Positions 1-64,000 of a stretch of DNA of 64,000 nt are shown in pieces. Within the stretch, counting starts at the first letter, position 1. Every line of letters begins with the position of its first letter. The notes under the pieces were generated by a model. That model saw only the letters and a list, made by a program, of their open reading frames with translations, ran no database searches and was not told the DNA's origin. The stretch lies in assembly GCA_029939595.1 (NCBI GenBank), contig JAOZSQ010000005.1:4-64003 (forward strand), written 5' to 3'. The DNA is from Thermoplasmatota archaeon (GTDB lineage: Archaea > Thermoplasmatota > E2 > DHVEG-1). The position numbers were made by a program, and so were the translations under genes.

Positions 1-2
1 AA

Positions 3-116
3 CTTGGTGGAAATAGAATCTTTCTGATGAAAGATATGATGTCAGTAGAACTAGCAATAGAACAAGGTGCAGAAAAATATACAGATGAAATCGATGTTGA
101 ACGTTTGATTCTATAA
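3..116 (+). CDS. 3' end of a gene truncated by the window edge (product unknown)
   Basis: Open frame LGGNRIFLMKDMMSVELAIEQGAEKYTDEIDVERLIL ending in TAA at 114-116, followed by a T-tract. Confidence 0.55.
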   Translation, partial: LGGNRIFLMKDMMSVELAIEQGAEKYTDEIDVERLIL

Positions 117-367
117 TTTTTTTTATACTCTTGATCTGACATCAATTGCGCTTCTTATTTTTTCCACTTTATTTAATATCATCATTAATAATATCTGATA
201 GATGAGACAATATAAAGTAAACTTCTTTCTATTTTTTTAAAACAAAATAATTCAATTCTTCTTCTAGGTTATTAAAATAAATATTTATCATAGCTATTAC
301 ATTTAAAAAATAAATAAAATTTTTATGACGAATTATAGCAAAATAATATGAAAATAATGAATTATGT

Positions 368-493
368 TTAAAAATATCGCCATTGCGATGAAATATATTC
401 TTTATACTTAATTGGAATATTGTTTATAAGTTTCTTTTCATATTCTTTTCCATTCATTTCATTTCTTAAGATTATTTCATATTCTTGATTCAT
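368..493 (-). CDS. Small hypothetical protein (41 aa), not in ORF track
   Basis: MNQEYEIILRNEMNGKEYEKKLINNIPIKYKEYISSQWRYF*, with AGGTGA RBS just upstream of the ATG. Confidence 0.45.
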   Translation of the reverse strand: MNQEYEIILRNEMNGKEYEKKLINNIPIKYKEYISSQWRYF

Positions 494-761
494 CTTTTTT
501 CACCTGCCATTCCATATAGCGTGTTATTGTTTGCATATTATTTTATTTAATGGTGATGTGTAAATTTCCCATTTTGATAAAATAATATAATTTACAAATA
601 ATTATTATAAATTTAACAATATTATTCAAAAATCTTTTCTTTCTAATTCTCTATTAATATCAAATTCTATTGTTCAATTCTAATTTATAACTGATTTCAA
701 CTGAAAAAGACTATCCTTTCAAGGTTACAAATGAAAATTATACACTTTTTTTCAAATATAA

Positions 762-1433
762 TTAATTTATAGGTAGAAATATGAAAATTAATATAAATAT
801 TGAGCTGAAAATCGTGATAAAAATATTATCATCAATAGGGCCTATTTCAAATAGCTCAACAATTGATGCGATTAGTCCAGCTATTGCTCCACCTATTGCA
901 ATTCCACAAAGAGAACCAAAACCAAAACCAAGAGGAATACAAACAAATGCCATAAAGACATTTCCAATGGGGTGTTTGCTTCTTTTTTTGAATACCATAT
1001 TTCGAATAAGTCCTGTAACACCATCTCCAAATGACATGAAAAGAGCTGGGATAATTGCAATCCATTTATACTCATCACCTAGAAATGCCCATAATAAAAA
1101 AATTGAAAATCCCCACATTATGCAAAAATTTACATCGTTATAATCCCTTTTATTTTGGAACCAATAGAGTTTACTTCCCTTTTTGTGAGAAATATATGTA
1201 ACTACTGTAAGTATGATACTTGCTAAAAATGGAACCCAATATGAAGAAAAAAAAGGCATGAAAAGAGCAGTTATTCCACCTGCAAATATATGGACAAATT
1301 TGCGATTATAGTAAATTGCAGTTTCATTTTCAACCCCCTTACGCCTATTATATTCATATAAAAATTTCAATGAATAAAAAGTAGAGGCAACATAAATCGA
1401 TAGAATAATGGCTAGGAGGATATCAAAGACCAT
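762..1433 (-). CDS. Dolichol/phytol kinase-like (CTP-dependent polyprenol kinase / cytidylyltransferase family) membrane protein
   Basis: Multi-TM protein with RKFVHI, GDGVTGLIR and C-terminal IDDN motifs typical of the family. Confidence 0.75.
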   Translation of the reverse strand: MVFDILLAIILSIYVASTFYSLKFLYEYNRRKGVENETAIYYNRKFVHIFAGGITALFMPFFSSYWVPFLASIILTVVTYISHKKGSKLYWFQNKRDYNDVNFCIMWGFSIFLLWAFLGDEYKWIAIIPALFMSFGDGVTGLIRNMVFKKRSKHPIGNVFMAFVCIPLGFGFGSLCGIAIGGAIAGLIASIVELFEIGPIDDNIFITIFSSIFILIFIFLPIN

Positions 1434-1479
1434 ATGATTTCAGACAATACACTCTTTCTATTTAATCTTTTAAATATGT

Positions 1480-2061
1480 TTATATTTTATTGTAAAACTG
1501 TTCATGTATAATTGAAGATAATGGTTTTTTGGGAACATGTAAGATTTCTTTTTTATCTCTCCAATATTTGACCTCATTAATGTTTTCTTCCCTCTGTACT
1601 GTTTCATTTCTTTTCCCAAGTGCAATAAGGGCTTTTAATTCAATAAAATCAGGTATTTTTAAAATATGTTTTAGTTCTTTTTTATTTATTTTACAGAGAA
1701 TACATGAATCAAGTTCTAATGATTTTGCACTAAGTACGATATATGCCATTGCTATTCCCACATCAAGATCTACATAAGAATTCTTAGGTTGAGTATTAAT
1801 TATTGCAACATATGCAGTTGGTCTTTCATGTTTCTCGGGTTTCCATATGGGTTTAATGTATCCAGCCCATCCAATATTAGGAAAAATAGAAGCACACTGT
1901 TCTTGTTTATTAATGATTATATATTCAAGTGGTTGAAGATTTGCAGCAGATGGTGCTATACGGGCTGCATCAATGATTGTCTGAAGATTTTTATCCTCTA
2001 TTTGATCCTGAACGAAACGACGGATACTATTTCTTTTATTAATACACTCAAGGACTTCCAT
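1480..2061 (-). CDS. Nitroreductase family protein
   Basis: RNSIRRF, APSAANLQP and DVGIA..LSAKSLELDSC motifs. Confidence 0.9.
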   Translation of the reverse strand: MEVLECINKRNSIRRFVQDQIEDKNLQTIIDAARIAPSAANLQPLEYIIINKQEQCASIFPNIGWAGYIKPIWKPEKHERPTAYVAIINTQPKNSYVDLDVGIAMAYIVLSAKSLELDSCILCKINKKELKHILKIPDFIELKALIALGKRNETVQREENINEVKYWRDKKEILHVPKKPLSSIIHEQFYNKI

Positions 2062-2160
2062 TTAAGTAATACAATTACTATGTTTTTTTAATTGTTTTCA
2101 TTTATTTTTGTTATAAATTATCCATTATACTTATTAGCTATGGTTAAATTACAGTATTAT

Positions 2161-3732
2161 ATGGCAAGTGTCAAACGACAAGTTGGTTGTTGTGGAGGTG
2201 CACGAGTTGGTAAATCTATTGTGCGAAATGCTTCTAAGACAATTGAGAAACAAATGATTGAACATGCTGATAAATTATACGAAAATCCTTTTCTTGTCCT
2301 TCCAAAATTTCAGGATGATATCAGTAAGAAAGGTTTTAAGAAAACTTCAAAACAAATTGAAAAATTAGAAAAAATTAAGGACGATACTGATAAACTTGAG
2401 AAAATATCTAATAAAAGGTCCTTAGCAGCAGCAATTGCAGGGACCTTACTTATCCATCATGCTCAAAAAGCACCATTCTTAGCAGCAGCACCAATAACTT
2501 CTGGCACAGTCCTTTTTGCTCAACGTGGAAATGCATTACGTGAACATCTGATCGCAGTTCAACATCACGATGATCCATTTTTCAGATTATTAGGCATTAG
2601 AGATATTGTTTTAAAAAATGATCTTTATGTATATTCATGGGATGAATCTTTTGTATGTATGGGTAAAAAAGCGGCCCCACCATCTGATTTTATTGAGTTT
2701 GTAATGAAAAAACATGAATTATCTTTCTCAAATAATATTGCTATCTGTCCACATTTATCATCTGAAAAAATCCAAAATAAAAAAATCTACAATCATCCAT
2801 ATCTTTTCATACATTGGAAATCAGCAGATATTCTAATTGGTATATGTAAGCAATGTGCCTCAAAAAAGACAAATTTTCTCTTTGAAACAACAAAATATCT
2901 GATAGAACCAGATATTCAAACAGATTTCTCTATTGAAATAATTGGACATGTCTTGAAGGGCGAAGATAATGATTGTGAAAATGAAACCTTGTTTATAAAT
3001 GAGTATTTTTCGGGAAGACTTTCAGATAAAGAACTTATCGAAAAAAACATGAATCAACGTTTAAAAAAATTAAAGAATTCTTCTGAAATAAACTATGTTT
3101 TAAATAAAAAATCTTATGCTCAACCTGAAGAGTTTATCAATGCACTTCATCCAAATGAACATGAAAAGAATGCCTTACTTTTTCTACTTGATCATCATCA
3201 AGAATCATTAGTGGTCTCTGATGTCACACCAAATTCAGTTATTGAAATGCTATGGAAAGAAAATGGTATTCAGTTTCTAGAAGAGATTGTTCAAGATAAA
3301 GATAAAGCAGAAGATCTATACACACTTTCTGAATCTCCCTCTCAGATAATTAAAATTGCTTATGATATAAAGAACCGTAAACAGATTCTAAAAGATCTTC
3401 CAGTTTATGAAAATTTACCACCTCTTGCAAATTTTGCAGATCATCTTGCTCGTATTTATCGTATTGAAGGAAAAGATAAAGTTATCATTGAAGCGAAAAA
3501 ACATCCTGATGGTACAAGGGGAAAAGCAATCTCTTATGGTTTTTTACTTGCAATTAATAAAGCAAAGGATTTTAGATGGAAATATAAAAAAGAAGAAATT
3601 GAATCCGGTGAATTTCTTAAACCATATATTGAAAAACTTCTTAGCTGTACAACTGACTCATATGATGAGGCATTGCAGGATCTTCTTACATTTAGTGGCG
3701 CATCTATTGATATATCTAAATATAAAATATAG
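2161..3732 (+). CDS. Hypothetical protein with Cys motifs
   Basis: Long ORF; start moved to ATG 2161 (MASVKRQVGCCGG); CPH and CKQC motifs; no family recognised. Confidence 0.75.
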   Translation: MASVKRQVGCCGGARVGKSIVRNASKTIEKQMIEHADKLYENPFLVLPKFQDDISKKGFKKTSKQIEKLEKIKDDTDKLEKISNKRSLAAAIAGTLLIHHAQKAPFLAAAPITSGTVLFAQRGNALREHLIAVQHHDDPFFRLLGIRDIVLKNDLYVYSWDESFVCMGKKAAPPSDFIEFVMKKHELSFSNNIAICPHLSSEKIQNKKIYNHPYLFIHWKSADILIGICKQCASKKTNFLFETTKYLIEPDIQTDFSIEIIGHVLKGEDNDCENETLFINEYFSGRLSDKELIEKNMNQRLKKLKNSSEINYVLNKKSYAQPEEFINALHPNEHEKNALLFLLDHHQESLVVSDVTPNSVIEMLWKENGIQFLEEIVQDKDKAEDLYTLSESPSQIIKIAYDIKNRKQILKDLPVYENLPPLANFADHLARIYRIEGKDKVIIEAKKHPDGTRGKAISYGFLLAINKAKDFRWKYKKEEIESGEFLKPYIEKLLSCTTDSYDEALQDLLTFSGASIDISKYKI

Positions 3733-3833
3733 ATGAAATATATTCATCTTTTAAATTTCTTTAAGAGGAAAATATAATTTTTTTTACCATTAGATATTTA
3801 AATACTTCCTGATTCCATCTTTTGTGAACACCC

Positions 3834-5039
3834 ATGATTAGAGCATCGAATCGATCAAAAAATGTTTCTTACGCAATTCGTGATGTGATTATTCCTGCAA
3901 AAAAACTTGAAAAGCAAGGTAAAAAAATCCTACATTTAAATATTGGTGATCCGATTAAATATGATTTTGATACGCCTCAACATATGAAAGATGCATTATA
4001 TGAAGCCGCACAACAAGGATTCAATGGTTATGCACCTTCAGAAGGATACCCTGAACTTATAGATGCGATTATTGATCGTGAGAAAAATCGTAATAATGTC
4101 AATTATTCAACTGATAATATATGTGTAACAACTGGTGTTACAGAATCATTACAAATTCTTTTAGAAACAAATCTTAACCCAAATGAAGAATTAATTATCC
4201 CTGGTCCAACGTATCCTCAATATAATCTAATCACCAGAGTAAACAATGCATTGCCTGTTTATTATCAATGCATTGAAGAAGAAGGGTGGGCACCAGATAT
4301 CGATCAAATAAGAAAACGTATGACCAATAGAACAAAAGCAATTGTGATAATTAATCCAAATAATCCTACTGGTGCCGTCTATTCTGAAAAGATCCTTAAA
4401 GAATTTATTGATATCGCAGGAGAATATAATATACCAGTTGTTTCCGATGAGATATATGATGATTTAACATTTTCAAATAAACAAACAGCCACTGCATCTA
4501 TTGCAAAAGATGTTCCAGTAATAACCTTTAATGGCTTTTCAAAGGTTTATCTAGTTCCGGGTTGGAGGATGGGTTATGTTATGTTTCATCATAATGGTGA
4601 ACTTGATGAAATTCAGGATGCATTCATGCGTATCGCACGTTCCAGACTTTCAGCCAATTCAGTATGCCAAAAAGCATGTATAGCAGCATTAAAAGGCCCT
4701 CAAGATCATATTAAACAAATGAATGATAAATTAATACAACGCAGAGATTTTGCATTTAAACGTTTAAATGAAATTCCTGGTATTTCAACACAGAAACCAG
4801 AAGGTGCTTTCTATATCTTCCCAAAAATTGATGCAATGGACCAAGGCATATGGAAAAATGATAAAGAATTTGTTCTTGACCTTTTACATGATCAACAAGT
4901 TCTTGTTGTTCATGGATCAGGTTTTTGTCAAACATATGGAAAAAATCATTTTAGAGCAGTTTTCTTACCAACAATGGAAACCTTAGAAGAAGCATTCAAT
5001 AAGATGGAAATATTTATGAAAAAACGTTTAGTACAATAG
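3834..5039 (+). CDS. PLP-dependent aminotransferase class I/II (alanine aminotransferase-like)
   Basis: LNIGDP, INPNNPTGAVY, SDEIYD, GFSKVYLVPGWRMG (PLP lysine). Confidence 0.92.
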   Translation: MIRASNRSKNVSYAIRDVIIPAKKLEKQGKKILHLNIGDPIKYDFDTPQHMKDALYEAAQQGFNGYAPSEGYPELIDAIIDREKNRNNVNYSTDNICVTTGVTESLQILLETNLNPNEELIIPGPTYPQYNLITRVNNALPVYYQCIEEEGWAPDIDQIRKRMTNRTKAIVIINPNNPTGAVYSEKILKEFIDIAGEYNIPVVSDEIYDDLTFSNKQTATASIAKDVPVITFNGFSKVYLVPGWRMGYVMFHHNGELDEIQDAFMRIARSRLSANSVCQKACIAALKGPQDHIKQMNDKLIQRRDFAFKRLNEIPGISTQKPEGAFYIFPKIDAMDQGIWKNDKEFVLDLLHDQQVLVVHGSGFCQTYGKNHFRAVFLPTMETLEEAFNKMEIFMKKRLVQ

Positions 5040-5113
5040 AAACATAATACTGTTTACATACAATAAATATAAAAAAATAGATATTAATTAAATTCAGATA
5101 TTTTCCATAATGT

Positions 5114-5659
5114 TTACCATTTATCCCAATGTATGATTTCCTGTAAAGATTTCCTTTTTGTACTACGAATTAACTTTTTACGGGTTTTTAATCCAATTGA
5201 TTCTTTTTCTTTTGAATGTCCAACAGGAGTCATTGCAACTATTTTTATTCTTGGTGGAATTTCAAGGATTTCCTTTATTTTTTTCTCATCAAAGCCACCA
5301 ATCCAACAGGTTCCAAGATCTCTATTTGTAGCCGCTAATATAAGGTGTTCAAATGCAATAGCAACATCTACGATATAATAACCAATTTCATTATTATATC
5401 CACTTTGTTTTGGATCTGCACAAGCAACAATAATGACTGGTGCTTGTTTCAACCAGCGATTAATAATATTTGTTTTTGCTATTTCTTTAATTATATTTTG
5501 TTTTTTTATTACGATGAATCTCCAACATTGCTTATTCATCCATGATGGTGCCTTCTGAGCACATTCAAGAATATATAATATATCTTCATCTGAAACAATT
5601 TTTTGTAAAAAAGAACGTGTGCTCACTCGATTATTGATAACATCTGAGAATTCCATCAA
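5114..5659 (-). CDS. Nitroreductase family protein
   Basis: RVSTRSF, APSWMNKQCWRF, LGTCWIGGFDE. Confidence 0.9.
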   Translation of the reverse strand: MMEFSDVINNRVSTRSFLQKIVSDEDILYILECAQKAPSWMNKQCWRFIVIKKQNIIKEIAKTNIINRWLKQAPVIIVACADPKQSGYNNEIGYYIVDVAIAFEHLILAATNRDLGTCWIGGFDEKKIKEILEIPPRIKIVAMTPVGHSKEKESIGLKTRKKLIRSTKRKSLQEIIHWDKW

Positions 5660-5737
5660 CCATCCAACCTACTAAATATATTTATTGATTATACACCATT
5701 ATAATTAAAAAATTAAAATGACATTAGCAAAGATTTA

Positions 5738-6772
5738 CTATTGTTGTTTAAGTTTATTGATCTTTTCAAATATGACTTGATCGACTGTTTGATGTATTTC
5801 ATCAATATTCATTGGATGTGAGATCACAGATTCAATATCCTGATTTTCAGAAATATCTAGAACCGGCGATTTTGAGTTATATAAACGTGATTCTGTATCA
5901 AATGATCTTATTTCAGATTCTGATTCTAATGCATTTTGAACTGTTGAAACATGGGCAATTCTTTCTTGGATACTAGTTTGTGCAATTGGTTTAATTTGAA
6001 CTTTTCCATCAACCATTTGTTTCTGTAATTGTTCAAATGCATGTGTTTGTTTAATGGATTCCATTTGTGTTTTTGTTAGTTGTTTACTAAGATCGGTTAT
6101 TATCTGATTTCTGGAAATTATATCATCATTAAAACTCTTTATTTCCTGTTGTAATCTCATTATTTGATCATTTTTTTCCGAAACGTCAAGATTTCTAAGT
6201 GCAACAATTGCATCTTTTCTTTCCACTTTATCATTGAATTGATCAATCATATGGGCTTGTTCAATGAATTGAGTTTGCCTATCTGTTAATTGACGTGACA
6301 ATTGACATATAATTTCATTACGAGTTTCAACATCATTATTAAGAATTTCAACTTCATTTTTTAAAAATTTTAAAGTGTTTTCATTTTCATCAAGGATTTC
6401 CTGTATAATTGGTTCAGAAGTTAAGTTGATCTTTTTTTCCTTAGTTAACCACCCTATTGCCTGATGTATTTCGATAGCATTTAATTCTGTTATTTTATGT
6501 AATGTTGAAACAGAATATGGAACTTCTTTTAGGATTTTAAATACAATTTCTGCATTTAATCCAATTGTTTTATCCATATTTGTTTGTCCCAAAGAAAAAA
6601 ATTCACCATTTCTATGTATTTTATTTTCCTTTGATAACCATCCAATAGCTGCATCAACCTCTGGAGCTTTCAACTCAGTTTCATTAATAAGTTGATATCT
6701 TGTTGCTCTTTTTTTTGAATCTAAAACCCGCCAAACTTTCCCAGCATTGGGTCCAATTGAATCTTCATCCAT
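5738..6772 (-). CDS. Tandem winged-helix (DUF2582-like) domains fused to a coiled coil
   Basis: Two repeats, IGPNAGKVW..AIGWLSKENKI and IGLNAEIVF..AIGWLTKEKKI, then a heptad-rich region; start at 6772 or 6781 after a GTGAGG RBS. Confidence 0.7.
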   Translation of the reverse strand: MDEDSIGPNAGKVWRVLDSKKRATRYQLINETELKAPEVDAAIGWLSKENKIHRNGEFFSLGQTNMDKTIGLNAEIVFKILKEVPYSVSTLHKITELNAIEIHQAIGWLTKEKKINLTSEPIIQEILDENENTLKFLKNEVEILNNDVETRNEIICQLSRQLTDRQTQFIEQAHMIDQFNDKVERKDAIVALRNLDVSEKNDQIMRLQQEIKSFNDDIISRNQIITDLSKQLTKTQMESIKQTHAFEQLQKQMVDGKVQIKPIAQTSIQERIAHVSTVQNALESESEIRSFDTESRLYNSKSPVLDISENQDIESVISHPMNIDEIHQTVDQVIFEKINKLKQQ

Positions 6773-6838
6773 TTGGTACATCCTCACACAATGATTAGAA
6801 AAGAAAAAGTAGCACTTATACTTTTCCATTAAAATAAA

Positions 6839-7227
6839 TGAAAATTCCTATTGCGCCCAACAAGGGTTGTAATCCTTTAATAACAGTTATACACGTTCCA
6901 ATGCCTGTTCTCCTTCCTTTGTAAACCTCATCCCCAATAATAAGAGTTCCTAAAAACACGTTTGTACAAATATACGCATCTATGAGATCTGATTAATAAT
7001 CCTCCTCTTCCCTGTTGAATGATTCCGTTCATATTTTTATCTCCATGAGATATCCAAATATGCCCTGGGTTTTCTTTTCCTTCCTGTGTTTCAGTTCGAA
7101 TGCACTCTCTGTTGTGCCTATAATGGGCACAACATAGTTAAATGCCTGTCCATATCTAAAGACAAGTTGAAAAAATGGGCACAATCAATCTAAATACAAC
7201 TCTCAATGGGCATAATAGGAAAATTCA
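6839..7227. repeat. Non-coding element with imperfect terminal inverted repeats and internal AATGGGCA(C/T)AA repeats
   Basis: Left end TGAAAATTCCTATTGCGCCCAACAAGGGTTGTA versus reverse complement of right end TGAATTTTCCTATTATGCCCATTGAGAGTTGTA; direct copies at 7122, 7174 and 7205; palindrome at 7110-7134. Confidence 0.65.
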
Positions 7228-7442
7228 AACTATTAAGATTCTCTAACACTTTAAAGTTCTTCAGATATTTTATATTATATACAATATTTTTATGTAATAA
7301 ACCTTGCTTCATAAGTGATTTGAATTATAAAAAAATATTTGAAAATTTTTAAATTAAGGGAACACGATGCAGTTGTTCTAAAAATGGACAGATAATTTAA
7401 GAATCATAAAATTGTGTAATTTATTGAATTAAACGACAATTT

Positions 7443-7466
7443 ATTGACGAATAAATTGACGAATAA
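7443..7466. repeat. 12-bp tandem direct repeat ATTGACGAATAA x2
   Basis: Exact copies at 7443-7454 and 7455-7466, upstream of ORF 7506. Confidence 0.7.
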
Positions 7467-7505
7467 ATGAAAGATTTTATTAATTAAAAATGACATTGAT
7501 AATTA

Positions 7506-7763
7506 TTGTCTAAAATTCTAGGTTTGATGGAAATGACGAGATATAAAGTAGAATTAAGTAGGATATTAAAAAAGGGATTGAACGGTAAAGATAAAACTGA
7601 GATTTGGGCAAATATCAAAAATATGGAATCTTGTTCAACTACGAAAAAATTAGTATGGTGGGAAGATGAAAAGGGTCATTTCCATGACGAATCACCAAAT
7701 TTATCATGTGAATTACGGGACATCATTGATAATGCATGGATAGAAAAAAAGAGATACTGGTAG
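7506..7763 (+). CDS. Small hypothetical protein
   Basis: 85-aa ORF in the track; the true start may be the ATG at 7527 or 7533. Confidence 0.6.
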   Translation: MSKILGLMEMTRYKVELSRILKKGLNGKDKTEIWANIKNMESCSTTKKLVWWEDEKGHFHDESPNLSCELRDIIDNAWIEKKRYW

Positions 7764-7785
7764 ATTAAATTATAAAAAAAGATGA

Positions 7786-8052
7786 TCACTTAGATTCTTC
7801 AATAAGGTCTCTGATTTTTTTTGATAATCTTAGTTTTTTATTTTTCTTTGATTTTCTTGTGATTAACAAATTATTTTCTAACATATCTGATATAATTCGA
7901 TATTTTGTCATATGGCTTAATTCACAATGTAATCCAAGAGTATTTGCAAGATCATCAACTTCACGAAGTGCACCATCAATACTTGTTGCAATATGATCTT
8001 TATGAATAACGAATATAATTGTTGCTAGACTTGCATATGTTGTAGATTTCAT
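7786..8052 (-). CDS. Small basic protein, possibly winged-helix DNA-binding
   Basis: GGAGA RBS; helix then L.ENNLL.TRK..K..LRLS, resembling a wHTH wing. Confidence 0.6.
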   Translation of the reverse strand: MKSTTYASLATIIFVIHKDHIATSIDGALREVDDLANTLGLHCELSHMTKYRIISDMLENNLLITRKSKKNKKLRLSKKIRDLIEESK

Positions 8053-8164
8053 AGTGATATCTCCTTATTTCATAACAGATATAGGAATATTATTCTAATA
8101 CCTTTTGATAATGAATTAAAATTTTAGATGATACTAAATCAATTCATTTTAACTGATAAAAATT

Positions 8165-8464
8165 TTATTCTGCTTTTCGTAAATATATTTCAATTGATGG
8201 TATGTCCATTGGTTTATTAGTTTTATTATCAATAATATTTTCAAGCCCTAATTTAACATCATATATAACTGTATCTTCCAAGAATTTTTTATTAACAATT
8301 AAAGCAGCCTCAACGGCTTTTCCAATTGTATGTCCCCTAGCTTTTATGATAACTTCTGAAGATTTTTTAAATTCGGTTAATATAGCCATTACATAATTCA
8401 TTGGTGGTTTATTACCTATAAAAATTACATTGTCATCTTCGTCATCATTACTCATAGTTACCAT
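8165..8464 (-). CDS. albA: DNA/RNA-binding protein Alba
   Basis: IFIGNKPPMNYV, IIKARG, SIEIYL signature. Confidence 0.9.
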   Translation of the reverse strand: MVTMSNDDEDDNVIFIGNKPPMNYVMAILTEFKKSSEVIIKARGHTIGKAVEAALIVNKKFLEDTVIYDVKLGLENIIDNKTNKPMDIPSIEIYLRKAE

Positions 8465-8819
8465 TGAAAAGATATTAAAACAATCTATTTAAAAGATTTG
8501 ATAAATATTACAAAACAATCATATTTAATAATTATAATAAATTTATATTTTTTTTATTTCAATTGTGAGAGGTATGTTTTTTCTTCTAAAATGAACTCAT
8601 CATAAAAAAAAGCCAAAAATTCATCAAACATTGAACAATTAATAAAACCGTTTTCTTTTCAATATTTCTTGCCATATCATCAACTCACTAATGGATTTTG
8701 TAATTTATCATATATGAATCTTTTATGACAATTTATCAAAATGGTAAAAATCTAGCAATATCTTGAATCGATACTTCACACCTAGAATTTATATATTATT
8801 GTTGTATTCGGGATATTTC

Positions 8820-9203
8820 ATGGCATTATGGCAGGCTGAGTCAAAAAGAAGCAAAACTGGACGTAGGATTCGTTATTCTCGTGGAAAGCGCCGATTTGAA
8901 ATTGGTAGAGAGACACATCTTACAACAATCGGAAATCCAACGATAAAAAAAATTATAACAAGAGGCAATCAAAGAAAAAACACTGCAAAAACAATTAATG
9001 TTGCTTATGTTGTAGATAAAGACTCGAAGAAAATCACAAAAACTGAAATTAAATCAGTTATTGATAATCCTGCAAATATAAATTACATTCGTCGAAATAT
9101 AATTAACAAGGGCGCAATAATTGAAACCGGCATTGGCAAAGCAAGAATATCTTCACGTCCAGGTCAAACAGGCGTCGTAAATGCTGTATTAATAAAAGAA
9201 TAA
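8820..9203 (+). CDS. rps8e: 30S ribosomal protein S8e
   Basis: MALWQ..SKRSKTG, RRNIINKGAIIET..GKARISSRPGQTGVVNAVL; start moved to ATG 8820. Confidence 0.95.
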   Translation: MALWQAESKRSKTGRRIRYSRGKRRFEIGRETHLTTIGNPTIKKIITRGNQRKNTAKTINVAYVVDKDSKKITKTEIKSVIDNPANINYIRRNIINKGAIIETGIGKARISSRPGQTGVVNAVLIKE

Positions 9204-9227
9204 ATAAAAAAAAATTGTTGATTTTTT

Positions 9228-9503
9228 ATGGGCTACCGTCAAGATGACAAATACATAATTTACCCTCTTTATTTTGATTCATCAATTTCAAGAAAAGCTG
9301 GAAGACGCATCCCAATAAAACTTAGTGTTGAAAAACCCATGATATCAGACATTTCCGTAGCTGCTAAAAACCTAGGTTTTCAACCTATTTTGGAAAATGA
9401 TTGTTCACATCCAAAGAGATCATGGAAAAATGAAGGACGAATACTTGTTGATAAGGAAGATTCTAAACAGTCCATGATTTTGCAAATTGCAAAGTCCTTA
9501 TAA
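9228..9503 (+). CDS. srp19: Signal recognition particle protein SRP19
   Basis: IYPLYFDSSISRKAGRRIP and HPKRSW..EGRILV. Confidence 0.92.
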   Translation: MGYRQDDKYIIYPLYFDSSISRKAGRRIPIKLSVEKPMISDISVAAKNLGFQPILENDCSHPKRSWKNEGRILVDKEDSKQSMILQIAKSL

Positions 9504-9504
9504 T

Positions 9505-9663
9505 TTAACCTGTCAATATTTTTTTATAGCTTTCAATTCTTGTAAAAACATACTGACATTTTGGACATCTTACAGGGAATATTTTATCTTTAAGACTTTT
9601 TTCAACAATTTTTGATGTTTTTCTGCAATGCGGACAAAAAACCGTATATTCATATTGTTTCAT
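9505..9663 (-). CDS. Small zinc-ribbon protein (52 aa), not in ORF track
   Basis: MKQYEYTVFCPHCRKTSKIVEKSLKDKIFPVRCPKCQYVFTRIESYKKILTG*; two CxxC knuckles; GGGGA RBS. Confidence 0.75.
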   Translation of the reverse strand: MKQYEYTVFCPHCRKTSKIVEKSLKDKIFPVRCPKCQYVFTRIESYKKILTG

Positions 9664-9763
9664 ATAATTCCCCAATTAATAATGATAATAAGATTTAGTA
9701 GTATATATTTTTAACGTTTAATATTTTTTTTCAGCCTAACATATCTAATGTTCTTATCTAACT

Positions 9764-11089
9764 TTAGATATATGGTTTTTCATATTTGAAACACTCTTTA
9801 TATCTATGAATAGCAGATTCATAACTAAAATATTTTGTTTCTTTAATAATTTTATCAGAAGGTGACAATTGTTTTTTTATCCTTTCTTCAATAATTTCAA
9901 TGAATTCTCCATTGTCAATTAAATCACGTAGATTTTTTAGAATTTTATTAACTGGATATTTTTGAATACCGTTTCCAAAATCCCAGAATAACAGAGCATT
10001 CATACCATTTTTTATTGATTCATCTAAATTTTTTCGCAGAAATCTTTCAGGGAGAAGATTATGATTATTTTGTATGAGACCAAGTATTGTTTTAACATAA
10101 AATTCAGATAAAGCAACATTTTCAAGAATCGTTGGTTGAGTTGATAATGGTCTAAATTCAATTCTCATATGTGCAGATGGTTTATATCCTACACGAATTC
10201 TTGTCCACCCAAAATATTTTCCAAGCATTATTTCAAAAGCTGCTTCCCCTGATTCATTTTCAGGAAAGTAAAAGGGTTTAAATGATAAAATTGCATAAAA
10301 ATAATCATCAATTGAATTAATATATCCTGGGAATAATCCAACTCGTGGCACATTTTCAGCACCATCATATAATCCTTCCGCTTGTTCAAAAATCGCTATT
10401 TGATGTTCTTTATTTATGAGTTCTTTTCCATTGGTTATCCCACTATTTGCACCTAATGATACAAGGGGTGCTGTGATCATTTGACTATAGTTGAAAAGAT
10501 GAATCAAATCTTTTATGTTTAATGCTTGAAGATGAATATGTAATTCATTTATAATCGAAAGACCTGAATTTCCAGGGAGATAAAAGTAATTACCATCAAT
10601 AAATGATATTGCTGCACCTTTTTTATTTTCCTTTTGAAAATAGTTTGAACTAATCAGATATCTCTGTTTTTGTGCAATATATTTATATTTTTTATAAAAT
10701 AATGGATCAATATGAAATGGTATTCCAATTGGCAATAGATCCATATCATTTTTGTCTCCAAATAATTCCATTTTTTCTCTTATTTTTTGCAAATATTGAT
10801 ATAACTCTTGGAATGCATTACTTCTCAAAGTTTTTGGTGGAGGATTCATTTCAATTTGAAATGAACCAAATTCTGGTACTACATGAAATTCTGATAAAGC
10901 ATCACTCATTATTTCTGCTGAACCAAAACTAAATTTTCCCAATTTACCAAGAAGTGTAAATTCAATTTCTAAACCAAAAAGTCGATTCTTACAGTCAAAT
11001 GATTGAGTCCGTATTACATTATCATAATACTTTTTACTTAATTTTTTAACTAATGATTCTTCATTTTCTGTCAACATTTTTGCTTTCAT
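9764..11089 (-). CDS. Glutamate-cysteine ligase family 2 (GCS2)-like carboxylate-amine ligase
   Basis: FGLEIEF, EFGSFQIEMN, ELHIHLQ, RIEFRP motifs. Confidence 0.75.
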   Translation of the reverse strand: MKAKMLTENEESLVKKLSKKYYDNVIRTQSFDCKNRLFGLEIEFTLLGKLGKFSFGSAEIMSDALSEFHVVPEFGSFQIEMNPPPKTLRSNAFQELYQYLQKIREKMELFGDKNDMDLLPIGIPFHIDPLFYKKYKYIAQKQRYLISSNYFQKENKKGAAISFIDGNYFYLPGNSGLSIINELHIHLQALNIKDLIHLFNYSQMITAPLVSLGANSGITNGKELINKEHQIAIFEQAEGLYDGAENVPRVGLFPGYINSIDDYFYAILSFKPFYFPENESGEAAFEIMLGKYFGWTRIRVGYKPSAHMRIEFRPLSTQPTILENVALSEFYVKTILGLIQNNHNLLPERFLRKNLDESIKNGMNALLFWDFGNGIQKYPVNKILKNLRDLIDNGEFIEIIEERIKKQLSPSDKIIKETKYFSYESAIHRYKECFKYEKPYI

Positions 11090-11213
11090 TATAGATCACA
11101 ATAATTCAAGGGATTAAAATAAGTCATCCTGAACAAACTAATATATAGAATAATAATTTATACTTTTTAAGGTTACTTTAAAAATATAAATAATAGAAAA
11201 AAAGAGTAATAAA

Positions 11214-11456
11214 TTATTCTTTTTTTGATATTTCTTGTTCATTTTTATTTTGAACGGTTTTGTAAATTTTTTGTTTATAAAAATAATTTGGTGTTGGAAA
11301 TGCTGTCTGTAAATGACTTTCTTCGTTTTTTTCATCTAATCCAATAGGTTCTAAATGTTGTTTTAAAAGATTATTATGATCTTCTTGAACTTCTCTAATT
11401 GGCGTTAAGAATCTTTTTTCTTTGTTTAATAATTCATTGTTCATGAAATATTTCAT
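11214..11456 (-). CDS. Small hypothetical protein
   Basis: ORF in track; GAGG RBS near the ATGs at 11456/11444. Confidence 0.4.
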   Translation of the reverse strand: MKYFMNNELLNKEKRFLTPIREVQEDHNNLLKQHLEPIGLDEKNEESHLQTAFPTPNYFYKQKIYKTVQNKNEQEISKKE

Positions 11457-11561
11457 CCTCAAAAAATGTGAATACTCAAGCAATATAAAAAGATATATGA
11501 TTCTTTATAGTTTTTTACGACATTTTTATTAATAGGGTTATCCATTATTTTATTGGGATGC

Positions 11562-12374
11562 ATGGAAAAAATAGTGAAAACTGCTATTTATACAAGGGTT
11601 TCTACTGAAGATCAGGCTAAAGAAGGGTTTTCATTAGATTCTCAACTAGTAAAATTAAAAGCATATTGTAAAGCACGTGATTGGATTATATTTGATGTTT
11701 TTATTGATGATGGTTTCTCTGGAAGAAACACTAAGAGACCCGCATATAAGAGATTACTTGAATCAATTGATTCATGGGATGTATTACTTGTTATTAAAAT
11801 GGATCGTATTCATCGTAATTCAAAAAATTTTATGTTAATGATGGAGTATCTAAAAAAACTTGATAAAGAATTTGTTTCTATGATGGAGTCATTAGATACA
11901 TCAACTGCTATGGGTAGATTCGTTATGGATATCATCCAAAGAATCGCTCAACTTGAATCTGAACAAATTGGTGAGCGTGTATATGATGGTATGCAACAGA
12001 AGGCAAAAATGAATGGAGGGAATCTTGGTTTTAATATTCCATTTGGTTATGATTATCAAGATGGATCATTAATTATTAATCAACTTGAACAAAAACATGT
12101 AAAAAATATCTTTCATCTTTATAAATCAGGTATAAGTATGAATAAAATTGCTTATTCATTTAATGAACAATTAATTCGGACAAAAATGAATAAATCATGG
12201 GGATCAGAAACAATTTCAAAGATTCTTAAAAATCCTCTATATTGTGGGAAATTTCATTGGGACATGTATACCCATGAGGGATCTCATGATGCAATAATTG
12301 ATACTAAATTATTTGATGAAGTACAAAGAATAATTAATAAAAAATCAAGAAATCGACCTAATAAAATGATTTAA
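11562..12374 (+). CDS. Serine recombinase (resolvase catalytic domain plus recombinase DNA-binding domain), copy 1
   Basis: YTRVST catalytic Ser, DDGFSG..RP, DRIHR, PFGY, ILKNPLYCG, HDAIID..F..VQ. Confidence 0.92.
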   Translation: MEKIVKTAIYTRVSTEDQAKEGFSLDSQLVKLKAYCKARDWIIFDVFIDDGFSGRNTKRPAYKRLLESIDSWDVLLVIKMDRIHRNSKNFMLMMEYLKKLDKEFVSMMESLDTSTAMGRFVMDIIQRIAQLESEQIGERVYDGMQQKAKMNGGNLGFNIPFGYDYQDGSLIINQLEQKHVKNIFHLYKSGISMNKIAYSFNEQLIRTKMNKSWGSETISKILKNPLYCGKFHWDMYTHEGSHDAIIDTKLFDEVQRIINKKSRNRPNKMI

Positions 12375-12433
12375 TATTTTTTGTTTTTTTCAATCAATAA
12401 TATTATTAATATCATTATTGTTTTTGTTTTATT

Positions 12434-13252
12434 ATGTACGGGAAGGAAAAAAATGTTGCGATTTATACTAGAGTATCTACTGAGGACCAGGCAAAAGAAG
12501 GTTTTTCTCTTGATAATCAGATTGATAAATTAAGATCATATTGTACTGCAAGAAGTTGGAATGTTTTTCATGAATATGTTGATGATGGTTTCTCTGGGCG
12601 AAATCTTAAAAGACCCGCATACAAACAGATGATGATTGATATTGATAATTGGGATATTCTTTTAGTTTTGAAGATGGATCGTATTCATCGTAATTCAAAA
12701 AATTTTATGTTAATGATGGAAGATCTTAATAAATATGACAAAGAATTTGTTTCTTTAACCGAATCTTTGGATACGTCAACTGCTATGGGTCGATTTGTGA
12801 TGAATATTATCCAATTGATTGCTCAACTTGAATCTGAACAAATTGGTGAAAGGGTTTATGCAGGTATGGAACAGAAAGCTCGTAGTAATAGTGGCGTTCT
12901 TGGTTTTAATATTCCATTTGGTTATGATTATATTGATCATGAATTGTTAATAAATTCTTCTGAATCTATTGTTGTCAAAGATATTTTTTCTCTTTATTTA
13001 CAGGGTAAATCTCTTGGTAAAATTGCTGAATTGCTCAATAATAGTAAAATTGATACAAAAAAGGGGGGGTTTTGGGCAAAAAAAACTATTTCAAACATAA
13101 TTAAAAATCCGCTATATTGTGGATTTTTAAGATGGGACAATATTGTTAATAAAAGTAATCATGAGCCGATTATTTCAATAACTGATTTTAATTTAGTTCA
13201 AGACGCCATTAAAAAAAATAATGGTATTCCATCAAAAAAGATTTCCCTCTAA
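12434..13252 (+). CDS. Serine recombinase (resolvase catalytic domain plus recombinase DNA-binding domain), copy 2
   Basis: YTRVST, DRIHR, PFGY, IIKNPLYCG, HEPIIS..F..VQ; paralog of the upstream gene. Confidence 0.92.
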   Translation: MYGKEKNVAIYTRVSTEDQAKEGFSLDNQIDKLRSYCTARSWNVFHEYVDDGFSGRNLKRPAYKQMMIDIDNWDILLVLKMDRIHRNSKNFMLMMEDLNKYDKEFVSLTESLDTSTAMGRFVMNIIQLIAQLESEQIGERVYAGMEQKARSNSGVLGFNIPFGYDYIDHELLINSSESIVVKDIFSLYLQGKSLGKIAELLNNSKIDTKKGGFWAKKTISNIIKNPLYCGFLRWDNIVNKSNHEPIISITDFNLVQDAIKKNNGIPSKKISL

Positions 13253-13294
13253 ATCTCAATAAAATTCAATATTTTGGTAATTGGTTATTATATA

Positions 13295-13333
13295 AATGTT
13301 GTTAAGTTGCATGCTTAATTATTTAACAACATT
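13295..13333. repeat. Inverted repeat AATGTTGTTAA-N17-TTAACAACATT
   Basis: Perfect 11-bp arms; the right arm recurs at 13796-13806. Confidence 0.65.
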
Positions 13334-13415
13334 GTTTATCTTTATGTTTTTTGAATTTTTTTGATAAAAAAATTTTTGTTTTTTTTTGTTTTTAAAATTG
13401 TTGACATTTCAACCG

Positions 13416-13434
13416 TGCTAGACCTTTTCTAGCA
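13416..13434. repeat. Palindromic site 1, TGCTAGA-CCTTT-TCTAGCA
   Basis: Perfect 7-bp arms; 17/19 identical to the reverse complement of site 2. Confidence 0.8.
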
Positions 13435-13744
13435 TTTTTAATATTTTAGTCAATTTTGTCAAAACAAAAAATTTCCAAATAATTTTGTTCGCTACACACA
13501 ATTTTCAATTTCAAAAACAAAATTTTTCACCATAAAATATTTCTAAAAAATTCCATATCTTATAGTAAAAGGTTACCTTCGGATTACCGATGTTGATAAG
13601 CTTTTTATCTTAAAAGCACCTTTTTCACCCATTAACCAGGGGTTTTTACATTTTTAATGTAAAATAAACTCTAAGATTGATAAGATCTAAAATTATTTTT
13701 GATTTCTCATTTAAAAAAAAATAAAATTGGCCCTAATTTTTATT

Positions 13745-13763
13745 TGCTAGATAAAGTCTAGCA
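13745..13763. repeat. Palindromic site 2, TGCTAGA-TAAAG-TCTAGCA
   Basis: Perfect 7-bp arms; spacer is inverted relative to site 1. Confidence 0.8.
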
Positions 13764-14135
13764 TAATAAATCCATTTAAACAATCATGTTATAATTTAAC
13801 AACATTCTGATTTAAAATGATATAATTTAACACGATAATATAAGATTAATCATAATTAATTAATAATTAACGTATTAACGTAATAGTTTAACAATTACAA
13901 CAATATAGGTTAAATTAAAAAATTTTATTTATATTTGTCACATTAATTATAAATAAAAAATTTATAAACAATGAAAAACGTTAAAAATAACTAAATACAT
14001 TAATTATAATTGACAGTTAAGATATATGCATAAATATTTAACTATGAAGGAAAACTTATAGAAAGCTTTTAAATCCAGTAAAAAATTACCTAAATTAATA
14101 AGTTCACAATATTAATACAAAAAGGGTTAAGAAAT

Positions 14136-14795
14136 ATGTACATAATCATTATTGGTGCTGGTGGCATTGGAAAACGTCTTACCGAATTTTCTTTGAGCGA
14201 AGGGAAAAATAACGTAATAGTTATTGATAAAGATCAAGAAAGATGTGAAGAAATTGCTCGTAAATATGATGCAATTGCAATCAATGCCGATGCGACTCAA
14301 GAAGAAGCGCTTGACGAATCAGAAATTACAAAAGCAGATGTATTAGTAACAACAACAAGAGACGATGCTGTAAATCTTATGATTGTATCACTTGCCAAAA
14401 ACAAGGGAGTAAAACATCTAGTTTCAGTTGTCAATCAGGAAGAAAGCAAACCAATGTATATGGAAAAAAATGTTAAAATGGTAAAAAGCCCTAATATCCT
14501 AATGGCAGAAAACCTATACAAATCAATCAAACATCCATCAGTAGAAGAATATATGAATGTTGGAAAACATGCTGAAATATTTAGGATTCCACTTTCGCCA
14601 AATTCAAAATTCTCAGGAAAAACAATACAAAAAATAGGGCTTCCTAAAAAAAGTTTAATCGTTGCAATTGAACGTGACAATAAATTTATTATTCCAACAG
14701 AAGATGTAGAACTATTTGCAGGAGACAAAGCAACTATTCTTGCACATAAAGATTTTGTTGATAAAGTAGCAGCCCTTTTCTCTGGTGGAAATTAA
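14136..14795 (+). CDS. trkA: TrkA family potassium-uptake NAD-binding (RCK) protein
   Basis: IIIIGAGGIG Rossmann motif, ADAT, C-terminal TrkA-C domain. Confidence 0.88.
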   Translation: MYIIIIGAGGIGKRLTEFSLSEGKNNVIVIDKDQERCEEIARKYDAIAINADATQEEALDESEITKADVLVTTTRDDAVNLMIVSLAKNKGVKHLVSVVNQEESKPMYMEKNVKMVKSPNILMAENLYKSIKHPSVEEYMNVGKHAEIFRIPLSPNSKFSGKTIQKIGLPKKSLIVAIERDNKFIIPTEDVELFAGDKATILAHKDFVDKVAALFSGGN

Positions 14796-14842
14796 ATTAC
14801 TTTTTTCAAAAAACTGATTAATACAAAATTATTATCAGATAC

Positions 14843-16021
14843 GTGGTTAAATACAAAAATAAATGGATTAAAAATGCAATAATATATCATATTCTTATCG
14901 ATCGATTCTCCAGCAATATCTCACAAAATAACTGGGAAAAACCAATCTTTTTAGGGGGAACAATTAAAGGAATTATTGATAAGATACAATATTTACAAAA
15001 TCTTGGTGTCAACACACTATGGATATCGCCATTTTATAAGACAAACGCATATCATGGATACCATATTACAGATTTTTTCGAAGTTGACCCTCATTTTGGA
15101 TCAAAAAATGACATTCAAAAATTAATAACAATTGTACATGAATCTAATATGAAAATAATAGCCGATTTTGTTCCAAATCATTGTTCATTTCAACATCCAT
15201 TTTTTATTGATGCGCAAAAAAATAGAAATAGCAAATATCATAAATGGTTTCATTTTTTAAAATGGCCAGACTCATACCTATGTTTTCTATCTTTTAAAGA
15301 CATCCCAAAATTGAACCTTGAAAACAAAGATGCAAGAGAACACATTATTCAATCCGCAAATTATTGGCTTTCTTTTGGTTTTGATGGATTTAGACTTGAT
15401 CATGTTATTGGCCCATCTAATAAATTCTGGAATTATTTCTCTTCAAATATCAAAAAAAAATATCCTTCAACAATTCTTATAGGAGAAGCTTGGATGCAAG
15501 GAATAAAATTTAATGAACTAAGAACAATTAAAATGAAAGGCAAATATCTAAAATGGATGCGAGGACATTCATCAGATTACTTATTAAAGTCATATCAAGG
15601 TCTTTTAGACGGAGTCCTAGATTTCCATGGACAACAATTAATTCAAAATTACAGTTTTAATCAAGAATATACAATAAAAGAAATTGTAAATATATTAAAT
15701 AAACATTATAAATTATTTGATTCAAATTATTTTCTTCCATTATTTCTTGACAATCATGATATGGATAGAATGCTTTTTACATGCAACAATAATAAAAATA
15801 TTTTAAAAAAAATGGCAATGATACAGTTTTCAGTTAAACAACCCATCATCATCTATTATGGAACTGAAATTGGGATGACACAACAACAATCAATATGGGA
15901 CTCATGCGTTCACGGTGATATTGTTGCACGTCAACCAATGCAATGGAATAATTTCGATGAAGAACTATTTCTTTTTTATCAAAATCTCTGCCATAAAAGA
16001 AGTCTTAAACGTATTGATTAA
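14843..16021 (+). CDS. GH13 alpha-amylase family glycosidase (neopullulanase/cyclomaltodextrinase-like)
   Basis: YHGYH, DFVPNH, GFRLDH, GEAW, FLDNHD conserved regions. Confidence 0.9.
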   Translation: MVKYKNKWIKNAIIYHILIDRFSSNISQNNWEKPIFLGGTIKGIIDKIQYLQNLGVNTLWISPFYKTNAYHGYHITDFFEVDPHFGSKNDIQKLITIVHESNMKIIADFVPNHCSFQHPFFIDAQKNRNSKYHKWFHFLKWPDSYLCFLSFKDIPKLNLENKDAREHIIQSANYWLSFGFDGFRLDHVIGPSNKFWNYFSSNIKKKYPSTILIGEAWMQGIKFNELRTIKMKGKYLKWMRGHSSDYLLKSYQGLLDGVLDFHGQQLIQNYSFNQEYTIKEIVNILNKHYKLFDSNYFLPLFLDNHDMDRMLFTCNNNKNILKKMAMIQFSVKQPIIIYYGTEIGMTQQQSIWDSCVHGDIVARQPMQWNNFDEELFLFYQNLCHKRSLKRID

Positions 16022-16129
16022 ATATTTATAAAATTATAACAATATAGCATTATATTGTAAAATACTTTCAATTAACTAGCGTACTTTTATAAACCGATTT
16101 ATTATTATCAAAATTTAGTAGGAATTAAT

Positions 16130-17083
16130 ATGGGGAAAGCAATCGAAATCAAATCAATTGATGATTTACCTGGTGTCGGACCAGCAACAGCAGAAAAACT
16201 TCGTGAAGCGGGCTTTTCAGATATCATGAGCATCGCTGTTTCATCACCACGGGAACTTTCAGATGCTGCTGAAATCGGCGAAAGCACAGGTTCAAAAATG
16301 ATTCTTCACGCAAGGAAATCTTCAAATCTTGGAAATTTTGAAACAGGAAACACATTACTTGAAAAAAGAGGCAATATTGGTCGAATAACAACAAGTTCAA
16401 GCACATTAAATGAACTACTTGGTGGAGGATTTGAAACACAATCCATTATTGAATTATTTGGAGAATTTGGTTCAGCGAAAACTCAAATAGCTCATCAATT
16501 ATGTGTCAATACTCAACTCTCAAAGGAACAAGGCGGGATGGAAAGTCATGTTTTTTTCATTGATACAGAAAATACCTTTCGACCTGAACGTATAATACAA
16601 ATGGCAGAAGGACATGATTTAGATCCTGAAAAAATATTAGAAAACATTCATGTAGCAAGAGCATATAATTCAAATCATCAAATGCTTCTTGTAGAAAAAG
16701 TAATTGAAATGTCAAAAGAAATTAATTCATCTCTTCTTATCGTTGATTCATTGACCGCACATTTCAGAGCGGAATATATTGGACGTGGTGCACTTGCAGA
16801 CCGTCAACAAAAACTAAATAGACATATGCATGATTTATTACGTTGGAGTGATCTAAATAATGGTGTGGTCTGTGTAACCAATCAAGTATCATCAAAACCT
16901 GATGCTTTTTTTGGTGATCCCACCCGTCCTATTGGAGGTCATATCGTTGGCCATACTGCAACATTTCGAATTTATTTACGAAAGAGTAAAGGACCAAGAA
17001 GAATAGCACGTTTAATTGATTCGCCATATTTACCTGAAGGTGAAGCAGTATTTACAGTAAGTGAAGCAGGCATTCGTGATTAA
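16130..17083 (+). CDS. radA: DNA repair and recombination protein RadA
   Basis: N-terminal HhH ([12 protein letters not shown]), [34 protein letters not shown]. Confidence 0.96.
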
Positions 17084-17137
17084 AAGAAAGGCTTATAAGG
17101 TATAGAACAGTTTCCTTTCACTTGGTGGATAAGAACA

Positions 17138-17332
17138 ATGGCATATAAACAAGATGGATATGTATTACATAAAAGAGATGTTGAATTAAAAGGTGGAAGA
17201 ATGCAAACAATCTACTTTTTCTGTAAGGAAGGCAATAAACCTAAGAGTGGTGAACCTTGCGATAAACCAGATGATAAAGTAGTTGGTATCAATAAAAGAA
17301 CAAAGCTTCCATACTTAAAAAAGAAGGCATAA
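17138..17332 (+). CDS. Small basic hypothetical protein
   Basis: GGTGGA RBS; 64-aa ORF with QTIYFF and LPYLKK; followed by a hairpin and T-tract. Confidence 0.8.
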   Translation: MAYKQDGYVLHKRDVELKGGRMQTIYFFCKEGNKPKSGEPCDKPDDKVVGINKRTKLPYLKKKA

Positions 17333-17351
17333 TACATTTCTTACTTTTTTT

Positions 17352-17390
17352 TAAGTAGACATCTTAGATGTTCTACTTATTTTTTTATTT
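17352..17390 (+). terminator. Hairpin flanked by T-tracts, putative terminator
   Basis: TAAGTAGA-CATC-TTA-GATG-T-TCTACTTA followed by a run of T. Confidence 0.5.
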
Positions 17391-17444
17391 ATACTTGCTT
17401 TTATAAATGATTTTTCTTTACCAATCATTAAAGGTTGATATTAT

Positions 17445-18581
17445 ATGACAATTAGAATTGGTTTTGTTGTGAACCCTATTGCTGGAATGGGTGGTAAAGT
17501 TGGATTAAAAGGTACTGATGGTGTCTATAAAGAAGCAATAAAAAGAGGGGCAAAACCTATTTCATTTGATCGATCAGTTTTATGTTTCCAAGAATTTAAA
17601 AAACATTTGAATGATGATATCAATGTTGAATGGTATACATGTAACAATGGCATGGGAAAATCAGTTTTGGATACTGTTAATATTAAAAATTACCAGCTTG
17701 TTTATGAACCCTCAGAAATACAAACCAGTTCAGATGATACAATTAATGCATGTAAAGAATTATTGAATCAAAATATTGATTTAATAGTGTTTTGTGGTGG
17801 TGATGGTACCGCAAGAGATGTTGTAAAAGAAGTAAAAGATTCGATACCAATTCTTGGAATCCCTTCAGGTGTGAAAATGCATTCAGCAGTCTTTGGTATC
17901 AACCCAAACGCATCTGGAAAAATGTTACATGAATTTATTCATGGGCGTTTAAGAACAGGTGAAGCTGAGATCATGGATCTAGATGAGACATTATACCGTA
18001 AAGGAATCTGGAAAGTACAACTTTATGCAACATGTAAAGGCTTGATAGAACCAACATATATTCAGGTAGGAAAACAAGTGTTTTCTGAACTATCTGAAGA
18101 GACTATTAAAGATGAATTATTTGAACATGTATCAGATGAATTGAAGAATCATCCTGATACTCTTTTTTTATTTGGTTCTGGTGGCACTATTGATTATATC
18201 GCAGAAAAACTTGAGGTTAATAATACTCTACTTGGTATAGATGCAGTGTATCAACAGAAAACAATTGGAATTGATTTAAATGAAGAAAAATTACTTACAA
18301 TAATTAAGGGTTATCCGAAAGTTAAGTTGTTTTTAAGTCCAATTGGTGCACAAGGTTTTATTATAGGAAGGGGAAACCTCCAATTAAGCCCTCAGGTTAT
18401 AAAAATGATAGGTATTGATAATATCATTGTTCTTGCAACTCCATCTAAGGTTCTTTCTACACCTTTTTTACGAGTTGATTCCGGAGATTTAGATCTGGAT
18501 AAATTGTTTTTTAAACATGAAATGATGATGGTTGTTATTGGGTATAGGCTGTTTCGTGTTGTTCATATTCAGAAACCATAA
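17445..18581 (+). CDS. ATP-NAD kinase family protein
   Basis: VNPIAGMGG, GGDGTARD, GIPSGVKMHS, GRGNLQLSP. Confidence 0.88.
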   Translation: MTIRIGFVVNPIAGMGGKVGLKGTDGVYKEAIKRGAKPISFDRSVLCFQEFKKHLNDDINVEWYTCNNGMGKSVLDTVNIKNYQLVYEPSEIQTSSDDTINACKELLNQNIDLIVFCGGDGTARDVVKEVKDSIPILGIPSGVKMHSAVFGINPNASGKMLHEFIHGRLRTGEAEIMDLDETLYRKGIWKVQLYATCKGLIEPTYIQVGKQVFSELSEETIKDELFEHVSDELKNHPDTLFLFGSGGTIDYIAEKLEVNNTLLGIDAVYQQKTIGIDLNEEKLLTIIKGYPKVKLFLSPIGAQGFIIGRGNLQLSPQVIKMIGIDNIIVLATPSKVLSTPFLRVDSGDLDLDKLFFKHEMMMVVIGYRLFRVVHIQKP

Positions 18582-18704
18582 TATCAAATTGAATTTTTTT
18601 ATGACATCAATAGGGTTATATATGGTATGTTGATTCATGAAAATCAATTAGTAGAATATGGATTAATTTCTTCAATAAATATGATTATGGAGGCTGAAAG
18701 AAAT

Positions 18705-19889
18705 ATGAAAAGAAATTCAAAAAGTTTTTTAAAAGAAGAATATGAAGCATTAGTTGAAAAGAGTTTAGATTGGAAACTTCGAAATCTTGAATCAGGTTCC
18801 CTCCCACATTCTATGGTGGATGGAAAAGAAGTAATCATGCTTTGTTCAAATAATTATTTGAATCTTAGTAATCATCCAAAATTGATAAAGGCATCATGTG
18901 ATGCAGCACAAAAATTTGGTGCCGGTTCAGGATCTGTACGTGCCATTGCAGGAACCATGAAAATACATATGGATGTTGAAAAGAAGCTTGCTAATTTTAA
19001 ACATACTGAATCTTCATTAATATATCAAACCGGTTTTGCTGCAAATGCAGGTCTCATTCCTCAGCTTGCAGGAAAAGGCGATATCATTATTAGTGATGAA
19101 TTAAACCATGGTAGCATCATTGATGGTGTACGTTTAACAAAAGCAGATCGAGCTGTGTATAAACATTGTGATATGGGTGAGCTAGAAAAAGTCCTTATAA
19201 ATTCAGATTCAAAATATAATAAAATCCTTATTATCACTGATGGTGTGTTTAGTATGGATGGAGATATATCGCCAATGGATAAAGTTGTAAAACTTGCAAA
19301 TGAATATGGCGCGATGACCTATGTTGATGATGCACATGGTGAAGGTGTTATTGGGCCTGATGGACGAGGAATTGGTGCTCATTTTGGTATTGAAGGAAAA
19401 ATCGATGTTGAAATGGGAACATTTAGTAAAGCATTTGGTGTTGTTGGTGGATTAGTTGCAGGAAGCCAGGATCTTGTAAATTATGCATATAATAAATCAA
19501 GGACATGGTTGTTAAGTGGATCGCACCCTCCTGCTGTTGCAGCAGCTCAATTCGCAGCTATTGATGTACTTGAAACTGAACCAGAACATGTCAAGAATCT
19601 TTGGGATAATACCACTTATTTTAAAAAGGAATTAAAATCAATGGGATTTGATACCGGAGAAAGTACTACCCCTATTACTCCTGTTATATGTGGCGAGTCA
19701 AAAGATGCTAAAAAACTAAGTGATCGATTGTATGATGAAGGTATTTTTGCCCTCCCTATTGTATTTCCAATGGTTGCTAAGGATAAAGCTCGCATTAGAA
19801 ATATGATGAATGCAGGTCTTTCAAAAGATGATTTAGATAAAGTTTTAAGAGTTTATGAAAAACTTGGAAAAGAATTAAAACTCATTTAA
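18705..19889 (+). CDS. kbl: Glycine C-acetyltransferase / 8-amino-7-oxononanoate synthase family (PLP class II)
   Basis: CSNNYL, SDELNHGSIIDG, DGVFSMDG, DDAHG, GTFSKAFG; start moved to ATG 18705 after GGAGG. Confidence 0.85.
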   Translation: MKRNSKSFLKEEYEALVEKSLDWKLRNLESGSLPHSMVDGKEVIMLCSNNYLNLSNHPKLIKASCDAAQKFGAGSGSVRAIAGTMKIHMDVEKKLANFKHTESSLIYQTGFAANAGLIPQLAGKGDIIISDELNHGSIIDGVRLTKADRAVYKHCDMGELEKVLINSDSKYNKILIITDGVFSMDGDISPMDKVVKLANEYGAMTYVDDAHGEGVIGPDGRGIGAHFGIEGKIDVEMGTFSKAFGVVGGLVAGSQDLVNYAYNKSRTWLLSGSHPPAVAAAQFAAIDVLETEPEHVKNLWDNTTYFKKELKSMGFDTGESTTPITPVICGESKDAKKLSDRLYDEGIFALPIVFPMVAKDKARIRNMMNAGLSKDDLDKVLRVYEKLGKELKLI

Positions 19890-19917
19890 TTCTTTTTTTT
19901 TATTATTGGTATTTTCA

Positions 19918-20310
19918 ATGGACGATCAAATAAAGTTACATCATATTGCCCTGCAATGTGATAATAAGGAAGAAGCAATACTATTTTATCAGGATACTTT
20001 GGGTTTTAAAGAAACTAAAACATTTTTTCTTTCTGAAAGTTTAACTTATAGTATATTCTGCCTTAATCATTCTGTTGAAGTAATTGTTTTTCAAAATGAC
20101 TCTTTGTATGTCGAAGTTTTTATTGTACCAGGGAAAAATGAGAAAACATGTGCTCATACCTGTCTTTTAGTTAATGATTTGATTGAATTTATTGATCTTT
20201 GTAAAAAAAACCATGTTGATTATTATTCAGTAAAAAAAGAAGATAGGAATCTATGGTTTGTAAAAGATTTCTCAGGTAATATCTTTGAAATGAAGGAAAA
20301 AATCATTTAA
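19918..20310 (+). CDS. VOC/glyoxalase family protein
   Basis: LHHIAL, FYQDTLGF, HTCL, FVKDFSGNIFE. Confidence 0.85.
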   Translation: MDDQIKLHHIALQCDNKEEAILFYQDTLGFKETKTFFLSESLTYSIFCLNHSVEVIVFQNDSLYVEVFIVPGKNEKTCAHTCLLVNDLIEFIDLCKKNHVDYYSVKKEDRNLWFVKDFSGNIFEMKEKII

Positions 20311-20681
20311 TCTTGATGTGGGTGGTTTACTTTTAATTTATTGTTAATAACCTGGTTAATTGACTCCCATTGATCCTCAAGATCCGGATTTTCAACAGTA
20401 TTATCAAGTGATTCCTTAAAGCCATCTTTATTTAATTCATTATCTTCTTGATATTTTTTATGAAAAATTAATGTGTTATTTATTTCTTGATGTTTTAATA
20501 ATTCAGAAACATCTGCTAAAAATAATAGTTCTTCCTTTGTAGGAGACCAAGATATTGTATTTTCATTCAAAGTAATATTTTGAGCATTTTGATTAAGATG
20601 TATGTTAATACTGAGATTTTTACCATTTTTTATTAATTCAAGCTTGAAATTAATATTCGAATTTTCTTTAATCATCCACAT
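20307..20681 (-). CDS. Hypothetical protein
   Basis: 124-aa ORF with a GGA-rich RBS. Confidence 0.6.
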   Translation of the reverse strand: MWMIKENSNINFKLELIKNGKNLSINIHLNQNAQNITLNENTISWSPTKEELLFLADVSELLKHQEINNTLIFHKKYQEDNELNKDGFKESLDNTVENPDLEDQWESINQVINNKLKVNHPHQD

Positions 20682-20809
20682 CCATCCTTGATTCTAGTAT
20701 GGTTAATTATATATTATATACTTAAAATCTTTCGTTTTTTCCTAAAACTAAAAAAATTTTAAAAAAAACATAATTCTCATATAGTGTTTCCTTATTTTGT
20801 ATTTTTAGT

Positions 20810-20968
20810 ATGGTGAAGAAATCATTATTATCCGTATTTGGAATGTTTCTATCAGTTATTGGTGTTGTTGGAGTTGTTTTTTCACAATTTATGGTAGAAA
20901 TGTTTTTATCAGTTATTGCTGCAATGTCTGGATTATTCACCCTTGCATTACAATATGATGAAAAGTGA
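20810..20968 (+). CDS. Small two-TM membrane protein (52 aa), not in ORF track
   Basis: MVKKSLLSVFGMFLSVIGVVGVVFSQFMVEMFLSVIAAMSGLFTLALQYDEK*. Confidence 0.6.
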   Translation: MVKKSLLSVFGMFLSVIGVVGVVFSQFMVEMFLSVIAAMSGLFTLALQYDEK

Positions 20969-21052
20969 TAATTTTCAATTAAAAAAATCCAATCATTTTA
21001 GCATAATTTTGGATAAAATATAAGAATAATCATATCATGTTGTTATTTTATT

Positions 21053-21547
21053 ATGAAAGAAGGATATTTACAGAGTAAAATTGCAGATTTTTCTGAAATG
21101 ATTCAGGATTTTGAACATCGATTGAAGATGGCTGAAACTGAATTTGAACGGTATCAGATACAACTTGGAAGCTTTAAACAATTATTGAAGAAATTAAAAA
21201 AGGTTGAAGAATTTCAAGATCAAGGTATTGAAAAGATAAAAATGGAAAACACAGAAGCAATTGATGAAAAAATAAATTTTCTTACTATGAAAGCTGAAAA
21301 AAAAGCTGAAAAAGTCATTGATCAGAAGACAAAACTGATTTCTAATGCATTAAAACAGATTAAAATTGATGAAGAACAGTTTAAAGATTCTTTGAGTCAA
21401 ATTAACAATTTTCATCTTGAAATTCAATATTATAAAGAATTTCAACAGTTATTCATGTTAAAATTAATTAATAAAGGTATTTTGAATCATAGGGAACTAA
21501 AGGAAGTTGAATTAAGGGCAAAAAAACGAGTAAAACAAATGGAATGA
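21053..21547 (+). CDS. Coiled-coil hypothetical protein
   Basis: 164-aa ORF rich in K/E/Q with heptad pattern. Confidence 0.7.
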   Translation: MKEGYLQSKIADFSEMIQDFEHRLKMAETEFERYQIQLGSFKQLLKKLKKVEEFQDQGIEKIKMENTEAIDEKINFLTMKAEKKAEKVIDQKTKLISNALKQIKIDEEQFKDSLSQINNFHLEIQYYKEFQQLFMLKLINKGILNHRELKEVELRAKKRVKQME

Positions 21548-21569
21548 AAAAAAATCTTTTAAGTTTTTT

Positions 21570-22586
21570 TTATATGCCTTTGAAAAATTGAAAAAATTGT
21601 TTTATTGATTGTACTATTTGTGACATTATTGTATTTGTTTGAGTTTTTTGGTATTCCTGTGGTTTAATCTCTGTTTCAACCGACATTTCATAAATTATTT
21701 TATCAGATAATGAAGGAAAATTTTTCGTTGTATTTGCAATAGATATATTATATGAATTCGGTGTGACAACATCTCCATCGATATTTTTTTTAAACTTACA
21801 GTTTATTATCTGATTTTCATCAGATTGTGAAAAATATATCCCATGTACTGCATTATTTTCAATCGTACAATTTTTAATAATATTCATGTTATTATCTTTG
21901 TCAATGGCATCAATTCCACTATGTGAATTATTTACCATGATACAATCTTGAATAAGATTATTGCATGATCGTTGGAGTTCAATAGCATCACAATTCTGTT
22001 TGAATAAACATTGAATAATTTTGTTATTATTTGCAGTTGAAAAAGAAGTGCTTAGAAGAACAATTCCTTCATCTGAACAGTTAATAAATGTACTTTTTTG
22101 TATGGTATTGTTATTCGACCAAATACTAATTCCAATTGGTGTGTTTTTAAGAACGCAATTATGAATTGTTGTATTTTCATTGATAATTCTTACCCCTGTT
22201 GTATAAAGACCTGGGCCATTATTTTGAATTGTAATATTGGATAGATTAACATATGGGCATGATATCGTTATTGCAGGTTTGTTTTTTTCTGTTGTTACAT
22301 TAATTATAGTTTCTAATGGATCTTCACCCATTATTTTTATTTCTTTAAATATGGTGAATGATTGATTATATATTCCTTTTGTTAGAATTACTGTTGATAA
22401 TGGATCTATTGAATCAATTACTTCTTGAATATCATCTAATGGATTTATGATAATTGTTTTAGGAGTCTTTGCAGTTGAAATAGGCATATATGAAAGGCTT
22501 GTTATTAACAGTAAAACAATTAGCATTATCAATTTTCCATTCATTTCTCTCAACCATGCAGAACCATTCATGTGAAAATCCCGCAT
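21570..22586 (-). CDS. Secreted right-handed parallel beta-helix (NosD/CASH-like) protein
   Basis: Signal peptide, IQEVID..LTKGIY, repeated NNxIxNC/GI motifs. Confidence 0.85.
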   Translation of the reverse strand: MRDFHMNGSAWLREMNGKLIMLIVLLLITSLSYMPISTAKTPKTIIINPLDDIQEVIDSIDPLSTVILTKGIYNQSFTIFKEIKIMGEDPLETIINVTTEKNKPAITISCPYVNLSNITIQNNGPGLYTTGVRIINENTTIHNCVLKNTPIGISIWSNNNTIQKSTFINCSDEGIVLLSTSFSTANNNKIIQCLFKQNCDAIELQRSCNNLIQDCIMVNNSHSGIDAIDKDNNMNIIKNCTIENNAVHGIYFSQSDENQIINCKFKKNIDGDVVTPNSYNISIANTTKNFPSLSDKIIYEMSVETEIKPQEYQKTQTNTIMSQIVQSIKQFFQFFKGI

Positions 22587-22963
22587 GATAATATCTGAAA
22601 ATATTTGTATATAAAAGAGACTAGTTACAATCCCAAAATGATAAATTTACAATTTATGAATAATAGTTAACGAAAATAAAAAATATTATGATTTTAAAAT
22701 ATTGCTAAAATTTTTAATATATTTCTTTTACTAGTGGATTGGCTGCTAAGGATTTTTTTAATAATTTTTTTATTTTTTCTTTTTCTTCTTCCGTAATATT
22801 TCCTATGATTAACAACTCCTTTGTGTTTTTATTTAATTTTGAATTAATGTTATAAAAAGATATTTTGCCTAATTATCAAAAATAAAAAGTATCATTATTG
22901 AAATTTTTTAGTCATTTTTTAGAAGTTGTATTTATTTAGAATTCAAATAGAGTTATAACGTAA

Positions 22964-24160
22964 TTATTCTTCATCAATGAATTCTTCACTGTCGTCATAG
23001 TATTTGGTTCTTTTTTTGAATAAACGTAGAATATTTCCAGTAAGAACCCCAGATGATACTGCAAGAATAATTGTAATAACAATACCAGTCAGTTGATATG
23101 TGATGCTTATACTTGATGTTACGATAATTGCCGAGACTCCACCTAAAATACCTGGGAATCCATGAAGGTTCATCACTCCACATGTATCAATCATTCCTAA
23201 TCTTTTTTGTAAATGCTGATGGATTAATATAAATGAAACAGTTGAAATTAATCCTGCAAGACATCCAATTATAAAGGCTGATGTTGAATTAGAAACAACA
23301 CATGTACTCCCAATAGCAACTCCTCCTGCAAGTGCTGCATTTGCAATATCTGAAATAGCAGTTTTCCCTCTTAGTAATGTACTTGTTATGTATGTTGCTA
23401 ATGTTGAACCGCAAAGTGCAATAAAGACATTGATAATTGTATGTGGGATTTGATCTGCTGTGACGAGTGCTGCACAAAAACTAGGCCAGAATATCCAAAG
23501 GATCATACTTCCAAGCATTGAAAATCGATCGCTGTTGTAATCTGCTTTAATTGCTTTTTTGAAATCTTCATTTTTTGTAATTGCAATAACGACACCAAGG
23601 CCAAAGAATGCCCCAAATGCATGAATTACAATTGATCCGCCAGTATCAAGAATAGCCCCAACAGGTAAAATTCCAAATCCACCTTCAAGAAGAATCCATT
23701 CATTTAGAATATAAAATGGTATAAACATAGCTCCAAGTAAAAGATATTGGGGCATTTTAAGCCGCCCTAAGGTTGCACCTGCTGCGATTAGTAATCCTGC
23801 TGCGGCAAATTCAGAGAGGATGAATTTATCAATCTCAGATGTTTGTCCATTAAAGAAACCAAGATTTACAATGAACATGTATAGTGGGATTGCGATACTG
23901 ACAAGTATAAACGTCATTGTAAGTGCTGATCTTCCATAGCCACGTACGAAAACCATGAGAAAACCAAATCCTACAAGCAACATTGCCATGATGTGAATGG
24001 ATCGATTGTATTTCTGGACGTTAATTACGTCATGAATATCCGATGTGTCTTCTTCATTTTCAGCAGCTACAATAGAATTTAATGTACAAGTGAAAAAAAT
24101 AATCAATATGATTGAAACCAGTTGTCTTCTTGATATTTTAAAGAGCGTGAATTTTTTCAT
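22964..24160 (-). CDS. Ammonium transporter family channel, Rh50 (Rhesus) type
   Basis: MLLVGFGFLMVF, DTGGSIVIHAFGAFFGL, LWIFWPSF, DTCGVMNLHGFPG; twin His present. Confidence 0.88.
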   Translation of the reverse strand: MKKFTLFKISRRQLVSIILIIFFTCTLNSIVAAENEEDTSDIHDVINVQKYNRSIHIMAMLLVGFGFLMVFVRGYGRSALTMTFILVSIAIPLYMFIVNLGFFNGQTSEIDKFILSEFAAAGLLIAAGATLGRLKMPQYLLLGAMFIPFYILNEWILLEGGFGILPVGAILDTGGSIVIHAFGAFFGLGVVIAITKNEDFKKAIKADYNSDRFSMLGSMILWIFWPSFCAALVTADQIPHTIINVFIALCGSTLATYITSTLLRGKTAISDIANAALAGGVAIGSTCVVSNSTSAFIIGCLAGLISTVSFILIHQHLQKRLGMIDTCGVMNLHGFPGILGGVSAIIVTSSISITYQLTGIVITIILAVSSGVLTGNILRLFKKRTKYYDDSEEFIDEE

Positions 24161-24351
24161 TGAATCAATAGGATACTAATCACCAATATAAATATTTTTT
24201 TAACTAATATAAATAATATTTTTTTTCAAAATGGTATAAATTCTAAATTATTCCATAAATATTCTGTAAAATCTATTATAAGTGAAACAAAATTTATATT
24301 TATTGACTACCATATACATTATTATAATATTATGGGGGCAATAAGAAATAA

Positions 24352-26898
24352 ATGAAAAAAATAGCCGTAATGATAATCGCAAGCTTTGTATTAATAAATA
24401 CTTTTGGTGCTGTTGCTTACACTTCAAAAGATACAGATCAAAAGGAAAAAATAGAAACAATATATAATAATATTGTTATAAATAATGTTAAAATTGATTC
24501 TAAGAATACTAATGGATATATTTCAGTTGAACTTGATGATTGTTCTACATATCTTTCAAGTCCCGGAAAACCAAAATTACCTAAAATTGTTCAAAAAATC
24601 GAATTACCATTTGGTGCAAAGAATATTAATATTGATGTTTTAAAAGGTGAAGTAACAACAGAAGTGATAAACTATGAAGTAAAACCTTCAACTGCACTAT
24701 TGCCTTTAACAGTACAAGAATATAAACCTCAAATCACAAAACCATTAAAAGATATGAGTATCTATGGTGGAACAGAATCGTATCCAAAAAACTCATTTGA
24801 TTATAAAATAGGATGTGGTTTAAACGAAAATAATGAACGTGTAACTTTTGTTATTACTGATATTTATCCAATTCAATATACTCCTTCAAAAAATCAACTT
24901 TCAATAATGTCATCTGCTGATATTATCATTAATTATGAAAAACCAGATTACAATCCATTCCCATCAACTGCTGCTTATGATCTTGTAATTATTGCACCAG
25001 AAGTTTTTATCAATGCATTACAACCACTTGTAGCACATAAAAATGATCATGGAGTTAAAACTTTTATAAAAAGTACGGAAGAAATATATAACGATTATGA
25101 TGGAGTTGATAAACCTGAGCAAATCAAATTTTTTATTAAAGATGCAGTAGAAACATTAGGTTTAAATTATGTCCTTCTTGTTGGAGGATTGAACTCTATT
25201 ATAAAAGCAAAACCTCGAGATAATGCAAATCAAGGAAGTACTGATTGGTATGTTCCTGTCAGGTATACAAATATGTATGATGATCCTGCATTTCCATTAA
25301 TGTCTGGTTCAATCCATGACCCTGGTGTAATAAGTGATTTATATTATGCAGATTTATATAAAGAAGGGGGAGAATTTTCTAGTTGGGATGGAAACCATGA
25401 TGGTATTTTTGCAGCCCTTGGAAAACCAGGAATTGATGATGATCCTACTCTTGATTATTATCCTGATGTTTCATTAAGTAGACTTGCTTGTAGAAGTCTT
25501 GAGGAAGTTGATATTGTTGTTAATAAAATCATCAACTATGAAAGCAGCCCTGCTGATCCTTCATGGTTTGAACGAATGATTGTTGTCTCAGGAGATGGTT
25601 TCCTTGATCAAACTGATTTGAATATCCAATGGGATACTAACAATATTGATGATGGAACCTACACAATTTATGCTCAAAGCCATAATCCAGATGAAGAATA
25701 TGGGCCTATTGTGAGCGTGACTGTTACAAAGGATATTTCAGCTGAATCAGTGATCACTTATTCTCATGATGATCATTTAATTCCAGAAGTCGCTGATGCT
25801 TTGGAAAATGGTTTTCCTACGGTACCAATTGCTGAAATTGTCTCAGTTTCTGATGGTGATATTCTTGGAAATACTGATGTTGCCTTTGATCCAGCAACTA
25901 ATGATTATTGTAATGAATTTTATTTTTGGGCTAATGTTAGTTATGTGGATGAAGTTTTAACTATCCGCGGAAAAAGCTATGACCCTAAACCATATGGAAA
26001 TGTAAGTAGTATACATGTATGGATCGAAGATGATTCAGGGATGAAGGTGTTTGAAGACTGGCGAAATGACACTGAAATGTATTATGAAGGTGAATGGACC
26101 ACAGGTGAAAAATCTTTACTTGGTCGTGGTGGTGCATTGTATTATATGCCAGATCATTTTGAAAGAGAGATCCTTTGGACATCAAATGGGAAATTAATGA
26201 ATCCGGATGATGTAATCTCTTCAATTAGTCAAGGCGCAGGTTTCCTTTTCTTCTCTGGCCATGGAAGTCCAAATGTTTGGGCAGATCAGACTCCTGGTAT
26301 CTCTGGCGATAGAGGACATGCTAGTGTGACAGGTCTTGAAGTGACAAAGCTTTCGTTATGGGGAATCTTAGGAGTATTATCATTTTCTCGATCAGTTCAA
26401 AGCTTGCTTCCATTTTTCCCAATGGATACAATCTCAAATGGTGAGAAGCTCCCTATAGCTGTTGTTGGTGGATGTCATAATAGTCAATTCAATGTCTCTA
26501 TGATTCCAGGTATTATGGAAGGTTTGGAATATATTTTTCCATCAATGGGTCATTCATATATGTGGTGTCATGGATCCGCAGTTCCTGAAACATTTAGTTG
26601 GAGATTAATTAGAAATCCAAATGGAGGCGCAATTGCAAGTATTGGAAACACCGGCCTAGGTTATGGTATGCCTGGTAAAGAACTCACAACTGGCGGCGGT
26701 GATTCATGGATTACAATTGAATTCTTCAAACAATACGGAGAAAATGGTCAAGACATTCTTGGTAATGCATATTTGCAAACACTAAATTCTTATATCGACA
26801 CATTTGATATGACAGATCTTCCAGCAGGCCATCCTAAAACAATGACGCAATGGGTCCTTCTTGGAGATCCAACATTAAAAATCGGTGGATACGAATAA
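24352..26898 (+). CDS. Secreted C25 (gingipain-family) cysteine peptidase with propeptide and internal insertion
   Basis: Signal peptide, PGKPKLP propeptide, YVLLVG, SDLYYAD, SGHGS (His), GGCHNS (Cys), LLGDPTL. Confidence 0.9.
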   Translation: MKKIAVMIIASFVLINTFGAVAYTSKDTDQKEKIETIYNNIVINNVKIDSKNTNGYISVELDDCSTYLSSPGKPKLPKIVQKIELPFGAKNINIDVLKGEVTTEVINYEVKPSTALLPLTVQEYKPQITKPLKDMSIYGGTESYPKNSFDYKIGCGLNENNERVTFVITDIYPIQYTPSKNQLSIMSSADIIINYEKPDYNPFPSTAAYDLVIIAPEVFINALQPLVAHKNDHGVKTFIKSTEEIYNDYDGVDKPEQIKFFIKDAVETLGLNYVLLVGGLNSIIKAKPRDNANQGSTDWYVPVRYTNMYDDPAFPLMSGSIHDPGVISDLYYADLYKEGGEFSSWDGNHDGIFAALGKPGIDDDPTLDYYPDVSLSRLACRSLEEVDIVVNKIINYESSPADPSWFERMIVVSGDGFLDQTDLNIQWDTNNIDDGTYTIYAQSHNPDEEYGPIVSVTVTKDISAESVITYSHDDHLIPEVADALENGFPTVPIAEIVSVSDGDILGNTDVAFDPATNDYCNEFYFWANVSYVDEVLTIRGKSYDPKPYGNVSSIHVWIEDDSGMKVFEDWRNDTEMYYEGEWTTGEKSLLGRGGALYYMPDHFEREILWTSNGKLMNPDDVISSISQGAGFLFFSGHGSPNVWADQTPGISGDRGHASVTGLEVTKLSLWGILGVLSFSRSVQSLLPFFPMDTISNGEKLPIAVVGGCHNSQFNVSMIPGIMEGLEYIFPSMGHSYMWCHGSAVPETFSWRLIRNPNGGAIASIGNTGLGYGMPGKELTTGGGDSWITIEFFKQYGENGQDILGNAYLQTLNSYIDTFDMTDLPAGHPKTMTQWVLLGDPTLKIGGYE

Positions 26899-27289
26899 TA
26901 ACTTTCCACCTCTTTTCTTCTTTTTTCTTTTTGTAATATAAAAAAATTATATATTGGGCTTTGTATAATAAGCGCGAGATTTTTAAATTATTTATTTTCT
27001 TACTGTGGTTTTTTTTAATCTGCTTTATATTTTTTTGTGGACAATGTTACAAATTTGATATAATCCAAAATTAATCAAATAACCTTTATTATTAGAAATA
27101 TTAGCAATAATATAAGTTGAGCCTTTAATGCCGACATTAGCATTTAGGAAAAACAAATTATTCAAGAGATAATTGTATTGATAAAATTATTGATATCTTA
27201 TGAAAAAGTATTATATAATTATCAGTAATAATCATAAAAATAAATATTAATATAATTTTTAAAAAAAAGAGAAAAAGAGTTAGTGATTA

Positions 27290-28204
27290 TTAACCACTTG
27301 AACTTATTGAATTTTTAAGTATTGATATTAGCATGTATAATAAGCCAGTTCTATCAAAATCGAAATTAAGATCTAAACCTTCTCCATCTCCGCCTTCAAT
27401 ACCACCCATTAACATAATTGGTATTGCAATTAATAATAATGGAAGGGCTAGAAGAAGTACAATGCTTAGCGCGGAAAATAATGCTGTTGATACACCACCT
27501 AAAATTGTTCCAATTGAGATTGATAATTGTGCTGCGATTAATGCAAATATTGGTGCACCTATAATCGATAATGCTTTAATTCCAATTTTGCTCATTACTC
27601 CTAAAAACAACATGAGAATTGCTCCTAATGTAAAAAAGGTTTGAGTTCCTGCTAGGATTAGTAATATTATTGTTAATATTGCTCCAATTACTTTTATTAT
27701 CCCTGCGATTACTCCAACTGATGCATTCATAAGAATTTTGAATAATGTTGCGGTTAGAGTTATTATTGTTTTGAAAATTGTAATAAGAATACTTAGAATA
27801 GTACTGTCTCCGGGTGTATCATTTGGATCCTCTGTATTTTGAAAAATTCCTAATAATAAGTTTATAATTGTTTGTATAGTTGATCCTTCTGATTCTCCAT
27901 CTGTTATTCCATTAAGTAAATTATTTAACATTTCTGTATCAAAATATTTTCCCAATATTCTCATAATTAACTTGATCAGTAGATCAAATAGTATTGATTT
28001 ATCTTCTTTTATTGGATTATTGATTTTTTCAGTTAATGTTTCAGCCATCTGTTCAATTTCTTCTTTTTCATTAATTTTATCCATCAATGGTTTTCCATTT
28101 ACATGAGGAACTGCCGTTACGGTGGAAATGAACATAAGAACAAGAAAAACCGCTCCTAATATTTTTATTGCTTTACTTCTGTTTTTTAGTTTTTGAGACA
28201 TCAT
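27290..28204 (-). CDS. Exported/membrane hypothetical protein with a long hydrophobic helical region
   Basis: Signal peptide ending TAVP; Ile/Leu-rich multi-helix C-terminal half; GAGGAG RBS. Confidence 0.75.
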   Translation of the reverse strand: MMSQKLKNRSKAIKILGAVFLVLMFISTVTAVPHVNGKPLMDKINEKEEIEQMAETLTEKINNPIKEDKSILFDLLIKLIMRILGKYFDTEMLNNLLNGITDGESEGSTIQTIINLLLGIFQNTEDPNDTPGDSTILSILITIFKTIITLTATLFKILMNASVGVIAGIIKVIGAILTIILLILAGTQTFFTLGAILMLFLGVMSKIGIKALSIIGAPIFALIAAQLSISIGTILGGVSTALFSALSIVLLLALPLLLIAIPIMLMGGIEGGDGEGLDLNFDFDRTGLLYMLISILKNSISSSG

Positions 28205-28392
28205 ATTTATTGACTCCTCGCCATTTTAATATATATTTTAATGGATTTCAAACTATTTAAATTATTCTAATACATATATAATTAATATTGGTTATAAACA
28301 TTATTATAAATTTTTAATTCAAAATACAATAATGCAAAACAATTTATCAAGAAATGAACAAAAAATATGAATAATGACCCAGTAATAAAAAA

Positions 28393-29658
28393 TTAAAGAA
28401 TAGTACCATTAAATTCAATACAAAAAGATTTGATTTTTGATAATAAATTTGCATTGCATTTTAATTCCACATAAATATTTTTTTCATATGAAGTTGATAA
28501 CACATAAGTTTTATCATATAAAAATGAAATAAATGATTGTATTTCACTTGACTGAGGCAATTCCAATTCCATATGTAACATATCAGGCAGATGTGTCATT
28601 ATCCCATTTATCAAACCATAGATTCCTATCTTTTCTTTTAATGAAACTTCTATAATATCATCTTTTGAAAAATGTACAAGTTCACAGATTTGATTTTTGA
28701 TATCTGAAATGTTTTCTTTTCGTAGTAAATCTATTTTATTTAAAATCAGAAGCATTGATGATGAAAAATTTAATTCACCTAATTCTTTTAATGATGCATT
28801 AATTTTTTTTAGCACAATCGGAAAAGGATCTGAGACATCAATAACAAGCAATACCAAATCAGCTTCTTTAATTTCTTCAAGAGTTGAATGAAATGCTTTG
28901 ATAATCCAAGTTGGAAGATTTTGTATGAAACCAACGGTATCGGTTAATAAAATCGGTAATTTATCATCATTAATTTTCCTTGTAGTTGTTGAAAGTGTTG
29001 AAAATAATTGATTCTTAACAGTAACGTCTTCATTTGTTAAAACATTTAATAAACTACTTTTTCCAGCATTTGTATATCCTGCAAGTGAAACAAGATAAAA
29101 ACCACTTCTTTTTCGATGTTTTCTTAAAACAGCTCGATCTTGCTCGATTTTTAATAATTTATTCTTTATTAATTTAATTTGTTTTTTAATCATTTCAAAG
29201 TAATCATCAACTTGATATTCACCACCGGCCATAAGACCTGGATGTTCACCACTTCGAGTTCGATGTATTAGTTCTTTTACATGTGGTTTTTCGTATTCTA
29301 ATTCTGCTAATTGAACCTGCAACTGAGCTTCTTTAATTTTTGCTCTTTCCTTAAAAATCATAAGAATAAGCTTAATCCTATCATATACAGTTACACCCAA
29401 TTCCTTTTCTAACAAAAACCATTGAGATGGTCGAAGTTCCCCATCAAAAATTATCAACCCTATTTCTTCATTATCTTCAAGATAACTTTTAATTTCATCA
29501 AGTTTTCCAGATCCAATATATGTTTTTACATTAGGATTGTTTCTATGTTGAATAAATGTATTAACAACATCATATTCAAAAGATTTAGCTAATTGAATTA
29601 TTTCAGTGACATCATCATTTAAAGAGACAACAATTGATTGTTTGTATTCTAATAGCAT
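28393..29658 (-). CDS. hflX: GTPase HflX
   Basis: GSGKL, EAQLQVQLA, GYTNAGKSSL, LFSTLSTT, DTVGFI, NKID. Confidence 0.93.
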   Translation of the reverse strand: MLLEYKQSIVVSLNDDVTEIIQLAKSFEYDVVNTFIQHRNNPNVKTYIGSGKLDEIKSYLEDNEEIGLIIFDGELRPSQWFLLEKELGVTVYDRIKLILMIFKERAKIKEAQLQVQLAELEYEKPHVKELIHRTRSGEHPGLMAGGEYQVDDYFEMIKKQIKLIKNKLLKIEQDRAVLRKHRKRSGFYLVSLAGYTNAGKSSLLNVLTNEDVTVKNQLFSTLSTTTRKINDDKLPILLTDTVGFIQNLPTWIIKAFHSTLEEIKEADLVLLVIDVSDPFPIVLKKINASLKELGELNFSSSMLLILNKIDLLRKENISDIKNQICELVHFSKDDIIEVSLKEKIGIYGLINGIMTHLPDMLHMELELPQSSEIQSFISFLYDKTYVLSTSYEKNIYVELKCNANLLSKIKSFCIEFNGTIL

Positions 29659-29777
29659 AATTATTTTTCATTATTAAAAACAAAATTGACCATATTAAAC
29701 CTATCGAAAAGATATCGACAATTCTTCCGCAAATTATTAATGAATCTTATCCATAACACCTGGAAACGTGATATATC

Positions 29778-31112
29778 ATGGATGATGATTTAACAAAAAT
29801 TGGTGTCATACCCTCTGACAGAAAAAAATTAGAAAACATGGGAATTACAACACTTCATCAACTTGCTGTAATGTCTATTCAAACCTTAGGAATGGGGCCA
29901 AGCAAAGGTAATCAACTTATTCAACGGGCAAGAAATATATTATATAATAAAAATATTGTTGATATCCAAATAAAAGATGATGAGATTATTGAATTAACTG
30001 TTAAGAAAACAGATAGAGCTATTCGCAAATCAGTCCTTAACGCATTAGATGTTTATTCATCTGGTTCTTGGGGTTCTACTGCACTTGAAATCGATGAAAA
30101 CACACTTATTTTAAAAAGAAAATCACAGGGTTTTAATAAAGTTATACTTAAAGCTCAATCATTACAAGAAATCCTAGAAACAAAAAAAATTGGAGAAAAA
30201 GAAAAAGATGGGATTTTTCTTCCAGAAAATGAATTGATGAAATTTGCAAAAGAAAGAGGATTTGAAGGTTTTTGGGAAAATGTATTTCAGGAGATTCATG
30301 GTAATTCCATTATGAAAAAGATAATTGCAACTAGTATGTTTTCTACTTTTAATGAACCAATTCATTCATTGGTTATTGGTGAACCTGGGAGCAGTAAAAC
30401 AATGGCAAAAGAGATCATTAGTGAAGAATTCAAAGATATCACCAATATTGGGGCAAATACAACTCGTTCTGGTCTTGTCTGCAATCTTGGAACCGGAGAT
30501 CTAGGTGCATTGCCTCATTCAAATCATAAACTTGTTCTAGTTGATGAATTTGATAAGATACCTAGCGATGATATTGAATATACATATGAACTTTTATCTA
30601 ATGGAAAATGTACTATACATTCAGCCAAAGTCCATCAAAATATTATGAGTCACTTTATTATGATTGCTTTTGCTAATCCTAAAACAAAAGTCTTTACAAA
30701 AAATTTTGCAAATGATATTGGACTCTCTCCTTTGCTTTTAAGTCGATGTGCTTTAATTGTACGAGTTAAAAACATAAGTACAGAAGATCGTTTGAGCTTA
30801 TTTGAAAAAAAGTTCTTTGGTGAAAGTGAATTAAAAGAAAAACATGACTATTATGATCAGTGGGTACGTCTCTCTAGAAAATTTAATCCAAAAATCACTG
30901 CATCAAAAAAAGCCGTAAGATCATATCTTTCTGAAATGAATGAGATTGTTGAACTATATTATGCATCAAATCTTCGAAGAGATCTACGGATGGCAGATTA
31001 CATTCGACGTATCCCCCTTGCGATTGCTCGTGCTTCTTTTACTAACATAACTGATGAGATACTTAAAGAAGCTGAATCCATTATTAAAGAATCTATAAAT
31101 ACTTGGCAATAA
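29778..31112 (+). CDS. MCM-family AAA+ ATPase with N-terminal RadA-like HhH domain
   Basis: EIHG, IHSLVIGEPGSSKT, VLVDEFDKI, AFANP, LLSRC; N-terminus aligns by eye with the RadA N-domain. Confidence 0.82.
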   Translation: MDDDLTKIGVIPSDRKKLENMGITTLHQLAVMSIQTLGMGPSKGNQLIQRARNILYNKNIVDIQIKDDEIIELTVKKTDRAIRKSVLNALDVYSSGSWGSTALEIDENTLILKRKSQGFNKVILKAQSLQEILETKKIGEKEKDGIFLPENELMKFAKERGFEGFWENVFQEIHGNSIMKKIIATSMFSTFNEPIHSLVIGEPGSSKTMAKEIISEEFKDITNIGANTTRSGLVCNLGTGDLGALPHSNHKLVLVDEFDKIPSDDIEYTYELLSNGKCTIHSAKVHQNIMSHFIMIAFANPKTKVFTKNFANDIGLSPLLLSRCALIVRVKNISTEDRLSLFEKKFFGESELKEKHDYYDQWVRLSRKFNPKITASKKAVRSYLSEMNEIVELYYASNLRRDLRMADYIRRIPLAIARASFTNITDEILKEAESIIKESINTWQ

Positions 31113-31197
31113 ACATAAGATTTATCCTCAACTATTATTAATAAATTTATAGCAGCATTTATAAATTACCATATTATTCTTAGCTTGTGGTGATATA

Positions 31198-31398
31198 ATC
31201 GAAGAGAAAGATGCACATCTTGAATTCATTGAATCAAAAGAGATTGAACGTCTTGTAAATCTTATTTATTCAAGCAATCCTGAAAAGATAGATATTAATA
31301 TGGAAAATGATGTAAATCCAATCAATTATAATGATATGGTCCAAAAAATTGATGGTTTACAAATCAAAGGTGAAAAACGAACCCCTCTAAAAATTTAG
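31198..31398 (+). CDS. Small hypothetical protein, possibly with a non-canonical ATC/ATA start
   Basis: 66-codon open frame directly after GGTGA; first in-frame ATG only at 31300. Confidence 0.45.
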   Translation: MEEKDAHLEFIESKEIERLVNLIYSSNPEKIDINMENDVNPINYNDMVQKIDGLQIKGEKRTPLKI

Positions 31399-31523
31399 TT
31401 ATTTTATTAATTAAAACAGATAATTATTTATAGAGCTTATGATTTAATGTTTATTAGAATTTAGGTATTAAATAATTAAAATTCTAATGACATTTTTATT
31501 ATGATTACTTAAGAAGAAAAGTT

Positions 31524-31877
31524 GTGAAAAAAACTATGACATTGAAAGCAATAAATGAATTAAAAGAAGAAATCACCCAACAGCTGGGAAAAAATAAAAA
31601 AACTGAAAAAGAAACCTATGAAAATGGGGTGAAAACAGGAATTAATGAATCATTTAATTGTTTTTCTGATCTTATTGCACAATATTTAAAATATCAGAAT
31701 AATGTAAAATTATTGATGTCCAAAGAAAAAAACATTTGGAAAAAATGGGTTAAATATTATGAACAACAACAAGAAATAACAAAATCCGATTACATAAATA
31801 TCTATAATACTTGGTTATTTGATTATTTATTCTGTAGTGCAATGAATAATAAAGAAATCTTCACAAGTCTTTATTAA
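31524..31877 (+). CDS. Hypothetical protein
   Basis: 117-aa ORF. Confidence 0.65.
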   Translation: MKKTMTLKAINELKEEITQQLGKNKKTEKETYENGVKTGINESFNCFSDLIAQYLKYQNNVKLLMSKEKNIWKKWVKYYEQQQEITKSDYINIYNTWLFDYLFCSAMNNKEIFTSLY

Positions 31878-31994
31878 TAAATTTTTTATAAAATAACACA
31901 GTACTATTTTTTCTTACATGCTGGTTTATACACCTTGTTTTTTTAAAAAAAAATGAAAGAGAAAGATTGTATATCTTTCATTTTTAAATTATGG

Positions 31995-33230
31995 TTATAA
32001 TAATTGATTAAAAAATGAAAAACGCTCCATGAATCGGATTAATAATCCCATAAATGGATTAAGATTTCTATATTTTGGCATTGATACTTCTAGCGAGGCC
32101 CATTCACTTTTTTCATCATAAATATCTCGAGACATTACTTTTATTGAATATGTTCCTTTTTCACTCCAGTTGTGTTTTATAGTTGTAGATCGTCCTGATG
32201 TATATGGTCCAACTAATTCAATTCCGGTCTCATCTCCCCAATCAACATAGTAATATAATTTGTTATTATCTGGATCTTCTGCTTGAATCTGATATGATTG
32301 TTCTTCACCAATTTTACCAGATGTTGGACCTATAATTGTTGGAATTCCTGGTGGTTGGTTAAACAATTCTTCATTGTTTGTTATACTTACATCAATTTTT
32401 ATGTTACTATTTCCAAGCCATTCAACAGATATTGAAAAATCAACTTCATGAACATCTCTATGGCTTGATGATTTTATTTTTTTAGCATATGTTTCAGGAT
32501 TATCATATCCACCAACCAATGTTTTGTATCCTCCATCAAAATAAGATGTTGGATAAGCATAATGATTGTATTTATCTAAATGATCCACAGCAACTTGATT
32601 TACTATATTTCCCTGTTTATCACTTGTTATTAAAGCAGTAAAATAAAACGAATAATTACCTGATTCATATACATCATATAATGCATCAGCCATTGCAGGA
32701 CAATAAGGACACCATTCTGCTGTTGCTTCCTCTACAAAAACAGTATGAGTAGATTCTTCTGTTACTAAATTTGATGCGGAGTTGCCAGGTGTTGCAGCTG
32801 CTGCTGCATCAACGTAATGTGCTTCAAAAGGATAGTTCATTGGTGGATTAGAATATCCTTTGTTTATTTCAGGGCTGAATAACGCAGCCATCACAATAAT
32901 ATTATCTTCTTGAATATCGCCAAAACCTGCCTGATTTGCATTCCAAGTGATTGAATTAGTATAGGTATCTAAATATTCTATGGATAATACATCATTAAAC
33001 GCAAAATCAAGAAAACCAAAGTGATATGGTTCACCATCATAATTATCCCATCTAGAAACAGGTTCTACAATATAAACCCGTAAAATTCCTTCATATGAAA
33101 TTGAATCATTCACATTATTGCTTGTTTGTTTCCCAATTCCAGTAGAAAGAGATGAAACTAGCAATATTCCAATTATTGTAATTAATATTGATATCTTTAG
33201 TCCTTTTCTTATTAAAATTAAATACTTCAT
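31995..33230 (-). CDS. Secreted thioredoxin-like (WCPYC; Omp28-like) protein with C-terminal PKD domain
   Basis: Signal peptide, ATAEWCPYCP, YPTSYFDG, VDWGD..HNWSEKGTY. Confidence 0.8.
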   Translation of the reverse strand: MKYLILIRKGLKISILITIIGILLVSSLSTGIGKQTSNNVNDSISYEGILRVYIVEPVSRWDNYDGEPYHFGFLDFAFNDVLSIEYLDTYTNSITWNANQAGFGDIQEDNIIVMAALFSPEINKGYSNPPMNYPFEAHYVDAAAAATPGNSASNLVTEESTHTVFVEEATAEWCPYCPAMADALYDVYESGNYSFYFTALITSDKQGNIVNQVAVDHLDKYNHYAYPTSYFDGGYKTLVGGYDNPETYAKKIKSSSHRDVHEVDFSISVEWLGNSNIKIDVSITNNEELFNQPPGIPTIIGPTSGKIGEEQSYQIQAEDPDNNKLYYYVDWGDETGIELVGPYTSGRSTTIKHNWSEKGTYSIKVMSRDIYDEKSEWASLEVSMPKYRNLNPFMGLLIRFMERFSFFNQLL

Positions 33231-33400
33231 TTGTTTGTCCCCGTAATTACTTTATAATTATATTAACCATTGTTAAATATTTATAATTTTTTATTATATT
33301 CAATGTTTCATTATCATTTAACCAATAGTTTTTATAAAAAATTTCAACTAGTGTAATTTAAGAGATATTTTAACAAGAAAGATATGAAATATTCTAAGAA

Positions 33401-33676
33401 TTATTCTTTTGATACAATTGATTGTAGATATTTTCTTGTACTTCGTTTTACCTCAGCTATTTGTTTTGGTGGGATTTTATATGATTGTTGTGTTGCTTCT
33501 AATGCAAATACGAGCCCATGGACAAATGCACCTGGATGGTATTCATTTTCCTTTGAAAGGTTAAAGATATCATCAGCTACCTTCATTGCATCCTCATAAG
33601 AATATTTTATTTGTGAAGCATTTTCATTGTTTTTTTGTTCATTTGACATATTTTTTACTACATCATGTACGTTCAT
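33401..33676 (-). CDS. Small hypothetical protein
   Basis: 91-aa ORF with normal composition; preferred over the overlapping + strand ORF. Confidence 0.6.
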   Translation of the reverse strand: MNVHDVVKNMSNEQKNNENASQIKYSYEDAMKVADDIFNLSKENEYHPGAFVHGLVFALEATQQSYKIPPKQIAEVKRSTRKYLQSIVSKE

Positions 33677-33813
33677 AAATAAATTTTCATTTTATTGTAA
33701 TCTATTGAAAAAAAAATGATTTTAATATTTTGATTGAATTGCATTAATAATTTCATTTTTTTGCCATAATAGAATGAAACATATAAATAATATAATTATA
33801 ATAAATAATACTG

Positions 33814-35799
33814 ATGAATCATTTCAAGATAAACAAATTTATTTCCAATAAGATTCTAACTATCATCTTTATCCTGCTATTTATCCTAAATCCACTTCTT
33901 AATGTTCCAGCCATATCAGAAAGTGAAAACAACACTATCGAGGTTATCACAATCAATAATCAACTTAATTTTTCTAATATTTCTATTTCATCTGATCAGA
34001 AATTTACATTAATAGGAGCTCAAAACATATCCACTGAATTGATGAACAATAATGGTGTAATTTCATCTAATATTACTAAAACAATCATAATACCAAGAGA
34101 TTCAATCATTAAAAACATTTCTTATTCCTATCTTGACATTCAGGATTTTACTATTGAACATGAATTTAAGTTATTACCTCAGATTATAAGATATTCAACT
34201 AACAGACAATTAATGAATCTTTCATTAATGACTTCTGATTTTAGCAATTCAGAATATGTTTATTCAAATCAATCCTTTGATTATTCTATTGGATCTGGTA
34301 TCTCCAATGGTGAACCATCTCTTTTTATAACATTACAATGTAATCCAATTTCATATAATCCAAATTTAAAACGTTTATCGATTGCATCATCAATGAATTA
34401 TTCAATTAGATATGAAACATTAAAAAACAACATTGAAACTGTATCAGATGTTGATTTAGTGATAATTTCACCACAGTCATTTCAAAATAGACTGGAACCT
34501 TTAGTGGAACATAAAAATAATGTTGGAATTAAAACTATAATAAAAACAACAGAGGATATTTATTCTGAGTTTGATGGAAGAGATGATGCAGAAGAAATAA
34601 AATTATTTATCAAGTATGCATTAGAGCAATGGAATATTAAATATGTGTTACTAGTAGGAGGGCTTATTGGTCAAACTGATAAATGGCATGTCCCTGTTAG
34701 GTATTCAAATCTTCATGATCGTTCATTTTGGAATGATAGTTATGTTACTGATCTATATTTTGCAGATATTTATCGATACAATACCATTCTTGAAACAATA
34801 GAATTTGATGATTGGGATAGTAATCAAAATAATGTTTTTGCTGAATGGTCATGGATTTATGATCAAGAACGGGGATGGTGGTATGATCTTGATAAAAAGG
34901 ATAATCTTGATTTATATCCAGATGTAGCAATTGGCCGGCTAGCTTGTAGAAATCGAAGAGAAGTTGAGAATGTTGTAAATAAAATAATTCATTATGAGAC
35001 AAATAGCTTTAATCAAGATTGGTTTAAATCTGTTATTCTTTGCGGTGGAGATACTGTCCCTTATAGCGATGGTGTTTGCGAGGGTGAAATTGAAAATGAA
35101 TATGCTGCTTCTTATCTTGAACCATTAGGTTTTGAAACAAAAAAATTATGGGTTTCAACTGGTACGTTGAAGGGACCCTTAGATGTTATTAGAGAAATGA
35201 GAAAAGGAGCAGGTTTTTTATATCTCACAGGTCATGGAACTCCTCGTGAATGGTGTACACATCCTGTTTCTGATGATTCAACATGGATCGATCTATACTC
35301 TTATGCAATGGATCAAATCAATAATAATTATAAACTTCCAATTTGTGTTGTAGGAGGATGTCATAACAGCCAGTTTGATGTTGGTCTTTCAAGAATTCCA
35401 AATGGTGCTTCAAAATATGGTTTATCATATTTTTTATGGAATGAAGGAATTGATTGTTTTTTTAAATGGACTTGGGTTTCTTCATGCTGGAGTTGGAATC
35501 TTATATCTCAAAAAAATGATGGATGCATTGCAGTTATTGGAAATACGGGTCTTGGATGGGGAGTTGGTGGTGAATCGTCCACTGAGTACAATGAAGGTTA
35601 TTTAACAACTCGATTTTTCCAGATTTATGCTTCTCTAACTCAACAAGAAATTAATCAACTAGGGATTGTGCATTGTGAAACTCTGAATAATTATATTTCT
35701 CATTTTTCAGCTAATAATAACCTTTTAGATAGAAAAACAGTTGAGGAATGGGTTCTTCTTGGTGATCCAAGTTTACAGATTGGTGGATACCCCAATTAA
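33814..35799 (+). CDS. Secreted C25 (gingipain-family) cysteine peptidase
   Basis: YVLLVG, TDLYFAD, IGRL, GGDT, TGHGT, GGCHNS, LLGDPSL. Confidence 0.9.
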   Translation: MNHFKINKFISNKILTIIFILLFILNPLLNVPAISESENNTIEVITINNQLNFSNISISSDQKFTLIGAQNISTELMNNNGVISSNITKTIIIPRDSIIKNISYSYLDIQDFTIEHEFKLLPQIIRYSTNRQLMNLSLMTSDFSNSEYVYSNQSFDYSIGSGISNGEPSLFITLQCNPISYNPNLKRLSIASSMNYSIRYETLKNNIETVSDVDLVIISPQSFQNRLEPLVEHKNNVGIKTIIKTTEDIYSEFDGRDDAEEIKLFIKYALEQWNIKYVLLVGGLIGQTDKWHVPVRYSNLHDRSFWNDSYVTDLYFADIYRYNTILETIEFDDWDSNQNNVFAEWSWIYDQERGWWYDLDKKDNLDLYPDVAIGRLACRNRREVENVVNKIIHYETNSFNQDWFKSVILCGGDTVPYSDGVCEGEIENEYAASYLEPLGFETKKLWVSTGTLKGPLDVIREMRKGAGFLYLTGHGTPREWCTHPVSDDSTWIDLYSYAMDQINNNYKLPICVVGGCHNSQFDVGLSRIPNGASKYGLSYFLWNEGIDCFFKWTWVSSCWSWNLISQKNDGCIAVIGNTGLGWGVGGESSTEYNEGYLTTRFFQIYASLTQQEINQLGIVHCETLNNYISHFSANNNLLDRKTVEEWVLLGDPSLQIGGYPN

Positions 35800-35960
35800 T
35801 AGCTTCATATAATCCAATAAATTGTCATTATTGATTGATATTAATTAAATTATCCATTGAATATTTTATAAAATTAGTAATATATTTTAATATTTCCCCA
35901 ACATTTAAATAACCCTATCTTATGCCCAAATCTCATTAAAAATTTTGATGTGATGACAAG

Positions 35961-36059
35961 ATGCCTGCAACAACAACATTTCAAGATCATGTTGAAAAAC
36001 GTATCAAAGAAATGAAAGAACGGGAAAAACAATTCCGTCAAAAAAATAGAAAAAAATAG
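35961..36059 (+). CDS. Very small basic protein (32 aa), not in ORF track
   Basis: MPATTTFQDHVEKRIKEMKEREKQFRQKNRKK*; GTGA RBS-like and TTTAAATA box upstream. Confidence 0.45.
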   Translation: MPATTTFQDHVEKRIKEMKEREKQFRQKNRKK

Positions 36060-36088
36060 ACATTAAAATATTCATTTTTTGATATAAT

Positions 36089-36736
36089 TCACTCTTTTCT
36101 TTTTATTTTCTTAAAATGTTTTAATGTGGAATAGAATCGTTGAATAGCTGTAAAATTTCCCATAATTGCTAGATAAATCATCGCCCATTCAATCAATGTA
36201 AAATTCCACATATGAATTATATCCATCTGAATTAGTATATGTTGTATAATTGGTACTATCATTAGTATCACAAGTCTATCAGCTCTACCCAGTAAACCTG
36301 CATACATTCTTTTCAACCCAACAGCTTGTGCCTGTGTTCCCATATAACTTGTTAATAGCATCCCTACAAGAGCAATAAGCCCTATTCGCATGTCACACCA
36401 CTGACTTAAAGCAATGCCTCCTACAATACAAACATCTGCATATCTATCCAATGCATGATCTAAGAAATCACCTCTAAGAGAGGTTTTTTTAGTGAGTTTA
36501 GCAATTTTTCCATCAATAGCATCAAATAACCCATTTAGAAACACAAAAATCGATGCAAAAAAGAGGTAATAGCTGATAAGCTCATTACTTGGTGTGGAAA
36601 TATAAAAGAAGAAACCAGCAAGTATTGCAAATAAAAGTGCAATCCATGTGAAAATATCTGGATTGAATCTTGTTAGATTTTTTGCAAAAAAATTTAGAAT
36701 TGGATCAATGGAATCACGTTTTCTATCAAGAACCAT
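36089..36736 (-). CDS. CDP-alcohol phosphatidyltransferase (archaeal phospholipid synthase)
   Basis: DAIDGKIAK..GDFLDHALDRYAD signature. Confidence 0.92.
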   Translation of the reverse strand: MVLDRKRDSIDPILNFFAKNLTRFNPDIFTWIALLFAILAGFFFYISTPSNELISYYLFFASIFVFLNGLFDAIDGKIAKLTKKTSLRGDFLDHALDRYADVCIVGGIALSQWCDMRIGLIALVGMLLTSYMGTQAQAVGLKRMYAGLLGRADRLVILMIVPIIQHILIQMDIIHMWNFTLIEWAMIYLAIMGNFTAIQRFYSTLKHFKKIKRKE

Positions 36737-37306
36737 CTAATCCACCATCCAACTAAATTCATCTTTTAATAACATTTCAGACCAGTCAATCGTCCCAGGA
36801 GAATATTTAGTTTTATCTGAAAAATTTACTTTAATCATTTCATGAATTATTTTTGCAATTTCATTTATGGAATAATTGCTTGTATCTATCTCAACTACAT
36901 TGTCTATTGAATGTAATTCAACAGCTTCTGTTTCAATTAGATCTAGGATTTCTGCCTCAATATTTTCTCTTATTTTTTCCTTGTTCCATTCTTTTGTTTT
37001 AAGCCTAGTTTCAAGAATAATAGGGTTGCATCTTAATACTATTACCATAGATGGACAAGAGAGAAGATGTGATAGATGACCATCAAGAACAATTAATGAA
37101 TCTTGATTTACATTTTTCTTTATTTTATCGTTTAATATTTCAATATCAATAATATCTGATTTTCTTTTTACATCAAAATCATCTATTATATTCTCTTGTT
37201 TTGCAAATGAATGTATATGCAATGTTTCAATTTCATATTTTTTATTTAATATTGATGCAATGCTTGTTTTCCCTGTTCCGGGTGTACCGGTTAACGCAAT
37301 AATCAT
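36737..37306 (-). CDS. Atypical adenylate kinase (AK6/Fap7 family)
   Basis: LTGTPGTGKT, DGHLSH, VLRCNP, KIRENIEAE. Confidence 0.88.
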   Translation of the reverse strand: MIIALTGTPGTGKTSIASILNKKYEIETLHIHSFAKQENIIDDFDVKRKSDIIDIEILNDKIKKNVNQDSLIVLDGHLSHLLSCPSMVIVLRCNPIILETRLKTKEWNKEKIRENIEAEILDLIETEAVELHSIDNVVEIDTSNYSINEIAKIIHEMIKVNFSDKTKYSPGTIDWSEMLLKDEFSWMVD

Positions 37307-37312
37307 ATTTAC

Positions 37313-38617
37313 CTATACAAGAGTATGATATTCATATCCTCTGAATCCCTCTTTGAAACAATAATGCAGCTCCTGAAACTCTGAACGAAACTCTTTAATG
37401 TCCTTTTTAATAATTTCAGGTTTTTCTTTTTTCAATAGAACACGTTCATAGAATGTTGCGATTTCCTCCATTTCAGATTCTTTCATACCAATACGAGTCA
37501 GCTCAGGTGTCCCAAGTCTTAAACCTGAGGGGTTAAATGGGTTAGTATCACCAGGTATTGTATTCATATTTGTTACAATCCCTGCTTTCTCTAAGGTTTT
37601 AGCAGCTTCCTTTCCTTTCTCAGGTCCGATATCTACAAGAATCTGATGAGATTTTGTAAAACCAAGAGCCTCTCCAAATACCTTGAATCCTTTTTCATTT
37701 AGAGCCTGTGCAAACGCTTGAGCATTTTTAATGATCTGTTTTGCATATGCTTCTCCAAATTCAAGATGCTCAGCATATGCTATTGCTTTTGCTGCAACAT
37801 GATGCAAATGATATGATGAGGTAATACCAGGGAATACTCCAAAATTTAATTTATTTAAAAACGATTTATCTTCCTTTGTATCTCCTTTATGATCTGAAAT
37901 GATCATTCCGCCTTGTGGACCAGGGAATGTTTTATGAGTGCTTCCACATACAACATCCGCACCTTCCCTTAATGGATCTTGGAATTGATTACCTGCTATT
38001 AAACCTAAGACGTGAGCTGCATCATACACTAGATATGCCCCTACATCATGAGCAGCTTCCGCAATTTCCTTTATGGGACTTGGGAAAAGAAAAACACTTC
38101 TTCCATTTAACGCAAGTGTTGGTTTTACCTTCTTAATAAGCTTTACAGCCCCATCAACATCAATATTCATCTCTTCATCATTAAATGGGTATGATACTAG
38201 ATTTATTCCTCTTACCGCTGCTGCACCCCATTTTCCAAATGAGATATGCGCACCATTAGCAAGATCCAGAACAGTTGCTGTTTCACCTGGTTTAATTAAT
38301 GCCTTTAATATTGCCATGTTAGCAGTTGTCCCCGCAGTTGGTCGTACATCTGCATAATGACATTTAAAGAGTTTTTTAGCAAGCTCTATTGCTTTCAATT
38401 CAACATTGTCAAAGAATGCACATCCTTCATAGTATCGATTACCCGGTGTACCTTCTGCATATCTTCCATGAAAATCTGATATTAACATTTCTCTACATAA
38501 TGGTGAAAGTACGTTTTCACTTGCTATCATTGGAAGTGATTCTGAAAAAAAAGCATTATTCATTTTTGCCTGTTCTTGAATATATGTTACTTCATTATAC
38601 CAATTCATATTAATCAT
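37313..38617 (-). CDS. glyA: Serine hydroxymethyltransferase
   Basis: IASEN, YAEG..RYYEG, DAAH, STHKTFPGPQGG, SGLRLGT. Confidence 0.95.
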   Translation of the reverse strand: MINMNWYNEVTYIQEQAKMNNAFFSESLPMIASENVLSPLCREMLISDFHGRYAEGTPGNRYYEGCAFFDNVELKAIELAKKLFKCHYADVRPTAGTTANMAILKALIKPGETATVLDLANGAHISFGKWGAAAVRGINLVSYPFNDEEMNIDVDGAVKLIKKVKPTLALNGRSVFLFPSPIKEIAEAAHDVGAYLVYDAAHVLGLIAGNQFQDPLREGADVVCGSTHKTFPGPQGGMIISDHKGDTKEDKSFLNKLNFGVFPGITSSYHLHHVAAKAIAYAEHLEFGEAYAKQIIKNAQAFAQALNEKGFKVFGEALGFTKSHQILVDIGPEKGKEAAKTLEKAGIVTNMNTIPGDTNPFNPSGLRLGTPELTRIGMKESEMEEIATFYERVLLKKEKPEIIKKDIKEFRSEFQELHYCFKEGFRGYEYHTLV

Positions 38618-38675
38618 CTCTCATCCTGGTAATTATATTTCAAATAAAAAGGTAATGGGTAAAAAAAATTCTTGA

Positions 38676-39797
38676 TTATATTTCCTGTAATGTTCTTTGA
38701 GATTTTGTTAGTGATGTGCATCCTTCTTTTGTAATTACGACGTCATCCTCAATTCTTACTCCACCATATCCCTGAACATATATACCAGGTTCAACTGTTA
38801 TCACCATATTTTCCTTTAATAATTCTTCACAAGATGCATAAAAACCAACACCCGGATCATGAACTGATATTCCAAGTGAATGACCTGTGGAATGAATGAA
38901 ACAATCCTTAAATGAGCTTGAATCAATATATGATTTTGCTTGTTGATGGACAATATTTGCTTTAATCCCTGGTTTAATCGCCATCATTGCTTTTTGTTGA
39001 GCAATTCTTACAGTTTCATGAATCTTTTTTTGTTTATCAGATGCCGACCCATAAACAAAGGTTCTTGTCATATCTGAATTATATTTATCGAAGCTTGCTC
39101 CAAAATCACAGAGTATAAAATCACCTTCTTTTAATTTTGATTGATCATGTGTATAGTGTGGCATTGCAGTATTAGCACCAAATGATGCAATTGTATCAAA
39201 CGCAGGATTTTGAGCACCATACTTTTGTAAATGATAATCAATTTCAGCTGCAAGCTCATTTTCAGTCATATTTTTTTTAATATAATTACTGATTTCGTCC
39301 ATTACCTGATCTGCAATTCCACATGCTTTTTTTATACTACGTAATTCATCAGGTTCTTTAATCATACGTGATTTGTGAAAAGAGGCAATGACATTTTCCA
39401 TTTTTTTTTCTTTAAAATTTGTTGATATCCATTGATAATCTGAATGAAGAATAGCAGATTCATTAACACCAATCGAATTTACATTTACAAGTATATCCTT
39501 AAGAATATTTTCCATTTCTTTTCTTGATTGAAAAATATGAATATCTGCATCTGCATCTTTTGCAATATCACTTTCAAGAGCCGTAACAATCATATGAATA
39601 GTTCCATCTGGAAAAAGAACAAGACAACAATCCTCAAATAAACCTTTACTAATTCCCGTTACATAAAAAAAATTAGTATCAATATATTGTTCATGTCCAT
39701 TTTTTATAATAATTGAATCAATATCAACATTAGAATTTTTAAAAATATTTTTTACCCGTTCTCTTGTATTCATCATCAACATTATATCATATTTCAT
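38676..39797 (-). CDS. Xaa-Pro peptidase (M24B prolidase/aminopeptidase P)
   Basis: DFGA, SDMTRT, HSTGHSLG..VHD, TVEPGIY, GVRIEDD. Confidence 0.92.
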   Translation of the reverse strand: MKYDIMLMMNTRERVKNIFKNSNVDIDSIIIKNGHEQYIDTNFFYVTGISKGLFEDCCLVLFPDGTIHMIVTALESDIAKDADADIHIFQSRKEMENILKDILVNVNSIGVNESAILHSDYQWISTNFKEKKMENVIASFHKSRMIKEPDELRSIKKACGIADQVMDEISNYIKKNMTENELAAEIDYHLQKYGAQNPAFDTIASFGANTAMPHYTHDQSKLKEGDFILCDFGASFDKYNSDMTRTFVYGSASDKQKKIHETVRIAQQKAMMAIKPGIKANIVHQQAKSYIDSSSFKDCFIHSTGHSLGISVHDPGVGFYASCEELLKENMVITVEPGIYVQGYGGVRIEDDVVITKEGCTSLTKSQRTLQEI

Positions 39798-39839
39798 TAT
39801 ATGTATATTGCTTAAAAAAAAAAATAGAAAAAAGGGAGA

Positions 39840-40226
39840 TTATTTTCTATAATCACTAATGAGCTCTTGTAATTGATCAAGATTACTTTTAATATTTTTT
39901 ACTTCATCAAGTTTTTCATTCTCAAAGTTTTCTAAAATAGCCGGTAATGTTTTTGTTAACTTGTAGACATGGACCGGACGTCCTTTTCCCTTTTTCTTTA
40001 AATCATGTTTTTTTGCCCATCCACGTTTTCTCAGCTCCTGCATAGCTATACTAACCTCAGGTTGTCTGAGATCTGCACCTTGTTCAACATCAGCGGAACG
40101 ACATTCTTCACATTGTGAAATGTAAATCAGCGTTTTAGCTAGGTTCTTAGGCATTCCAAGATCGGCAAATAATTCTACGGCTCTTTCGTCTTCATCGTCA
40201 AGAACCAAGGATTTTTTTCTTTTCAT
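39840..40226 (-). CDS. Archaeal wHTH transcriptional regulator
   Basis: LRQPEVSIAM..L, KGKGRP..VYKL. Confidence 0.85.
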   Translation of the reverse strand: MKRKKSLVLDDEDERAVELFADLGMPKNLAKTLIYISQCEECRSADVEQGADLRQPEVSIAMQELRKRGWAKKHDLKKKGKGRPVHVYKLTKTLPAILENFENEKLDEVKNIKSNLDQLQELISDYRK

Positions 40227-40279
40227 AATCCTCTCTCCTCAAGGAAAAAAATAATCATTTATCGGTATTTATATTTTTC

Positions 40280-40783
40280 TTATTTTTTCAAAAATTCAAG
40301 AGTTTTTTTGTAAAATTCATTTTGAGTTTCAGAAGGAATATACTGACTTATTTTTATTTTGCTTTCTTTTAGCATTTTTATTGCAAGTGAATCGGGATAA
40401 TCTCCCGCATATTTAATTTCCTTAACCCCTGAATTAATCAACATCTTTGCACAAACAACACATGGCGTATTAGTAACATAAAGAATCGAATCTTTTATTG
40501 AGATACCAAACACTGATGCTTGAATAATTGCATTTTGTTCTGCATGTAAACCCCTGCAAATCTCATGTCTTTCACCAGATGGAATATTAAGCTCCTCTCG
40601 TAAACAACCAGTTTCATCGCAATGTTTCAAACCCTTAGGAGGACCATTGTACCCTGTGCTTAATACATGTTTATCTTTTACAAGAACTGCACCAACATGT
40701 CTTCTTAGACATGTGCTTCGAGTTGCCGCTAGATACGCCATCTGCATAAAATATTCATCATAACTAGGTCTAGATAAACTCAT
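40280..40783 (-). CDS. dCMP deaminase (ComEB-like)
   Basis: [27 protein letters not shown]. Confidence 0.92.
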
Positions 40784-40840
40784 TAAAAATCAAGGAAAAT
40801 GAATATCGCCAACATTTAAAAAACTATCATTATTATTCAA

Positions 40841-41782
40841 TTATTCTATATCATTATTCTTACTTTTTGGCAATTGAATTGTTTCCATCTGAAAATCTTT
40901 TGGAATTATTACATTCTTAAAAATTTTTTGAGCTTCTTTAAGTAGTTCTTTATGATCTAAATATCTTGGACTAACGTGTGTAATAAATAAAAACTTTACC
41001 TTTGCTTTTTTTGCAATTTCAGCTGCATCTTTTGCTGTTGAATGCCCATATTGATACGCAATATCCTGTAAACTTGAATCAAATGTTCCTTCATGAATTA
41101 AAGCATCAGCATTTTCAGCAAAAGATATCATGTCCTCATAGTATCTAGTATCTCCTGAATACACAATTTTTCTCCCTAACCTAGGTGGTCCAAGAATTAT
41201 TTCTGGTTTGATTATTGTACCATCATCTAATGTTACGGGGGTTCCTTTTTGTAATTTACTAAATAAAGGGCCTTCTGGTACGCCTAATTCCAATGCCTTC
41301 TTTTTATTAAATTTTCCAGGTCTAAGATGCTCAATCAATGCATATGCTAATGTTGGAACGCCATGAGATACAGATAAAACCTCAATATCATAGGAATCAA
41401 AATGAATTACATCAGTTGATTCTACTTCTTTTACAATAATTTGATAGGCTGGTTTGAAATATCCAAGGTTTATGATTTGTTCCATTAACTCAAATAATCC
41501 TTTCGGCCCATAAATGAAAAGTGGATCTTTTCTATCATTTAACTGCATTGTTTGAATAAGACCTGGAAGTCCCAAGAAATGATCACCATGAAAATGTGAT
41601 ATGAATATTTTTTTTATTTGCATATAACTAATTTGTGATTTCTGCAATTGCCGTTGTGTTCCCTCCCCACAATCAAAAAGGACAACTTCCCCACCACGTT
41701 TTATTGCAATAGAAGTAACATTTCGCTTAATTGTAGGCCAGCTACCCCCAGTCCCTAGAAATATCAATTGCATTTGAGTCAT
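40841..41782 (-). CDS. rnz: Ribonuclease Z
   Basis: FLGTGG, DCGEGTQRQ, SHFHGDH, SGDT, HEGTF, THVSPRY; start moved to ATG 41782 (41773 also possible). Confidence 0.94.
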   Translation of the reverse strand: MTQMQLIFLGTGGSWPTIKRNVTSIAIKRGGEVVLFDCGEGTQRQLQKSQISYMQIKKIFISHFHGDHFLGLPGLIQTMQLNDRKDPLFIYGPKGLFELMEQIINLGYFKPAYQIIVKEVESTDVIHFDSYDIEVLSVSHGVPTLAYALIEHLRPGKFNKKKALELGVPEGPLFSKLQKGTPVTLDDGTIIKPEIILGPPRLGRKIVYSGDTRYYEDMISFAENADALIHEGTFDSSLQDIAYQYGHSTAKDAAEIAKKAKVKFLFITHVSPRYLDHKELLKEAQKIFKNVIIPKDFQMETIQLPKSKNNDIE

Positions 41783-41816
41783 AATAAAAGGTGGATATAT
41801 ATTGCTGGTAAAAGTA

Positions 41817-42836
41817 TTATGGTTCTTTCTTGACCCCAATATAAAAATAGCGAGTAAGACTACGATGAACCGGAAGTATTATGATATTTTTTAATTGAAA
41901 ATATTTTTTAAATAAATTTTCATAGCTTTTATCGGGAAGTCCAATAGCAATATATCCATTTAATGTAAGAATTGAAGAAATACTTTCAAATGCTCGAAGA
42001 TATAACGATTGTAAAGATTCATTTTTTGTAGTTGTTGATTTCCCATAAGGTGCATCCGTTATGACTGCATCAACCTTTTTTTCCAAATATCTATTAAGTT
42101 CACCTATATCTGAAATAAAAATATCATTGAATTTTATATTAAATGATTCAAGATTTTTTATTGTTCCATCTATCATTTCAGATTGAATATCACTTCCATA
42201 TAGATTACACCCAATTAAACCTGCTTCTATCAGAAATCCACCGGTCCCACAAAAGGGATCAAGAACAGAACTTTCAGATGTAACATGTGTAAGATTGACA
42301 AGAGCTCTTGCTAGTTTAGGATGTAGTGAAATCGGTGAGAAAAATGGCCTAAATTTTACCTTTCTTTTTTCATATTGTTTTCTATCAATGCTTATGATTA
42401 ATCTACCAACATATATCTTTTTATCCGTGATAATAACATAGATTTCAACATCAGGTTCATTTAAATCCACTAACTTATTTTTTGTATAAATTGATGCAAG
42501 GTTTTGAACAATTATTTTGGAATCTTGAATTTGTGACCGATTTTTATAACGTATGGCAATTGTTCCTTCTTCTATACAGGGATTACTTTTAGCAAGCATC
42601 ATAATTTCTTCTTGATTTATGCTTGATGAAAAAAGAAATTCAGATATTGAATGGGTGAATGCTAAACGAGATGAAAGAAGCGGAAGAATCTGATCATTTG
42701 ATTCAATTTCAATGATGAAAACATTATCATCTTGATAAATGATATTAAATGATATTTGATAAGATTTTATTGTTACGATAATTTCTTTTTTTGGAATCGT
42801 TGGATGTTCTTTTGATAGATCAAAAAGTAGATTCAT
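41817..42836 (-). CDS. THUMP-domain tRNA (guanine-N2)-methyltransferase (Trm11/TrmG10-like)
   Basis: RPFFSPISLHPKLARALVNL, DPFCGTGG, TDAPYG, VHRSLTR. Confidence 0.88.
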   Translation of the reverse strand: MNLLFDLSKEHPTIPKKEIIVTIKSYQISFNIIYQDDNVFIIEIESNDQILPLLSSRLAFTHSISEFLFSSSINQEEIMMLAKSNPCIEEGTIAIRYKNRSQIQDSKIIVQNLASIYTKNKLVDLNEPDVEIYVIITDKKIYVGRLIISIDRKQYEKRKVKFRPFFSPISLHPKLARALVNLTHVTSESSVLDPFCGTGGFLIEAGLIGCNLYGSDIQSEMIDGTIKNLESFNIKFNDIFISDIGELNRYLEKKVDAVITDAPYGKSTTTKNESLQSLYLRAFESISSILTLNGYIAIGLPDKSYENLFKKYFQLKNIIILPVHRSLTRYFYIGVKKEP

Positions 42837-42852
42837 AGTACATCAATTCATG

Positions 42853-44076
42853 TTAATCATTGTTTTTAAATGCTTTTTTGATAAGTATAGGAGTTATTAA
42901 TGTTGTTACAACTGTTAGAATCACAGTTATTGCAAGGAATTGATTTTCAATAGTAGTTGAAGATAAAAATTTTCTTGATATAGCAGTACTTACAATTATG
43001 AGTGCTAATTCCATACGTGGTATCATTCCAACTCCAATTTGCAAGGATTCCCGATTGCTTAAACCTGTACTTTTTGCCCCAATGCCACAACCTATGATTT
43101 TTCCTATAATACCAATGATAACTATGATTATTGCAAAAATACCAATTGAAAAAAATGAATCGAAATCATTTTGAATCCCTGAAAAAAGTTTTACCCCAAT
43201 CCAAATAAAGAACAAAGGGACAAAAAAACCATATCCTATGGTTTGTACATCATCTATGATTTTTCTTGATTTTATTGAATGACTGATAATGATTCCTGCA
43301 AAAAAAGCACCAATTATCCCCGATATTCCAAATCTATCTGCAAAAAATGAATATAAAAGAAATATTGCAAGAGAAATACTGAGAAATGCTTTTGGAAGAT
43401 TAATTTTTTCTCCAAAACCCAAAATAGGATCTATAATTCGAAGTCCAATGTATAAAAATAATATGAAAAACATTGTGATTTTTATAAATAGAGATAAGAT
43501 TGGATCTGTTCCAATTATGAATGATAAAAGAATTATTCCAAGTACATCATCGATAACTGCTCCACCAAGTATGGTTGTTCCAGCATTGCTATTAAGCATT
43601 TGAATATCCATTAAAGATCTAACAGTGATTCCTACGGATGTTGCAATTAGCATTAATCCAATTATAAGGCTGTCATTGATTGTAAATCCAAAAAGAATAG
43701 CTGCACCATACCCTAAAATAAATGGTCCTATTATTCCCCCAATTGCTACAAAGAGAGAAGGTTTTCCCATTGTTTTTAACTGATCTAGGTTGGTTGATAA
43801 ACCAGATATGAACATTAGAAATAATATGCCAATTTCAGCTAGAAAATCAAATTCACTTGAAAGAACATCAAGATGGGGCAATGTTAGAGTCAAACCAAAA
43901 ACAGAGATAATCTGGCCTTTCAAAAAAATCATGCCAATAATTGCAAGTAATAAACCTGCAAATATTTCTCCAATTACTGCTGGAAACTTTATTTTTGTGA
44001 ATAAATAGCCAAAAATACGGGCAAATATTAATGCTAATGCAATAAGAAAAGCTATATCATATATCGTATTAATCAA
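42853..44076 (-). CDS. Cation:proton antiporter (CPA2, NapA/KefB-like)
   Basis: Multi-TM; PAVIGEI, ATSVGIT, AVIDD, PLFFI, MIPRME. Confidence 0.9.
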   Translation of the reverse strand: MINTIYDIAFLIALALIFARIFGYLFTKIKFPAVIGEIFAGLLLAIIGMIFLKGQIISVFGLTLTLPHLDVLSSEFDFLAEIGILFLMFISGLSTNLDQLKTMGKPSLFVAIGGIIGPFILGYGAAILFGFTINDSLIIGLMLIATSVGITVRSLMDIQMLNSNAGTTILGGAVIDDVLGIILLSFIIGTDPILSLFIKITMFFILFLYIGLRIIDPILGFGEKINLPKAFLSISLAIFLLYSFFADRFGISGIIGAFFAGIIISHSIKSRKIIDDVQTIGYGFFVPLFFIWIGVKLFSGIQNDFDSFFSIGIFAIIIVIIGIIGKIIGCGIGAKSTGLSNRESLQIGVGMIPRMELALIIVSTAISRKFLSSTTIENQFLAITVILTVVTTLITPILIKKAFKNND

Positions 44077-44582
44077 CCTTCTTCATCATCTATTAATGGA
44101 TGGTATTGAGTTGCAGCATAATATTTTCGTATAAGTTGATGTAATGTTAGTTCTCCAACAATTAATTCATCTTCTACAACAGGTAATCTTCTCAATCTAT
44201 ATTTTGTCATTTTCATTAATGCATCTGCAATGAATTCATCTGGAAATGTAGTAATTGTTTTTTTACACATTATTTCTTCTGCATTACTTGCAGTACCCTG
44301 TTGGATTGATTTGATATCTGGCATTCCAAAGATATAGGATGGCATATTTTTTGGTGCAAGGATACTAAGAGCATCATGTTCTGTGATAATTCCAAGTAAT
44401 TTTTTTTCATCACGGTCATTTACAACCCAAATATGGTTGCGTGCTCCTAGTATAGACAATACATGAAAAATATCTTCATCACTAGAAATTATTGGAAGAT
44501 CCCATATTCTCTTATCCATTACTTGATGTACTTTAAGTTTATAAAAATCCTTTATTAATTGATGTTTTTCAACCATTGTCAC
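44073..44582 (-). CDS. CBS-domain pair protein, translationally coupled to the antiporter
   Basis: LLGIITEHD and RRLPVVE..IVGELT; stop overlaps the next start. Confidence 0.85.
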   Translation of the reverse strand: MTMVEKHQLIKDFYKLKVHQVMDKRIWDLPIISSDEDIFHVLSILGARNHIWVVNDRDEKKLLGIITEHDALSILAPKNMPSYIFGMPDIKSIQQGTASNAEEIMCKKTITTFPDEFIADALMKMTKYRLRRLPVVEDELIVGELTLHQLIRKYYAATQYHPLIDDEEG

Positions 44583-44661
44583 ATAGTGATTTAAAACTAC
44601 CTATATAACGTCTTCTTTTCATTGAAAAAAATATGATAATATTCAACTATTAACTAGATTA

Positions 44662-45774
44662 TTATTTTTCTTTCTCTTGTTTCTCTAAAATTTTATCTAT
44701 CTTTTTATGAATTTCCTCTGTTCCATGTAAATATTTTTCTTTCTTCTTTTGATTTTGTTTTTTATCTTTTTGTAAATCATTTGTTGGTTCAAACCATTTG
44801 AATGATTCTTTTTTATTTCTAGAATCATCCCCCTGGATTATTACTTCGTTTTTAATTGACGTTACAATACCACTATCTGCTACAACATTTTTTTTTATTT
44901 GTTCGATTTTTTTCTTTTTCATCAGAGTTTTGGGAACTAATTGATCTTGTTTCTTTTTTTTCTGTTTTTTTGGCTTTATTTTATTAAAATTTTGTATATG
45001 TATCTTTTTTTGAGTAAATTTATTTGAATAAGTTACATAGATAATTATACTGATTAATACAATCATTGAACCAATGATTGGAGTATAAGGATGAGTTAGA
45101 ATCCCATTGAGTGTGTCTTTTTGTATTCTCACCCTTAGTATTTCTGTTGTACCATTATAACCATTTTTTTTAGCATTTATAGTAATTGTATCTTTATTAG
45201 GTGCTATTAGAAATACTCGACCGTTTTCATTAGTTTTTGCAGTGTTAGCCAAGTCGTTTGAATCTTGAATGATAACGGTTGCATTTTCAATTGCTTGACC
45301 ATTTTTATCAGTAACAAGGACACTAAATTTCTTTAAAGCATCAATTGTATATGAATCAGGTGTTATCACAAGTTCATTTATTTGATGATTTTGTGATGGA
45401 ATCACGGTTATTGTTATATTTCCACTTTTATTTATTGTAAAAGCTTCAATAAGGTAGGTCTTGTTCACAAGAACTTTAGGTGCTTTAATTATGATTTCTC
45501 CATTTTCATGTTGAGGAGTAATTTTGTAAAATATATCATCAAATAAAATATTTACATCTGAAAGGTATGGTGTACCAACCAGTATATTTGGATCGTAAAC
45601 ACTTACGGTAAAATTTGTTTCGGATTCAACAATTGTTGGTGATACATCTGGTATAATCAAATTTTCATCTGCATGTACATTAATGGTACTAAAAATTGGA
45701 AATATAAAAAATATTAAACAAAAATAGAATACTAAAATTTTTATTTTTGTTAATGTTTTATTTTCCATAACCAA
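44662..45774 (-). CDS. Membrane-anchored surface protein with Ig/carboxypeptidase-regulatory-like domains
   Basis: Signal peptide, VTDKNGQAIENATV..TNENG..AKKNGY, TM helix, Lys-rich tail. Confidence 0.75.
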   Translation of the reverse strand: MVMENKTLTKIKILVFYFCLIFFIFPIFSTINVHADENLIIPDVSPTIVESETNFTVSVYDPNILVGTPYLSDVNILFDDIFYKITPQHENGEIIIKAPKVLVNKTYLIEAFTINKSGNITITVIPSQNHQINELVITPDSYTIDALKKFSVLVTDKNGQAIENATVIIQDSNDLANTAKTNENGRVFLIAPNKDTITINAKKNGYNGTTEILRVRIQKDTLNGILTHPYTPIIGSMIVLISIIIYVTYSNKFTQKKIHIQNFNKIKPKKQKKKKQDQLVPKTLMKKKKIEQIKKNVVADSGIVTSIKNEVIIQGDDSRNKKESFKWFEPTNDLQKDKKQNQKKKEKYLHGTEEIHKKIDKILEKQEKEK

Positions 45775-45941
45775 TTATACCCTTTTGTTCAATCATTATC
45801 AATAGCATACTTATTATTTATGTTTTTTTTGGTTCTAATAACCTCAAAATATAGGGCGATTATTAGGCTAATAAGAGCAACGCATGTAAACAAACATTTA
45901 TATATTAATGAAAAGAATATTATTCATTGAGGTTATAAGAG

Positions 45942-48803
45942 ATGCGACCGATAAAAAAACCATTCATTCTTACAGTAATTTTTCTACTTTTCTGTATTAG
46001 CTTTATTCCTATGTTTGCAGTAAATCCAGTTGGAGCAAGTCCATCAGGAGAGGAAACATTTTATTTTAAAAATTTTTTAGATTTTGAGGGATCATCTGGA
46101 TATGATTCTCTTGGATTTATATCATTATCTGAACAACCTTCAACATCAACTAACAATTCATATTACCCACCATACCCAATTGATATTCTATCAGACATCT
46201 CTGGAAATCAAGAAGAATTTGCTCTTTGGTTTGGCTATTTGGCTCTTTCTTATATGGATGAACTTGCAGGTGATGATTTACCAGACGATTGGATGGATAT
46301 GTTTGGTGGAATGGAGATAATGTTTCCAAATCCACTTAGGATAGTAGAATCCTATGAATATCAAGGAAATGAAACTCTATATATTGATGGTGATGTAGTA
46401 TTTAATTTGGATTTTATATCAAATATTGAATCTAGAATTGAAAACGAAGATCAAGTTAAAGTTTCAATATATACTATGAGTTATCTACCTGAATTGATAG
46501 ATAGTACTAATACAACAATTTCACAATCAACACTTTCAAAGATAAGTTCACAAACAGTATCTATTGAAGATATTAATGTTACACTAAATCCTGGGACAAG
46601 TTTAATTTTTACAATTGAGATGATTCCAAGTAATAAATCAAAAACAGAAATTTTACTAAAAGAAAGACCTTTGTTAAGTTCCATTTCAAGTACATTTAAG
46701 GATCTTGTTTTAAATTTTTTGAGTCAAAGTTCAAATTCAGAAATTCAAAATTTTATTCAATTTTATGATGAATTTATTAATCTTACTAGTGAATATAATT
46801 TTTCAAAAAGCGATTTAACAGATGCGGCTAATGCATTGTTTTGTCCATCATTAGTTTATGATTCCAAAGATCATCAAGCATCGGTTACAGTTCCATTTTC
46901 ATCTTCATCAAATAATGACAATTCAATACGATATTATCTTGATGAAAACAATAACTTAATTGAAGATACGCCCTCTGGCGAATATAAAACTATTCCAATA
47001 TCAGATACTGCAAACTCTTGGAATACACCTACTTTCTCTAGAAGTAAGATTTTAGAATCAGCAAGTGCTACTTTATATATTTCTCATAAGGATTATAACC
47101 CCTTTAAAAGTAAAATGGAATTAAAAGTTTCATTGATGTATAATTCAAATGAGGTTACTCATGAGATAATTACTCTTGAAAGGACAATACCTCCATCAAT
47201 AAGTTTAAAAGCATTTCATATCTCATTTAACGACATACCACAAGATAAAGAATTGACGTATGATGGAGAATTATCACTTGATATCCAACTTGCAAACGGA
47301 AGTCAAATTGGCAATAGCATATTTAGAAGTCTTGATCTTTTTTATGGTGGTTTAGAATACAAGTCATCTCTTTCGATATCTTTATCTGAAACAGACCATA
47401 TTTCAGTAGCACATACATCAATTCCAGAGAATACATTGATTCTACCTAATGAAACAGTTGTTTATACATTGAATATTTCAAGTGAAGAACAAGATGATAT
47501 CACCATTCAGAAAAAAGATTCTGAAAATGAAGATGGATTTTGGGATATTATTATTAATCCTGAATCTTTATCAATTGGTTCAAATGATAAAAAAACCGTT
47601 GAAGTATCATTAACTTCAACAAAATATTCACTTGATGCTTATGACCAAGATCCTTTGATTGTTGAAATTGAAATTCTTGGTAATACCGGTTATACAACTA
47701 CAGTTCTTCAAGCAGAAGTCTCTGAAGGTGCTGTTACTTATTCAACACTTATTTCAACACCTCAAAAACAAGAGATACAACAAGGAACAAACCATACATA
47801 CACATTTAATGTTACTAATAATAACACAGGTTTATGGCCTAATAGTTTTATTTTTACTGCAAACTCAGATAATAATTTTACTGTTGAAGTTAACCCTATG
47901 TATTTTAATAATCTAGGTGTTGATAATACTACATCAATAGATGTTACTGTTTATGTTCCAAATGATATTGATATTAAATCAGACATTATAACGTTTAAAG
48001 TAACTTCAAAAGAGAATGGTGATGAATTATTTGAAACGATAAATTATACAATTGTTTCCCCATCCATTAGCTCTAACATCTTTGATTTTTTTGAATCACT
48101 TTCAAAAGATCTTGGATTAGACGAATCATTTGGTGATTTTGCTCCATTCATTATACCCATACTCTTAATTATTACAATCTTTATTATTCTAATTATCATG
48201 GTATTCATTTTTAGCTCCCGGGTTGTCTCTGTTTCGTGTTCTAATCGGAAAAAGGAAATTTTACCAGATGAATCTGCAACTTATCCAATAACAATCAATA
48301 ATCGCTCCTCAAATAATCAAACAATTGATATTGATGCTTATATTCTAACAAATGGCGATAAATTTAGCATTCGATTTGATGAATCACCAATTGTTTTGAA
48401 TCCAAAAGAATCAAAAACAGTGGAGTTTCATATTATTCCCTCTGATATTATTGAACCAGATGACAGCGTCCAAGTTGAAGTTATTATTAATACACTTCAT
48501 CAGAAAAAACCAAAAACTTTGTTATTGGAAACAATGATTAAAAATGGTGTTTCTGATCTCTCTATTCAGGATGTTTCTCATTGGCCCAGTTCATTTAGAC
48601 AAAATGATAAGGTCTTTACATCATTAAGGGTTTCAAATCATGGATCTACTCAAACAAAGCATGTTAAAATCAAAATGTTTATAAATGGTAAGGAAAAGAA
48701 TAAAGTAGAAGATATTATTATCCCTGCTCGTGGATATGCTGAAATTCAGATTCCATGGATAGCAGAAAAAGGTAAAAACGATATATCACTTGTCGTTATT
48801 TAA
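45942..48803 (+). CDS. Large membrane-anchored Ig-repeat surface protein with C-terminal CARDB-like domain
   Basis: Signal peptide, repeated YTxNVTN beta-sandwich motifs, internal TM (FIIPILLII..), DLSI..VSNHG..IPW. Confidence 0.75.
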   Translation: MRPIKKPFILTVIFLLFCISFIPMFAVNPVGASPSGEETFYFKNFLDFEGSSGYDSLGFISLSEQPSTSTNNSYYPPYPIDILSDISGNQEEFALWFGYLALSYMDELAGDDLPDDWMDMFGGMEIMFPNPLRIVESYEYQGNETLYIDGDVVFNLDFISNIESRIENEDQVKVSIYTMSYLPELIDSTNTTISQSTLSKISSQTVSIEDINVTLNPGTSLIFTIEMIPSNKSKTEILLKERPLLSSISSTFKDLVLNFLSQSSNSEIQNFIQFYDEFINLTSEYNFSKSDLTDAANALFCPSLVYDSKDHQASVTVPFSSSSNNDNSIRYYLDENNNLIEDTPSGEYKTIPISDTANSWNTPTFSRSKILESASATLYISHKDYNPFKSKMELKVSLMYNSNEVTHEIITLERTIPPSISLKAFHISFNDIPQDKELTYDGELSLDIQLANGSQIGNSIFRSLDLFYGGLEYKSSLSISLSETDHISVAHTSIPENTLILPNETVVYTLNISSEEQDDITIQKKDSENEDGFWDIIINPESLSIGSNDKKTVEVSLTSTKYSLDAYDQDPLIVEIEILGNTGYTTTVLQAEVSEGAVTYSTLISTPQKQEIQQGTNHTYTFNVTNNNTGLWPNSFIFTANSDNNFTVEVNPMYFNNLGVDNTTSIDVTVYVPNDIDIKSDIITFKVTSKENGDELFETINYTIVSPSISSNIFDFFESLSKDLGLDESFGDFAPFIIPILLIITIFIILIIMVFIFSSRVVSVSCSNRKKEILPDESATYPITINNRSSNNQTIDIDAYILTNGDKFSIRFDESPIVLNPKESKTVEFHIIPSDIIEPDDSVQVEVIINTLHQKKPKTLLLETMIKNGVSDLSIQDVSHWPSSFRQNDKVFTSLRVSNHGSTQTKHVKIKMFINGKEKNKVEDIIIPARGYAEIQIPWIAEKGKNDISLVVI

Positions 48804-48842
48804 CCAGATTCCAAAAAAAAAAATTTGTTGTTGGGAAGTACA

Positions 48843-49721
48843 ATGGCTACAACATCCGATAAAAAGAAAGAAATGGAGCAACTCCGAAACGCTGAGAACA
48901 AATTTCACTCTTTCATAGATAGAAGAAATGAATTAAATAATCTTGCAAAGGTCCTTCGTGATGAGCGAGATATGCTTAATTCTAAACATAAAGACATGAA
49001 AGATGAAATGAAAAAGTTGAAAGAAGAACGTGATGAATTTGTAAAGAAGATGAAACATCATAAAAGCATCAGAAATCAATTACAGACTCACGCTAAAGAA
49101 TTAATTTCCGCTCGTCAAAAAAAGAAAGGCGAGGTTTCTAAGAATCTTCCATTTCGCCTTGAAGAAATAAAAGCAGATATGCAGATGCTTGAATATCGAC
49201 AGGAAACTGTTCCAATGTCTTCTTCTGCTGAAAATGATTTAATCGATCAGATTCGTGAAAAACAAAAAGAATTTAATCAGGTTTCCAAAAAGGTTCAAGA
49301 TCAAGCATCTATTCAAGTTGATATTTCCGATAAAGATACAGCTATTGATAATCTATTTAAAAAAGCAGATGAGGAACATGAACTCGTTCAGAAATATTAC
49401 GATGAAAGTCAGTCTAAACATCAAGCATATATGAAACTTGTAAATGAAGTTTCCATTTCAATTGCTGAGGCAAATAAAAAACACGAAAAGTATATTGAAA
49501 CACGAAATGAAGCTCAAAAAAATCATGAAAAAGGAATGGAGCTAAGAGAACAAATCGTTCAAGTTCGTGGAGATCAAAGACGTCGTTTTGCCGAAGCTAA
49601 ACAATTAATAAAAGATCAAAACTCAAAAGCAAGAAAATCTGTTTTTGATAAAGAAAAGTTAAATGATATTGCAGATGATTCATTATCAGCATTAAAGAGT
49701 GGTAAAAAGATTTCTTTATAA
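48843..49721 (+). CDS. Archaeal long coiled-coil protein
   Basis: Continuous heptads, C-terminal LKSGKKISL; start moved to ATG 48843. Confidence 0.8.
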   Translation: MATTSDKKKEMEQLRNAENKFHSFIDRRNELNNLAKVLRDERDMLNSKHKDMKDEMKKLKEERDEFVKKMKHHKSIRNQLQTHAKELISARQKKKGEVSKNLPFRLEEIKADMQMLEYRQETVPMSSSAENDLIDQIREKQKEFNQVSKKVQDQASIQVDISDKDTAIDNLFKKADEEHELVQKYYDESQSKHQAYMKLVNEVSISIAEANKKHEKYIETRNEAQKNHEKGMELREQIVQVRGDQRRRFAEAKQLIKDQNSKARKSVFDKEKLNDIADDSLSALKSGKKISL

Positions 49722-49805
49722 ATATATTAAAATACGTTTATTAACGACTCTTTAATCGTCATTTTTTTATACTATTGTTTGTTTCCACCTAATTGTGATA
49801 TTAAT

Positions 49806-50855
49806 ATGAATGATGTTGGTATTGTCAGTTATGGAGGAAGTATTCCTCAGATGAGAATAAAAGCAAAAGAAATTGCAAAAGTCTGGGGAAAAGACGGTGA
49901 ACGAATTTCAAAAGGTCTTGGAATTATTGAAAAATCAGTTCCCTCAATTGATCAAGATACAGCAACAATTAGCGTTGAAGCAGCCCGAGCTGCCCTTAAA
50001 CGCTCAACTATCAATCCCCAAGATATCGGAGCGATTTATATCGGCAGTGAATCTCACCCATATGCCGTTAAACCAACTGGCACTATTGTTGGAGAAGCTA
50101 TTGGTGCAACACCTGATCTCATGGTTGCTGATTACGAGTTTGCCTGTAAAGCAGGTACTGCAGGGATACAAAACTGTACTGCCCTTGTTAAAGCTGAGTT
50201 TATTAAATATGGACTTGCAGTTGGTGCTGATACCTCACAAGCAGCTCCAGGTGATGCCCTTGAATATTCCGCAGCAGCAGGAGGAGCAGCATTTATCATT
50301 GGATCAGAAAATGTTATTGCAAATATTAACAAAACATATTCTTTTACAACAGATACACCCGATTTTTGGAGAAGAGCTGAAAGAAAATATCCAAAGCATG
50401 GAGGACGTTTCACGGGTGAACCTGCATATTTTCGTCATGTAACAAGTTGTGCTAAAAAGCTAATGGAAATAGTTGGAACCAAACCAGATGATTATGATTA
50501 CGCGATTTTTCATCAACCTAACGCCAAATTTCCAAGAGCCGCCGCAAGACTCCTTGGATTTACACCTGAACAAATCAAGGATGGATTAATTGTCCCTTAC
50601 ATTGGCAATACTTATTCAGGTGCCTCCTGTGTTGGTCTTGCCGCAGTTTTAGATGTAGCTAAACCAGGCGATAGAATAATTGTGATCAGTTATGGTTCAG
50701 GGGCTGGATCTGATGGTTTTGATATCACGGTTACGGATAACATAAACTCGTTTAAGCGATCTAATGCGCAAACCATCATGGAGATGGTTAATGATAAAAC
50801 ATATATTGACTATGGGAAATATGCAAAAGATACAGATTTATTAATTTGGGAGTGA
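49806..50855 (+). CDS. Hydroxymethylglutaryl-CoA synthase (archaeal type)
   Basis: [40 protein letters not shown]. Confidence 0.95.
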
Positions 50856-50861
50856 TAAAAA

Positions 50862-52031
50862 ATGAGAGATGTCGCAGTTATTGGAGTTGGTATTACAAAA
50901 TTTGGTGAACTATGGAATAAATCATTCAGGCAGCTTACCGCAGAAGCAGGATCAAAAGCTATTCTTGATTCAGGAGTCGATGGAAAAGATATAGATGCAA
51001 TGTATGTTGGCTCTATGAGCTCGGGTCGTTTCGTTGGTCAGGAACATATTGGCGCACTTGTTGCAGATGCATCTGGTTTTTCACATTTACACATTCCATC
51101 AACAAGAGTGGAAGGAGCATGTGCAAGTGGTGGTCTTGCAATCCGTCAAGGTTATCTTTCTATTGCATCAGGTATGAATGATGTAGTAATCGTTGGTGGC
51201 ATTGAAAAAATGAATGATGTTGGAGGAACCTCTGCTACTGAAACCCTTGCAACTGCTGCTGATCAGGAATGGGAATCTTTTTTTGGTGTAACATTTCCGG
51301 GTCTTTATGCGATGATGGCTAAAAGACACATGTATGAGTTTGGTACAACAAAAGAGCAACTTGCAAAAGTTGCTGTAAAAAATCATGCTAATGGGGTTAA
51401 AAATCCTAATGCACAGTATCAAATGGAAATCACTGTTGATAAAGCCCTTAATGCATCTCCTGTTGCAGATCCTTTGGGTCTTCTTGATTGTTCTCCTGTT
51501 ACTGATGGTGCTGCTGCGGTGGTATTATGTTCTGTTGAAAAAGCTAAGGAATTCACTCAAAAACCACTTGTTAAAATCATTGGATCAGGTCAAGCATCAG
51601 ATACATTGTCTTTACATGGGCGAAGAAGTATCACTACTCTTGATGCAACTGTCCACGCAGCAAATATGGCATATAAACAATCAAATAAGAGCCCTTCAGA
51701 TATTGATTTTGCAGAAGTTCATGATTGTTTTACTATTGCTGAGATCTGTGCAATTGAGGATCTTGGTTTTGTTGAGAAAGGAAAGGGTGGATATGCAGTT
51801 GATCAAAATATTACCACTTTTGATGGTTCAAAACCTGTAAATACGAGTGGTGGCTTGAAATCAAAAGGTCATCCTGTTGGTGCAACGGGTGTTGCTCAAA
51901 TCGTTGAGGTTGCCCAGCAGCTTCGAGGCGATGCTGGTAATCGTCAGCTTTCAAACCCTCATGTTGGTCTTGCTCATAATGTCGGTGGTTCAGGTGCAAC
52001 TTGTGTTATTCATATTATGGAGGGGATGTAA
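50862..52031 (+). CDS. Acetoacetyl-CoA thiolase (archaeal type)
   Basis: [27 protein letters not shown]. Confidence 0.93.
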
Positions 52032-52033
52032 AA

Positions 52034-52507
52034 ATGCCAAAAGATGTACCTCGTTTTTGGAGGGAGATTCCTCAGCGTTATAATCTAATTGGAAATCAAT
52101 GTGGATCTTGTGATAAAGTTTTTTTCCCTCCACGAGTTTCCTGCCCTTATTGTCGAAGAAAAAGTATTGGGAAAATGACTGAGAAAAAATTATCTGGAAA
52201 TGGTGAGATTGTTACATATTCAATTTTGCATGTTGGACCTGAGGATTTTGAAAATCAGGTACCCTACCCAATAGCAATCATTCAGCTTGATGAAGGACCA
52301 CGAATTACTGCACAAATAATTGATTGTGACATTAATGATGTAAAGATTGGTATACGTGTAAAAAGCACATTTCGTAAGATTCAACAAGATGGAAACACTG
52401 GTGCAATTTATTATGGATATAAATTTTTAATCTGTAAAGACAAAGTAGCAAAATATGAACCGGAGAATCTTGATGAATCAGGTAATATTGTCAGTATTGA
52501 AAGGTGA
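52034..52507 (+). CDS. DUF35 Zn-ribbon/OB-fold scaffold protein of the thiolase-HMGS complex
   Basis: CGSC..FPPR..CPYC, GEIVTYS, YGYKF; follows the thiolase. Confidence 0.9.
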   Translation: MPKDVPRFWREIPQRYNLIGNQCGSCDKVFFPPRVSCPYCRRKSIGKMTEKKLSGNGEIVTYSILHVGPEDFENQVPYPIAIIQLDEGPRITAQIIDCDINDVKIGIRVKSTFRKIQQDGNTGAIYYGYKFLICKDKVAKYEPENLDESGNIVSIER

Positions 52508-52511
52508 TTAT

Positions 52512-53219
52512 ATGAATATACAAAATGCGTTATCAGAAAAAATCGCAGGTGAAATTACTTTAAGTCCTAAACCAGGCCTAACACTTCGTAAATGGAGAAA
52601 TATTTTTAAGATAAGTCAAACGGATCTAGCAAAATTCTTAGAGCTATCCCCCAGTGTAATCAGTGACTATGAATCAGGTAGAAGAAAGTCACCAGGAATT
52701 CAAACGATTCGAAAGGTCATTGAAGCATTTGTTAAGATTGATGAGCAACGTGGTGGAAAGATTATTCATCTGTATGATCCTATGATTCAAACGCATGAGG
52801 GAATCATTGATATTCAGGAATATCCTTTTGCTCTTGACGCAGATTTTTTTATTAAAAAGATTGATGGACATATTCTCACAAAGAAAAATCAAGGGTTAAA
52901 GAAAAAGGTGAAAGGTTTTACGCTTGTAGATAGCATTAAGACAATTAAAAATATTTCACCAGTTAATTATTCTCATCTATATGGTTGGACTCCTGAGCGT
53001 GCATTACTTTTTACAGGTATTCAATTTGGAAGAAGTCCAATGATTGCCGTTAGAATTCATCCAGTGAAGCCATCAGTTGTTGTTTATCATAAACCTGGTG
53101 GAATTGATCCATTGGCAATTAAGCTTGCTGAACGCGAGAATATTGCTTTGGTTTCTACTAATATTTCATTAGATGATTTAAAGGAACGGCTTATTAATCT
53201 TGGGAAAAATGGGAAATAA
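52512..53219 (+). CDS. XRE-family HTH transcriptional regulator (archaeal)
   Basis: IAGEITLS, RKWR..F..SQ, SVISDYESGRRKSPG, GRSPMIAVR; GGTGA RBS. Confidence 0.88.
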   Translation: MNIQNALSEKIAGEITLSPKPGLTLRKWRNIFKISQTDLAKFLELSPSVISDYESGRRKSPGIQTIRKVIEAFVKIDEQRGGKIIHLYDPMIQTHEGIIDIQEYPFALDADFFIKKIDGHILTKKNQGLKKKVKGFTLVDSIKTIKNISPVNYSHLYGWTPERALLFTGIQFGRSPMIAVRIHPVKPSVVVYHKPGGIDPLAIKLAERENIALVSTNISLDDLKERLINLGKNGK

Positions 53220-53315
53220 TCTTTCCCCCCTTATTTATTATATGTATTATAAATATAAAAATAGTAAGATATATATAATTCTTTTTTATTCATTATTATA
53301 AATAGAGGTAAAATT

Positions 53316-53774
53316 ATGATAAAAGAAAAGATTTTACACAACAATAAAGCACAAGTACTCGGATTGCCAATGTATATGATAATTGTAATGATTGTAGCAG
53401 TTGCAGTAATAGCCGCCGTTCTCTTTATGATACCTCAAGGAACAAAAACAATGAACGCACTTGTATCAGAAAATGCTGTTATTGCAGAAGACCCTGGAAA
53501 TTCCAGTGCTTTTACATTTAGTAGTTCTTATGATATCACAATACAAGTTACAAGCAATGATAATCGTGCAGATCCGGTGTCGGGTGCTACGGTAAGTCTT
53601 ATTGGCTCAGGAATTGCAAGTTCAGGTACTACAAACGGTGAAGGAATCGCAACAATATCTGTTACGCCGGAATTAGGGGAAAACATCAATGAAGCATCCA
53701 TCAAACTCATTGTAAAAGCACAAGGATTTGAGGATTACTCAGATATTAATGCCGTAACCGTTCATCGATTATAA
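53316..53774 (+). CDS. Class III signal-peptide pilin-like protein with Ig-like domain
   Basis: ..NNKA/QVLGLPMYMIIVMIVAVAVIAAVLF; GAGGT RBS. Confidence 0.7.
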   Translation: MIKEKILHNNKAQVLGLPMYMIIVMIVAVAVIAAVLFMIPQGTKTMNALVSENAVIAEDPGNSSAFTFSSSYDITIQVTSNDNRADPVSGATVSLIGSGIASSGTTNGEGIATISVTPELGENINEASIKLIVKAQGFEDYSDINAVTVHRL

Positions 53775-53801
53775 ATCAAATAAAATTTTTCCATAAAGAT
53801 A

Positions 53802-54419
53802 GTGTCTTTCATGAAATCAATGTTTCAAAGAAAAAAGGGATATGATCCAAATAATTCCAATAAATTTGATGATAGAAATATCCATACATTAAAGGAATGG
53901 AACTGGAAATTAGAACAATCCATCACTCAACTACGTTCTCGTATTAATGCAGTAGAAAATCGACTCTCATTAAATAAAAATGAAGTCGATGAACAAAATA
54001 TTAAAAAATTAGAAGAGAATTCTAACGATCTTACCACATATAAATCTTCTAAGAATTTAAATTCAAGTATGGAAATCATTAGAAAATATGAAGAAACACT
54101 TAATGAATTAGATCATGAATATCAAAAAATGAAAGATCAAATAAATAAACTATCAAAAAGACAGAAATCATCCTCATTAATCATGCATGTAAAAGGAAAA
54201 GAAATCCCTCTTGAAATAACTGGCATCATTGGAGGGATACTCATCATAATTATTGCGTTTCTTGTTGCAATGGGTGGAACAGAATTTGTTGTTTCACCCC
54301 CCTTTTTAACCATAAGTGGTCTTGTTCTTATCGGATCAACTATTGTTAGATCAGTTGGAGGAGTTGAATTGATAAAAACTTTTTATCAAAAACGTAATGA
54401 ATTAATCGAAAAATCATAA
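53802..54419 (+). CDS. Coiled-coil protein with two C-terminal TM helices
   Basis: Heptad region followed by two hydrophobic segments. Confidence 0.7.
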   Translation: MSFMKSMFQRKKGYDPNNSNKFDDRNIHTLKEWNWKLEQSITQLRSRINAVENRLSLNKNEVDEQNIKKLEENSNDLTTYKSSKNLNSSMEIIRKYEETLNELDHEYQKMKDQINKLSKRQKSSSLIMHVKGKEIPLEITGIIGGILIIIIAFLVAMGGTEFVVSPPFLTISGLVLIGSTIVRSVGGVELIKTFYQKRNELIEKS

Positions 54420-54441
54420 AAAAAATAGATCCATTATTTTT

Positions 54442-54903
54442 TTATTCTTTTATTATACGGATCATATTTTCATGAACATAATAATCATATCCCAAAGCTT
54501 TTACTTCTACATCAAGAAAGATTTCATTTATTCCATTTTCTAAATTAATTGTTACTGGAATTATACATCTACCAGTTTTATTCGTATAATTATATGCAAT
54601 GATTCCTGTTCCTTTAATAATTACTAATCCTTGATTAATAGCTTTGTGATTTGAACTATCTTTAATCACAATGGAAAAATAACTTATATTCACTGAATCA
54701 TTTATTGAAGCAATAGTTGGTTGAACAGTAACATATAACGGTACAGGAATAATTGAGGATTGTGTTATAAAACCAATTATTGTTGCAAGTGCTATTGATC
54801 CGATAATCAATGATATCACTAGTTTCATTGGCATATCAATAACTGCAGAGTTTTCCTTGGTAATTTTCTTAATGTTTAACTTTGATTTCATTATCAATTT
54901 CAT
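54442..54903 (-). CDS. Class III signal-peptide pilin-like protein, paralog of 53316
   Basis: ..KENSA/VIDMPMKLVISLIIG; C-terminus LENGINEIFLDVEVKALGY matches LGENINEASIKLIVKAQGF. Confidence 0.65.
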   Translation of the reverse strand: MKLIMKSKLNIKKITKENSAVIDMPMKLVISLIIGSIALATIIGFITQSSIIPVPLYVTVQPTIASINDSVNISYFSIVIKDSSNHKAINQGLVIIKGTGIIAYNYTNKTGRCIIPVTINLENGINEIFLDVEVKALGYDYYVHENMIRIIKE

Positions 54904-54995
54904 TGAATATTTATCAATAGATAAACCACATATATAAATATATTCATTAAATTATAAAAATGGTTGTTTCGTTTATTTTTATAGGGTATTCATAA

Positions 54996-55487
54996 TTGAA
55001 ATATAAAAATCATGCGATCATTGGAATTCCAAATCAACTGTTCATTATTGTAATCCTTATGTCAATTCTATTTTTATTATTATTTTATGCCGTTACAAAT
55101 TTTCAAAAACAAACACAAATAAATGATTTAAAGAAAAACATGAATCAGATAATAAACTCAGCCGAATATCTTACAGAATATGCAAACCACGCAAGTATCA
55201 TATCATCAGAAATTAATATCCCCCAAATTGTAAAATTCGTCTCATTTGGACCCCCACCAGAATACATGATATACAATACCAACTACAACAATATATCCCT
55301 GTTCAATGAACGCATGTATGTCATTTGCTATGAAAATGACATTATTGAACAATATCACACATCATTTCCATTTTACATAGACCATACAAATAATTCATGT
55401 ATCCTTACAAAAGGATCACATCAAATAAATATGGAACTAATACAAACACAAGGTAAAACCTATGTTAAAATCCAACAAAAAGGATAA
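54996..55487 (+). CDS. Class III signal-peptide pilin-like protein
   Basis: MKYKNHA/IIGIPNQLFIIVILMSILFLLLF. Confidence 0.6.
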   Translation: MKYKNHAIIGIPNQLFIIVILMSILFLLLFYAVTNFQKQTQINDLKKNMNQIINSAEYLTEYANHASIISSEINIPQIVKFVSFGPPPEYMIYNTNYNNISLFNERMYVICYENDIIEQYHTSFPFYIDHTNNSCILTKGSHQINMELIQTQGKTYVKIQQKG

Positions 55488-56088
55488 CAAAGCATTCATG
55501 CCTTTATCCCTTACAACAATAGCTTTGTTCATAACAACTGCAATATTACTCATATCAATTTACAGCCTAATTCAAGATCACCCATTAAAAACAAAAACTG
55601 AGCTAGAAACCATTTCAACATCCCTTCATCAGAAAATTCAATCAGTTGAAACCTCATATTATGAAAAACAAAGCCAATTTCTATTCAAATCAAATTCCTT
55701 ACAATCAAATATTCAACTATCATCAAATTCCATAATAATAGAACAAAAACATAAAAATCAACAATATCGAATAGTAAAAAAAAGTATTGTTCCTTGGTGG
55801 ATTCAATTAAACAACTCTTTTTGGAATGACAGTAATTCATTTCATCAATATCTTAAATATGAATATCATTACGCAGGAACCATATCAGACCCGATTCCCA
55901 ATAATGAAAGTATTAAACAAGAAATTCAAAACTCATTTAACAACTCAACTTCAACGATTTTAAGACAACCATATAAAATAAACACATTAAAACCACTTCA
56001 TATTGATAAACTTATAATTTATTATAAGGATGAAAACGGGTTAATTGTTCAAGAAAACACACAATCATTCATCCTTTTATATCAATAA
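55462..56088 (+). CDS. Class III signal-peptide pilin-like protein
   Basis: MLKSNKKDNKA/FMPLSLTTIALFITTAILLISIY; overlaps the upstream gene. Confidence 0.6.
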   Translation: MLKSNKKDNKAFMPLSLTTIALFITTAILLISIYSLIQDHPLKTKTELETISTSLHQKIQSVETSYYEKQSQFLFKSNSLQSNIQLSSNSIIIEQKHKNQQYRIVKKSIVPWWIQLNNSFWNDSNSFHQYLKYEYHYAGTISDPIPNNESIKQEIQNSFNNSTSTILRQPYKINTLKPLHIDKLIIYYKDENGLIVQENTQSFILLYQ

Positions 56089-56110
56089 TGCACACTGAAA
56101 ATTAATCTTT

Positions 56111-56365
56111 TTAATCATTCATAAATAATCTAAATGCTATTAGAAAAATCATTTGAGAAATACCTAAAATCGTGAAAAACAAAAAAATTGGATGTGGCTC
56201 TAAAAACATCATCAAGGTTCCGACAAGAGCAGTAAGCATTGTTAATGAGAAAAATAAAACAAATACCGATGAATCTTTAGGTTTTTTATTGATTTTTTCT
56301 AGTTTTGATTCAATATTTTCAAATTTTTCACGGATTTCCACATTTGTTATTCCTTTCATCATCAA
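56111..56365 (-). CDS. Small two-TM membrane protein
   Basis: GGTGG RBS; short coiled coil plus two hydrophobic helices. Confidence 0.7.
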   Translation of the reverse strand: MMMKGITNVEIREKFENIESKLEKINKKPKDSSVFVLFFSLTMLTALVGTLMMFLEPHPIFLFFTILGISQMIFLIAFRLFMND

Positions 56366-56564
56366 CCACCAAATAAAGTCACTCTTTTATTTTAATATTT
56401 ATGAAATAATACATATCCTTAATAACCTTTATGGACAATTTTTTGAAAAATTAATTAATATTTTTATATATTTTAATGTTTAAATTTCATGTTTATGATC
56501 ATTGATTTTGTTATCTTCTTGATTCAATTAGGAAACTAATTATGGCTCTTCATACACTATTAAT

Positions 56565-59444
56565 TCATCTCTGACTTGGAGTATATGGATTAAATGCAGG
56601 GTCACCAAATAAATTATATTCTAGTTGACAAGTATATTTTTTCTCTAAACATAGTTTTTCTTCTCCACTTAATTCCTGGATACTATCATCTATATTTTTT
56701 TGGGATTCAACATCAATTGTTAAGGGTGGTGCCCAGAAGAATGAAGATTCAGCATCTTCCCATTGTGCATTTCTTGCATTTCTAAATGCCAGACCCATTG
56801 TTGCATCTTCTGCCCCTAGACTTGTGAAAACATCATTAGCATATAATCCTGAGAAATGTAAATCATATAGATCTGGATCTTTTCTTGTCTGCAAAAACTC
56901 TTTAATCCCTAAGCCTACAGGCCTTGTTCTTTCATCCAAATATCCTGGGCCAGGAGTTCCTCTTGATGATGCAATAAGAGCATTTACACCTGAATGCAGA
57001 AATGCTTGTCCAGCATTTGCTTTTGGATACCAGGCATCAATTCTTCCAACATAACAACTTTCAATAAACATAACTGATGGACCGTAATCCAATCCTGTTA
57101 CTGTTCTGACATTATACCAACCAATATCAGCAATCCCGCTACTAAATCCAGGTAAACCAGATGCAAAAGTTATTCTGTTAAGAAGATTATGAATTAATAT
57201 TGGTCGGAATCCTACTGAATCACCTTGCACATCTGAATGAATAAAACCCATTGGTTGACCATGACCAAATGAAAATATAAAGTTACTATTCATCTGATCC
57301 TCAGCCCCATTTATTTTTTTATCACCATATTTAGCTATTACATGCCATTTCGGGAAAAAAATACGGTTTAATAAACCTAATTTATTTATTTGATTTATTG
57401 TATCTGTACTTAGACCATATGCTCCTGAATACTGATTTTCTGTTGCAATAATATTAGAGAATTGTCCACTGTTCATTGATTCCTGAATAGCCAAATTCTG
57501 GAAATGTGCTTCTCCTGTTGGCCATTTCATAACAAGATTATCATCATCAATCTTAAACAAAATTTTTCTAAATAAATCAAAACCTGGAATTCTTTGAAAA
57601 TCTGTTCCACTACCTGTTTGAACATTTGCGGTATTCTTCCAAGCACCATCCATGTTTTCAAGTATGTCTTCATAAAATATGGTTCTTAGAATAAGTGCAC
57701 TTACATCTTGAACATCCCAACCAGTTATTCTACCAACTAGATTTTCCTGAGAGGGATAAAATTCTTCATATGTCTCACCATGACTGTTTTTTGATAAGAA
57801 TTTATCAGCTGGATGATTTTGTTGAATTTTATCGTTTCTTGGATGTGGATCAATGTTTCCATAAATAAAATCACTAGCAACATCCCAACCAAAATATATT
57901 GAATTTGCATCAGGAGTATCATAATAATAATACTGAGGTATCATCTCTGCACTACCAACTAGACCAATAAATATTGGATCATTGTCATAATGTTCTTTTA
58001 AAATTTCGAGATTACCATCATCATAATCACCTTCAAAATCATTAATACTTGCAATTTTTGCAAGAATCATGTTTATTTCTTCATGAATCTTAAAAGTATG
58101 TTCATTTGACATCTCAGTAAGCATTGGGTTTGATCCCGGCCAAACAACACCCTTATGTTCCGATGAAAGATCAGGGAATCGTTCTTCATCTGCTGCAAAT
58201 GCAAAATCAGGTTTTGCATAAATGATTCCTTTACGATATGCAGTAAGATAGGGAGCTATCGAAGAAAGTTTAGGCATCCTTGAATCATAAGGTGAAGATA
58301 GTTTTTCTAAAACAACATTAACTTCATAATCTGTTGATTTAGATGTTAAAAGTTTAGATCCAACACTTATCCCCCATTCTTCACCACCTTGATCATAAAC
58401 TATTGTTTCCCAGTAAATTTTATCTTTAATTATATTTCCTGATTCATCCCTTTCAGGTATACCCCCAAACGTAAACAAAAATGCTTGAATCCCATTTGGC
58501 CCTAAAAGTTGAGGTGAAAGTTTACCTCCTGTGTCTCCAACATTTTCACCAGGATCATGGGTTGCATCAATTTTTATCTTACAGTATTTATAATCATTAG
58601 GGATATTAAATAAATGGTAATTAGTAAGAGCAGGTTTTCTTTTAGAAGGTAAAAGATTTAAAAAATTAGTTGGAGTAATACAAAAAGAACCGACAGTACC
58701 ATCCATTAAATCAAGAGTAGTAGTTTCAAGAACTTCAGGTTCAAGCACATCCAAAGGATTTGAAATAGTTAGATAATTTACTTTTCCAAATTTCTGCTCC
58801 ACCAAATCAATTGAAACATTCACAATCTCATCAACATTATTAAAAAACAATGAGGATTCATAACCAGATAAATTCCCACAAATAAATGATTTCTTTACAC
58901 CAAGATCCTCCAATACATCTATGACATCTTCACTAATTTCATCAGTTACAATCACAGGAATACTAAGATAAGATGCAAGAGGAACTGCAACAACACCTAA
59001 ATTATATCCATTTACACTATCTTCAATTAATAAAACGCCCTCACTTTCATCCCAATAAGATAATGCAATTTCAAGGGATTTTTCTTTTACATCATCATTT
59101 GCTTGAATAATTAAAGAAGGTTCAATTTGAATTTGTTCTGTTTCAACTCTAACAATTGATTTTGATGGGTCCGCAAAATTACTAACATACAAAGGAATAA
59201 CATTCTGCATTCCATCTTCATCATAATTTACAGCAATAGGCGTGGTTATCAGCGCAAAAAATGGGTTTGCATCTGAAACCTTAATTCCAGTATCAAATGA
59301 ATTTATAGATCCACATACTTCATAAAAATCTTCAATTTCAGCATCCGCAACAGAGCTTTCAGGAATCCAAAAATAAATCCCTACAGATGTTAAAATAAGA
59401 ATTATGATACCAACTATTATAATAGTTTTATCGTTTTTTTTCAT
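56565..59444 (-). CDS. Large membrane-anchored C25-related (clan CD) cysteine peptidase
   Basis: N-terminal anchor, ASDFIYG, VGRITG, FGHG, ESCYVG, YNLFGDPA. Confidence 0.75.
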   Translation of the reverse strand: MKKNDKTIIIVGIIILILTSVGIYFWIPESSVADAEIEDFYEVCGSINSFDTGIKVSDANPFFALITTPIAVNYDEDGMQNVIPLYVSNFADPSKSIVRVETEQIQIEPSLIIQANDDVKEKSLEIALSYWDESEGVLLIEDSVNGYNLGVVAVPLASYLSIPVIVTDEISEDVIDVLEDLGVKKSFICGNLSGYESSLFFNNVDEIVNVSIDLVEQKFGKVNYLTISNPLDVLEPEVLETTTLDLMDGTVGSFCITPTNFLNLLPSKRKPALTNYHLFNIPNDYKYCKIKIDATHDPGENVGDTGGKLSPQLLGPNGIQAFLFTFGGIPERDESGNIIKDKIYWETIVYDQGGEEWGISVGSKLLTSKSTDYEVNVVLEKLSSPYDSRMPKLSSIAPYLTAYRKGIIYAKPDFAFAADEERFPDLSSEHKGVVWPGSNPMLTEMSNEHTFKIHEEINMILAKIASINDFEGDYDDGNLEILKEHYDNDPIFIGLVGSAEMIPQYYYYDTPDANSIYFGWDVASDFIYGNIDPHPRNDKIQQNHPADKFLSKNSHGETYEEFYPSQENLVGRITGWDVQDVSALILRTIFYEDILENMDGAWKNTANVQTGSGTDFQRIPGFDLFRKILFKIDDDNLVMKWPTGEAHFQNLAIQESMNSGQFSNIIATENQYSGAYGLSTDTINQINKLGLLNRIFFPKWHVIAKYGDKKINGAEDQMNSNFIFSFGHGQPMGFIHSDVQGDSVGFRPILIHNLLNRITFASGLPGFSSGIADIGWYNVRTVTGLDYGPSVMFIESCYVGRIDAWYPKANAGQAFLHSGVNALIASSRGTPGPGYLDERTRPVGLGIKEFLQTRKDPDLYDLHFSGLYANDVFTSLGAEDATMGLAFRNARNAQWEDAESSFFWAPPLTIDVESQKNIDDSIQELSGEEKLCLEKKYTCQLEYNLFGDPAFNPYTPSQR

Positions 59445-59618
59445 TTAGTCTCCCCTGAAACATTTATAATTCCTTATTTACTATATGCATTTAAATATTC
59501 TTATTAATAATTTTATTAATGCATGATGATTATCTTTTGTTGTTTTCGAATTTTATCCAAATTAACTTTTGTGTATGTCTACTTGAATAAATACAATTTT
59601 TTTTGATCGTTTATTTCT

Positions 59619-61502
59619 TTAAATTAACATATATAGTTCTCTAATTTTATCATCAATATCATAAAATTTAATATTTTTCTCATTATCCATTATACCTTCT
59701 GCAATCAGAGAATATTCAGAATAAACCGGGGCAACATTTGGTTTTGCATATACACGAATATTACTTTGGTTTTCTGTTTCAAGGAATAGTTGAATATCAC
59801 AGTCTGTGTTATATGCTTGTATTTGATCTGATAAGAGTTTCAAATTTTCGTTAGTGAGTTTTTCCAATTGTTGCCATCCATTTAAGAGAACTCCTGGATA
59901 TTTATCAATTACTTCAAAATCTTCAAAACTTGGATCAATTTCTTCAGGTTCTTCATATGATGGCCCATTTCTTTCAAAACTGGCAACATATACACATGCC
60001 CAATCATCTCTATCATATTGTCCATTTTCTCCATGTGAGTAGTCAAATAATGTTTTATCTTTGTAGATTTTATCATAGTTCATAACACTGTTATAATTTT
60101 CTATATATCCATAATACTCATCATCTGTTAAACTTGGACGTTTAATATCTCTGTTAGGTTCATCCAAATCAACTCCATTATACTCAGCAGGTGAGAAACC
60201 AAGCGTGTGTCCTAATTCATGGAATATTCCTGATGCAATACCATGTTGTCTAAGACGTTCATTCCAAATGTATCCTTTGCAATACAATAATGATTGTTCT
60301 AATCCTGTTCCAATATTTATACAATCCATCATATTATCATGAAATGGCGTGACAAATCCTCCTATATTTGCTAAATGAATATACCGAAAAACTCCTTTGC
60401 GTTCATCAGGAAAATGATGTTCATATCGACCAAATGGAAAGCCACTTGATTGATCACTCATTTCTTCCAGATATGGAAGCATCTCACCACCACCATTCAC
60501 AGGTCCATCAGCCCATCCATCATCAAAGTAAGTCCAGATGCCATGTTGTGCATATCGTTCTATGACCATCTGTTTTGGTTCTTCATGAAGAACATGGTCA
60601 AAATATTTCCATTTGTTTTTCTTTTCCATAAAATCAACTTCAATATAGATATCTGGTTGATATGGATTAGACCACCATTTTGAAATAGCATATTCTTCGA
60701 TGTTTTGAATGCCATCAATATCCGGATCAAGATTCTCATGATCATTCCAAGTAAATGGATCATAATTCCACTTCCATTCCCATGCCGTAGGAATACCATC
60801 ATTATCAGGATCTAATCTTGTATCATCTACTGTTGGATCAGTACCAAGAACATTAACCTCAGTCCAATAAGGAATACCATCATTATCAAAGTCTGATGAG
60901 TAAATATTGAACCAGACTTCAAAGGTTTCACCTAAATAATGACCATACCCATCCTCATCCATAAAATAATCATCACCTGACCAGCGGCCAGTACGAAAAT
61001 CAAAAACAAGATTAATAGTTTCTTTAACCGTATCAATACTCTGACGATTAAATAATCCTTTTTTAGTTACTTCTACAATTGAGATAACGACATAAGATAC
61101 TGATTGATTCTCTTGTACATAGAATTTATCTCTGCATTCCATACCTATTGTATCCCATCGTTTGAATGACTCTCCATCTTCACCTATACTTCTTGCAATA
61201 GTTTCAACATTATCATCTACTAGAAGGGTATAATAAAATTCAGGTGGGTCATCCCAGCTCTTATCATTTATAAGTCCAGTATTCATTCTATCAAGAAGAC
61301 CTCGATGCCGAATTCTAAGTGTTTGAACGGTAAGACCTTGATTTCTATAAGGACATATCTGATCATCAATAATAATTTCTTTTTCTTCTGCAATTATTTG
61401 TTCAGGTTGATTAATAAAAATATAATATATAGATACACTTATCAAAAGTGCAACAATAATAATTGCCCCGATTTTAATAAATTTTTTTTGATTCATTATC
61501 AT
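59619..61502 (-). CDS. Membrane-anchored zinc metallopeptidase-like protein with DxDxDG calcium-binding repeats
   Basis: DFDNDGIP, DPDNDGIP, DPDIDGI; DIYIEVD; HELGHTLG; SVMNY. Confidence 0.75.
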   Translation of the reverse strand: MIMNQKKFIKIGAIIIVALLISVSIYYIFINQPEQIIAEEKEIIIDDQICPYRNQGLTVQTLRIRHRGLLDRMNTGLINDKSWDDPPEFYYTLLVDDNVETIARSIGEDGESFKRWDTIGMECRDKFYVQENQSVSYVVISIVEVTKKGLFNRQSIDTVKETINLVFDFRTGRWSGDDYFMDEDGYGHYLGETFEVWFNIYSSDFDNDGIPYWTEVNVLGTDPTVDDTRLDPDNDGIPTAWEWKWNYDPFTWNDHENLDPDIDGIQNIEEYAISKWWSNPYQPDIYIEVDFMEKKNKWKYFDHVLHEEPKQMVIERYAQHGIWTYFDDGWADGPVNGGGEMLPYLEEMSDQSSGFPFGRYEHHFPDERKGVFRYIHLANIGGFVTPFHDNMMDCINIGTGLEQSLLYCKGYIWNERLRQHGIASGIFHELGHTLGFSPAEYNGVDLDEPNRDIKRPSLTDDEYYGYIENYNSVMNYDKIYKDKTLFDYSHGENGQYDRDDWACVYVASFERNGPSYEEPEEIDPSFEDFEVIDKYPGVLLNGWQQLEKLTNENLKLLSDQIQAYNTDCDIQLFLETENQSNIRVYAKPNVAPVYSEYSLIAEGIMDNEKNIKFYDIDDKIRELYMLI

Positions 61503-61505
61503 ACT

Positions 61506-62891
61506 TCACACCTTAATTTCTAATGTTGGATCTCCAATCAATATCCATTCTTGAACAGTTTTTGCATCAATAGAAGATGTTTTTCCAGAAGGCGTGTTCC
61601 AATTAATTGGAAATGTCTGCACATATTCAGTAATAGCATTCTTCCAGATTGTTCCAAGAGTTGTTTCTCCATTGGCATATTCCTTGAAAAATTGAATATT
61701 CAGCCAATCTGAACCTCCACCTCCAAATTCTATTCCCTGCCAGCTTAAACCTGTACATCCAATTGTTGCAATTGAACCACCATGGGGTAAACTAGTTAGT
61801 TTCCAACTCCAACAATCACGATGCCAGGTACCATATATATAAGGATTGCAGAAAATTCTAAAAGAAGGATCATCAAACTTACTGTTTTGGCATGCACCAA
61901 TAATGCATATTGGTAGCTTGTTTTTATTTCTTAATAGAGGCATTAAAAGTTTTGGAAAGTTTCCAACTATTTTAGAGCTATTTGGTGGATGAGTATTCCA
62001 TACATCTGGGCTTCCATGACCTGATAAATAAAGAAATCCACATCCTTGACTAATTGCTTTAATTAGTGATAATGTTGACAAAGTTTTAGTTGATGCAAAA
62101 AGTTTTGTTGCATCAAAATCAGACAAGATATTAACTGCTTCATCTAAATTTTGTTCACCTTCATAATTATCATATTTATCTTCATCATATCCACGAGCTG
62201 CTGAATAGGTATCTCCACCTGCAACAACAAATCGATGGAACCATCCATCATAATCAGTCTCTGTTTCATAATTAATAATCTTGTTTATCATTGTTTTTAC
62301 TTCAAAACGATTTGAACATGGAAGCCTGCCAATAGATACCTCAGGAGTTAAGCTTATATCTTTATCCTCAGCATGCTCTCCATTCCATTCACCATATAAG
62401 CTATCACCTTCAGTATCCCAAGAAGAAAAATTTCCATTTTCATCATAAATATCAGCATAATAAAGATCGCTAATGAAATATGGTTCCATTGATAAATATC
62501 CATCATTATTATAACAATATCTAACCGGAACCTCAATAAAATCTCCTATTAAAAGAACAGAACCAATTTTATATTCATCATAGTTTTGTTTTATACAATA
62601 TTTGATTTTTTCCTGTTTGTCGTTTCCATCGTAATTATTATAAATCTCTTTAGTTGTTTTAATTATTGTTTTAACATTTTGATTTAATTTATGATCTATC
62701 AGTTGTTGACACTCCCTTTGAAACTTTTTTGGGGCGATAATCAACAAGTCAAAAACACTTGTTTCATCATCATTTTTTTTAAATGTTTTTGATTTTACCA
62801 TATTTGTAGAAATTATTGAAATTGAGATTAAAATTACCACAATTATAATACTTATAATTTTTTTCATTATTATTCTCCCGGTTTTTTTCAT
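61506..62891 (-). CDS. Secreted C25 (gingipain-family) cysteine peptidase, compact form
   Basis: VLLIGD, SDLYYAD, IGRLP, GGDT, SGHGS, GACQNS, LIGDPTL. Confidence 0.9.
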   Translation of the reverse strand: MKKTGRIIMKKIISIIIVVILISISIISTNMVKSKTFKKNDDETSVFDLLIIAPKKFQRECQQLIDHKLNQNVKTIIKTTKEIYNNYDGNDKQEKIKYCIKQNYDEYKIGSVLLIGDFIEVPVRYCYNNDGYLSMEPYFISDLYYADIYDENGNFSSWDTEGDSLYGEWNGEHAEDKDISLTPEVSIGRLPCSNRFEVKTMINKIINYETETDYDGWFHRFVVAGGDTYSAARGYDEDKYDNYEGEQNLDEAVNILSDFDATKLFASTKTLSTLSLIKAISQGCGFLYLSGHGSPDVWNTHPPNSSKIVGNFPKLLMPLLRNKNKLPICIIGACQNSKFDDPSFRIFCNPYIYGTWHRDCWSWKLTSLPHGGSIATIGCTGLSWQGIEFGGGGSDWLNIQFFKEYANGETTLGTIWKNAITEYVQTFPINWNTPSGKTSSIDAKTVQEWILIGDPTLEIKV

Positions 62892-62924
62892 ATAAAAAAA
62901 ATTAGAATAATGTATGTTATATCC

Positions 62925-63923
62925 TCATGGAGTTGGGTCTCTAAAATTTTTATAAGTTATCGTTGAGAATGGACATACTCCTACAATAAAATCCATTAGA
63001 GCATTATCTACACCTTCATCTCGTTCATGTCCTTGATAAATATATACACCTGCTGCAAAAAAGAACATATATATGCCAATAAATGGAGTATTTTTTATTG
63101 AATATGATGGAATACCAGGAAATAATCCAAGAGATAAATAACTACCTAATGACCCTCCAATTAATATTTCAACTGGAATATACCCTAGGTAATGGAAAAT
63201 AGTTGTATTAAAAAATAGATCATATAGTCCAGATCCTTCTGAAATATTGAAAATATCTATTATTCGATTTATTCCACTAAATGGTTCTGGAAGTAAATAT
63301 TGACCCATAGGTTGAAAATTTGTAACTGAGCTTAATATTGACCCATATAAAATCATATGAGGGCCAATTGTTGTTCTACCAATTTGAATGTTATCATCAT
63401 CAACTAACCTATTTTTATTATTGTTATTATAGTTCATTTCTTTATATTCTTCAATAGCTTTTGTGATATTATCCAAGGTAAAATAATTTGGAAAAATATC
63501 ATATTTTATAAATATTTTTAATTGTTCAGCCATAAAATCATAACTGTTTAAAGATTTACTTTTTAATTGTTTAACATCATTTTCAAAATTTTTATATTCA
63601 GTTTCACATAATTCTGCTATTGTTTCACATTTAGTGAACTTATTTGCGCCTACTGGGCCCACAGCAACATAATATTTATTTTCATCAGGATCATTAGCTA
63701 CATCTTTATTCAAAGCTTTATTATTCTCTAGGATAGTGCTAATTTTTGATAGTTTATTTTGGAAAGTATCTTTTAAATTTTGGATATTTTTTGTTTTTAT
63801 TTTTTCATCTCGTATATCTAGTTCTTGATTTGAGTGGTTTTTAACATATATCCCATTTACAGATATTGTTGAGAACAGTACCAGCATGAAAACACCAATT
63901 CCAATTATTTTTTGTTTTCTCAT
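62925..63923 (-). CDS. Secreted hypothetical protein
   Basis: Signal peptide; start moved to ATG 63923 after AGGTGA. Confidence 0.7.
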   Translation of the reverse strand: MRKQKIIGIGVFMLVLFSTISVNGIYVKNHSNQELDIRDEKIKTKNIQNLKDTFQNKLSKISTILENNKALNKDVANDPDENKYYVAVGPVGANKFTKCETIAELCETEYKNFENDVKQLKSKSLNSYDFMAEQLKIFIKYDIFPNYFTLDNITKAIEEYKEMNYNNNNKNRLVDDDNIQIGRTTIGPHMILYGSILSSVTNFQPMGQYLLPEPFSGINRIIDIFNISEGSGLYDLFFNTTIFHYLGYIPVEILIGGSLGSYLSLGLFPGIPSYSIKNTPFIGIYMFFFAAGVYIYQGHERDEGVDNALMDFIVGVCPFSTITYKNFRDPTP

Positions 63924-64000
63924 TTTTTTCACCTATAAGGGGAAATATAAAATAAAATATATAGGAAATAAAACAAAAAATGATTTTTTTTTTAAAAAAT

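Follow-up and report, generated by a model that had tools for sequence, protein, structure and literature searches.

What does a pair of short serine recombinases, encoded side by side in a Thermoplasmatota archaeon, act on, and to what end? The window analysed here, a stretch of 64,000 nucleotides, contains both genes and, downstream of them, three short sites. We read the locus, from sequence comparison and with a probability of roughly 0.55, as a resident, vertically inherited recombination module that would comprise the short recombinase(s), a single candidate crossover site (C-site) and flanking accessory sites (A-sites). This module probably resolves chromosome multimers. The anatomy of the locus, its conservation, uniqueness and synteny, and the match between the arm type of the site and the clade of the enzyme are directly observed.

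11562..12374, + strand: serine recombinase A, short large-serine-recombinase (LSR) type with Resolvase and Recombinase domains, the genus-type orthologue
12434..13252, + strand: serine recombinase B, 272 aa, an extra paralog with the same domains as A
13416..13434, no strand: A-site 1, TGCTAGA-CCTTT-TCTAGCA, centre 160 bp left of the C-site centre
13572..13597, no strand: C-site, GTTACCTTCGGA-TT-ACCGATGTTGAT, 12-2-12, candidate crossover site about midway between the A-sites
13745..13763, no strand: A-site 2, TGCTAGA-TAAAG-TCTAGCA, centre 170 bp right of the C-site centre

Both recombinase genes are intact, in agreement with an earlier note on this DNA that described two adjacent paralogs of ~270 aa. 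Recombinase A measures 273 aa when read from a possible TTG start at 11553, although comparison with the orthologues favours the ATG at 11562. Recombinase B measures 272 aa, and the two proteins are 64% identical. The catalytic-core DNA of B is 80-93% identical to that of A and includes identical runs of 47, 29 and 34 nt. In both proteins, Pfam identifies a Resolvase domain (PF00239, E 6e-38 and 4e-39) and a Recombinase domain (PF07508, E 3e-20 and 2e-21), and gives no match to Zn_ribbon_recom (at E <=0.1) or to HTH_7. In a sequence search against the PDB, residues 6-135 match the catalytic domain of TP901-1 integrase (E 4e-32). For residues 161-263 the match is to the recombinase domain of A118 integrase (residues 25-123 of the 4kis chain), and the later two thirds of that chain, containing the zinc ribbon and the coiled coil, are uncovered by A and B. 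These matches confirm the domain composition proposed before, namely a resolvase and a recombinase domain without zinc ribbon and coiled coil.

The nucleophilic serine is found in a YxRVSTxxQ context together with the conserved Arg/Asp residues, which places A and B in the serine recombinase superfamily and outside the Xer family with its tyrosine catalytic domain. Across 20 aligned sequences, R13, S15, D82, R83 and the entire rest of the catalytic core show no variation. The Recombinase domain is shared with LSRs; the zinc ribbon with its embedded coiled coil and the usual length of ~400-700 aa are absent, the proteins here (272 aa) ending after the recombinase domain. A and B also differ from the small resolvases/invertases, which measure ~185 aa and have a C-terminal HTH_7. 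The best NCBIfam matches are to the N-terminal halves of CcrB, CcrA, CcrC and XisF, all far below the cut-offs, and the IS607 model, at 51 bits with a cut-off of 110, matches the catalytic domain only.

The genes flanking the locus encode ribosomal protein S8e, SRP19, a 441-aa ORF without Pfam match, TrkA, an alpha-amylase and RadA. No mobile-element genes occur among these neighbours, as the earlier note had observed for phage, plasmid and transposon genes. The order rps8e/srp19 (upstream), recombinase, trkA (downstream) recurs in the clades with CAAC- and TACC-type sites, and rps8e/srp19 are also located near the recombinase in the GGCT clade. These shared neighbours across recombinase clades bear out the suggestion that the recombinase is resident. 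The gene is present in 32 of 41 relatives, mostly as one copy per genome, and its tree tracks the lineages. The recombinase family occurs in 125 of the 301 genomes of the phylum, including all members of family f11 (37/37), and at least 570 loci of the family are found in public genomes. Within the window, no Rfam match at the gathering thresholds and no tRNA (ARAGORN) were detected. The 880-bp AT-rich gap was considered as a replication origin and rejected: neither of the two cdc6 genes of the genome is on the same contig, and the palindromes do not resemble origin-box repeats.

The earlier note had taken the two outer palindromes as the candidate recombination sites and had overlooked a third, better conserved site between them. 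This C-site is unique in its own genome. The tandem gene pair and an identical C-site are present in contigs of two sequencing runs from different studies, with no C-site variants listed in the contigs of these runs. A blind scan for 12-2-12 palindromes near the gene recovered essentially one family, found at 57 of 80 loci from Thermoplasmatota and Hydrothermarchaeota. The family has a conserved CGG-W-NN-W-CCG core, within which the centre is CT or AG at 53 of the 57 loci (31 AG and 22 CT relative to the gene), and outer arms that vary by lineage (TACC, CAAC, GGCT and AAAC types). The match to the core type is single per genome and adjoins the gene in 17 of the 19 genomes having one; in some lineages the site directly precedes the start codon. 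A search of the surroundings for further C-arm motifs yielded eight arm 8-mers in the 57 loci, mostly AT-rich. The layout is therefore not res-like, since extra copies of the arm motif are lacking. The C-site of the window differs from the usual CT/AG in having TT at its centre, and it might be decaying. A lone ATCAACTTCGGT half-site on another contig (C123), without a second arm, was judged to be a chance occurrence.

In the lineages carrying tandem pairs (families f11, f44, f48 and f49; 20 loci scanned), the strict core was found at one of the 20 loci when the whole 6.6-kb loci were covered, ~2.3 kb from the genes, and the relaxed core at one of the 20 within ~900 bp of the genes. A shared k-mer, GGAATGATGTAA, proved to be coding sequence from the end of an adjacent gene. 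Directly upstream of some tandem pairs there is a GTCAGAC-N4-GTCTGAC-like repeat.

The two A-sites are positioned as previously described, are 17/19 alike in inverted orientation, and have spacers (CCTTT and TAAAG) that match 0/5 in direct orientation. At <=2 mismatches, 0.13 matches are expected by chance in the window, and two were reached in 1 of 100 shuffles. The whole 2.64-Mb genome holds the two perfect A-sites and one site with 1 mismatch on another contig, and the reversed control pattern has no match in it. The palindromes accompany the orthologous gene in 20/20 loci at <=3 mismatches. Within the genus they occur in 10 of 11 genomes, always adjoining the gene, and the pair is conserved with a separation of ~330 bp; neither the own genome nor the 11 genus genomes have A-sites elsewhere in a pattern indicative of a regulon. 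In the TACC and CAAC clades, A-sites are present on both sides of the C-site. In other lineages, a distance of 890-950 bp that includes the gene separates the A-sites from the C-site; the C-site is always bracketed. In some lineages the A-sites lie 60-120 bp upstream of the gene. Moreover, the spacers are unmatched between the two palindromes in relatives and are unconstrained. Strain variants in public-run contigs fall at spacer position 13425 of A-site 1 in one run, with none in the arms, and at spacer positions 13754 and 13755 of A-site 2 in another. The 7-5-7 geometry places the dyad on a base pair and not between two, and the motif is unrelated to the C-site arms. Because the likely crossover site is the central 12-2-12 C-site, the A-sites are better read as accessory or regulatory sites than as crossover partners, which favours the alternative of regulatory boxes that the earlier note had also raised.

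The arm types of the C-site follow the recombinase tree (UFBoot/SH-aLRT 100/99 for the CAAC clade and 100/100 for the GGCT clade), a correlation that shared descent alone would also produce. Recombinase A is nested in the CAAC clade (100/99, 97/97 and 99/90), and recombinase B falls outside it, on a long branch (0.51) among TACC-type sequences. The placement of B is unsure: in AU tests, B as sister to the CAAC clade is not rejected (p 0.59), and A and B as sisters are only marginally disfavoured (log-likelihood 34.5 lower, p 0.069). B probably came from another lineage than A. A strict search for alignment columns discriminating the clades gave only three; the residues of the signature segment were next compared one by one. 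At residues 212/215/216/217, B has G, A, K and K, the TACC state, which is held by 17, 20, 20 and 20 of the 20 TACC sequences, respectively, and the recombinase domain of A carries the CAAC-like signature K, G, S, E. The C-site of the window is chimeric in a corresponding way. Its left arm is identical to a TACC-type arm (as at loci L036 and L047), its right arm to a CAAC-type arm (L077), and the chimeric site is a single case. The combination of a chimeric site with paralogs that have matching domain signatures suggests an A/B heterodimer on an asymmetric site, as in XerC/D, most likely with B on the left arm and A on the right arm. This arrangement is in line with the earlier idea of a possibly heteromeric recombinase pair.

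From these comparisons we infer how the module may work, covering binding, cleavage, heterodimer formation, the biological role and the identity of the A-site binder. Recombinase subunits would use their recombinase domains to bind the two 12-bp arms of the C-site, and cleavage would take place around the central dinucleotide. Two copies of the C-site on a chromosome dimer or multimer would then recombine and resolve it, as Xer does at dif; since the genome holds only one such site, two copies on a dimer or multimer would be the natural substrate. An incoming circle with a matching site is another possible substrate. The A-sites may have an accessory or regulatory function, occupied either by the recombinase in a second binding mode or by some other factor. 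In the genome of the window, B and A together would occupy the chimeric C-site in an XerC/D-like manner that arose independently.

In bacteria and archaea, the resolution of chromosome dimers is attributed to the Xer tyrosine recombinases. The locus described here resembles a dif-type system in that a single site per chromosome is conserved together with a vertically inherited recombinase. In 10 closed genomes from families f11, f44 and f48, which are related and thus not independent, the distance between the locus and the best-scoring cdc6 amounts to 0.75-1.00 of the largest value possible. For the family of the window itself, it is 0.85 in genome G019 and 0.31 in genome G013. The GC skew of G019, sparsely sampled in 20 windows of 20 kb, mostly tracks gene strand and has no strand switch at the locus. 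The tyrosine recombinases of the own genome score 90, 91 and 31 bits with the XerA model, against a cut-off of 220, and one of them is present in 7 of the 41 relatives searched. Among genomes with XerA above the cut-off, 6 of 59 also carry the short serine recombinase, compared with 119 of 242 among the remaining genomes. The complementarity is incomplete: in family f23 a 271-299-aa Xer-like gene occurs together with the short serine recombinase, and in family f1 a tyrosine recombinase at E 1e-46 to 1e-69 is present in about 10 of the 28 recombinase-positive genomes. The chromosome-maintenance job that the earlier note had offered as an option would fit these data.

Parts of the proposed module are found in several known systems. 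With the LSRs (TP901-1, A118/LI, Bxb1, phiC31; CcrA/B, XisF) it shares the catalytic domain, closest to that of TP901-1, followed by the recombinase domain, and a non-palindromic central dinucleotide, likewise seen in the putative C-site family. LSR sites measure 40-50 bp, whereas the C-site has 26 bp, and LSRs are phage- or island-borne, whereas the locus here is chromosomal, syntenic and single-site. In XerC/D-dif and archaeal XerA-dif, too, each genome has one conserved site, beside or close to a recombinase that is itself conserved and vertically inherited. The position roughly opposite cdc6 in the 10 closed genomes would be dif-like, with mixed values in the window's own family, and two paralogs with an asymmetric site, as for XerC/D, are found in the own genome. 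However, Xer is a tyrosine recombinase and A and B are serine recombinases, flanking accessory palindromes are present here, the role here is deduced from sequence, and some lineages hold both systems. In addition, the dif geometry is 11-6-11 (PMC8371274), compared with 12-2-12 for the C-site.

In the res systems (Tn3/gamma-delta, Sin, beta, ParA of RP4), as here, a serine recombinase gene is located next to its own site, with 12-bp half-sites around a 2-bp centre and accessory sites nearby. Tn3 res overlaps the promoter region of the gene, and the site has a similar position in some lineages here. The res enzymes use a small HTH DNA-binding domain, whereas A and B have the LSR recombinase domain. 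The accessory subsites of Tn3 res repeat the half-site motif of the crossover site, whereas the A-sites carry a different motif and are found on both sides of the C-site, at ~165 bp or with the gene in between. Moreover, the Tn3-type res has a transposon context, in contrast to the chromosomal context here. The Hin/Gin/Cin invertases share the 26-bp 12-2-12 geometry and a gene next to or inside the bracketed DNA, but the locus here has one crossover-type site per genome, no sign of inversion and no HTH_7.

Found in lineages that lack a consistent XerA, a conserved, syntenic, single-site serine-recombinase module would suggest that dimer resolution has been solved in a second way. It would define a minimal LSR, made of the catalytic and recombinase domains and using a site of 26 bp. 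The correspondence of arm types with a short stretch of the protein would amount to a natural specificity code, relevant to the engineering of compact recombinases. The chimeric site with its two paralogs would give a rare view of the possible origin of heteromeric recombinase systems. A wider and more tentative reading, which we consider possible but would not yet bet on, is that a zinc-ribbon-less serine recombinase with a unique 26-bp site performs the task of Xer/dif, the resolution of chromosome multimers, across much of Thermoplasmatota and Hydrothermarchaeota, and that the genome of the window captures the birth of a two-subunit version, in which a second recombinase with another arm specificity was acquired, the site turned chimeric, and the logic of XerC/D on an asymmetric dif was re-invented with serine chemistry. 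No published description of such a module was found in the literature outside subscription journals and supplementary files.

Among the other explanations, the one that survives best is a chromosomal landing pad whose main use would be the capture and release of integrase-less circular elements (IMEX-like). Such elements would make use of this kind of target, one conserved palindromic site adjoining a recombinase gene of the host. The locus carries no inserted element, however: the contigs of the two runs are collinear over the site, flanking mobile-element genes are absent, and the two arm-type patterns scanned in IMG/VR, CAAC and TACC, have 0 matches each. We regard this as unlikely to be the main function; it would be a secondary use, because the host would not conserve an enzyme for the benefit of parasites.

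The locus could also be a remnant or active mobile element (a transposon, an integrative element or a plasmid-derived resolution cassette) moving between genomes. The closest annotated relatives of the recombinases, bacterial phage integrases and plasmid 'recombinase family' genes, at <=43% identity, would fit such an origin, as would paralog B, which is outside the clade of its neighbour A and probably from another lineage. The conserved chromosomal neighbourhood across clades, the mostly single copy per genome with a tree tracking lineages, and the lack of mobile-element genes nearby argue against it, and the single, syntenic locus differs from IS607-type or other mobile serine-recombinase elements, which have multiple copies or variable positions and a MerR-like HTH at the N-terminus. 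Close relatives are almost absent from viral contigs as well: IMG/VR has two close matches, both short tandem-pair fragments without viral genes, and, as above, no match to the two C-site patterns scanned. Mobility is thus given a slim chance.

A domesticated, non-recombining DNA-binding regulator of its own or neighbouring genes (trkA) would agree with the operator-like positions in some lineages, where the C-site directly precedes the start codon or the A-sites are 60-120 bp upstream of the gene. Invariance of the catalytic residues and core would be superfluous in a protein that only regulates, and in Tn3-type resolvases autoregulation and recombination coexist. The related proposal, that the central palindrome is a hairpin or terminator, is at odds with the conserved non-palindromic CT/AG centre, whose occurrence in both orientations fits a DNA site and not an RNA. 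In addition, the C-site of the window is self-complementary at only 7 of 12 arm positions and would form a poor hairpin, yet each arm exactly matches a known arm type. We therefore consider these options quite improbable, and a recombination module acting at the C-site remains the preferred reading.

The invertible switch proposed in the earlier note, in which strand exchange at the two TGCTAGA-N5-TCTAGCA sites would flip the 310-bp segment, starts from sites that are real, unique and conserved as a pair in the genus, with spacers more alike inverted than direct in the own genome, but it is highly improbable, given one orientation relative to the gene in 7/7 genus genomes, spacers mismatched in relatives and variable between strains, an odd site length, A-sites that in other lineages lie far from the C-site with the gene between and always bracket it, and, as a weaker point since contigs cannot show rare forms, two runs' contigs collinear with the window and free of inversion joints. 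An invertible switch would have two inverted crossover sites with matching cores and occur in both orientations, a combination that is not seen here. In the contigs of run X3, loose ends are present near 13430 and 13915.

The locus appears to be a conserved chromosomal recombinase-plus-site module, which takes a two-paralog, chimeric-site form in this genome. The region 11553-13763 contains two ORFs of 273 and 272 residues arranged head-to-tail, paralogs A and B, which share 64% identity. In each, a Resolvase catalytic domain is followed by the 'Recombinase' domain known from large serine recombinases (LSRs), and the domain search gave no zinc-ribbon match in either, in line with the earlier note's description of two adjacent short paralogs. 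Among solved structures, the catalytic domain of TP901-1 integrase is closest to the N-terminal half of the recombinase (E 4e-32). Residues 161-263 align with A118 integrase over its recombinase domain; the zinc ribbon and coiled coil of that enzyme have no counterpart in the short protein. A full-text literature search, subscription journals and supplements aside, returned no description of a system pairing a short serine recombinase with the site described below, and a passage in a 2021 review (PMC8371274) states that archaeal serine recombinases have never been fully investigated.

Features of the recombinase locus and its surroundings (window positions)
9764-11089, minus strand: 441-aa ORF between srp19 and the recombinases, without Pfam family at E <=0.001
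11562-12374, plus strand: recombinase paralog A
12434-13252, plus strand: recombinase paralog B
~11772-12011 and ~12644-12883: catalytic-core stretches of A and B that contain shared identical runs
13416-13434: first A-site, TGCTAGA-CCTTT-TCTAGCA
13572-13597: C-site, GTTACCTTCGGA-TT-ACCGATGTTGAT
13745-13763: second A-site, TGCTAGA-TAAAG-TCTAGCA
16130-17083: radA, ~3 kb downstream of the recombinase locus

Midway between the two A-sites, the genus relatives have in common a near-perfect 26-bp palindrome, ATCAACTTYGGT-NN-ACCGAAGTTGAT, unlike the remainder of the ~310-bp segment, which has diverged among them. This C-site is a crossover-type site overlooked by the earlier note. Its length of 26 bp and its non-palindromic dinucleotide centre match the crossover-site geometry of Hin, Gin and resolvase site I. 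In LSRs, the zinc-ribbon domain reads the outer part of the att sites, as in the A118 structure, and by analogy 26 bp would be about the contact length for an LSR devoid of that domain.

Blindly scanning the surroundings of the gene at 80 public loci for 12-2-12 palindromes recovered essentially the C-site family alone, in 57 loci with titles from Thermoplasmatota, Methanomassiliicoccales and Hydrothermarchaeota. These groups share the inner core CGG-W-NN-W-CCG, and 53/57 sites have CT or AG as their centre (relative to the gene, AG 31 and CT 22). The outer arms vary jointly on both sides by lineage type, namely TACC (GTTACCTT), CAAC (ATCAACTT), GGCT (GTGGCTAA) and AAAC (GTAAACAA). None of the 41 relatives has more than one core-type match. 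Of the 19 genomes with a match, 17 have it on the same contig as the recombinase, no more than ~1.2 kb from the gene; the remaining two are 59-60% complete, and no recombinase gene was recovered from them. Within clades, the CT/AG centre (window 13584-13585) occurs in either orientation with respect to the gene and the conserved flank (loci L034-L113), and the flank GTTGATAAG is always oriented alike in the genus. The flipped centres might have arisen by template switching at the palindrome.

In a careful tree of 57 recombinase sequences, the loci with CAAC sites form one clade (UFBoot/SH-aLRT 100/99) and those with GGCT sites another (100/100), while TACC-site loci branch next to the CAAC clade as an unresolved grade. 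The same grouping came out of a quick tree of 119 rows, from which two over-long matches (L061, L082) and one too short (L092) were left out. Such a correlation between arm type and enzyme clade is expected from shared descent alone and by itself is no proof of recognition.

What chiefly supports both direct arm recognition by the recombinase and a heteromeric A+B enzyme is the chimeric site of this genome, together with the matching signatures of its two paralogs. The left arm of the window C-site is letter-identical to the TACC arm (as in loci L036 and L047) and the right arm to the CAAC arm of locus L077, leaving a weak hairpin of 7/12 pairs; the centre is TT, versus the usual CT/AG. In the tree, paralog A groups within the genus part of the CAAC clade (99/90 and 97/97), and paralog B sits outside the clade, at the end of a long branch among sequences of TACC type. 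In a short segment of the recombinase domain, paralog B carries G, A, K and K at residues 212/215/216/217, states found in 17/20 TACC sequences for the first and in 20/20 for each of the others. Paralog A carries K, G, S and E, and the CAAC set has K/R in 16/16, G in 9/16, S in 9/16, and Q in 15/16 or E in 1/16. The site would make sense as two half-sites for two different proteins, a reading drawn from a single case of a chimeric site with two matching paralogs. In AU tests, B as sister to the CAAC clade was not rejected (p 0.59), and A and B as sisters were marginally disfavoured (log-likelihood 34.5 lower, p 0.069). The tree placement is blurred by DNA runs that the paralogs share: their catalytic cores agree at 80-93% of nucleotide positions, including uninterrupted matches of 47, 29 and 34 nt, which suggests gene conversion between A and B. 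Short-read assemblies are broken at these runs, with contig ends there.

The neighbours in the window are housekeeping genes (S8e, SRP19, TrkA, alpha-amylase and RadA), which agrees with the absence of mobile-element flanks noticed earlier. In the CAAC and TACC clades the recombinase gene sits between rps8e/srp19 and trkA. With contig ends limiting the counts, the upstream neighbours are seen in 12/16 CAAC and 10/20 TACC loci and trkA in 11/16 and 9/20, respectively; the gene also adjoins rps8e/srp19 in 8/15 GGCT loci. In a phylum sample of 301 genomes at least 80% complete, the family occurs in 125, including 12/12, 13/13 and 37/37 genomes of three families and 0/47 and 0/23 of two others. 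In three recombinase-negative genomes of the window's own family, the syntenic region is either absent or interrupted by a contig end. Viral contigs are nearly devoid of close relatives, and among phage and plasmid proteins LSRs from bacteria come closest, at no more than 43% identity. Judging from gene order and distribution, the module is resident, not mobile. Two short IMG/VR contigs filed as viral (L158, L159) carry tandem recombinase pairs with ordinary-looking genes and are probably chromosomal fragments.

The A-sites were confirmed in position and sequence, and are the sole perfect copies in the 2.64-Mb, 128-contig genome. They also co-occur with the orthologous gene, as a check on relatives showed. 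An orthologue (62-71% identity) is present in 32/41 related genomes, and all 20 orthologous loci read contain one to three TGCTAGA-N5-TCTAGCA-like sites at no more than 3 mismatches. Within the genus, A-sites adjoin the gene in 10/11 genomes, nine of them with two sites; the exception is G009, where srp19 next door is missing as well, which points to a probable assembly gap. The A-sites bracket the C-site from both sides in loci of the TACC and CAAC clades. The right one is at +160 to +213 in most loci, and the left one either at -157 to -185 or, where the gene separates it from the C-site, at -890 to -950. None were found in the GGCT or AAAC clades. The A-sites are not res-like subsites, since their motif stays constant across C-arm types and further copies of the C-arm motif are lacking nearby. 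They could be bound by the recombinase acting in a different mode, or else by a factor encoded elsewhere. In one relative, a second pair of A-type palindromes lies 51 bp apart on a separate contig (G033:C6:62648-62717), and in another, two A-type sites bracket a divergent small serine recombinase of 29% identity (G016:C32:30571-32110).

The earlier note had proposed a resident recombinase pair that flips the 310-bp segment. Residency is borne out by conserved synteny, but an invertible switch between the A-sites is not supported. The sequence beside the C-site has one orientation relative to the gene in 7/7 genus genomes, and the A-site spacers, AT-rich and without conservation, are unmatched to each other in relatives. 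Moreover, one crossover-type site per genome allows no inversion or deletion within a monomer. Contigs from two public runs of different studies, which cannot show rare forms, carry the same tandem genes and are collinear with the window over the three sites: one unbroken 1571-nt contig (12902-14473) in the first run, and two (12902-13423 and 13458-13900) in the second, separated by a 34-nt gap just right of the first A-site. The run differences sit in the A-site spacers (13425, 13754, 13755), and none in the arms or the C-site.

In some lineages a second gene lies inside the A-site bracket, encoding either a protein with confirmed HNH and Recombinase domains or a divergent second small recombinase. 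In addition, Methanomassiliicoccales-type families possess an old tandem pair whose two copies fall in separate clades. Multi-subunit versions thus recur, and the pair studied here arose separately from the old ones. In the tandem-pair lineages no C-type core was found near the genes. GTCAGAC-N4-GTCTGAC-like inverted repeats occur 18-56 bp upstream of the first gene (L122, L124, L127-L130, L133, L134) and may be a cognate site or operator.

With a single site per chromosome, the enzyme would have a substrate only once a second copy is at hand, supplied by a dimeric or multimeric chromosome or by an incoming circle that carries a site. Chromosome multimer resolution is a tentative role, to which we give somewhat less than even odds. 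In ten closed but mutually related genomes (families f11, f44 and f48; two lengths rounded), the distance of the locus from the best-scoring cdc6 gene is 0.97, 0.85, 0.96, 0.90, ~0.99, 0.75, 1.00, 0.86, 0.78 and ~0.93 of the maximum. Scored with the XerA model (cut-off 220 bits), the tyrosine recombinases of the window's genome reach 90, 91 and 31 bits, and one of them occurs in just 7/41 relatives. Near-complete f11 genomes have the serine recombinase without a good XerA match in 35/37 cases, and in families with a consistent high-scoring XerA it is absent among the matches listed. Against this role, family f23 has both genes, the window's family is mixed, and the locus lies at 0.85 and 0.31 in that family's two single-contig genomes. 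Sparse skew sampling in one of the latter revealed no strand-skew switch at the locus. The proximity of radA, a homologous recombination gene likewise downstream in four genus-level loci (L076, L077, L080, L083; 80-89% identity), to a putative dimer-resolution module may be coincidence. Two of the tyrosine recombinases, of ~410 aa with a C-terminal CxxC...CxxC tail, lie on contigs C45 (~7019-8182) and C29 (272-1516) of this genome, one of them 6 kb from a small serine recombinase (234-aa frame; C45 14091-14495). Both are probably mobile-element integrases, given their patchiness among relatives (7/41).

Follow-up and report, generated by a model that had tools for sequence, protein, structure and literature searches.

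What does an MCM-type motor with a helix-hairpin-helix (HhH) head do in an archaeon that already has an ordinary MCM? The question is raised by one reading frame in a stretch of 64,000 nucleotides from a Thermoplasmatota archaeon (assembly GCA_029939595.1, contig JAOZSQ010000005.1; hereafter the window). From the letters alone, an earlier note had read the 444-residue product as an MCM-type AAA+ motor fused to a RadA/Rad51-like N-terminal domain, and had proposed a non-replicative MCM paralogue for recombination or repair, conceptually like eukaryotic MCM8/9. All motifs which that note quoted are present, in order, in the open reading frame at 29778..31112 of the plus strand, whose product is referred to here as the short MCM. 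Its parts, and two other genes of the window, are as follows.

16130..17083, plus strand: RadA of the window, used as a comparison protein, 12.7 kb from the short-MCM gene.
28393..29658, minus strand: HflX-type GTPase, the divergent neighbour; a local neighbour only and not part of a system.
29768..29772, plus strand: GTGAT, candidate ribosome-binding site 5 bases upstream of the ATG (sequence), presumably akin to the archaeal consensus.
29778..31112, plus strand: gene for the 444-residue, HhH-headed short MCM-type ATPase (reading frame, Pfam, dN/dS).
29778..29951, plus strand: (HhH)2 head, residues 1-58 (model, profile match, alignment).
29952..30131, plus strand: middle domain, residues 59-118, predicted beta-beta-alpha-beta-beta (model).
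30132..30206, plus strand: long linker helix, residues 119-143 (model).
30207..31109, plus strand: MCM-clade AAA+ motor, residues 144-444, with the lid last (sequence, model, fold search).
30378..30401, plus strand: Walker A, K207/T208 (alignment, conservation).
30462..30503, plus strand: shortened helix-2 insert, with T229 (Sso T369) invariant, R230 new and the Y386 equivalent absent.
30543..30548, plus strand: Walker B, D256/E257 (alignment, conservation).
30603..30644, plus strand: pre-sensor-1 hairpin, with S282 at the place of Sso K430, and K284 (alignment).
30675..30677, plus strand: sensor 1, N300 (conservation).
30744..30746, plus strand: arginine finger, R323 (alignment, conservation).
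30987..30989, plus strand: sensor 2, R404 (conservation).

The gene is intact and strongly conserved in uncultured sediment archaea. Purifying selection acts on the family, with dN of 0.12 and dS of 1.66 between the short MCM and its relative L127 (two other pairs were saturated), and a pseudogene or chance reading frame is ruled out by family conservation together with dN/dS. In two genomes the short MCM is 72% and 55% identical to the query, and the replicative MCMs of these genomes are 73% and 69% identical to that of the host. Head and motor are equally conserved (mean identity 0.66 each), the middle domain being the least conserved part, and the base composition of the gene does not stand out from its flanks. 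Promoter and terminator scans at the locus, run with bacterial models, gave chance-level results, and a search of sequencing runs for the short MCM listed no RNA holder.

Judged by sequence and predicted structure, the C-terminal motor, which at about 300 residues (144-444) is longer than the 280 or so first estimated, belongs to the MCM-clade AAA+ ATPases and lies clearly nearer to MCM than to other members of that clade. Residues 152-337 match the Pfam MCM family PF00493 (E 2e-13; 50.4 bits against a cut-off of 23.3), as do 57 of 57 members, and the 60 matches listed in a PDB sequence search are all MCMs. A fold search over 48,161 representative chains returned MCMs in its best 11 rows (Z 22.2-26.8), led by 4r7z (Z 26.8, rmsd 3.3, 276 aligned), followed by RavA (Z 16.9), BchI (16.6), BrxL (15.5) and ComM (15.0). 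The AAA+ fold is shared with replicative MCMs (Sso 3F9V/6MII, Pf MCM-AAA 4R7Z, M. acidophilum 8Q67, Mcm2-7) at Z 22-27, against at most 17 for other clade members, which bears out the original grouping with MCM; BrxL, RavA/MoxR and BchI belong to the same clade with far weaker matches (Z 15.5-16.9), and neither the additional domains nor the partner genes of these proteins were seen with the short MCM. Also as described from the letters, the outer parts of a replicative MCM are absent: the NCBIfam full-length MCM model NF040949 has a cut-off of 940 bits and the short MCM scores 32, the chain stops no more than 10 residues from W443 in the last lid helix, without a winged helix, in 234 of 235 members, and the model contains no N-terminal A/Zn/OB tier, the motor being preceded by 143 residues that hold no cysteine in the query.

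Residue conservation was counted in 235 proteins of at least 400 residues, taken from 243 that score above 200 bits with the family profile among 368 stored proteins; 55 of the 235 are less than 50% identical to the query. K207, D256, E257, N300 and R323 occur in 235/235 and R404 in 234/235. Walker A, which had been called deviant, is only mildly so, its lysine being invariant and the next residue always Thr or Ser. These elements (Walker A and B, sensor 1, arginine finger, sensor 2), together with the equivalent of T369, are common to replicative and short MCMs, and it is the pore loops that are rebuilt. The helix-2 insert, rightly suspected to be shortened, has a spacer of 9 residues in 235/235, compared with 17 in Sso MCM, 18 in the host MCM and 15-19 in other full-length MCM-type proteins matched by pattern (a 609-residue sister-group protein is the one exception); it is 8-9 residues shorter than in replicative MCM, which removes the equivalent of Y386. 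Ten further residues present in the host MCM are missing before Walker A, a stretch that we take to be the external hairpin. Within the insert T229 is found in 235/235, and R230 is Arg or Lys in 233/235. The position of K430, whose replacement the earlier note overlooked, is Ser, Thr or Ala in 235/235, with Lys or Arg two residues on, at position 284, in 229/235, and the trans sensor-3 pair H418/Q423 of replicative MCM is Tyr/Asn (220 and 230 of 235). Numbering of the Sso protein follows excerpts of PMC6629641 and a PDB sequence alignment; according to the same excerpts T369 of Sso MCM contacts DNA and K430A abolishes its unwinding.

The short MCM is an MCM-clade ATPase and not a replicative MCM, ComM or a known defence protein. 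The host genome, which is 93% complete, encodes a separate, ordinary MCM, in a frame of 703 codons on a different contig, which answers a check that the earlier note had proposed and rejects the short MCM as the only MCM of its host; a full MCM likewise occurs in 21 of the 23 genomes that carry a full-length copy of the short one. The two motors of the host are only 25% identical. A quick AAA+ tree of 94 rows (with a random draw of 22 from 61 long proteins, six rows without a located Walker A omitted, one MoxR outgroup) united the 32 family rows in one clade with an SH-aLRT of 100, and a careful mixture-model tree of 32 rows recovered the family at 100/100 on a long stem, joined at 100/99 with five other proteins that have the 9-residue spacer. 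An AU test rejected a clade of the family and the replicative MCMs of the host class (p-AU 0.012), and with it a recent duplication of the host MCM. In these trees the family appears as a deep clade of its own, apart from full-length MCMs, and the unrooted topology is compatible with either a sister group or a derivative of MCM. MCM8/9 retain the MCM N-tier. They are described, in excerpts of the literature, as non-replicative MCM paralogues in recombination, and their motors match that of the short MCM at Z 23.6-24.8; unlike the short MCM they have the full MCM architecture and form a heterohexamer with HROB, and there is no sign of special kinship (the trees were built without MCM8/9 sequences). 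The comparison with MCM8/9 made in the earlier note is therefore loose, given also that the family stands apart from full-length MCMs.

The AlphaFold2 model (57 sequences; mean pLDDT 82, pTM 0.70) consists of a five-helix head, a middle domain, a linker helix and an AAA+ module, and by profile matching the head is assigned to the Rad51-N type of (HhH)2 module. A profile of 32 N-termini found the N-domain of human RAD51 (1b22) as its best PDB match (E 7e-4, with a four-residue gap), followed by DMC1, DinB, RadA and NusA. The second HhH is four residues shorter than in RAD51-N, and matches of members to the HhH families of Pfam are weak at best (E 0.002-0.008). At least 20 bits with the head profile are reached by 227/235 members, partly by construction as the profile was made from Thermoplasmatota members. 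In the fold comparison the head superposes on AF1548-C (Z 9.5, rmsd 2.5, 58 aligned) and NusA-AR2 (Z 8.6, rmsd 2.1, 59 aligned). The N-domains of RAD51, RadA and DMC1 are likewise five-helix (HhH)2 modules, followed by a RecA core and not by an alpha/beta domain.

The resemblance to the RadA of the window, first seen by eye over a stretch that corresponds to residues 3-52, is upheld by the profile and by hhalign (probability 92%, score 34.7; best of 30 shuffles 17.5) and not by pairwise BLASTP, in which residues 1-61 gave no match to this RadA. A particular link to RadA does not follow: the HhH tail of the ribosomal protein S3 of the genome, identified by eye, scores equally well (35.9), so that the HhH/Rad51-N type of the head stands while neither an origin from RadA nor a role pointing to RadA can be derived from it. 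Four other HhH stretches of the genome score at most 22.4. HhH heads occur on ribosomal and transcription proteins too. The S3 gene with its C-terminal HhH tail lies at G000:C2:12898-13794, and a second HhH domain 5 kb from it, at G000:C2:18451-18618, probably belongs to another ribosomal protein. Excerpts of PMC1964548 name K40 and G65 of RAD51 as dsDNA contacts; they align with K17 (Lys in 194/235, and in only 17/55 distant members) and G38 (216/235) of the short MCM, and RAD51 K70 aligns with K43 (Lys or Arg in 231/235). RAD51 K73 has no basic counterpart (Q46), so that two of the three dsDNA residues K40, G65 and K73 align.

Folded alone, the middle domain is predicted with confidence (pLDDT 92). 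In the query it matches no Pfam family and, at E<=0.001, no Foldseek entry, and a fold search with the predicted structure reached at best Z 6.3 (ACT-like domains), with no match at 8 or above; the best 50 matches contain no OB fold, and one further down stays possible. Some distant members carry a B-box insert within this domain. This B-box-like zinc insert is seen in P0131 (Pfam E 6e-5), P0160, P0125 and P0138; N-terminal extensions of 150-180 residues stand ahead of the head in P0121, P0327 and P0141, and the head is replaced in P0136.

The architecture is conserved among relatives, as the earlier note would have expected of a real fusion: a search with the single sequence gave 430 matches, of which the 120 listed are at least 70% identical and 443-467 residues long. 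Matches are mostly in Thermoplasmatota MAGs, and we take the carriers to be Thermoprofundales/MBG-D on account of the name SM1-50. The synonymy used for this placement is given in excerpts of PMC9585477. The short MCM was found in 74 of 118 genomes of the host's order and 89 of 197 of its class, and in a phylum sample 53 of 401 genomes carry it, with one carrier outside the class. There is one match per genome, two broken into pieces excepted, at 55-76% identity across an order. Distant members at 33-48% identity exist, and those with names include Bathyarchaeia, Thermoproteota and Syntrophoarchaeum. Among near-complete genomes of the class it is present in 43/76 and was not found in 33/76; this absence from many near-complete genomes and the full MCM in its own genome both speak for a non-replicative role. 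One gene copy, L105 (G119:C19:80425-81752), is in three frame pieces, possibly through assembly errors.

We tentatively read the short MCM as a non-replicative translocase on dsDNA that serves recombination or the repair of forks and not the unwinding of the replication fork, a reading that falls a little short of probable. In MCM the arginine finger and sensor 2 act in trans (excerpts of PMC6629641), and because they would act on the neighbouring subunit here as well, subunits may assemble head to tail, probably as a ring; an ATPase site kept under strong selection, combined with these trans-acting residues, makes an oligomer likely. A two-copy model with ATP and Mg scored 0.00 and is no evidence either way. 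The HhH heads would replace the lost N-terminal ring as the grip on DNA, allowing loading without Orc1/Cdc6, and ATP turnover would drive two pore elements along the backbone, the helix-2 insert with T229 and R230 and the pre-sensor-1 hairpin with K284; that K284 takes over the role of K430 is a guess. The outcome would be translocation along duplex DNA with weak strand separation, and the cell might use it for branch migration or the remodelling of stalled forks, as bacteria use ComM.

More specifically, ComM has a half-size helix-2 insert that lacks the Y386 aromatic and a foreign N-domain that adds DNA contacts, loads by itself and migrates branches (excerpts of PMC11612176). These three changes recur in the short MCM, which also has a head of dsDNA-binding type, and a duplex translocase is favoured for that reason. 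ComM (8RXD), an MCM-related bacterial branch-migration motor with a short helix-2 insert, is a closer mechanical analogue than MCM8/9. The two differ in that ComM has a Lon-like N-domain, a Zn finger and a C-terminal domain, matches the fold at a Z of only 15.0 and keeps a basic residue at the MCM-like pre-sensor-1 position where the short MCM has Ser; neither the Lon-like N-domain nor the Mg-chelatase C-domain of ComM/YifB was found in the short MCM by model and Pfam. That an MCM motor can work outside its usual frame is illustrated by BcMCM of a Bacillus cereus prophage, an active 3'-5' helicase with an unrelated N-terminus (excerpts of PMC2715239), which unlike the short MCM is prophage-borne, with a primase-like Zn-binding N-terminus, and by the AAA+ core of Sso MCM, which alone hydrolyses ATP and melts even blunt duplexes; weakly oligomeric, it is a helicase of low processivity that accepts blunt and 5'-tailed duplexes (excerpts of PMC1807962).

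Several observations count against a translocase. The replacement of K430 weakens a classical helicase role, the trans sensor-3 pair is changed, RAD51 K73 lacks a counterpart and K17 is rarely Lys in distant members, the head resembles the S3 tail as closely as RadA, no repair or recombination protein is among the common labelled neighbour families, and none of RuvB, NurA and Hjc tracks the presence of the short MCM: class-wide, RuvB was found in 1/197, NurA in 36/197 and Hjc in 134/197 genomes. On the side of the translocase, the host has Hjc, and RuvB, NurA and DprA were not found in its 93% complete genome. NurA was found in only 2/107 genomes of the host's family, and at E<=1e-8 entire genera that carry the short MCM gave no Hjc match (g9, 0/6; g44, 0/4). 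A bolder version, which we regard as doubtful, is that an old, separate archaeal branch of MCM-like proteins forms a self-loading dsDNA translocase, a one-chain analogue of RuvA (the HhH grip) plus RuvB (the AAA+ motor), or an archaeal ComM. If true, archaea without RuvAB would have a branch-migration motor, and MCM would have been recruited to recombination independently of MCM8/9.

A restriction or anti-mobile-element motor of the McrB or BrxL kind, in which DNA recognition falls to the head and the ring powers a nuclease from a different locus, is unlikely; under it the short MCM of the host lineage may be a domesticated remnant. Patchy presence across archaea would fit, as would the superposition of the head on AF1548-C and, as a lead only, P0136, which has an Mrr-like N-terminal region instead of the head; Mrr-type restriction endonucleases are among the Atlas clusters nearest to this region (scores 0.88-0.90). 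Against such a motor, at E<=1e-12 only 5 of 140 neighbour-family representatives (from 142 families of at most 900 residues in Thermoplasmatota loci) matched PADLOC, each through a domain that looks generic (methyltransferase, HTH, radical SAM, CDC48-like), and matches of the short MCM itself span about 100 residues of the AAA+ core and none is full-length. Its single copy per genome and a conservation close to that of replicative MCM within the family (72% against 73%) argue in the same direction; such conservation is unlike most defence genes. Scans of viral contigs, which need short exact peptide patterns, found no relative with the patterns A5, A2, P0136, P0125, P0129 and P0157, and plasmids and phages gave weak partial matches to ordinary MCMs only.

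The context of the gene is chromosomal housekeeping and not mobile, in agreement with the earlier note. Within three genes, the 82 loci read (many of close kin, many cut by contig ends) have NadE downstream in 35, RIO1 and KH/Dim2 upstream in 27 each, SAICAR synthetase in 24 and HflX upstream in 14. A place after RIO1 and KH/Dim2, or near HflX, might point to a remodeller of RNA or RNP acting in ribosome assembly or recycling or on stalled transcription complexes, with a head used like NusA-AR or ribosomal HhH tails, and the likeness of the head to NusA-AR2 and the S3 tail and the loss of K430 would suit it. We consider this distinctly unlikely, since those loci are close kin and not independent, the neighbours in other families are unrelated (TBP, M54 peptidase, tRNA ligases) and the KH gene is kept in five genomes without the short MCM, in which KH and NadE lie apart and no clean deletion can be read. 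No conserved partner gene was found in Thermoplasmatota loci, and we know of no characterised MCM-clade protein that acts on ribosomes.

RavA, BchI and MoxR, which have the same class of fold, work on proteins, and this too counts against a translocase. A protein-remodelling ATPase of this kind, gone from DNA and with its head as a protein-docking module, would account for the rebuilt pore loops that lack K430 and Y386, and RavA and BchI come directly behind MCM in the fold search; it is nonetheless improbable, as sequence and fold are clearly nearer to MCM, T229 and the new basic pore residues are nearly invariant and no von Willebrand partner is among 30 labelled neighbours. A role as dedicated partner to RadA or to the replicative MCM, by docking on RadA filaments through N-domain mimicry or by regulating mixed MCM rings, is just as improbable: RAD51, DMC1 and RadA N-domains dominate the PDB list of the head and the trans-acting arginines are kept, yet no linkage to radA or mcm occurs in the loci read, the motor is only 25% identical to that of the host MCM, there is no N-tier for joining a ring and the head resembles the S3 tail at least as much as it does RadA.

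Returning to the translocase reading, the short MCM, at only 50 kDa, would be a candidate motor for branch migration or fork remodelling in archaea, one that can be expressed and assayed with no need to culture the host. As an experiment of nature it also helps to tell the features of MCM that make a replicative helicase from those of a plain translocase. Viruses and plasmids are the usual explanation for additional MCMs in archaea (excerpts of PMC3914693); the short MCM is by contrast encoded by a chromosomal gene that is fixed, present once per genome and slow to evolve in a sediment lineage of wide distribution, and it has a new front end and altered pore loops. Searches of open-access PMC and bioRxiv brought up no description of an HhH-short-MCM architecture, and excerpts of PMC3914693, PMC4619765, PMC9585477 and PMC10848311 contain none; subscription papers or supplements, e.g. 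arCOG tables, may list it. Databases label members as 'MCM' or 'hypothetical', and an automatically made cluster of the ESM Atlas corresponds to the family.

Other short MCM-like proteins with varied N-termini group with the family (P0157, P0158, P0164, P0167, P0173, P0181, P0187), and the pattern-matched ones among them share the 9-residue spacer. Several relatives also encode a bare MCM-like ATPase, not found in the host genome (G000), of 300-320 residues with no N-domain (L206:5267-6208, L207:5370-6320, L208:5509-6480, L209:5446-6351, L210:5113-6015, L211:5425-6327, L212:4061-4999), which has an 11-residue helix-2 spacer, keeps the pre-sensor-1 lysine and forms its own long branch amid changing chromosomal neighbours. 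Elsewhere in the window, two adjacent, similar frames of 272-273 residues (11553-12374 and 12434-13252) look by eye like short serine recombinases, and those at 24352-26898, 33814-35799 and 61506-62891 encode secreted, gingipain-like proteins of peptidase type C25, with a homologue that matches PF01364.
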